UHGV virus genome: UHGV-1567921
DNA from: a virus
Direction: 5' to 3' (one strand)
Length of the DNA: 11,891 bases
In this document: positions 1-11,891 of the stretch, in pieces
How positions within the stretch are numbered: the stretch's first letter is position 1
Layout: every line of letters starts with the position of its first letter
Program-made: the position numbers and the translations under genes
Notes under the pieces: model-generated
What the model was told of the DNA's origin: nothing
The model's database searches: none
The model's input: the letters and a program-made list of their open reading frames with translations, nothing else

Positions 1-71
1 TGTCGGATGCTCAATCCACATGAAAAATGCACGTCCGGTTATAGGGCAAATATCTGGTCGCCATTGGTTAC

Positions 72-776
72 TCACTGGTTGCCTCCTTTGCGAATCTGTT
101 CCGCCCATTCTTCAAGGGATTTCTCCGCATATTTACCGGACAGACCATCAATCGGGTGCGGTTCATTAGCCAACTCTTTTTTCGCTGACAAAATCATGCG
201 TGTAACGTCGAAAACTTCACGCAAAGACTTATTGATAAATCCGTGATTGAACGCAGCAGCAAGACGGCTGGCGGTATAGTTAATCCCCTCGTTGCGTGCT
301 TCCGCACGAATTTCAGCCAGAAAAGCATCGGTAGCTGGAGTTTCGCTGTGGTGTAGGGCATCGTTGATAATCATTGCAGCAACACCAGCCTGCCCTGCAT
401 CCGTGACCGACACATGCTCAAGAGTTACGGCCATTGCGTGTTTCAGCCCGGCGTTCTCTGCCACCAGCGCCGCGAGCTTAGTCTCAAGCGGTGCTATTCG
501 GCACATAGCATCAATATTTGTGTCCTCCAGGCGCTTAATTTCACCAAGTAGCTCCAGTGCAACCTTTGGGTTGAATGCGGCAACATAACGAGCGTTGTTC
601 TCTGCGTTTTTCAGCCCATCAAAGCCGGTCCATTTGATAACATCTTCACATCGTTTATCACCGGGCGTATGCACAGCATACGTACCTGTACCCGTCGAAA
701 TAAACGCGACCCATTCGCCCTGTGTTGCCTGTTTTGCTATCTCACGTAGTGCCTGATAGTTAATTTTGGTTGTCAT
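72..776 (-). CDS. Ea22-like coiled-coil accessory protein (234 aa); family assignment tentative
   Basis: ORF 72..776, stop TGA at 72-74. Its ATG (774-776) overlaps the stop of the upstream gene in an ATGA arrangement. Segments INYQALREIAKQATQGEW and NARYVAAFNPKVALELLGEIKRLE resemble Ead/Ea22-family prophage proteins from memory; no search was run. Confidence 0.55.
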   Translation of the reverse strand: MTTKINYQALREIAKQATQGEWVAFISTGTGTYAVHTPGDKRCEDVIKWTGFDGLKNAENNARYVAAFNPKVALELLGEIKRLEDTNIDAMCRIAPLETKLAALVAENAGLKHAMAVTLEHVSVTDAGQAGVAAMIINDALHHSETPATDAFLAEIRAEARNEGINYTASRLAAAFNHGFINKSLREVFDVTRMILSAKKELANEPHPIDGLSGKYAEKSLEEWAEQIRKGGNQ

Positions 777-1651
777 GCCACCACCTCTTCGAATTTCAAC
801 TCCAATTGATCACCCCAGATTTCACATGACTCTGAACACGAGCCGGTATCGAATCGCCTGGCTTGCACCATCGCCTGATACAAATTTCTGTAGTCGCTGT
901 CGGCATACATTCTGGCAATCCCGTCAAGGCTCAGATGACCACGGTACATAACGTCTTTATTTGTCTTTCGGTGACCATCCCGGACGTGTTTACCTGTAAC
1001 CAGTTCATTAAAAACCCGCATCAGACCAGGTTCGTCTTTACATGCAAGCCCCAGCTTTTGCGTTGACTTTTTGATGCAAAAAACACAGTTCCCTAGGTGC
1101 TCCGGGATTTGCAAATCAAAAGGTTGTTTTCGCCACCACCGGATAACATCCGACTTATCAAAATCTGACAGCTCTGCAAGATACCGGACGCCCGGTTTCG
1201 GTTTCAGCCTGCGGTGTTCGTCCGCACGAATACCCAGCCATGTGATGTAATTCCCTCGCCCAAAATGGTCATCGCAATATTTCGTGAAAGGGGTGAGTTT
1301 TAGCCTGTCAGTACAGAACGCGCCGCCGATGTATGGCGTACCGTACTTTTTAACCATGTCCATAAACGGTTTAAGCACCGGCATTCGCGTCTGAATATCC
1401 TTTGGTTCCCATTCCGTATAACCATTTGGCTGCCCAAGTTCTGGATTTATATCGACCTGCAACACCGTTAGCGGTACGTTCCAGAACTTCACAACCTCAC
1501 GAATAAAGCGATACGTCAGAGGATGTTCACAGCCGGTATCCATAAAAATGAAATGGACGCTAGCGCCAGCTTTTCGCTGTGCTTCCATCAGATGAACGAG
1601 ATAAGCCGATGTTCGTCCACCTGAAAAGCTGACGACTTGATGCATACTCAC
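773..1651 (-). CDS. PAPS-reductase-like PP-loop ATP pyrophosphatase family protein (292 aa)
   Basis: PP-loop motif SFSGGRTS near the N-terminus and FMDTGCEHPLTYRFIREV, matching the CysH-type xxDTGxxFPETYxFI block. GTG start at 1649-1651 with AGGAA 6 nt upstream; alternative ATG at 1643-1645. The stop overlaps the next gene start (ATGA at 773-776). Confidence 0.85.
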   Translation of the reverse strand: MSMHQVVSFSGGRTSAYLVHLMEAQRKAGASVHFIFMDTGCEHPLTYRFIREVVKFWNVPLTVLQVDINPELGQPNGYTEWEPKDIQTRMPVLKPFMDMVKKYGTPYIGGAFCTDRLKLTPFTKYCDDHFGRGNYITWLGIRADEHRRLKPKPGVRYLAELSDFDKSDVIRWWRKQPFDLQIPEHLGNCVFCIKKSTQKLGLACKDEPGLMRVFNELVTGKHVRDGHRKTNKDVMYRGHLSLDGIARMYADSDYRNLYQAMVQARRFDTGSCSESCEIWGDQLELKFEEVVA

Positions 1652-1654
1652 GGT

Positions 1655-2383
1655 TTATTCCTGAATGCGCTTAAACTCGATTACCCACACCCAGGGATTA
1701 GCGTTCCAGCTTTCTTCACCATAGATGGATTCCCACAGGCGCTGGAACGCAACCTTGGCCATTGCGAAATCCCCCTTGGGAGTAAGGAATGTTCCCGGGT
1801 GATCAGGAAGCAAACTTCCAGCAGGCGGAACGCCCTCAGCCCTTGCATCGCATTCGCTGATATCGTTCAACCGTTCAACGCGCACGTTGGTAATTTCCAA
1901 CAGAATGCGTGATGCCCATCGCGGCATGTGAATTGATGGACGCCACCCACCATCAAACTTTTCATTCACAGTGTGAGGTTTCCAGTCGGCATCATCGGGT
2001 ATCGACCATAAGCCGTAATCACCAGGTTTTTGCTCGCAACTGGCCCGATAAATCCTTGCTGCGTTCTTCTCATCGCCACGACAAAGGTTGTCGTTCCAGT
2101 CCACACTGCAACCATCCTCATTGCCTAATATCGCCCATGTTTCACGAACCCAAATTCGATCGCCGACGATACCAAATGGGCAATTGAAAACACTGCTTAC
2201 ACCATCAGCCCCGTACCACTGAAAACCTGCACCAATTTTTCTAACCATCACTGGTGCTTCTGGACCAACTTCCGCAGGCTGATTTTTCATTATCCGCCGC
2301 GTCTGCGTTTTCCTTCCTTCGAGGATGGCCCGGACCATCTCATCGTTGAAAATCATGCCGCGCTCTTTCACTTCGCCTTTCAT
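1655..2383 (-). CDS. ASCH (PUA-like) domain protein with a large internal insertion (242 aa)
   Basis: N-terminal MIFNDEMVRAILEGRKTQTRR and C-terminal WVWVIEFKRI match the two ends of the ASCH fold (compare E. coli YqfB ...ILAGRKTITIR... and ...YVIEFK). ATG at 2381-2383 is preceded by GGGGGA. Stop TAA at 1655-1657 lies 3 nt before the next start. Confidence 0.8.
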   Translation of the reverse strand: MKGEVKERGMIFNDEMVRAILEGRKTQTRRIMKNQPAEVGPEAPVMVRKIGAGFQWYGADGVSSVFNCPFGIVGDRIWVRETWAILGNEDGCSVDWNDNLCRGDEKNAARIYRASCEQKPGDYGLWSIPDDADWKPHTVNEKFDGGWRPSIHMPRWASRILLEITNVRVERLNDISECDARAEGVPPAGSLLPDHPGTFLTPKGDFAMAKVAFQRLWESIYGEESWNANPWVWVIEFKRIQE

Positions 2384-2392
2384 GCATCCCCC

Positions 2393-2479
2393 TTACCCAT
2401 GTGCGACGATGCCGCCAAAAGTGATAGAGAACAGCCAGAAATAGATCGCGGCCATAATGATTTTGAATGCCGTGTTCAT
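2393..2479 (-). CDS. Small hydrophobic protein, 28 aa (MNTAFKIIMAAIYFWLFSITFGGIVAHG), probable single-pass membrane peptide
   Basis: Not in the supplied ORF track (too short). ATG at 2477-2479 with AGGAG 8 nt upstream. Stop TAA at 2393-2395 is followed directly by the GGGGGA Shine-Dalgarno of the ASCH gene, which suggests translational coupling. Confidence 0.4.
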   Translation of the reverse strand: MNTAFKIIMAAIYFWLFSITFGGIVAHG

Positions 2480-2506
2480 ATTTTCAGCTCCTGTGATTGA
2501 TTGGAT

Positions 2507-2540
2507 ACATGCCGCGCCTTGCGGCATGTTTTTATTTTCA
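2507..2540 (+). terminator. GC-rich hairpin followed by a T-tract on the plus strand (intrinsic-terminator-like); on the minus strand it is a 5' UTR stem-loop
   Basis: ACATGCCGC (2507-2515), loop GCCTT, GCGGCATGT (2521-2529): perfect 9-bp stem, followed by TTTTATTTTC (2530-2539). The T-tract is only on the plus-strand side. Confidence 0.45.
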
Positions 2541-2548
2541 CTTTCTCT

Positions 2549-2578
2549 GTTTTAAAAATCAAGATTTATTAGAGCAAT
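2549..2578 (-). promoter_or_regulatory. Copy (a) of the recurring intergenic element ATTGCTCTAATAA-N-TTTTTAAAAC (read on the minus strand); candidate promoter or regulator site
   Basis: The minus strand reads ATTGCTCTAATAAATCTTGATTTTTAAAAC. It matches copy (c) at 4690..4719 at 28 of 32 positions with identical spacing (TTGCTC, 17 nt, TAAAAC). It lies about 100 nt upstream of the next leftward ORF. Confidence 0.35.
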
Positions 2579-3084
2579 TATTGTTGGTGGAGAAGCGCGT
2601 TTTCATACTCCCTGACCATTAACGTAAGTACGCCGTGACTCCTGAAAACACGCGCCACTTCAATCTTATCTTCCAGCGCGAACGCAATTTTACTTAGACC
2701 AATTTTCTTCAGGAGATCAATCTTTGCTGGACCGTCATTTCTGTCATCGGTGGCAGGACGCATAGATAGCAAAGGCTCAGCCCCGTTTGTTACGTACTTC
2801 CGCAGCCAGGCTCGTGTTTTATCCCTTGCGATCTCACAGCGCCCGGTTACAAACCAGACCGTGTAAACGTTAAATAACTGGCGCACCATATCAATAACCG
2901 GAGTGATGGGAGTATCGGTGTCACAGGCGAGATTAAACTCGTTCCAGTCCTTTGTTAATGCACCTTTACCTGGTGGCGGAAGCAAATGCAGTCTGTCTTC
3001 AGTTGCCTCTGATATTGTTCCATCAATATCAACTATGACGATATACGGACGTTCCTGGTGTGCGTGTTTATTGAAAATACTCAA
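2578..3084 (-). CDS. HAD-superfamily phosphatase (168 aa), possibly polynucleotide 3'-phosphatase or nucleotidase-like
   Basis: HAD motif I IVIVDIDGTISE (DxDGT), motif II WFVTGR, and a later K and an ED pair consistent with motifs III/IV. TTG start at 3082-3084 preceded by GAGGAGGG. Stop TAA at 2578-2580. Confidence 0.8.
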   Translation of the reverse strand: MSIFNKHAHQERPYIVIVDIDGTISEATEDRLHLLPPPGKGALTKDWNEFNLACDTDTPITPVIDMVRQLFNVYTVWFVTGRCEIARDKTRAWLRKYVTNGAEPLLSMRPATDDRNDGPAKIDLLKKIGLSKIAFALEDKIEVARVFRSHGVLTLMVREYENALLHQQ

Positions 3085-3103
3085 ATGCCCTCCTCATTGG
3101 ACG

Positions 3104-3137
3104 AAAAAAATGCTGGTGGGCGCACTCCACCAGCATT
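3104..3137 (-). terminator. Rho-independent terminator for leftward transcription
   Basis: AATGCTGGTGG (3109-3119), loop GCGCACT, CCACCAGCATT (3127-3137): perfect 11-bp stem. On the minus strand it is followed by a run of 7 T (plus-strand A-tract 3104-3110). It sits between the 420-aa gene stop (3157) and the HAD gene start. Confidence 0.6.
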
Positions 3138-3156
3138 AAAAGTGACACTGTAACTG

Positions 3157-4419
3157 TCAGCGAACGTAAATAGTGCCGCCGTTCTCTTTTTCCCATGCAT
3201 CGCTACGTGCATAGCAAACATCGAGAAGTCTTCTTGCCGCTGTTTCCTCTAAACCCAATTCGACAACCAACTGCTCATGACGGCGGGTAACCACATCAAA
3301 CAGGGTATGCAACCCTTTAGTTGCCAGATCATCAATGAATTCCGGTTCGAACGGCAGCTCTGCATCTGCCAACATAACCTCTTGCGCCCACTCAACTCGA
3401 CGGACCAATTCCGGGCGGCGGCTTTCCATCTCTTTACAGATCAATTCATGGAAGAACTCTACCCAACCTTCCGGCTGGAACTCGCGGAAAATGGCCAGCG
3501 GCTGGAAGTTTGGCATCAACCATTCGTTGATTCGGATATCAATGGCATAGCCCATGTCGCAGCAGAACTGATAAGCAAAGTCCAGCTTAGAAACGATATA
3601 AGGACGCTCGTTATTGAACTCTTTAGGCGATGAGATCCCATAAGCCAGGAGGCGCGGGAAGAAGGAGATTTGCCCTAACGTCGGATGAAGTTTGCTTGCA
3701 GGGAAACGGCGCTCAGTAATGCCATACATTTCCTTCTTGAGCGTCGCAAATTTGGCATTCTCATTAACCAGCGCGGTAACCTCTGCTTTTTTATTAGCAA
3801 ATGCCACGCGCGCTTCGCTTGCATCTTTAATAGTTTTTTTGAGCTGTTGGTTAAGGTCGGCGACCTGCTTACGCAGTTCCTGTCGCTCGCTTTTAGCTTT
3901 GTTATAGCGTTTCTCAAGGTTAAAAGGATCAAGTTTCATGATCTCTTTATATTGAGATTTTAGCGTTGAAATCTGTGAGTTCCGCAGTTCAACCATCGCG
4001 GTCATTTCATTGAGTTTTGTTTCCAGCTCAATGCTTATACGTTCGGCATTATCAGCACGCTGGTTGGCGTCATGCGTCGCATCGTCGATCGCGTCCTGTT
4101 GCTGGCGTTTCAAATGTTCAATTTGTAGCTGAAGCTCTTCAATTTCTTTACCCTTCAGACCGAGATCCAACTGCATATTTTCAGCTGCATCTACCAGGGA
4201 GTTATGGCTATCAGCTTCTGCGTTATAAACATCAATAAGCTGTGCGTGAAGCATCTCCGCTGACTGAACCGCATTATCAAAAAAACGCGCTGTGAGGTCA
4301 TCACAACTAACGCGGCGTTGCGCGGCCCGGATGTTCTGGATAATGGCCGGGATACCGGCATTCAGGACGTCAGGGATAGATACATTTTCGATTGATTGGT
4401 TTTGTGCTGAAGTGCTCAT
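3157..4419 (-). CDS. Hypothetical protein, 420 aa: long central coiled coil plus C-terminal globular domain, function unknown
   Basis: Long ORF filling the interval with consistent operon packing. The central ~170 residues are heptad-like and rich in E/K/Q/L (EIEELQLQIEHLKRQQQD... KQVADLNQQLKKTIKD...). The C-terminal ~180 aa is aromatic-rich with no motif I recognise. ATG at 4417-4419; stop TGA at 3157-3159. Confidence 0.85.
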   Translation of the reverse strand: MSTSAQNQSIENVSIPDVLNAGIPAIIQNIRAAQRRVSCDDLTARFFDNAVQSAEMLHAQLIDVYNAEADSHNSLVDAAENMQLDLGLKGKEIEELQLQIEHLKRQQQDAIDDATHDANQRADNAERISIELETKLNEMTAMVELRNSQISTLKSQYKEIMKLDPFNLEKRYNKAKSERQELRKQVADLNQQLKKTIKDASEARVAFANKKAEVTALVNENAKFATLKKEMYGITERRFPASKLHPTLGQISFFPRLLAYGISSPKEFNNERPYIVSKLDFAYQFCCDMGYAIDIRINEWLMPNFQPLAIFREFQPEGWVEFFHELICKEMESRRPELVRRVEWAQEVMLADAELPFEPEFIDDLATKGLHTLFDVVTRRHEQLVVELGLEETAARRLLDVCYARSDAWEKENGGTIYVR

Positions 4420-4420
4420 T

Positions 4421-4639
4421 TCAAAGTTCCGTATTAGCTTGTGCTTCGGTCATTTTTCCTAAGTATGAAGGAGGAAGGACTACGCAATTTGTATCCAGTC
4501 CCTCACCTATGGCAGCCTGTAAAATTCTGGCTAAGGTGAGTCTCTTGTTGCGATACCTGGTGATGACATGCCTGATACCGCCGGTCGGTGTAACAAAGGC
4601 GATCAGCCAGTAGTGATATTTCCGTCGGAATGGCCACAT
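4421..4639 (-). CDS. Hypothetical small protein (72 aa)
   Basis: ATG at 4637-4639 with AAGGTG 4 nt upstream. Stop TGA at 4421-4423 is 1 nt before the ATG of the 420-aa gene (coupled). No recognisable motif; composition unremarkable. Confidence 0.4.
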   Translation of the reverse strand: MWPFRRKYHYWLIAFVTPTGGIRHVITRYRNKRLTLARILQAAIGEGLDTNCVVLPPSYLGKMTEAQANTEL

Positions 4640-4653
4640 AGTGCACCTTGTAA

Positions 4654-4719
4654 ATTGCTCTAATAAAAAACGTGATGAGTGTACATCACGTTTTAAAAAT
4701 ATGGAATTATTAGAGCAAT
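4654..4719. repeat. Nested palindrome: 13-bp inverted repeat ATTGCTCTAATAA / TTATTAGAGCAAT enclosing a terminator hairpin
   Basis: ATTGCTCTAATAA at 4654-4666 and its exact reverse complement TTATTAGAGCAAT at 4707-4719. Between them lies a 7-11 bp stem (CGTGATG / CATCACG, extendable with AAAA/TTTT) at 4667-4694. Confidence 0.7.
4665..4699 (-). terminator. Rho-independent terminator downstream of the GT-A-like gene (mainly leftward; weak bidirectional potential)
   Basis: Stem CGTGATG (4671-4677) / CATCACG (4684-4690), loop AGTGTA. On the minus strand the stem is followed by TTTTTTATTA; on the plus strand by TTTT then A-run. Confidence 0.55.
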
Positions 4720-4720
4720 C

Positions 4721-5422
4721 TTATTCTGATTCTCGCTCAAAAAATGAGCTGATAAGGGGAAGCCAATCCTCTGACACTTCGCGAGGTCGCGGTTTGCCGT
4801 GGAAAAAGATTATTCGGCAGTCTTTTGGTAATGCCCCATTCCCCCTGGAGTAACGCGCGCTCGCATATTTTGAACCAGGTTCCACAACATCGGCCTTGTA
4901 ACTTACAAACCATCCTGGATACAGATCCTGAAATGCTGGTGTATCATCGCCCATAACCTTTCGTAAGAACCCCTGGTCACCCCAGCACTCAGTAGTGACA
5001 CAACGAGAAATCCAACCTTCCGGATCTTGCCAGAATGAACTCCAGATATGCGCTTTAACACTATTTGGTATCCACAGGGCACCGCTGCCACGATATTGTG
5101 GATGGTAAAAATCCCTAAGCATGGTGAAACTGGTTGGTGGATGCTCTAGGATTGGGCGTATATCACCGGCAATAACCGTGTCCAAATCCAGATAGAACAG
5201 ATCATCGGTTATATCCGGTCGGAACAACTCGATTTTCGCCCACCAGCCACGGCACTTTTGCCACTGGTTGATCAATGGGATAACTTTGACGCCAGGTACA
5301 TGTAAACACTTCAGGTCTGTCAGGCAAATAATTTCATAGTCTTTTGGCAGTTGATTAACCAGCCACTGCACATCGGAAGCGTTATAGTCACCACCAGAGC
5401 GAAGAACTAAAGCAATCTTCAT
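4721..5422 (-). CDS. Putative GT-A fold (GT8-like, DxD) glycosyltransferase, 233 aa, soluble
   Basis: [11 protein letters not shown] resembles the GT-A DxD nucleotide-sugar motif (compare LgtC ...VLYLDIDVLV...). The N-terminal [17 protein letters not shown] resembles the GT8 N-terminal strand-loop. No transmembrane segment seen. The ATG at 5420-5422 forms an ATGA overlap with the phosphatase stop. Confidence 0.7.
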
Positions 5423-6096
5423 GCTGCACCATCACCTTTCACTTTCATCAATGTCAGGTTTCCGCAAAATACGGCACCAGTGTCGATATACTGCTGATTC
5501 CAGAATGTCTTCGGGCTTTTCACCGGAGTGTGACCAAAGATAAAACGATCTGCGCCCGAAATTTCGCCACCAATATCATCCATCGAATCACTGATACGCT
5601 CGCGCGCCCAGACAACGTTGAAAAGCGGCACCTCCTTACCGAATTGGTATTCATTATCCGGATAGTCGGCATGGGCTATAACGATAGTTTCTTGCCCCGT
5701 GTTCAACTCAATGATATAGGGCAGACGCTTTACCAGCTCCACCAGCGCCCAGGCTAATATTTCCTGATCAGTGTCCAGCATGAAGAACCATTGTCCGCCA
5801 TTCATTAGCCAGTTATTCACGTTGCCATCTGGACTTAACGCATCAATCATCAGCCGCTCATGGTTCCCCATCACTGCCCTGAACCAGGGCATCTGCAATA
5901 GTTCCAGACATTCGACATTTTCAGTACCGCGATCGATAAGGTCGCCGACCGATATCAGTAAATCCTGCGCCGGGTCAAAATCCACACGATGGAGTTCGGA
6001 CATCAGTCTGGTGTAGCAACCATGCAGATCACCAACAACCCAGACATTCCTGTATTTGGTACCGTCGATACGGTGATAAATTGTGGGTGCCATCAT
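5419..6096 (-). CDS. Ser/Thr protein phosphatase, lambda PPase-like (PPP / calcineurin-like metallophosphoesterase)
   Basis: PPP signature motifs GDLHG, GDLIDRG and GNHE, with overall colinearity to lambda ORF221 phosphatase as I recall it ([16 protein letters not shown]... [21 protein letters not shown]... [13 protein letters not shown]). The likely start is ATG 6094-6096, forming an ATGA overlap with the upstream stop; the track's longer start at 6111 adds 5 residues. Confidence 0.9.
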
Positions 6097-6719
6097 GTAT
6101 TCTTCAGCCATTCTTTAAGAGTCATCTGCGGAATACCTCCCATTTTCCCGCATGAAACAACGTCAATCTGTTCACGCGCAGACTGGAATAACAAAGGCAG
6201 GTGACTTAGATTTTTTGGCGTGCCGCCGGAGTGAACGCGTAGTTCTTGCGTAGCGTCAACGCCCACCAGAGCTACATGTTTGAATCCGATATGGAAAGCC
6301 AGGTTCAGAGCACCATATGCACTATTGCCGCTGGCAATTTCATTCTCATCTTCGCAAAGGCCGAAATGTGCGGACCAGCGCCACGCCCACCACTCGGGAG
6401 AATTCGTATTTTTTGGCTCCATGCCGCGTTCAGCCACACGACGGAAGCACAGAACGCCATCTCTGACTTCACGTTCTTTAACATCGGGTAGTGCCATGCA
6501 ATAACAAACACCACGGCGACGGCGGCCACGACCAACGCGCCGCATATTGTCTGGGGATGGATCAAGGGTGAAAAAATAAGAAGCGCGGTTAAGCCAGTCG
6601 ATGGCCCCATTGACCGCTATAATCGGCACTCCGCGCGGCGCAACAAAGTTTGCGGCGCTTGGGCCACTGCCGACGATAATAACGCGATCACTGCCTCTAA
6701 ATTTATTCTTGGGAAACAT
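6093..6719 (-). CDS. Putative nucleotide-sugar glycosyltransferase, CstII (GT42) / MptE-like (DUF115) fold, 208 aa; paralog 1
   Basis: N-terminal [14 protein letters not shown]...VPIIAVNGA resembles the CstII sialyltransferase N-terminus (VIIAGNGPSL...). [26 protein letters not shown] resembles the CstII block TSGVYMCAVAIALGYKEIYLSGID. Clearly paralogous to the next gene. Confidence 0.7.

Positions 6720-11891: not shown

Follow-up and report, generated by a model that had tools for sequence, protein, structure and literature searches.

The PAPS-reductase-like gene and the ASCH-type gene studied here lie side by side in a stretch of 11.9 kb (the window) that is P1-like phage-plasmid DNA. Together with an Ea22-like gene, they make up the pmgT operon, an accessory operon under the control of the C1 repressor. 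We consider it reasonably likely that this C1-repressed, P1-like operon gathers independently exchangeable accessory genes and is not a two-enzyme module, with the reductase-like gene encoding a NinC-type protein of likely anti-Dnd function and pmgT encoding a YqfB-like protein. The first-pass annotation had read the same genes as a PP-loop PAPS-reductase-like enzyme coupled to an ASCH-domain protein and a membrane peptide, acting on nucleic acid, possibly in a modification or anti-defence context rather than in sulfur assimilation. That interpretation, as a whole, is partly supported: both domain assignments were correct (PF01507 and an ASCH fold), and the claim that sulfur assimilation is not involved was borne out; the notion of a dedicated pair, deduced from tight spacing, was not supported. 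Lambda ninC and P1 pmgT, the counterparts of these genes, are decades-old genes of the two best-studied temperate coliphages.

Layout and control of the pmgT operon

All of the previously noted ORFs were reproduced on the minus strand, in the order 28-aa ORF, pmgT, reductase-like gene and Ea22-like gene (Table 1). These four are genuine genes with thousands of homologues, and none is a chance ORF. The spacing was as first described, with 3 nt between the pmgT stop and the GTG of the reductase gene (or 9 nt to the ATG at 1645, the start chosen by PGAP, which gives a 290-aa product), followed by an ATGA overlap in which the reductase TGA (773-775) shares bases with the ATG of the Ea22-like gene (776-774). 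In a minority of P1-like plasmids, the Ea22-like gene directly follows the reductase gene, as it does here; in the rest, two small ORFs intervene.

Table 1. Features of the pmgT operon and its upstream region in the window (feature, coordinates, strand, remarks)
Ead/Ea22-like gene	72..776	-	PF13935 at E 4.9e-25; next in operon; ATGA overlap with reductase stop
NinC-family PP-loop ATP-pyrophosphatase-like enzyme (PAPS_reduct)	773..1651	-	292 aa from GTG; PF01507
PmgT homologue	1655..2383	-	242 aa; predicted YqfB-type ASCH fold plus large family-specific insertion
Small hydrophobic ORF	2393..2479	-	28 aa; MNTAFKIIMAAIYFWLFSITFGGIVAHG; AGGAG 8 nt 5' of ATG; P1-lineage-specific
GC-rich hairpin, then T-run	2507..2529	+	10-bp stem, TTTTTATTTT tail; opposite strand to operon
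P1 C1-repressor operator (Op88/OpmgT equivalent)	2562..2578	-	ATTGCTCTAATAAATCT; 1 mismatch to C1 consensus
Predicted sigma-70-like pmgT operon promoter	2577..2606	-	ATGAAA-18-AATAAT; consensus match only

From pap through most of pmgT, the window is 98.7% identical at the DNA level to the Op88-controlled pmgT operon of P1, and the operator, the promoter and the 28-aa ORF are common to both. The P1 reference differs in having pmgU and pmgV after pmgT, without a PAPS-reductase or Ea22 gene, and in its annotated PmgT (309 aa), in which the last ASCH strand is lost after residue 232. The C1 operator directly adjoins the stop codon of pap and shares bases with the -10 element of the operon promoter; it is one of four operator-like C1 sites in the window, versus 0.05 expected by chance. 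The P1 record carries OpmgT and the promoters P1pmgT and P2pmgT at the homologous place, and these annotated promoters fall in the same interval as the one predicted here, a few bases closer to pmgT. Under such control, the operon would be silent in the lysogen and turned on at infection or induction. The hairpin sits within the operon 5' leader.

The putative membrane peptide of the first-pass annotation also stood up as a gene. The 28-aa ORF ends 9 nt before the pmgT ATG, reaches a hydropathy of 2.1 in its best 19-residue window, is preceded by an AGGAG, and has accumulated few changes (3 synonymous substitutions and 1 conservative) over 49 related P1-like loci. A longer, 44-aa reading of the same ORF is broken by stop codons at 13 of the 49. 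PGAP does not annotate the 28-aa ORF, and it was not detected in PmgT loci outside the P1-like group; it is probably a hydrophobic peptide of the P1 lineage that is made just upstream of pmgT.

The reductase-like protein is a NinC orthologue

The reductase-like protein shares 80% amino acid identity with lambda Nin290/NinC over residues 3-287, in a comparison made via contigs 100% identical to lambda J02459, and the two are full-length orthologues with the same length, PP-loop and cysteine pattern. Their settings differ, in that the lambda gene is flanked by ninB and ninD in the nin region of pR, whereas the gene in the window and in Stx phages lies in an early-left-type accessory operon with other neighbours. 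The PHROG matches were phrog_33262 (E 2e-91) and phrog_424, both at about E 1e-91, and PF01507 matched with 37 bits (gathering cut-off, 22.5; E 4.4e-9) over residues 6-72 only. The PP-loop, SGGRTS at residues 10-15, is intact, with S8, S10, G11, G12, R13 and S15 invariant among 24 homologues. Additional motifs are DTG and GxRxDE, along with six conserved cysteines (C113, C126, C189xxC192 and C272xxxC276). The C-terminal cysteine motif of CysH, which the first-pass annotation had singled out as a check, is missing: no ECG[LIV]H occurs anywhere in the protein, whose C-terminus reads GSCSESCEIW. The CysH models scored below their cut-offs (PRK02090, 21.9 vs 154; TIGR00434, 14.9 vs 165; TIGR02057, 13 vs 254). 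Because it lacks ECG[LI]H, retains an intact ATP-type PP-loop and scores far under the CysH cut-offs, the protein is not an assimilatory CysH, and the common label of “cysH auxiliary metabolic gene” is wrong for the NinC family.

With the defence-associated proteins DndC, SspD and BrxP, the reductase-like protein shares a PP-loop ATP-pyrophosphatase core. In PADLOC, the model for SspD matched residues 5-148, the N-terminal half only (49 bits, E 1.4e-13); DndC reached 18 bits with TIGR03183 (cut-off 290) and 17 bits with the PADLOC model; and PADLOC BrxP reached 18 bits, with 53 residues aligned to a model of 779 positions. Unlike DndC and BrxP, the protein in the window is much shorter and is phage-encoded rather than being a defence-island gene, and none of the ORFs in the 11.9 kb is a dndA/D/E, sspA/B/C or BREX partner gene.

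Homology to an anti-Dnd protein and association with DNA methylases

One relative of the reductase-like protein is p0018 of Vibrio phage 44E38.1 (P0233); with the PAPS domain of p0018, it shares 55% identity across 96% of its own length (E 2.1e-94). Transfer of a two-gene cassette with p0018 enabled plating of a Vibrio phage on a Dnd+ host, a phenotype shown for the whole cassette with its PAPS-Dam fusion rather than for the PAPS domain by itself (Piel et al., bioRxiv 10.1101/2021.05.05.442762), and the cassette has since been cited as anti-Dnd (PMC13551039). The two proteins have the same PP-loop, CxxC and C-terminal CSESCE cysteines, and both are encoded by accessory genes of phages, p0018 in a variable region. 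They differ in that p0018 continues into a C-terminal Dam domain (PF05869, residues 300-476), whereas the window protein stands alone and ends at residue 292, and in that the partner gene of p0018 codes for a DUF6475 protein, whereas the neighbour here is of the ASCH type. Two further proteins were considered as relatives and dismissed: p0019, the partner in the Vibrio cassette, is that DUF6475 protein and not an ASCH/PmgT relative, and the anti-Dnd phage protein JSS1_004 is an unrelated kinase of the T7 gp0.7 type.

Given the homology to the p0018 PAPS domain, Dnd escape appears to be the most likely role of the reductase-like protein, and anti-defence, which the first-pass annotation had raised as a possibility, is by this analogy its best-supported function. 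The NinC family would thereby be tied to the sole experimentally supported role of a phage PAPS-reductase-like domain.

Across the family, the company kept by the reductase gene is more often a DNA methylase than PmgT. Of 49 loci at the species level, 18 have a methylase gene no more than 6 kb away, 3 fusions included; additional PAPS-Dam fusions were found in P0224 and P0233, and the family is more often beside or fused with a Dam-type methylase than beside PmgT. In the 11.9-kb window, no methylase gene was found, and the reductase-like protein has no Dam domain.

PmgT and its predicted YqfB-type ASCH fold

In the AlphaFold model, PmgT has the β-barrel fold of ASCH proteins. This model was built from an alignment of 41 diverse representatives, after a shallow input (21 sequences, 63-88% identity) had given a pLDDT of 53 and was discarded. 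The ASCH name was given to PmgT by PGAP, and evidence for it from sequence comparison is weak. Pfam ASCH (PF04266) gave no match to the window PmgT at E<=10, although 6 of the 41 family members match it, and nothing else, with a best E of 3.3e-4. An hhalign comparison of PmgT with YqfB covered 23 columns, restricted to the N-terminal motif, at a probability of 12.5%. NCBIfam returned nothing for PmgT, PADLOC returned nothing for PmgT, the 28-aa peptide or the Ea22-like protein, and PmgT profiles searched against PDB by sequence found nothing meaningful. Matches in BFVD were only to uncharacterised or “ASCH domain” phage proteins, and a homologue search with the diverse PmgT profile recovered close Klebsiella relatives only. 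The family is nonetheless large, with 51,071 representative clusters (50% identity) matched at E<=0.001.

The closest functional comparison is with Escherichia coli YqfB, an N4-acetylcytidine amidohydrolase (PDB 9kyf, 1te7), for which residue roles have been described (PMC6972931; bioRxiv 10.64898/2026.02.27.708502). The PmgT octapeptide G23-R-K25-T-Q-T28-R-R30, of the form GxKxxTxR, aligns to YqfB G19..R26, and PmgT E183 aligns to YqfB E74. K25, R30 and E183 do not vary among the 41 diverse members, and conservation of T28 is 90% or higher. The differences are considerable: YqfB has 103 aa versus 242 aa in PmgT, the PmgT barrel is split by a conserved insertion of ~100-130 residues (LGNEDGC...IYRASCEQ...PSIHMPRWA), H70 of YqfB is replaced by Asp, and searches by sequence hardly link the two proteins. 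As a candidate YqfB-type ASCH enzyme with intact catalytic residues, PmgT would offer a directly testable activity for a family of tens of thousands of members. A literature search on pmgT yielded only a CRISPRi essentiality table, by which P1 pmgT and lambda ninC are both dispensable for plaque formation (PMC10695390).

Distribution of the two genes and mosaic junctions

Co-conservation of the two genes, the check that the first-pass annotation had proposed, is mostly absent in relatives. Among complete E. coli genomes (5,426 in all), 488 have this reductase gene and 185 have this pmgT allele at >=80% coverage, and ~40 have the pair. The arrangement of the window is also carried, for example, by the P1-like phage-plasmid pKD0845-2 and by NZ_CP103741. 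By content, 149 loci hold the reductase gene only, 84 hold PmgT only and 22 hold both (duplicates counted in). Stx phages and lambda have the reductase without PmgT, and Klebsiella and other prophages have PmgT without the reductase, the pmgT genes of lambdoid prophages lying in early recombination/integration operons. Direct adjacency was seen in 3 of 19 PmgT allele clusters, all of them in E. coli phages, and the reductase is 97-99% identical every time, which therefore points to one recent cassette and not to independent co-selection. These data suggest that the trees of PmgT and NinC would not agree with each other.

The junction itself (stop, 3 nt, start) is shared in E. coli phages by four alleles of PmgT (100%, 83%, 69% and, in a short form, ~50%). 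Identity to P1 breaks off ~35 nt before the pmgT stop, and identity to an Stx phage begins exactly at the reductase start codon; we attribute the junction to recombination inside pmgT. Gaps or overlaps of 3-4 nt also join PmgT or the reductase to unrelated neighbours, so that tight spacing in phage early operons should not be taken as evidence of functional coupling.

Weak residual synteny was found in two Xenorhabdus prophages (L198 and L228), which carry divergent copies of both genes (reductase identity, 70% and 54%) on the same strand, 1-2 genes apart and within ~1.5 kb, amid DNA methylase genes. A functional link between PmgT and the reductase may hence exist and be facultative. In a metagenome-assembled genome of Hyphomicrobiaceae, a weak PmgT-HMM match (E 3e-4) next to a reductase of 30% identity was treated as spurious, since it falls in a GC-rich C5-methylase gene read in another frame.

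Alternative explanations

The strongest form of the original idea is that PmgT and the reductase-like protein constitute one module acting successively on the same nucleic-acid mark, on base or backbone, for example with the PP-loop enzyme as writer, the ASCH protein as reader or eraser and the 28-aa peptide as a third part. The identical junction with four PmgT alleles and the proximity of both families in the two Xenorhabdus prophages are in keeping with it, as is the plausibility of both proteins as nucleic-acid enzymes. Still, we consider this module unlikely, as most loci hold only one of the genes, the adjacent cases reflect one recent cassette, recombination inside pmgT accounts for the junction, equal spacing is found with unrelated neighbours (P1 itself has pmgU and pmgV in that place), the tested Vibrio homologue partners a DUF6475 protein, and the peptide was detected in P1-like loci only. 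A narrower version, to which we assign a slightly smaller chance still, holds that PmgT is an active YqfB-like eraser of an acyl mark (tRNA ac4C or DNA) and that, in those E. coli and Xenorhabdus phages with both genes, it cooperates with the NinC-type enzyme as a facultative two-step system, rewriting a cytosine or backbone mark and thereby evading modification-sensing defence. If true, such cooperation would provide the first functions for lambda NinC and P1 PmgT. The methylase associations suggest a different partnership, in which the reductase-like protein and a Dam-type methyltransferase install a non-methyl DNA modification, the methylase being supplied in trans in P1-like phages (for example, as their own Dmt) and PmgT being unrelated. 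PAPS-Dam fusions in Vibrio phages, Providencia and Erwiniaceae, PF05869 genes that follow 1-3 kb further down the same strand in many Photorhabdus/Xenorhabdus prophages, and the PAPS-Dam fusion found in the anti-Dnd cassette itself all argue for it; yet no methylase is adjacent in lambda, Stx phages or the window, and we know of no report of a nin-region-dependent modification of lambda DNA, and so this too seems improbable.

Two readings derived from existing names fare far worse. The view of the reductase-like gene as an auxiliary metabolic gene, whose product would be a true CysH boosting host sulfate assimilation during infection, draws on the Pfam family name, on the PHROG category (“auxiliary metabolic gene”) and on weak similarity of the N-terminus to structures of PAPS/APS reductases (E 0.005-0.009). 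It is very hard to sustain, as the likeness is limited to residues 6-70 and to 13-22 bits against equivalog/subfamily cut-offs of 154-254, the catalytic cysteine motif is missing, the canonical ATP-type SGGxxS loop of the protein aligns with SSSFGIQ of the solved PAPS reductase 6vpu_A, and the neighbours are genes for recombination and DNA methylation, with no cys gene in any case. That PmgT is a virion morphogenesis protein, with its neighbours as passengers, goes back to the historical P1 annotation (“putative morphogenetic function”) and to nothing else. Set against a predicted sigma-70 promoter under a C1 operator instead of a late promoter, a modelled ASCH enzyme fold that keeps its catalytic residues, a location in early recombination/integration operons in lambdoid prophages, and the dispensability of pmgT in the P1 knock-down, we regard it as hardly tenable.

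Proposed functions and assembly of the operon

The explanation that we favor is an operon of independently exchangeable early genes for counter-defence or nucleic-acid modification. The results above show how the genes are built, to which families they belong, their fold, motifs and distribution, and the mosaic junctions; the enzymatic activities and the anti-Dnd role set out below are inferred. As a NinC orthologue, the reductase-like protein should bind ATP at its PP-loop and adenylate a substrate, and its six conserved cysteines probably coordinate a metal or Fe-S centre. Most likely, it would help the phage evade phosphorothioate-based (Dnd-type) restriction, either through a chemical mark on phage DNA or through disturbance of the host phosphorothioate machinery. 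PmgT, which retains the equivalents of the YqfB catalytic residues (Lys25, Thr28, Arg30 and Glu183), would most likely strip an N4-acyl group from cytosine by hydrolysis, be it in a nucleoside, in tRNA or in DNA. Its insertion, which falls into two segments (about residues 33-70 and 86-158), probably serves in recognising a macromolecule as the substrate.

The neighbourhood of the two genes would have arisen from cassette exchange at gene boundaries and spread via recombination within pmgT. In other P1-like phages, the reductase gene is reduced to a 70-nt stub.

Gene order and control of the operon

The window is assigned on sequence to a P1-like phage-plasmid (Punavirus): positions 1689 to 2700 share 98.7% DNA identity with phage P1, and the P1 genes pmgO/P, ppp, pmgQ, pmgR, pmgS, and pap flank the region. 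Minus-strand transcription order is pap, a spacer, a small ORF, pmgT, a PAPS-reductase-like gene (here, the reductase), and an Ead/Ea22-like gene. The spacing described in the first-pass annotation was recovered, with 3 nt between the PmgT stop and the reductase GTG start (9 nt to the ATG at 1645, the PGAP start) and an ATGA overlap formed by the reductase TGA and the Ea22-like ATG.

Features of the operon and candidate C1-repressor operators in the window
Feature	Position	Strand	Remark
pap	3084..2578	-	HAD/PNKP-type phosphatase
Spacer after pap, before small ORF			50 nt
Small ORF, 44-aa longest reading	2527..2393	-	
PmgT homologue, 242 aa	2383..1655	-	
PAPS-reductase-like ORF, 292 aa	1651..773	-	
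Ead/Ea22-like ORF	776..72	-	
Candidate C1 operator ATTGCTCTAATAAATCT	2562-2578	-	One mismatch vs operator consensus
Further C1 operator consensus match	4654-4670	+	2-3 mismatches; position of P1 OpmgRa/b, upstream of pmgR
Further C1 operator consensus match	4703-4719	-	2-3 mismatches; position of P1 OpmgRa/b, upstream of pmgR
Further C1 operator consensus match	8327-8343	+	2-3 mismatches; divergent region between minus- and plus-strand gene blocks

The corresponding pap-pmgT spacer of P1 contains OpmgT (former Op88), an operator for the C1 repressor, together with two predicted sigma-70 promoters. The window holds four operator-like sites, against 0.05 expected by chance, and a promoter-like consensus match overlaps the one-mismatch site. 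Because of the homology to OpmgT, the operator site, and the promoter-like match, the region appears to be the 5' part of a C1-repressed operon, its regulatory signals being assigned by homology to P1. Such an operon would be silent in the lysogen and expressed upon infection or induction, a timing that would fit counter-defence or DNA-modifying roles better than lysogenic conversion.

PmgT and the reductase are separable genes

The first-pass annotation had suggested that the two genes form a functional pair acting on nucleic acid, to be checked by co-occurrence across prophages; the pair is not co-conserved overall. Among 5,426 complete E. coli genomes (single-gene counts at ≥80% coverage), the reductase gene occurs in 488, with matches mostly chromosomal (514/591 places), and the window pmgT allele in 185, nearly all on plasmids (419/435 places); both together, as in the window, occur in 40. 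In 80 IMG/VR loci retrieved by anchoring on PmgT, and thus unbiased as to the reductase, the latter lies immediately downstream of PmgT in nine, and direct adjacency is found in 3 of 19 PmgT allele clusters (90% identity clustering). Wherever the two are adjacent, near-identical reductases (97-99%) stand beside PmgT alleles differing by as much as ~50%, a pattern that marks a single recent cassette spread by recombination.

The neighborhoods are equally mosaic. Reference P1 has pmgU and pmgV after pmgT, and its identity to the window breaks about 35 nt inside the pmgT 3' end, which shows the exchange site. In several other P1-like phages and plasmids (loci L002, L003, and L016), what directly follows pmgT is the initial ~70 nt of the reductase gene alone (window 1582-1651), with two small ORFs and Ea22 beyond; we read these stubs as scars of cassette replacement. 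In Stx phages, unrelated small genes flank the reductase, and DNA identity to the window begins exactly at its start codon; lambda has a homologue in the nin region. In the early-left operon of Klebsiella lambdoid prophages, a PmgT of 64-73% identity lies between methylase/recombination genes and xis/int, with a 4-nt overlap with its neighbors and the reductase absent; three more distant members of the family occupy comparable early regions of prophages, also without the reductase. Tight spacing is the norm in these operons, whatever the neighbor, and the pairing of PmgT with the reductase is best read as a mosaic accident.

In the Klebsiella prophages (L011-L015, around 4130-5004), a conserved 73-aa ORF precedes PmgT and overlaps its start. 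Alternative DNA methylases (Dam, MT-A70, or a C5+Dam fusion) lie just upstream, making a recurrent PmgT-methylase neighborhood.

PmgT as a YqfB-type ASCH protein

PmgT in the window has no match in Pfam, NCBIfam, or PADLOC; it belongs to phrog_874 (unknown function in PHROGs), and PGAP names an identical protein ‘ASCH domain-containing protein’. The family comprises 51,071 representative clusters at 50% identity (E ≤ 1e-3); Pfam ASCH was weakly matched by 6 of 41 diverse members, which matched no other family. AlphaFold gave an unusable model with a shallow alignment (pLDDT 53) and a confident one with the 41 members (pLDDT 88.2, pTM 0.84). After the top match, the fold matches of the confident model were other ASCH proteins only (3s9x, 1xne, 2z0t, 1t62, 3iuw, 5guq, and 2kku), and Foldseek gave the same ASCH result.

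The PmgT octapeptide G23-R-K-T-Q-T-R-R30 matches G19-R-K-T-I-T-I-R26 of YqfB, the E. coli ASCH amidohydrolase (the sequence compared is 100% identical to 1te7_A), and PmgT E183 aligns with YqfB E74. In YqfB, K21, T24, and R26 are essential, and E74A cuts turnover 100- to 1000-fold (PMC6972931); in a 2026 preprint, 19/19 tested ASCH proteins strip ac4C from tRNA, with the octapeptide Lys and Thr/Glu being crucial. All 41 PmgT-family members keep K25, R30, and E183, and nearly all keep T28. The earlier ASCH call was therefore right and, because of the fold matches and the conservation of the octapeptide and E183, can be sharpened to YqfB-type. Unlike YqfB, PmgT has a conserved insertion of roughly 100-130 residues splitting the barrel, in two segments (about 33-70 and 86-158), with invariant residues of its own in a closer alignment (N88-E-D-G-C92, Y112-R-A-S-C-E-Q118, and P149-S-I-H-M-P-R155). 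By motif and predicted structure, then, PmgT is a YqfB-type ASCH protein with an extra module, and presumably an active enzyme.

The PmgT of reference P1 (L001, NC_005856; 3766-4695, annotated at 309 aa) shows in-register identity with the window form (1655-2383) to residue 232 (...SWSANPWV). Because 77 unrelated residues, overlapping pmgU, replace the end after that point, it is without the final ASCH beta-strand WVWVIEFKRI, the counterpart of YqfB FYVIEFKCL. The textbook copy may be recombination-scarred and possibly inactive, with the 242-aa form as the intact one.

The reductase and a relative from an anti-Dnd cassette

The reductase passes the Pfam PAPS_reduct threshold and matches phrog_33262 and phrog_424 (about 1e-91). 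It shares about 90% DNA identity with Stx-phage ‘NinC’ genes and, over its full length, 80% identity with a protein on 48.4-48.5 kb low-coverage contigs of unrelated GTDB genomes, where the gene is Nin290 (NinC). Across 24 aligned homologues, with identity down to 52%, the ATP-type PP-loop SGGRTS is invariant; the superfamily motifs DTG and GxRxDE are present, and six cysteines are conserved (C113, C126, C189-x2-C192, and C272-x3-C276). ECG[LI]H, the catalytic motif of CysH, was looked for in the sequence and not found, solved PAPS/APS reductases are alike only over residues 6-70 (E about 0.005), and the CysH, DndC, and TilS equivalog models all score far below their cut-offs. Given the PP-loop and cysteine motifs, the lambda identity, the missing ECG[LI]H, and the low model scores, we place the protein in the PP-loop superfamily and the NinC family, and reject CysH, DndC/SspD, and BrxP. 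This upholds the first-pass reading of a PP-loop PAPS-reductase-like protein outside sulfur assimilation.

The low-coverage contigs (L176, L178, L181-L183, and L185), attributed to Pseudomonas, Oceanobacillus, Neobacillus, Shewanella, a Chromatiales MAG, and others, appear to be sequencing spike-ins that contaminate public assemblies; in the one contig compared, L176, positions 5500-7500 are 100% phage lambda across the nin region. Shorter fragments from other genera (L177, L179, L180, L184, L186, and others) give the same 80% match, and these lambda-like sequences inflate the apparent taxonomic range in homology searches.

Two protein-search homologues carry a fused Dam methylase domain, among them P0233 (‘Dam methyltransferase with PAPS reductase domain [Vibrio phage 44E38.1]’; 55% identity over 96% of the reductase), which is gene p0018 of Piel et al.; a sensitive phage that received p0018 and p0019 then reached 10^11 PFU/ml on a Dnd host (bioRxiv 10.1101/2021.05.05.442762). 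A 2026 NAR paper cites that work for a phage PAPS reductase that aids escape from Dnd, the phosphorothioate-based restriction, and finds such genes clustered in variable, anti-defence-rich phage regions (PMC13551039). The partner of p0018 is a DUF6475 protein. Dnd systems occur in enterobacteria such as E. coli B7A and Salmonella Cerro 87 (PMC12345140). The modification or anti-defence role proposed earlier survives as an anti-Dnd lead for the reductase, through p0018, and is not supported as a property of a two-gene pair.

Single-frame fusions of NinC-type PAPS-reductase and Dam (PF05869) were seen in L212 (Erwiniaceae), L216/L217 (Providencia sp. PAZ2), P0224, and P0233, and Photorhabdus and Xenorhabdus prophages have a separate Dam gene 1-3 kb downstream on the same strand. 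Of 49 species-level loci with a reductase-family gene, 18 have a DNA methylase within 6 kb, three as PAPS-Dam fusions (Providencia and Erwiniaceae).

Proposed functions and alternatives

We think it fairly probable that the operon carries two independent early accessory enzymes, one favoring escape from Dnd-type restriction and the other hydrolyzing an amide. The NinC-type enzyme would use ATP to adenylate a substrate and transfer sulfur or another group through its cysteine/metal centre; escape from phosphorothioate-sensing restriction could follow from marking phage DNA itself, working with a Dam-type methylase, or disturbing the host phosphorothioate machinery. PmgT would hydrolyze an N4-acyl-cytosine-type amide in a nucleoside, tRNA, or DNA.

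That PmgT and the reductase nevertheless form a true functional pair is unlikely. In two Xenorhabdus prophages, divergent members of the two families (the reductases at 70% and 54% identity) do lie 1-2 genes apart on one strand, surrounded by C5 and Dam methylase genes, but most loci hold one gene only: when the ORFs of 255 fetched loci were scanned with HMMs, 22 had both genes within 6 kb (duplicates between scans included), against 149 with the reductase alone and 84 with PmgT alone. Methylase-dependent DNA hypermodification seems comparably doubtful. CysH-like sulfur metabolism, given the absent catalytic motif, is very improbable, and we give hardly any credence to a morphogenetic role for PmgT.

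The locus is common, being present in dozens of sequenced P1-like plasmids; both domain names were already annotated, and the reductase joins the NinC/phage PAPS-reductase kind, whose anti-Dnd link is published. What is mildly new is that lambda NinC is explicitly tied to the anti-Dnd PAPS domain, that the CysH label is rejected, and that the very large PmgT family is recognized, from sequence and model, as apparent YqfB-type ASCH enzymes with catalytic residues intact.

Other features of the window

Within the first 16 codons of the 44-aa reading of the small ORF, 13 of 49 related P1-like loci have a stop codon, and most of the remaining changes there are non-synonymous. Read from 2479, as implied by the end coordinate in the first-pass annotation, the ORF is 28 aa, has AGGAG 8 nt upstream, and shows 3 synonymous and 1 conservative substitution across the 49 loci. 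Strongly hydrophobic, present in P1-like loci only among those compared, and without PGAP annotation, it is probably a real lineage-specific small protein. The proposed membrane peptide is thus retained as a hydrophobic ORF, its tie to the enzymes being only translation just upstream of pmgT.

At 2507-2529(+), within the operon 5' leader, a 10-bp GC-rich hairpin followed by TTTTTATTTT resembles an intrinsic terminator on the strand opposite the operon; on the coding strand it would be a 5' stem-loop without a U-tract. Upstream, P1 ‘morphogenetic’ genes at 4721-7279(-) match glycosyltransferase/sialyltransferase-like families (phrog_1962 and phrog_4603), and the block also holds a lambda NinI-like Ser/Thr phosphatase; the pmg names across it are therefore historical, not functional.

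Follow-up and report, generated by a model that had tools for sequence, protein, structure and literature searches.

Two phosphatase genes, both on the minus strand, were found in the 11,891-nucleotide stretch of viral DNA that was analysed here (the window; UHGV-1567921). They lie 2.3 kb apart and are the known genes pap and ppp. Over the region in which they are found, the phages P1, P7, SJ46 and vB_EcoM-813R1 had 98.7-99.3% nucleotide identity with the window. The genes and regulatory sites are the following.

2562..2578, minus strand: C1 operator (P1 Op88 / OpmgT) that differs from the consensus at one position and is annotated in both P1 and P7; it abuts the pap stop codon, and the next operon begins here
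2578..3084, minus strand: pap, 168 amino acids, a stand-alone HAD (DxDxT) phosphatase of the T4 PseT / PNKP 3'-phosphatase type; annotated as pap in P1 and P7
3109..3137, minus strand: intrinsic-terminator-like hairpin in the pmgS-pap intergenic gap, an 11-bp stem followed by a U run; MFE -27 kcal/mol, z = -2.7
3157..4419, minus strand: pmgS (P7 shtB), a coiled-coil protein, non-essential
4421..4639, minus strand: pmgR (P7 shtA), a small protein, reported as essential by knockout
4654..4719, no strand given: C1 operator pair Op86b and Op86a with the promoter PpmgR; matches at 4654-4670 and 4703-4719
4721..5422, minus strand: pmgQ (P7 hdmD), glycosyltransferase-like, PHROG 1962 at 1.1e-127
5419..6111, minus strand: ppp, 230 amino acids, a lambda-type (NinI-like) binuclear metallophosphoesterase; annotated in P1 and P7
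6093..7279, minus strand: pmgP and pmgO, upstream in the ppp operon, both MptE-like / Maf-type glycosyltransferase-like

The earlier note had described two phosphatase reading frames within 3.5 kb, one of the HAD and one of the PPP type. Both are present within that distance and both family assignments were correct, as judged from the matches to PF25109, Pfam Metallophos and 1G5B. What the note had missed is that these are named, long-annotated genes of the model phage P1; both have reportedly been annotated from the P1 genome of 2004 onward. The block with pap and ppp was present in 582 of 5,426 complete E. coli genomes (~11%), nearly always on P1-like plasmids.

The pap gene starts with a TTG codon that is preceded by a GAGGAGG ribosome-binding site. 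With its 168 residues, Pap consists of the phosphatase domain only; it contains all four HAD motifs and lacks a P-loop 5'-OH polynucleotide kinase domain. Pap matched the Pfam family HAD_PNKP (PF25109) with an E-value of 7.8e-12 and 46 bits, where the cut-off is 27.6 bits, and the profile of the Pap family gave E-values of 3.8e-6 with Pnkp1 and of 1.3e-5 and 9.4e-5 with the phosphatase domain of T4 Pnkp. When the AF2 model of Pap (pLDDT 92) was analysed with Foldseek, the best match was 5UJ0 (E 1.4e-7, TM 0.61-0.74), followed by 4XRU and then by class B/C acid phosphatases at E ~1e-4. A signal peptide was not seen by eye at the N-terminus (MSIFNKHAHQERPY...). The catalytic motifs were located as follows.

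3016..3030, minus strand: motif I, DIDGT (residues 19-23); in the alignment to 5UJ0, D19 corresponds to the T4 nucleophile Asp165 and D21 to the acid/base Asp167
2839..2847, minus strand: motif II, T80-G81-R82, aligned with T4 Ser211-Gly212-Arg213
2722..2724, minus strand: motif III, K121, aligned with T4 Lys258
2668..2673, minus strand: motif IV, E138-D139, aligned with T4 Asp277-Asp278; the first acidic residue is Glu where T4 has Asp

The residues D19, D21, T23, R31, K121 and D139 were invariant among 29 homologues with identities to Pap down to 31%. In the T4 Pnkp phosphatase, Asp165 is the nucleophile, Asp167 the acid/base and Asp278 a Mg2+ ligand (PMC3592404). By homology, Pap is predicted to be a Mg2+-dependent DxDxT acyl-phosphatase of the T4 PseT 3'-phosphatase type. 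Asp19 would attack the 3'-phosphomonoester of a nucleic-acid end or of a 3'-nucleotide to form an aspartyl-phosphate, with Asp21 as the acid/base, while Thr80 and Lys121 would hold the phosphate and Asp139 the Mg2+ ion, leaving a 3'-OH as the product. Polynucleotide 3'-phosphate ends, one of the substrates that the earlier note had considered, fit the T4 PseT-type family of Pap as given by Pfam, profile and Foldseek. A mononucleotide would be an equally likely substrate, because the next-best structural matches of the model were mononucleotide-hydrolysing enzymes, the class B/C acid phosphatases.

Ppp matched Pfam Metallophos at 9e-16 and PHROG 246 'NinI-like' at 5e-113. The match to the lambda phosphatase 1G5B had an E-value of 1.5e-94 and covered the full length, residues 11-229 against 3-221, with 142 of 219 residues identical (65%). 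The N-terminal half was also similar to ApaH-type Ap4A hydrolases. The three sequence motifs were found at these positions.

6019..6033, minus strand: GDLHG, with D28 and H30 aligned with lambda positions 20 and 22
5926..5946, minus strand: GDLIDRG, with D57 and R61 aligned with lambda position 49 and Arg53
5857..5868, minus strand: GNHE, with N83 and H84 aligned with lambda position 75 and His76

The residues H147, R170 and H194 align with lambda positions 139, 162 and 186, and every aligned catalytic position of the lambda enzyme that was checked (20, 22, 49, 53, 75, 76, 139, 162, 186) is kept in Ppp. What Arg53 and His76 do in the lambda enzyme is described in PMC2190708. The lambda enzyme is a metal-dependent phosphoprotein phosphatase in vitro and converts nucleoside 2',3'-cyclic phosphates to 2'- and 3'-NMP; its own physiological substrate is given as not known (PMC2190708). 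As a likely orthologue of lambda NinI and a Mn2+-type binuclear metallophosphoesterase, Ppp would dephosphorylate phosphoproteins and may also open nucleoside 2',3'-cyclic phosphates. The substrate assignments are by homology, with 65% identity between Ppp and the lambda enzyme and about 20% between Pap and the T4 enzyme. The searchable literature yielded no biochemical assay of either enzyme from P1. Position 6096, given by the earlier note as the end of its region, is an in-frame ATG that is used as the start in one P1 record (678-nt CDS).

Four matches to the C1 operator were found in the window, compared with 0.05 expected by chance. The genes pmgO, pmgP, ppp and pmgQ are in one operon behind the operator Op83; the pmgP stop and the ppp start overlap by 19 nt, and the ppp stop and the pmgQ start by 4 nt (ATGA). 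The Op86b/Op86a pair lies between the ppp operon and the pmgR-pmgS(-pap) unit, and the two phosphatases are therefore in two different C1-repressed operons. The "one accessory block" of the earlier note holds for the closeness of the genes but not for a single unit, since pmgQ, pmgR and pmgS lie in between and the operator matches split two transcription units. The pap gene is downstream of the terminator-like hairpin. Because both are in C1-repressed units, pap and ppp would be switched on once repression is lifted.

The two genes are inherited apart. In the Cronobacter phage JK004, the series pmgL-M-O-P-Q-R-S-pap is kept at 52-81% amino-acid identity, whereas ppp is found nowhere in the genome and pmgO-pmgP-pmgQ are contiguous. 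Phage D6 has ppp at 86% identity without pmgO, pmgP and pmgQ, and a Pap-like HAD was not detected there by tblastn or by profile HMM. Pap and Ppp are therefore encoded by independent modules and not by a conserved pair, and should not be taken for members of one pathway. The position of ppp between pmgP and pmgQ would be that of a mobile lambdoid cassette.

Plaque formation on laboratory hosts requires neither gene. In a published CRISPRi knockdown the plating efficiency was 1.2 for ppp and 0.77 for pap, with no plating defect. Published in-frame deletions of pap and of ppp plated normally and left anti-restriction unchanged, and deletions of pmgO, pmgP and pmgQ also plated normally. These tests were done on laboratory hosts and therefore leave room for a role against a defence system that is absent there. 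Among the PADLOC defence models, neither Pap nor Ppp had a match.

The search for an RNA ligase or polynucleotide kinase partner, which the earlier note had suggested, was negative in P1, P7, 813R1 and the window. A kinase-domain HMM found no P-loop polynucleotide kinase in the six-frame ORFs of these four sequences, and detected the JSE pseT at 1.9e-24 as the positive control. T4-type RNA ligase 1 (Rnl1) gave no match at E<=10 in the same ORFs. A Pfam scan of 44 poorly characterised P1 proteins, the only search that covered Rnl2, showed no ligase, RtcB or kinase domain. No protein kinase was found in P1-type genomes, and no RNA ligase is annotated in the P1-type genome records examined. The counter-defence and repair reading of the earlier note is left without support: partner genes are absent from these searches, the pair is not conserved, deletions and CRISPRi cause no plating defect, and the deletions do not change anti-restriction.

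It is very unlikely that Pap is a counter-defence RNA end healer that clears 2',3'-cyclic or 3'-phosphates from RNA ends made by anticodon nucleases or HEPN RNases of the host, for resealing by a ligase, as T4 PseT does with Rnl1. Its membership in the PseT-type phosphatase family would agree with such a function, as would the healing of RNA>p ends by the T4 Pnkp phosphatase (PMC3592404) and the tRNA genes in P1-type genomes, which hint at a conflict over tRNA. However, Pap has no kinase domain, the P1-type searches yielded no P-loop polynucleotide kinase, Rnl1, ligase or RtcB, and the pap deletion plates normally. In addition, the host ligase RtcB requires the 3'-phosphate that Pap would remove. 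Phage JSE has a stand-alone copy beside nrdB as well as a full pseT and rnlA, which suggests that the stand-alone form does a different job. An end healing split between the two enzymes, where Ppp would turn 2',3'-cyclic phosphates into monoesters from which Pap removes the 2'- or 3'-phosphate, is hardly credible. The genes are close (2.3 kb), the lambda phosphatase hydrolyses nucleoside 2',3'-cyclic phosphates (PMC2190708) and the T4-type HAD takes off 2'- and 3'-phosphates alike, but the latter also opens cyclic phosphates alone (PMC3592404). The two genes are in different operons, and pap occurs without ppp in JK004 as ppp does without pap in D6. To our knowledge, lambda has NinI without a HAD partner.

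For Ppp, it is unlikely that the enzyme undoes phosphorylation by host Ser/Thr kinases, including a kinase-based abortive-infection defence, or breaks down a nucleotide signal. The activity of the lambda phosphatase on phosphoproteins in vitro and its cyclic phosphodiesterase activity (PMC2190708), the resemblance of the N-terminal half to ApaH-type Ap4A hydrolases and the behaviour of ppp as a mobile accessory gene (D6 versus JK004) are consistent with such a role. On the other side, deletion and knockdown of ppp had no phenotype on K-12 hosts, and the literature searches revealed no experimental link and no in vivo role; the missing PADLOC match is uninformative for an anti-defence gene. That Ppp joins the glycosyltransferase-like pmgO, pmgP and pmgQ in one modification pathway, or acts in head morphogenesis as the old pmg/hdm names imply, is most improbable. 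The overlaps with pmgP (19 nt) and pmgQ (4 nt) and the shared operon behind Op83 would favour the pathway; in the P7 record, ppp is entered as a 'putative head morphogenesis' phosphatase. Against this, pmgO-pmgP-pmgQ are contiguous without ppp in JK004, D6 has ppp without these three genes, and deletions of all four plate normally.

The window is very probably a segment of a P1/P7-type phage-plasmid whose known genes pap and ppp encode unrelated enzymes that are chance neighbours in the P1/P7 lineage and no functional pair.

Stand-alone Pap-like 3'-phosphatases form a very large phage family, with 7,477 clusters at 50% identity, and are encoded in roughly 1,175 deposited phage genomes, chiefly those of T1-like, Drulisvirus and P1-like phages with no kinase or ligase partner nearby. 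No characterised member of this phage family was found. Because the kinase domain is absent, Pap-like proteins are over-annotated by the common database label '3'-phosphatase, 5'-polynucleotide kinase'. We consider it distinctly unlikely that these proteins share an undescribed role, for example in counter-defence, by stripping 2',3'-cyclic or 3'-phosphates off cleaved RNA or off a 3'-phosphorylated nucleotide signal, or in salvaging the 3'-nucleotides that arise when host nucleic acid is degraded. If they did, P1 Pap would be an experimentally tractable member of the family, since a clean pap deletion already exists. As a discovery the locus is small: P1 is among the best-studied phages, and its pap and ppp are named, annotated and already deleted. 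The existing P1 deletion mutants would be a handy entry to the substrates of lambda-type and stand-alone PseT-like phosphatases in infected cells.

Compared with known systems, Pap of the window has 97% amino-acid identity with P1 Pap ('P1 acid phosphatase'). It has the DxDxT fold in common with the C-terminal 3'-phosphatase domain of T4 PseT (PDB 1LTQ, 2IA5, 5UJ0), where D165, D167, S211, K258 and D278 correspond to D19, D21, T80, K121 and D139. Unlike Pap, T4 PseT has an N-terminal P-loop 5'-kinase domain, a motif IV with D-D instead of E-D and an RNA ligase partner, which is missing from the P1-type genome. Pnkp1 of the bacterial Pnkp1-Rnl-Hen1 RNA repair complex (PDB 4XRP, 4XRU) was the best profile match and the second-best structural match, with 28% identity over the HAD domain. 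It is, however, a kinase-phosphatase fusion that acts in a complex with ligase and Hen1, and such partners are not present here. The class B/C bacterial acid phosphatases AphA and e(P4) are HAD nucleotidases with a small cap similar to that of Pap, and the name 'acid phosphatase' probably comes from this resemblance. They are secreted enzymes or lipoproteins of the periplasm, whereas Pap shows no signal peptide by eye and scores better against the PNKP family. The ppp gene of the window is essentially identical to that of P1 and P7, with 98.7-99.0% nucleotide identity over the region and no difference to report. Ppp has the same GDxHG, GDxxDRG and GNHE motifs as the lambda Ser/Thr phosphatase (NinI / orf221, PDB 1G5B). 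The two differ in their genomic setting, since ppp is located between glycosyltransferase-like genes under C1 control and the lambda gene in the nin region.

The two phosphatase genes of the earlier note, one of the HAD type and one of the lambda-like PPP type, were both confirmed with their quoted motifs on the minus strand, which carries every gene from 72 to 8269. The family calls also held, with both proteins scoring above the Pfam curated cut-offs (HAD_PNKP, PF25109, 7.8e-12; Metallophos, 9e-16). The genes, their motifs and the matches to the operator consensus of the P1 repressor C1 are as follows:

2562-2578, C1-operator match abutting the pap stop codon, equal to Op88 of P1
2578-3084, minus strand, HAD ORF (pap), 168 aa
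3016-3030, minus strand, DIDGT motif of Pap
4654-4670 and 4703-4719, C1-operator matches between pmgQ and pmgR, equal to Op86b and Op86a of P1
5419-6111, minus strand, PPP ORF (ppp), 230 aa
5857-5868, minus strand, GNHE motif of Ppp
5926-5946, minus strand, GDLIDRG motif of Ppp
6019-6033, minus strand, GDLHG motif of Ppp
8327-8343, C1-operator match, equal to O26 of P1

The end of the block had been placed at 6096, which is an in-frame ATG and the start codon in one P1 record. As an observation the finding is correct, and the genes were already known: GenBank records of P1 and P7 name the HAD ORF pap, 'putative acid phosphatase', and the PPP ORF ppp, 'serine/threonine protein phosphatase, by homology; 64 pct identical to phage lambda...'. 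Between them lie pmgQ, pmgR and pmgS (hdmD, shtA and shtB in P7), and pmgP, pmgO and pmgN are found upstream of ppp.

When the stretch 2400-6300 was compared with deposited phages by megablast, 19 records matched at least 80% of it, with identities of 99.3% to vB_EcoM-813R1, 99.1% to Salmonella phage SJ46, 99.0% to P7 and 98.7% to P1. Rightwards from about 1689, the whole window matches the same phages likewise. Judged by these matches, the window is a segment of a P1/P7-type phage-plasmid of the genus Punavirus. Out of 5,426 complete genomes of E. coli, 582 contained the 3.5-kb block (coverage of at least 80%), with 792 of its 810 places on plasmids; 574 PLSDB plasmids carried it as well.

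The homology to P1 ends at about 1689, inside a pmgT-like ORF (1655-2383), and the left arm (1-1688) differs from P1. It is a mosaic accessory cassette with an Ead/Ea22-like gene at 72-776 and a PAPS-reductase-like gene at 773-1651. The latter gave an SspD-like match in PADLOC (1.4e-13) and a weak DndC match, and at the DNA level it shares about 90% identity with genes from Shigella phage Ss-VASD and from several Escherichia podophages. Among deposited genomes the closest is vB_EcoM-813R1 (ON470617.2), where the product names are displaced by one gene at 26354-30790: the pmgT-like ORF bears '3'-phosphatase, 5'-polynucleotide kinase', pap bears 'PmgS' and pmgQ bears 'Ppp'. Many of the genes annotated in this record are also split, which suggests frameshift errors. 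P7 (AF503408) has a 'putative tyrosine protein phosphatase', upf87.6, at 4513-5157, next to pap in its variable arm. With it, some P1-type genomes would hold three genes of phosphatase type in a span of about 5 kb; the window lacks this gene. In a P1 isolate deleted for res and mod (OP279344, engineered or variant), two ORFs that carry an EAL and an AraC-type HTH domain stand in the place of these genes at 3525-5150.

The C1 operators were used to assign the genes to transcription units. Four consensus matches were observed in the window against 0.05 expected by chance. Op83, upstream of pmgN, gave no match at up to 3 mismatches to the consensus used, and its placement was taken from the P1 annotation. 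Because of the operator positions, ppp belongs to the unit pmgN-O-P-ppp-pmgQ, and pap to the one after it, behind pmgR-pmgS. Within its unit ppp overlaps both neighbours, by 19 nt at its start (with the end of pmgP) and by 4 nt at its stop (with the beginning of pmgQ). In the gap that separates the pmgS stop codon from the start of pap, a terminator-like hairpin was found on the minus strand (3109-3137; an 11-bp stem followed by UUUUUU), and 3' of it a GAGGAGG ribosome-binding site and the TTG start of pap. No terminator is listed at this hairpin among the features of the P1 and P7 records. A strong hairpin at this place implies that pap would be expressed by read-through or at a lower level.

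A search of the PDB with the single Pap sequence was weak and gave mostly spurious matches to a de novo TIM barrel, so that a profile was needed. The profile, built from 11 homologues, matched Pnkp1 from the Pnkp1-Rnl-Hen1 repair complex at 3.8e-6, and also the phosphatase domain of T4 Pnkp (5UJ0, 1.3e-5; 1LTQ, 9.4e-5). DIDGT of Pap aligned with DVDGT of T4, and T80-G81-R82, K121 and E138-D139 with Ser211-Gly212-Arg213, Lys258 and Asp277-Asp278. In the T4 enzyme, Asp165 acts as nucleophile and Asp167 as acid/base, the phosphate is contacted by Ser211 and Lys258, and Asp278 holds the Mg2+ (Das and Shuman, PMC3592404). Across an alignment of 29 sequences, with identities to Pap as low as 31%, D19, D21, T23, R31, D57, W93, R109, D113, K121 and D139 were invariant. 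The AlphaFold2 model on this alignment had a mean pLDDT of 92 and superseded an initial model on 11 close homologues (pLDDT 70.6). In Foldseek, the PDB structures closest to this model were the 3'-phosphatase domain of T4 Pnkp (5UJ0, E 1.4e-7) and Pnkp1 (4XRU); the class B/C acid phosphatases e(P4) and AphA came next. No NCBIfam model exists for Pap. By the profile alignments, the invariant residues and the structural matches, Pap is a HAD phosphatase of the PseT type that stands alone.

When 1.84 billion representative proteins were scanned in full with HMMER, 7,477 clusters of Pap homologues were returned at E<=1e-3; the top 150 matches were mostly stand-alone proteins of 145-170 aa, with a few kinase fusions of about 300 aa. 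By tblastn, Pap-like genes were found in 1,175 deposited phage genomes, chiefly T1-like phages, Webervirus and Drulisvirus, and in the Drulisvirus KP-Rio/2015 the gene lies amid DNA-metabolism genes. The T4-like phage JSE (NC_012740) has a stand-alone Pap-like HAD gene (4013-4489) directly after nrdA-nrdB; an entire pseT, together with rnlA, lies some 2-4 kb farther downstream. Since JSE has this copy in addition to the full pseT and rnlA, the stand-alone form is suggested to do something other than RNA repair, and the arrangement hints at a role in nucleotide metabolism. Literature searches returned nothing relevant on the in vivo role of stand-alone phage HAD 3'-phosphatases.

The earlier note had proposed that the phosphatases might serve in counter-defence or, together with a ligase or polynucleotide kinase, in RNA repair. 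The defining partners of RNA repair are missing. Neither a ligase nor a polynucleotide kinase appears in the P1 gene lists, and 44 P1 proteins whose function is vague or unknown, joined into 10 pseudo-proteins, showed no ligase, RtcB, P-loop polynucleotide kinase or protein kinase domain in a Pfam scan ('Serglycin' matches were artefacts of the GS linkers). A local kinase-domain HMM, built from the kinase halves of fused homologues, detected JSE pseT as a positive control (1.9e-24) and found nothing at E<=10 in the six-frame ORFs of P1, P7, 813R1 and the window, nor did JSE Rnl1 as query find anything in them. In published work, ppp served as a known non-essential control, and CRISPRi gave plating efficiencies of 1.2 for ppp and 0.77 for pap, both scored non-essential (Piya et al. 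2023, PMC10695390). In-frame deletions of both genes were made by Gonzales et al. (2022; Table S1, PMC9024508), where 24 of 29 knockouts had no plaquing defect and unchanged anti-restriction, the exceptions being pmgA, B, C, G and R. Nothing found here supports the counter-defence or RNA-repair reading, though either might apply on natural hosts.

The two genes were also considered as a conserved pair, which was rejected on whole-genome scans of two other phages. In Cronobacter phage JK004, a diverged P1 relative, pmgL, M, O, P, Q, R, S and pap stand in the same order with 52-81% amino-acid identity; pmgQ directly follows pmgP, and no Ppp homologue was found anywhere in the 93.8-kb genome. D6 encodes a Ppp that is 86% identical, amid lambdoid-type accessory genes, and its 91-kb genome showed no Pap-like HAD by tblastn or with a profile HMM that readily detects pap in P1 and JK004. 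Because of these gene contents, ppp in the P1/P7 lineage is a mobile NinI-type cassette between pmgP and pmgQ, and pap travels with pmgR-pmgS.

In the window, ppp sits amid three glycosyltransferase-like genes (4721-5422 and 6093-7279, minus strand), still called 'putative morphogenetic'. PmgO has a PHROG match labelled alpha-2,3-sialyltransferase and a weak MptE-like (DUF115/Maf) match, PmgP a weak MptE-like match, and PmgQ a PHROG glycosyltransferase match and a DLD motif; sequence searches of the PDB with PmgQ and PmgO gave no significant match. In a single E. coli genome, one of the genes under the match carries the PGAP product name 'motility associated factor glycosyltransferase family protein'. 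All three are non-essential early genes. A functional membership of ppp in this set was rejected on the JK004 and D6 comparison.

Ppp aligned with the lambda phosphatase structure 1G5B (E 1.5e-94) over residues 11-229 on 3-221, with identity at 142 of the 219 aligned positions. At a constant offset of +8, the lambda positions 20, 22, 49, 53, 75, 76, 139, 162 and 186 fall on D28, H30, D57, R61, N83, H84, H147, R170 and H194 of Ppp. Positions 20, 22, 49, 75, 139, 162 and 186 are listed here as catalytic positions of the 1G5B structure. The roles of Arg53 and His76 were described by Keppetipola and Shuman (PMC2190708), who state that the physiological substrates of the lambda enzyme are unknown and that it also hydrolyses nucleoside 2',3'-cyclic phosphates. 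PHROGs classes Ppp as 'NinI-like serine-threonine phosphatase' (5e-113), and the NCBIfam equivalog cut-offs of PrpA and PrpB were not reached. Literature searches on the in vivo role of NinI or lambda phosphatase returned nothing relevant.

Taken together, the best-supported mechanism is the homology-based chemistry of two independent enzymes, expressed after C1 repression is lifted. Ppp would act as a lambda-type binuclear metallophosphoesterase, and Pap, independently of it, as a PseT-type aspartyl-phosphate 3'-phosphatase. In contrast to T4 PseT, Pap has no kinase domain, and the common database name '3'-phosphatase, 5'-polynucleotide kinase' is therefore an overstatement.

Follow-up and report, generated by a model that had tools for sequence, protein, structure and literature searches.

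A repressor-controlled pmgR–pmgS gene pair of P1-like phage-plasmids with a candidate role in DNA handling

Introduction

The closest described counterpart of the locus studied here is the pmgR–pmgS pair of phage P1, known as shtA–shtB in P7, with its operators Op86a and Op86b. In P1, pmgR is essential for virions, and the defect is complemented in trans (PMC9024508). When pmgR is deleted, tails and incomplete heads are made that are never joined, while the ΔpacA packaging control yields proheads and tails; the ΔpmgR phenotype resembles that of ΔpmgC, in which a predicted connector-complex protein is affected (PMC9024508). The essentiality of pmgR holds on a restriction-less host. CRISPRi knock-down of the gene did not reduce plating, a result compatible with PmgR being needed in low copy. 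PmgR was undetected in the published virion proteome, and the main text of that paper makes no mention of PmgS (PMC9024508). Published ΔpmgS phage are viable, plate normally, and show normal anti-restriction on EcoA, EcoB, and EcoK hosts; this lack of phenotype was seen on a defence-poor laboratory host. The early genes around the pair form a dispensable block according to published P1 data, and across 77 P1-like phage-plasmids, pmgR and pmgS count among the 21 best conserved genes (PMC9603915).

Here, the pair was analysed in a stretch of viral DNA of 11,891 nucleotides (UHGV virus genome UHGV-1567921), referred to below as the window. The cassette as such is no discovery, being a catalogued part of phage P1. 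What is new is the domain layout of PmgS, the recombination-gene context of its family, PHROG 1660, and the distribution of PmgR-like proteins.

Results

Identity and distribution of the gene pair

Positions 3157–4639 of the window (minus strand) are the pmgR–pmgS operon of a P1/P7-type phage-plasmid. Over positions 3000–4800, nucleotide identity was 99.3% to P7 and 98.9% to P1; at the protein level, PmgR was 100% identical to its P1 and P7 counterparts and PmgS 99.3–99.8% identical. The order pmgQ, Op86a/b, pmgR, pmgS, pap is that of the annotated P1 and P7 records, so that genes, flanks (pmgQ upstream and pap downstream), operators, and predicted promoter are all shared, with no substantive difference inside 3157–4639. 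The ORF of pmgR (P7 shtA; 72 aa) lies at 4421–4639 and that of pmgS (P7 shtB; 420 aa) at 3157–4419, both on the minus strand. Their junction reads CTT TGA A ATG AGC, that is, stop, single base, start, in agreement with the translational coupling of a 72-aa and a 420-aa ORF that had been proposed from the sequence alone.

The neighbours of the pair in the window are early enzymes (a PNKP-type phosphatase, a metallophosphatase, a PAPS-reductase-like protein, and a weak VRR-NUC match), with no structural genes among them. At its left end (about 1–1690), the window departs from the P1 and P7 references, matching other P1-like phage-plasmids instead.

Among 5,426 complete E. coli genomes, 677 contained the pair at 97–99.5% identity. 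Rather than residing in non-mobile core genomes, 674 of the 687 E. coli copies were plasmid-borne, as expected from the original prediction. A scan with the P1-like alignment returned matches limited to near-identical P1 loci. At greater distance, pmgR and pmgS were kept together in P1-like elements down to 26–35% protein identity, and the pairing was retained in three diverged P1-like lineages, with pmgR always just upstream of pmgS. This recurrence and conservation go well beyond chance. The original prediction had also placed the pair in an accessory region; this does not accord with its rank among the most conserved genes of P1-like phage-plasmids (PMC9603915) or with the essentiality of pmgR (PMC9024508). 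The description of the pair as an insulated two-gene unit did hold: the pair is served by a repressor-controlled promoter region of its own, preceded by a terminator-like hairpin, and closed off by a strong terminator, and this layout is kept in diverged P1-like relatives.

The control region upstream of pmgR

Two C1 operators were located upstream of pmgR by the exact core ATTGCTCTAATAA and the P1 annotation. Coordinates were carried over from AF234172, with window coordinates equal to those of locus L001 minus 2999. OpmgRa (former Op86a; 4703–4719, minus strand) contains the core at 4707–4719 and overlaps the predicted −35 box of the pmgR promoter. OpmgRb (former Op86b; 4654–4670, plus strand), with its core at 4654–4666, is inverted relative to OpmgRa and lies downstream of the promoter, ahead of the pmgR ribosome-binding site. 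The core was matched four times in the window, against 0.28 matches expected. OpmgRa is conserved in relatives with 53–70% PmgS protein identity, and OpmgRb is likewise kept in the aligned relatives.

A predicted sigma-70 promoter, PpmgR, lies at 4690–4718 on the minus strand, on the evidence of the P1 GenBank annotation, the sequence, and an alignment of relatives. Its predicted boxes are TTGCTC (−35; 4713–4718) and TAAAAC (−10; 4690–4695); a candidate alternative −10 is the hexamer TACACT (4678–4683) in the loop of the hairpin described below, which reads TATCAT or TATTAT in relatives. A consensus promoter scan made no call at the predicted PpmgR. With C1 operators flanking the predicted promoter, pmgRS should be off in the prophage and on once C1 is inactivated. 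The −22 box of P1 late promoters was not found near pmgR, and none is annotated there in P1, although this search was weak, as its composite box-plus-10 pattern missed the annotated LP26, in which the spacing from box to −10 differs from that of LPhot. C1 control is also found elsewhere in P1, where the operator O26 precedes a genuine tail operon (genes 26 and 25).

The region had originally been read as a palindrome and terminator at 4654–4719. The palindrome was recovered, with perfect 13-nt outer arms (4654–4666 and 4707–4719) and, inside these, a second perfect inverted repeat of 11 nt (4667–4677/4684–4694), with a predicted energy of −29.3 kcal/mol for the composite (z = −7.6). The terminator part of the claim had to be narrowed: by sequence, the outer arms are two exact C1 operator cores and no terminator stem, the region is primarily the operators and promoter, and only the inner hairpin is terminator-like. 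This hairpin, followed by UUUUUUAUUA (4661–4694, minus strand), has 11-bp arms (4684–4694 and 4667–4677) and a 6-nt loop, and lies between both operators, overlapping the predicted promoter. Its predicted fold is −13.4 kcal/mol (z = −4.45). In an alignment of five diverged sequences, 96% of cells were paired, compared with 39–70% when partners were slid, three pairs were changed on both sides, and a U-run followed the hairpin in four of the five. The base of the stem is A/U-rich, and an automatic terminator scan gave no call.

From these features, the inner hairpin appears to be a terminator-like element for pmgQ read-through, and the overlap with the promoter makes a role at the DNA level possible. 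In such an arrangement, the hairpin would halt read-through coming from the upstream pmgN–pmgQ operon, and transcripts from the pair's own promoter would start inside or after the hairpin and thus escape termination. The design is a compact one: the two inverted repressor operators enclose a hairpin of conserved structure, which itself overlaps the predicted promoter.

The downstream terminator

Behind pmgS, and upstream of pap, an intrinsic terminator was found at 3102–3137 (minus strand), with an 11-bp stem (arms 3109–3119 and 3127–3137, including six G-C pairs), a 7-nt loop, and a run of 7 T. It lies 20 nt past the pmgS stop, and the region folds at −22.5 kcal/mol. A hairpin and T-run of differing sequence occur at the same place in JK004, in L099, and in the 26%-identity clade L003; the downstream hairpin is harder to discern in L097 and L098. 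These sequence features mark the element as a Rho-independent terminator, and the strong terminator originally placed at 3104–3137 is accordingly recovered, its stem and T-run falling within 3109–3137.

Domain layout of PmgS

PmgS is an acidic protein (pI 5.2) of 420 aa. The large coiled-coil protein had originally been described as belonging to no assignable family; in fact, residues 1–420 align to positions 1–403 of the 405-position PHROG 1660 profile with E = 1.1e-195, and a recognisable (HhH)2 domain is present. Two other parts of the original description, the coiled coil and the aromatic-rich C-terminal part, were recovered in the predicted structure and the composition of the protein, respectively.

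The coiled-coil arm comprises residues 41–232 (3724–4299, minus strand). In the AF2 model it consists of two very long helices, residues 41–160 and 167–232, predicted to fold back on each other in antiparallel. The break at the apex (residues 158–168, KE..L.LDP..L; 3916–3948, minus strand) is marked by K158, L163, D164, P165, and L168, all invariant in the alignment of relatives, and P165 is among just three positions that are nearly invariant across 62 family representatives. The arm is followed by an aromatic-rich α/β domain, defined from the alignments as residues 233–345 (3385–3723, minus strand), in which F, W, and Y account for 15.9% of residues compared with 4.7% in the coiled coil. It carries the motifs LDF.YQ, RINEWL.P, and RP.LV.R.EWA and was modelled with low confidence (pLDDT 37–73); it gave no assignable fold, and no Pfam match to it recurred among the 62 members.

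The C-terminus (residues 346–412; 3184–3384, minus strand) is modelled as a compact five-helix (HhH)2 domain with two helix-hairpin-helix motifs, of the type seen in the N-terminal domain of RAD51/RadA, the C-terminal domain of the RNA polymerase α subunit (RNAP αCTD), and the acidic repeats of NusA (NusA AR). The family profile matched 1b22, the RAD51 N-terminal domain, with E = 9.5e-8; among PDB profiles, matches to the RAD51 N-terminal domain and αCTD ranged from E = 1e-7 to 1e-6, and NusA was matched at E = 1e-3. Pfam HHH_5 was detected in 18 of the 62 family members and RNA_pol_A_CTD in 13 (best E = 5e-7). P1 PmgS itself fell below Pfam thresholds, and its domain reads ELGLEET where the canonical GIG hairpin has been lost. 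The AF2 model gave pLDDT values of 82–89 over the (HhH)2 region, and is moderate for the whole protein (pLDDT 72, pTM 0.37).

The P1 (HhH)2 domain is acidic, with a net charge of −8 over residues 350–412 and a pI of 4.5 for residues 346–420. The family is also acidic (median pI 5.4), and the charge of its (HhH)2 domains spans −9 to +4. Given this acidity and variability, direct DNA binding is not assured, and binding of a protein, in the manner of the NusA acidic repeats, would be an equally possible function of the domain. No P-loop was found in the PmgS sequence, which, together with the presence of only three near-invariant positions, argues for an adaptor rather than an enzyme. Scans with Pfam, NCBIfam, and PADLOC returned sub-threshold coiled-coil matches only, namely SMC, Rad50, LmuB, and JetC (E = 1e-4 to 1e-2 for LmuB and JetC in PADLOC).

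PmgR and its relatives

PmgR (72 aa, PHROG 3177) is a small, basic α/β protein (pI 10.1), for which AF2 predicted a β-β-α-β-α topology (pLDDT 80). No match was found in Pfam, NCBIfam, or PADLOC. Remote relatives occur in N4-like Pseudomonas phages, where they close the block of replication genes; reciprocal PHROG comparisons gave E = 1e-5 to 1e-6 and Foldseek gave TM scores of 0.72–0.80, with the homology being weak by tblastn (E = 3e-3). Uncharacterised N4-like phage proteins were the sole matches when PmgR was searched against viral models with Foldseek. A profile search found no PmgR-like ORF beside PmgS-like genes outside P1-like phages. Apart from the remote relatives in N4-like Pseudomonas phages, PmgR-like proteins were thus confined to P1-like phages. 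PmgR was also considered as a universal partner of PmgS, and this was rejected on its absence from the non-P1 PmgS-like loci.

PmgS relatives in other phages

Outside P1-like phages, PHROG 1660 genes followed SSAP, exonuclease, or Gam genes, directly or at most two genes away and in the same direction, in 8 of 12 loci. In Pseudomonas phage 15b the order is RecT, Mu-Gam-like, PmgS-like, and an IMG/VR contig has exonuclease, Mu-Gam-like, PmgS-like. Prophages of Brenneria, Yersinia, and Serratia show SSAP, RecE-like exonuclease, PmgS-like; a RecE-like exonuclease is directly upstream of the PmgS-like gene in Pectobacterium, and an exonuclease is two genes upstream in Citrobacter. The Aeromonas element phiARM81mr has the longer order ExoVIII, RecT, integrase, small gene, PmgS-like, Dam methylase, exonuclease. 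Other non-P1 PmgS-like genes adjoin DNA methyltransferases. Phages with a PmgS-like gene after RecET are without PmgR, and the phages in which PHROG 1660 genes follow RecT, RecE, or Gam carry unrelated virion modules. In P1 itself, there is no RecET pair beside pmgS.

Discussion

We see an even chance that pmgR and pmgS form an early, repressor-controlled pair that handles DNA and contributes no capsid parts. PmgS would act as a non-enzymatic tether or adaptor in the early phase, when replicating phage DNA is recombined or has its ends processed, with the (HhH)2 domain contacting DNA or a DNA-bound protein and the coiled coil causing multimerisation. PmgR would be a low-copy, basic, translationally coupled cofactor, acting at the step that packages processed DNA and completes heads; the head and tail defect of ΔpmgR would then be a failure of packaging or head completion, with no bulk structural protein lost. 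This functional reading, in which our confidence is middling, rests on guilt by association and a predicted domain. In its favour stand the recombination-gene company of the PmgS family, the early-enzyme neighbours in the window, the C1 operators, the dispensability of PmgS, the null effect of pmgR CRISPRi, and the placing of the N4-like PmgR relatives by replication genes. Several observations speak against it. ΔpmgR supplies the sole experimental phenotype, a morphological one, and C1 control is compatible with a morphogenetic role, as shown by the tail genes behind O26. The lack of RecET genes by P1 pmgS, the absence of PmgR from phages with a PmgS-like gene after RecET, the acidic (HhH)2 domain, the moderate AF2 model with its poorly predicted middle domain, and the weak homology of PmgR to N4-like proteins belong to the same list.

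A wider proposal, which we put forward tentatively and which is doubtful as it stands, is that PHROG 1660 may be an unrecognised accessory of phage homologous-recombination modules, mis-annotated as head morphogenesis, and paired in P1-like phages with an essential PmgR that hands DNA to the packaging and head-completion machinery. PmgS-like proteins, as non-enzymatic coiled-coil tethers with an (HhH)2 domain, would then act on replicating phage DNA with proteins of the RecT, RecE, or Gam type. If true, this would explain how an early, non-virion PmgR has a 'morphogenetic' phenotype.

Rather unlikely, in our judgement, is that both genes are morphogenetic, as the databases say, with PmgS serving in assembly as a coiled-coil chaperone or a factor akin to a scaffold, redundant in the laboratory. 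Loss of virions in ΔpmgR, with tails and incomplete heads as in ΔpmgC and complementation in trans (PMC9024508), would fit this role, although knock-down of a bulk structural protein would be expected to show an effect, and pmgR CRISPRi showed none. The PHROG database lists family 1660 in its head and packaging category, P7 annotators named the genes shtA and shtB for sheath, and the D6 homologue is annotated as a putative prohead scaffolding protein, but the morphogenesis labels derive from the name 'putative morphogenetic function' and from no experiment. The neighbouring tail operon is also under C1 operators; against this, no late promoter was found by the weak search described above, and the pair is in an early-enzyme block distant from the capsid and protease genes. 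Nor is a head-morphogenesis role for PHROG 1660 borne out by the published viability of ΔpmgS, the absence of PmgS from the reported virion proteome, where PmgR also went undetected, or the RecET/Gam context: elsewhere, family members are the next gene after RecT, RecE, or Gam, in phages with unrelated virion modules. Pfam Phage_scaffold does match PmgS weakly, with E = 0.77 and a score of 10 bits where the cut-off is 35, a match to be set against the PmgS (HhH)2 domain of the RAD51 N-terminal type.

We regard two further explanations as improbable. One invokes transcription or host takeover: the acidic (HhH)2 domain of PmgS would mimic αCTD or the NusA AR and bind RNAP, NusA, or another DNA-binding protein, with PmgR, small and basic, regulating the expression of a single function in packaging or head completion. 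Since heads and tails are still made in ΔpmgR, no global loss of late transcription occurs there, and the constant neighbours of the family are recombination genes rather than regulators. The RNA_pol_A_CTD matches in 13 of 62 members (best E = 5e-7) and the PDB profiles (αCTD, E = 1e-6; NusA, E = 1e-3) point towards this explanation, but HHH_5, RAD51 N-terminal, and αCTD belong to one fold class and do not discriminate, with RAD51-type matches scoring best. An acidic domain like NusA AR, early expression under a repressor, and the sufficiency of a low pmgR dose under CRISPRi would also be consistent with it. The other explanation, close to what the original prediction had guessed, makes the pair an accessory cassette that serves anti-defence, superinfection exclusion, or host killing; PmgS could, for instance, be an acidic coiled-coil decoy that blocks a nuclease such as RecBCD, or a defence that senses DNA ends or recombination proteins. 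An insulated unit amid dispensable early genes would suit such a function, but both genes are core and near-invariant in P1-like plasmids, and pmgR is essential even on a restriction-less host. PmgS is acidic and coiled-coil, and the viability of ΔpmgS was observed on a defence-poor laboratory host; its normal anti-restriction against three type I systems, EcoA, EcoB, and EcoK, and the matching of defence and anti-defence models at the level of coiled-coil noise only do not favour the guess. Homologues elsewhere do occupy Gam-type end-protection positions and lie beside methyltransferases, but two phages carry Mu-Gam-like and PmgS-like genes together, so PmgS is no simple substitute for Gam.

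Returning to the DNA-handling reading, its interest lies partly in pmgR, one of the few essential P1 genes without a known mechanism; the genomic company of the gene suggests DNA processing or packaging as a place to look besides the neck. Annotation pipelines have carried the label 'PmgS-like head morphogenesis' into numerous phages and prophages, where it is probably wrong. It hides a candidate recombination accessory factor, which could matter for recombineering systems.

Comparison with known systems

PmgS shares features with several known groups of proteins. With (HhH)2 proteins (RAD51/RadA/RAD51C, RNAP αCTD, and NusA AR) it shares a domain recognised from sequence by the family profile (E = 1e-7 to 1e-6); in PmgS, this domain is C-terminal on a coiled coil, without the RecA-type ATPase core, the RNAP, or the NusA body. 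With SMC and Rad50 it shares a predicted long antiparallel coiled-coil arm, the apex of which is the best conserved N-terminal motif, but PmgS has 420 aa only and is without ATPase head, Walker motifs, hinge, or zinc hook. Membership of the SMC/Rad50 group was rejected as there is no ATPase head; models for SMC, Rad50, JetC, and LmuB scored 15–23 bits on PmgS against cut-offs of 300–1000, in coiled-coil regions only, and those for SMC and Rad50 alone 15–22 bits against 567–1000. Like prohead scaffolding proteins, PmgS is helical, acidic, and rich in coiled coil; unlike them, it is dispensable, encoded away from capsid, protease, and portal genes, and bears (HhH)2. Its location, its dispensability, and its timing, with no late promoter found by the weak search, led to the rejection of a phage scaffolding role.

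The remaining comparison is with the accessory genes of Red/RecET modules. λ Gam is a small, acidic, helical dimer, a possible likeness to PmgS, although no similarity in sequence or fold was found between PmgS and λ Gam or Mu Gam. PmgS-like genes differ from Gam in coexisting with Mu-Gam-like genes in two phages, and share with these accessory genes (λ Gam, Mu Gam-like) their genomic position, likewise following SSAP, exonuclease, or Gam in 8 of 12 non-P1 loci.

Identity and distribution of the pmgR-pmgS pair

The window comes from a phage-plasmid of the P1/P7 type (Punavirus), and the identity of the gene pair is certain. Positions 3000-4800 shared 99.3% identity with phage P7 and 98.9% with phage P1, and alignment of the whole window to P1 ran from ~1690 to 11817 at 99.2% identity. 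The pair, already known as such, consists of pmgR (4421-4639, minus strand, 72 aa; shtA in P7) and pmgS (3157-4419, minus strand, 420 aa; shtB in P7), whose products were 100 and 99.3-99.8% identical to the reference proteins, respectively. The two-gene cassette of the original prediction was thus found at 3157-4639, with the junction (TGA-A-ATG; stop, one base, start) exactly as described. A good Shine-Dalgarno sequence (AAGGTG) precedes pmgR and none is obvious for pmgS, which makes translational coupling plausible. The start codon of pmgR and its ribosome-binding site are covered by a short, imperfect palindrome that includes GTGCAC (4636-4651); it is probably fortuitous, because this stretch was not conserved in an alignment of relatives.

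The cassette was present in 677 of 5,426 complete Escherichia coli genomes, with 674 of 687 copies located on plasmids. Both genes are within the 21 most conserved in a survey of 77 P1-like phage-plasmids (PMC9603915). The pair thus belongs to the core of a mobile element, and not to its variable cargo or to the host's core genome. Separately, window 1-1690 did not align to reference P1 but matched other P1-like phage-plasmids (vB_EcoM-Ro157c2YLVW and vB_EcoM-813R1). It coincides with a region (pmgT-humD) published as hypervariable among P1-like plasmids and carries, at the left end of the window, genes for an Ead/Ea22-like protein (72-776) and a PAPS-reductase-domain protein (773-1651, minus strand).

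Flanking regulatory elements

A strong terminator had been predicted downstream of the pair, and the element found there (stem 3109-3119/3127-3137, minus strand) reads as a textbook intrinsic terminator, with an 11-bp stem including six G-C pairs, a 7-nt loop and seven T. A hairpin and T-run of different sequence occupied the same position in Cronobacter phage JK004, in a Logan contig belonging to the clade of 70% identity and in a group with only 26% PmgS identity; in two further relatives they were less clear.

The upstream element, originally read as a palindrome or terminator, proved to have more than one component. The outer arms of 13 nt (4654-4666 and 4707-4719) each reproduce exactly the operator core of the P1 repressor C1, ATTGCTCTAATAA, and are annotated in the P1 record as operators OpmgRa and OpmgRb (formerly Op86a and Op86b) on either side of a predicted sigma-70 promoter, PpmgR. 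Four such cores, three exact and one with a single mismatch, were found in the 11.9-kb window, against 0.28 expected by chance: 2566-2578(-), 4654-4666(+), 4707-4719(-) and 8327-8339(+), corresponding to P1 Op88, Op86b, Op86a and Op82. The whole leftward block is therefore divided into several C1-controlled units. No late-promoter box was annotated 5' of pmgR or found there with a weak search pattern.

Between the operators lies a perfect inverted repeat (4667-4677/4684-4694, minus strand; 11-bp arms, 6-nt loop) followed by UUUUUUAUUA on the transcribed strand, with a folding energy of -13.4 kcal/mol (z = -4.45). In a comparison of five sequences with PmgS identities of 53-100%, the two operators were kept and the inner stem was paired in 96% of cells, compared with 39-70% for slid partners, with three pairs changed on both sides. 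The element is thus mainly a pair of repressor sites with a predicted promoter, although a structurally conserved terminator-like hairpin does lie inside it. The annotated -10 of PpmgR falls within the left hairpin arm, and a conserved TANNNT hexamer in the loop is an alternative; transcripts started at PpmgR would therefore lack the left arm, and the hairpin would form only by read-through from pmgQ.

Another perfect hairpin, 10 bp and G+C-rich with a T-run (2507-2529, plus strand), lies just past the pap stop beside Op88. It overlaps a 44-aa ORF (2393-2527, minus strand) and may serve to terminate convergent or antisense transcription.

Features of PmgS and PmgR

Close PmgS homologues were found only on P1-like contigs of ~90-98 kb, and an exhaustive profile search (E ≤ 1e-3) gave 119 cluster representatives, mostly of 350-470 aa. 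The AlphaFold2 model (mean pLDDT 72) contains helices 41-160 and 167-232, a low-confidence α/β region (241-300) and a helical C terminus (pLDDT 82-89). The best conserved N-terminal motif (K158, L163, D164, P165 and L168) lies at the break between the long helices; only three positions are nearly invariant among 62 representatives, P165 among them. No P-loop was present in PmgS, and its conservation is in keeping with an adaptor rather than an enzyme. At the C terminus is an (HhH)2 domain, with family-profile matches to the RAD51 N-terminal domain (1b22, E = 9.5e-8) and RNA polymerase αCTD (1doq, E = 1.2e-6) and Pfam matches to HHH_5 in 18 of 62 members and RNA_pol_A_CTD in 13 of 62. The (HhH)2 domain of P1 PmgS is acidic (net charge -8 for residues 350-412; pI 4.5 for 346-420), as is the whole family (domain charge -9 to +4), and DNA binding by it is therefore not assured; binding to a protein, as by the acidic repeats of NusA, is an alternative. 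Two database entries (P0002 and P0016) that fuse PmgS to a cytosine methyltransferase or metallophosphatase domain, each a single-member cluster, are most likely gene-calling or assembly artefacts.

PmgR is basic (pI 10.1), with a predicted β-β-α-β-α domain (pLDDT 80). Its homologues lie directly upstream of PmgS homologues in the 53% clade, the 26% clade (35% PmgR identity, E = 4e-13) and phage D6 (31%, E = 3e-6). Remote relatives are N-terminal halves of uncharacterised N4-like Pseudomonas phage proteins (tblastn E = 3e-3; reciprocal PHROG E = 1e-5 to 1e-6; Foldseek TM 0.72-0.80). In LIT1, the related gene comes after those for primase, Sak4, SSB, gp48-like and gp46-like proteins.

Genomic context of the PmgS family

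All distant homologues examined matched PHROG 1660, the PmgS family (E = 1e-55 to 1e-120). Beyond P1-like phages, the gene is part of the early arm for DNA metabolism and not of the virion module, and a recombination exonuclease, annealing protein or Gam was encoded within two genes upstream at 8 of 12 loci. It follows RecT-like and Mu-Gam-like genes in Pseudomonas phage 15b, exonuclease and Mu-Gam-like genes in an IMG/VR contig (L085), SSAP and RecE-like exonuclease genes in Brenneria, Yersinia and Serratia prophages, and a RecE-like exonuclease gene in a Pectobacterium prophage; in a Citrobacter prophage the exonuclease is two genes upstream. In Aeromonas phiARM81mr the order is exoVIII, RecT, integrase, small gene, PmgS-like, hypothetical, Dam methylase and exonuclease. 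The gene adjoins DNA methyltransferases in two Vibrio phages and an 86-kb viral contig, and follows a restriction-endonuclease-like gene in Aeromonas ST4.

DNA methyltransferases are a second recurrent neighbour, and in four unrelated phages their gene directly adjoins the PmgS-like one or is located one to two genes away (L089, 5914-6576; L094, 5684-6316; L090, 6297-6875; L095, 4674-5780). No PmgR-like ORF was found beside PmgS-like genes outside P1-like phages; a different, conserved protein of 140-160 aa is encoded 3' of the gene in Enterobacterales prophages and Pseudomonas phages (L100, 7142-7561; L105, 7083-7559; L106, 7151-7573; L093, 6092-6571; L085, 6263-6742). In L100, L106 and L093 the start of its gene adjoins or overlaps the stop of the PmgS-like gene, and a 104-aa ORF intervenes in L085. 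The protein is 36-76% identical across genera, some copies match phrog_4183 (unknown function), and it may take PmgR's place there as functional partner of the PmgS-like proteins.

Same-strand neighbours of pmgRS in the window are early enzymes: pap (PNKP-type 3'-phosphatase), ppp (λ-type metallophosphatase), the PAPS-reductase-like gene at 773-1651 and pmgM (weak VRR-NUC match). In published screens these enzyme genes are all dispensable in P1, as is the whole block except pmgR. Most 'pmg' (putative morphogenetic) genes at 72-8269 (minus strand) resemble early enzymes, pmgO and pmgP among them with weak MptE-like (DUF115) matches, and the 'morphogenetic' names of the block seem unfounded.

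Proposed function of pmgRS

We propose, at about an even chance of being right, that pmgRS is a gene pair for DNA handling, expressed early and repressed by C1. PmgS would serve as a tether or adaptor, dispensable and built from coiled coil and (HhH)2 domain, with a role related to the recombination modules that house its relatives, and PmgR a low-copy basic cofactor whose loss would block a step of DNA packaging and head completion. Among in-frame P1 knockouts (Gonzales et al. 2022, PMC9024508), ΔpmgR gave zero infectious particles, with tails and incomplete heads in lysates, and plaque formation was rescued in trans; the ΔpacA packaging control gave proheads and tails. This ΔpmgR phenotype is the main support for the annotated morphogenetic role, which we consider possible but rather doubtful; PHROG 1660 is probably mislabelled as 'head morphogenesis'. 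In the same study PmgR was undetected in virions and gave no HHpred result, and PmgS is absent from the main text, including the virion proteome table. A CRISPRi screen scored both genes non-essential, its authors naming pmgR among the genes already known to be essential that knock-down had failed to detect (PMC10695390), which is consistent with PmgR being needed only in small amounts.

The insulated two-gene unit of the original prediction is real, but its accessory anti-defence or exclusion function now appears improbable, weakened by core conservation of the pair, by pmgR essentiality and by ΔpmgS, which made infectious virions whose restriction phenotype on EcoA, EcoB and EcoK hosts was normal (PMC9024508). 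Equally improbable is a transcription or host-takeover role acting through the αCTD/NusA-like acidic domain.

Follow-up and report, generated by a model that had tools for sequence, protein, structure and literature searches.

The nested palindrome before pmgR in a P1/P7-type phage: a probable C1-controlled promoter-operator region with a putative terminator hairpin between its two operators

What is the role of a palindrome that is nested within another palindrome and fills the narrow gap between two phage genes? The question is raised by positions 4654-4719 of an 11,891-nt stretch of viral DNA (UHGV-1567921), and the whole of this 11.9-kb stretch is called the window below, all coordinates and strands being those of the window. 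The first-pass annotation described a 66-bp region with two-tier dyad symmetry, and offered four functions for it: a strong bidirectional terminator, an RNase III-type processing site, a dimeric protein-binding site, or a compact overlap of terminator and promoter in which transcription starts inside the inner hairpin and escapes termination.

The two-tier symmetry is present exactly as claimed. A repeat search of the window gave outer arms of 13 nt (ATTGCTCTAATAA at 4654-4666 and TTATTAGAGCAAT at 4707-4719), which are 100% complementary and 40 nt apart, and inner arms of 11 nt (4667-4677 and 4684-4694), which are 100% complementary as well and leave a loop of 6 nt. Using dinucleotide-shuffled windows (n=300), a perfect 13-nt inverted repeat with a spacer of at most 60 nt is expected 0.01 times per window and was seen in 2 of the 300 shuffles. 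Folding of both strands, which had been proposed as a check, also gave far better structures than the shuffled sequences (z = -5.2 for the + strand and -6.5 for the - strand; 0 of 200 shuffles equally good). The composite fold of the nested palindrome is predicted at -27 to -29 kcal/mol on both strands, as a helix of 24 bp (13-bp outer plus 11-bp inner) broken by a 12-nt bulge. The outer 13-mer ATTGCTCTAATAA is moreover repeated in the window, with 4 matches at two mismatches or fewer versus 0.28 expected, a number that 0 of 200 shuffles reach.

The window is that of a P1/P7-type phage, as judged by its identity to the two reference genomes. Positions 3900-5500 are 99.2–99.4% identical to P1 and P7, and positions 1689-11817 are 99.2% identical to P1, colinear and in reverse orientation, so that a P1 coordinate in this range is 86871 minus the window coordinate. 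Among P1-type variants the commonest, to which P1 itself belongs, has exactly the same 66 bp, and the bases directly flanking them are AAG before ATTGC and TTAC after GCAAT in the window versus AAT and CTAC at the same places in P1. On this evidence the nested palindrome is the Op86a/Op86b-PpmgR region of P1 itself, an already known element, which occupies the same place between pmgQ (hdmD) and pmgR (shtA) and whose promoter is annotated in the P1 record. The c1 gene lies outside the 11.9-kb window and is present in the P1 genome, to which the window is 99.2% identical. The genes and the ribosome-binding signal around the element are as follows:

4721-5422, - strand: pmgQ (hdmD in P7), the upstream gene, with its stop codon at 4721-4723 and a single base (4720) before the element.
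4644-4649, - strand: Shine-Dalgarno sequence AAGGTG of pmgR.
4421-4639, - strand: pmgR (shtA in P7), a gene for 72 aa that opens the regulated unit.
3157-4419, - strand: pmgS (shtB in P7), the second gene of the pmgR-pmgS unit.

The element thus lies between the stop of the 233-aa ORF at 4721-5422(-) and the start of the 72-aa ORF at 4421-4639(-), and in the P1 annotation all genes from pmgL to pmgV are on the minus strand of the window. The upstream gene had been called GT-A-like; RefSeq likewise names PmgQ a glycosyltransferase, while a Pfam search gave no match for it at E <= 0.01. In the same search PmgR had no match and PmgS only a sub-threshold TPR-like match. The pmgR gene has been reported as essential (PMC9024508), and it is an essential head-completion gene.

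The outer arms correspond to two annotated binding sites:

4703-4719, - strand: OpmgRa (formerly Op86a), ATTGCTCTAATAATTCC, the promoter-proximal arm, which overlaps the annotated -35; protein_bind 'phage repressor C1'.
4654-4670, + strand: OpmgRb (formerly Op86b), ATTGCTCTAATAAAAAA, the downstream arm, inverted relative to OpmgRa; annotated in P1 and P7.

Both arms are C1 binding sites in the records of P1 (AF234172) and P7 (AF503408). For OpmgRa, AF234172 states a monovalent C1-controlled operator which "controls expression of pmgR and pmgS", and in AF503408 the same two operators are named Op(sht[a]) and Op(sht[b]) and regulate the sht operon. The C1 operator consensus is an asymmetric 17-mer, ATTGCTCTAATAAATTT, and 22 operators are dispersed on P1 (PMC8546580). 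OpmgRa and OpmgRb each share 14 of the 17 consensus positions, the 13-nt core matching exactly, and the other annotated operators in the window (Op88, Op83 and Op82) agree at 13–16 of 17. All five annotated operators in the window adjoin a predicted promoter. As the 13-nt arms match the C1 consensus and are annotated as operators in P1 and P7, the motif seen in the first-pass annotation is the C1 operator, and a known pair has been rediscovered. Single dispersed copies of the arm at other intergenic sites also argue that the outer arms are repressor sites, because RNA pairing leaves these copies unexplained.

By annotation and motif match, then, the outer arms are two separate asymmetric C1 operators which face inward, and on the same grounds C1 would be expected to occupy both OpmgRa and OpmgRb. 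A literature search that left aside the original P1 genome paper found no C1 footprint or gel shift at Op86a/Op86b, and no mention of Op86 in connection with P1. C1 binds each operator as a monomer. The two 17-mers, at 4654-4670 and 4703-4719, do not overlap and have 32 bp between them, and the CTAAT cores are 49 bp apart from centre to centre. The idea of a dimeric protein-binding site was therefore right as to repressor sites, on the strength of annotation and motif, and wrong as to a dimer dyad, the arms being two separate monovalent 17-bp operators.

At the c1 promoter of P1, Oc1ab (formerly Op99a/b) likewise places two opposed copies of the C1 operator on one promoter; there the 17-mers share bases and make up an imperfect palindrome of 28 bp overall, whereas here they are 32 bp apart, with the hairpin and the core of the promoter enclosed between them. 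An Oc1ab-like bivalent operator was considered for the pmgR site and is ruled out by this 32-bp separation and by the monovalent annotation. OpmgT (Op88) and O26 (Op82) in the same window carry the same 17-bp motif over the -35 or the -10 of the promoter of a lytic-cycle gene, but with one operator per promoter, whereas at the pmgR site another operator, in inverted orientation, follows downstream of the promoter. With the operators of dimeric repressors such as lambda CI or LacI the site shares the two-fold symmetry around a promoter; however, its half-sites are full asymmetric operators that also occur singly elsewhere, and 49 bp exceeds the half-site spacing of a dimer.

In order to follow the element beyond near-identical copies, diverged relatives were found with PmgR via tblastn in phage and plasmid collections; the search of genome contigs gave only 100%-identical copies. 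The P1 operator and the 66-bp geometry are kept in Cronobacter phage JK004, in Salmonella plasmid pCFSAN058588 and in about 120 IMG/VR contigs, where its length is 66 bp except for three contigs with 67 bp. These contigs were retrieved by a pattern requiring both arms, and they show constant spacing rather than independent conservation of the arms. The P1 operator motif is absent from the P1-like plasmids of Citrobacter and Pantoea. Just upstream of the pmgR homologue, Citrobacter freundii pRHBSTW-00697_3 (PmgR about 35% identical) contains the perfect inverted repeat ACCATACTAATT...AATTAGTATGGT, and the plasmid of Pantoea sp. CCBC3-3-1 contains the perfect inverted repeat AGATACTAAAATAT...ATATTTTAGTATCT. 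C1 homologues exist in both, with 27% identity (E = 2e-28) in Citrobacter and 27.7% (E = 2.5e-33) in Pantoea. In each plasmid the arms are copies of a dispersed asymmetric motif that also occurs singly at other sites, namely CAGAnnATACTAATTT in about a dozen copies in Citrobacter, and ACAtA-AGATACTAAAAtAT in Pantoea with 8 matches at two mismatches or fewer versus 0–3 in shuffles. Between the arms, Citrobacter and Pantoea have 18 nt and no hairpin versus 40 nt in the P1 type, where the extra length is the 28-nt stem-loop. Since an inverted pair of operator motifs is kept in these distant plasmids, the design of two inward-facing operators before pmgR has outlasted two or more changes in the sequence of the operator. 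Conservation of the outer arms in relatives, which the first-pass annotation had named as a point to look for, holds in all P1-type relatives examined, most of them retrieved by the arm search itself, and does not extend to the two distant relatives found via PmgR, which have other inverted operator pairs instead.

Two promoter candidates lie between and over the operators:

4690-4718, - strand: PpmgR, a predicted sigma-70 promoter annotated in P1 AF234172, with -35 TTGCTC (4713-4718) and -10 TAAAAC (4690-4695).
4678-4705, - strand: an alternative promoter candidate, with -35 TCCATA (4700-4705), a 16-nt spacer and -10 TACACT (4678-4683), which is the hairpin loop.

As annotated, PpmgR would start near 4683, in the hairpin loop. 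Its TTGCTC-17-TAAAAC agrees with the consensus at 8 of 12 positions, the -10 being without the final T, which is usually invariant; it was not called by a consensus promoter scan of 4300-5100, and the annotated -10 is not conserved in JK004, which has TGAAGC there. The alternative candidate would start near 4670-4671, at the edge of OpmgRb, and its equivalent in JK004, TTTACT-16-TATCAT, was called by the consensus scan (9 of 12). The loop hexamer is TACACT in P1 and TATCAT in JK004, Salmonella and L066, and a -10-like hexamer is found between the arms in all five lineages, with TATCAT in Citrobacter and TTTACA-17-GATATT in Pantoea. The loop hexamer may hence serve as the -10 of the alternative promoter. 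With either candidate, OpmgRa shares bases with the -35 region; what OpmgRb covers depends on the -10, and is either the start site or the first ~30 bases of the transcript. A late (Lpa-dependent) promoter of P1 was also considered and rejected, as the 66 bp contain no -22 box of the kind present at LPpmgL and LP26 (TAGTCATTT and AAATGACTA). A literature search found no start-site mapping or Term-seq data for P1.

Published transcript levels allow the promoter to be looked at from outside the sequence. The default of limma is log2. The values below are per-gene log fold changes obtained with voom+limma during P1vir infection, with the log base unstated (PMC8201110, Table S1), in wild-type (WT) and dksA hosts:

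pmgO: WT 7.39 (10 min) and 11.77 (30 min); dksA 6.63 and 11.03.
pmgP: WT 6.99 (10 min) and 11.32 (30 min); dksA 6.52 and 11.19.
ppp: WT 6.95 (10 min) and 11.49 (30 min); dksA 6.09 and 11.01.
pmgQ: WT 7.05 (10 min) and 11.66 (30 min); dksA 6.23 and 11.23.
pmgR: WT 9.02 (10 min) and 10.81 (30 min); dksA 9.00 and 10.44.
pmgS: WT 9.99 (10 min) and 11.70 (30 min); dksA 9.09 and 10.59.

At 10 min the levels are flat from pmgO to pmgQ (about 7.0–7.4 in WT), and then, in both hosts, rise by about 2–3 log units precisely between pmgQ and pmgR. At the same time point, strictly late genes such as 22, 23 and sit are at 3.7–5.4, and C1-controlled genes known to be early, for example ant1, kilA and hrdC, at 8.5–10.0 (PMC8201110). 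This step in the published RNA-seq data supports an early-active promoter in the pmgQ/pmgR gap. A CRISPRi block in pmgQ caused no plating defect, pmgR being essential, which agrees weakly with an independent promoter of pmgR; the argument is a weak one because a guide against pmgR itself likewise gave no phenotype. From the above, the 66 bp are very probably the C1-controlled promoter-operator region of the pmgR-pmgS operon on the minus strand. Among the four functions first offered, the overlap of terminator and promoter with a start inside the hairpin fits best, given that the annotated -10 at 4690-4695 would place the start in the loop and that the transcript level steps up here at 10 min.

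What remains to be explained is the stem-loop between the operators. Three features are needed for this:

4667-4694, - strand: inner stem-loop, with an 11-bp stem made of the core CGTGATG/CATCACG (7 bp) and four A-U pairs, and loop TACACT.
4662-4670, - strand: T-tract TTTTTTATT, directly 3' of the 7-bp core stem.
3103-3135, - strand: terminator-like hairpin after pmgS, with a 9-bp stem, -15.9 kcal/mol and tail TTTTTTTC, from the trimmed-stem scan.

On the minus strand, the inner hairpin starts 26 nt past the stop codon of pmgQ. Its 7-bp core, with four G-C pairs, is worth -8.5 to -9.0 kcal/mol, and the full 11-bp stem -13.0 kcal/mol. The trimmed-stem terminator scan reports it on the minus strand with a 7-bp stem, -9.0 kcal/mol and the tail TTTTTTAT, and it qualifies as a terminator only if the stem is counted without its A-U pairs. 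The consensus terminator scan of 4300-5100 did not call it, likely because the stem was extended through the A-U pairs, which uses up the T-tract. This tract is also the complement of the A-rich 3' end of OpmgRb. The hairpin at 3103-3135(-), which is likely the 3' boundary of the pmgR-pmgS unit, is the stronger of the two (-15.9 versus -9 kcal/mol). Neither hairpin is annotated in the P1 record, and as even the strong one after pmgS is unannotated there, the missing terminator feature is uninformative. At 30 min pmgR is lower than pmgQ by only some 0.8 log units and pmgS has regained the pmgQ level (PMC8201110 values), so that termination, if real, would be partial.

A simpler reading is that the 66 bp are a promoter-operator region only, and that the inner hairpin has no RNA function, being there by chance, as a spacer that sets the phasing of the C1 sites, or as the remnant of an insertion. 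The modest strength of the hairpin, its absence from the standard scan and the little drop in RNA-seq at 30 min all speak for this, and so do the Citrobacter and Pantoea relatives, whose 18-nt gap has no hairpin in it. A stem pair is also broken in several natural variants: about half of the single-base variants in the P1 clade keep the pairing and about half break it, each being present in 1–2 contigs only, which leaves this count no power.

The comparison between clades, however, stands against a hairpin without function. Between the P1 clade and the Salmonella/JK004/L066 clade there are two differences per stem arm, both compensated (G-C to A-U and A-U to G-C), while the neighbouring 8-nt spacer differs at 2–3 of 8 positions and the loop at 3 of 6; these compensatory changes are confined to one clade and are probably one evolutionary event. 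Across 18 distinct variants, 97% of the stem pair cells are paired on the sense strand, 10 G·U cells pair only in the sense RNA, and 3 A·C-type mismatches pair only on the antisense. In JK004 the sense stem is kept through G·U pairs, with -13.6 kcal/mol for the sense hairpin versus -5.8 for the antisense. The T-tract directly after the stem is also constant, T50-T55 being invariant across the 18 variants, and the hairpin follows immediately after a stop codon. The compensated stem and the sense-only G·U pairs favour an RNA hairpin that is read from pmgQ to pmgR, which fits an intrinsic terminator for the pmgL-pmgQ transcripts. Weighing both sides, we lean slightly towards the inner hairpin and T-tract being a modest Rho-independent terminator for these transcripts, and consider the reading as a promoter-operator region alone to be unlikely.

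With the Rho-independent terminators of E. coli and its phages, the inner hairpin shares a stem-loop followed by a T-tract, the position after a stop codon and compensatory change in the stem. It departs from canonical ones in that the stem is short and relatively A/T-rich, the T-tract is part of an operator, and a promoter is nested in the putative terminator hairpin.

The whole palindrome might instead be transcribed as one long RNA hairpin and act as an RNase III processing or stability element between the pmgQ and pmgR messages. An RNase III site calls for some 20 bp or more of nearly unbroken double-stranded RNA, and the 24-bp helix predicted here has a 12-nt bulge in it. The composite fold of -27 to -29 kcal/mol, with z between -5 and -6.5, would suit such an element, and the inverted pairs of the three heteroimmune lineages would all fold if transcribed through. 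But the arm sequences also occur as single dispersed copies elsewhere in each genome, as for repressor binding, and termination at the T-tract would leave the 3' outer arm untranscribed. No Rfam family matches either: with the covariance models of Rfam 15, the window gave no match at the gathering score, and 4550-4820 gave none at E <= 1. We regard a long processing hairpin as quite improbable. A bidirectional intrinsic terminator insulating both strands, and with it the strong one of the first-pass annotation, is hardly credible: the palindrome is perfect, is flanked by A-runs and T-runs and folds in P1 at -13.0 and -13.1 kcal/mol on the two strands, but the stem is modest, the core is followed on the + strand by TTTTAAAA with only four T, which leaves a proper T-tract on the minus strand only, no annotated + strand gene runs toward the element, and the antisense hairpin is weak in JK004.

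Returning to the C1-controlled promoter-operator region with a putative terminator inside it, the following course of events can be proposed. In a lysogen, C1 on both operators would keep RNA polymerase off the promoter or stalled, probably with the help of the corepressor Lxc, and pmgR-pmgS would be silent. When C1 is absent or inactivated (induction, infection), PpmgR would fire early. Transcripts arriving from pmgQ would then meet the hairpin and T-tract and partly stop. Each candidate start of pmgR falls within the hairpin, in its loop or its 3' arm, so that the pmgR transcript would be made without the 5' arm, could not form the terminator and would escape termination.

A more far-reaching version, put forward as a tentative possibility, joins all parts and takes the 66 bp as an insulator, composed of a terminator, a promoter inside its own hairpin and a C1 clamp on both sides, with the loop as the true -10, the operator pair as the ancestral state and the hairpin as a later insertion. 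In that case the -10 would be TACACT in P1 and TATCAT in the relatives, not the annotated TAAAAC. The operator pair, ancestral to the wider P1-like phage-plasmid group, would have tracked at least three changes of repressor specificity, and the hairpin would have been inserted later in the P1/P7 lineage, adding about two helical turns.

The locus matters little beyond P1 biology. Its two operators were made public about twenty years ago with the P1 and P7 records, and the P1 record gives the promoter as well. What is added here is a probable terminator between the operators, doubt on the annotated -10, transcript support for an early promoter, and the finding that in heteroimmune P1-like phage-plasmids the two-operator arrangement is kept and the operator sequences differ. 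These additions are refinements of the annotation and would be no surprise to a specialist. The conserved pair nevertheless offers a simple way to predict operator motifs, and hence immunity groups, in the many P1-like plasmids that carry resistance genes.

In the 66-bp nested palindrome between pmgQ and pmgR (4654-4719), the -10 of PpmgR, the promoter of pmgR, as annotated in P1 is TAAAAC (4690-4695, minus strand), which is without the conserved final T, and Cronobacter phage JK004 has TGAAGC at these positions (L004, 1435-1440). The real -10 may be a hexamer of the hairpin loop, TACACT or TATCAT. A promoter-like match on the strand opposite to pmgR (ATGATA-18-TAAAAT, 9/12) was detected inside the elements of JK004 (L004, 1423-1452) and of a Salmonella plasmid (L007, 1135-1164) and is absent from the P1 element; it probably arose by chance in A/T-rich DNA. 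The length of the element also varies, with 67-bp versions in three IMG/VR contigs (L035, L043 and L083). In the two whose sequences were read (L035 and L083), the added base is located in the T-run or A-run beside the core stem, and the homopolymer runs flanking this stem tolerate or generate length changes.

The gene pmgR (4421-4639) is essential according to its deletion (PMC9024508), and was scored as non-essential in a dCas12a CRISPRi screen (PMC10695390). The knockdown was ineffective, and a possible contributing factor is that pmgR has its own C1-controlled promoter and is strongly expressed from it at an early stage. In the vB_EcoM-Ro157c2YLVW records (MH160767.1 / NC_050153.1, 74630-74845) the same locus bears the label "L: RNA-directed RNA polymerase L", apparently through an error of annotation. 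The pmgR-pmgS unit probably ends at a hairpin between pmgS and pap, for which the P1 record has no annotation:

3103-3135, minus strand: strong intrinsic-terminator-like hairpin, 9-bp stem GCTGGTGGA...CCACCAGC, -15.9 kcal/mol, tail TTTTTTTC

Another hairpin lies between Op88 (the operator OpmgT) and pmgT, where the surrounding genes are on the other strand, and for this stretch the P1 record notes similarity to the E. coli sequence downstream of the hsd loci:

2508-2536, plus strand: G/C-rich hairpin CATGCCGC...GCGGCATG, then TTTTTATT, -16 kcal/mol over the 40 nt that were scanned

Identity with P1 begins at 1689. Positions 1-1688, for which the conversion to P1 coordinates is not valid, show no alignment with P1 itself and match the P1-like phages vB_EcoM-Ro157c2YLVW and vB_EcoM-813R1, and the pmgT-pmgV/upf side is thus a variable segment.

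Dispersed motifs were also found in two P1-like plasmids. The Citrobacter freundii plasmid NZ_CP056338.1 (L010/L011) contains about a dozen copies of an asymmetric motif, together with a C1 homologue (27% identical; 25947-26807 of the record), and the Pantoea plasmid NZ_CP034366.1 (L134/L135) contains another motif and a C1 homologue at 81283-82155 (minus strand). Examples, by record position, are:

13922, 22539, 45620, 47627, 49239, 49270, 55923, 66589 and 68534 of NZ_CP056338.1: motif CAGAnnATACTAATTT

55602, 60294, 60326, 69036, 76156 and 76391 of NZ_CP034366.1: motif ACAtA-AGATACTAAAAtAT

The motif copies and C1 homologue of the Citrobacter plasmid are a candidate operator set of a heteroimmune P1-like plasmid, and those of the Pantoea plasmid are a candidate for a third operator specificity in the P1-like group.
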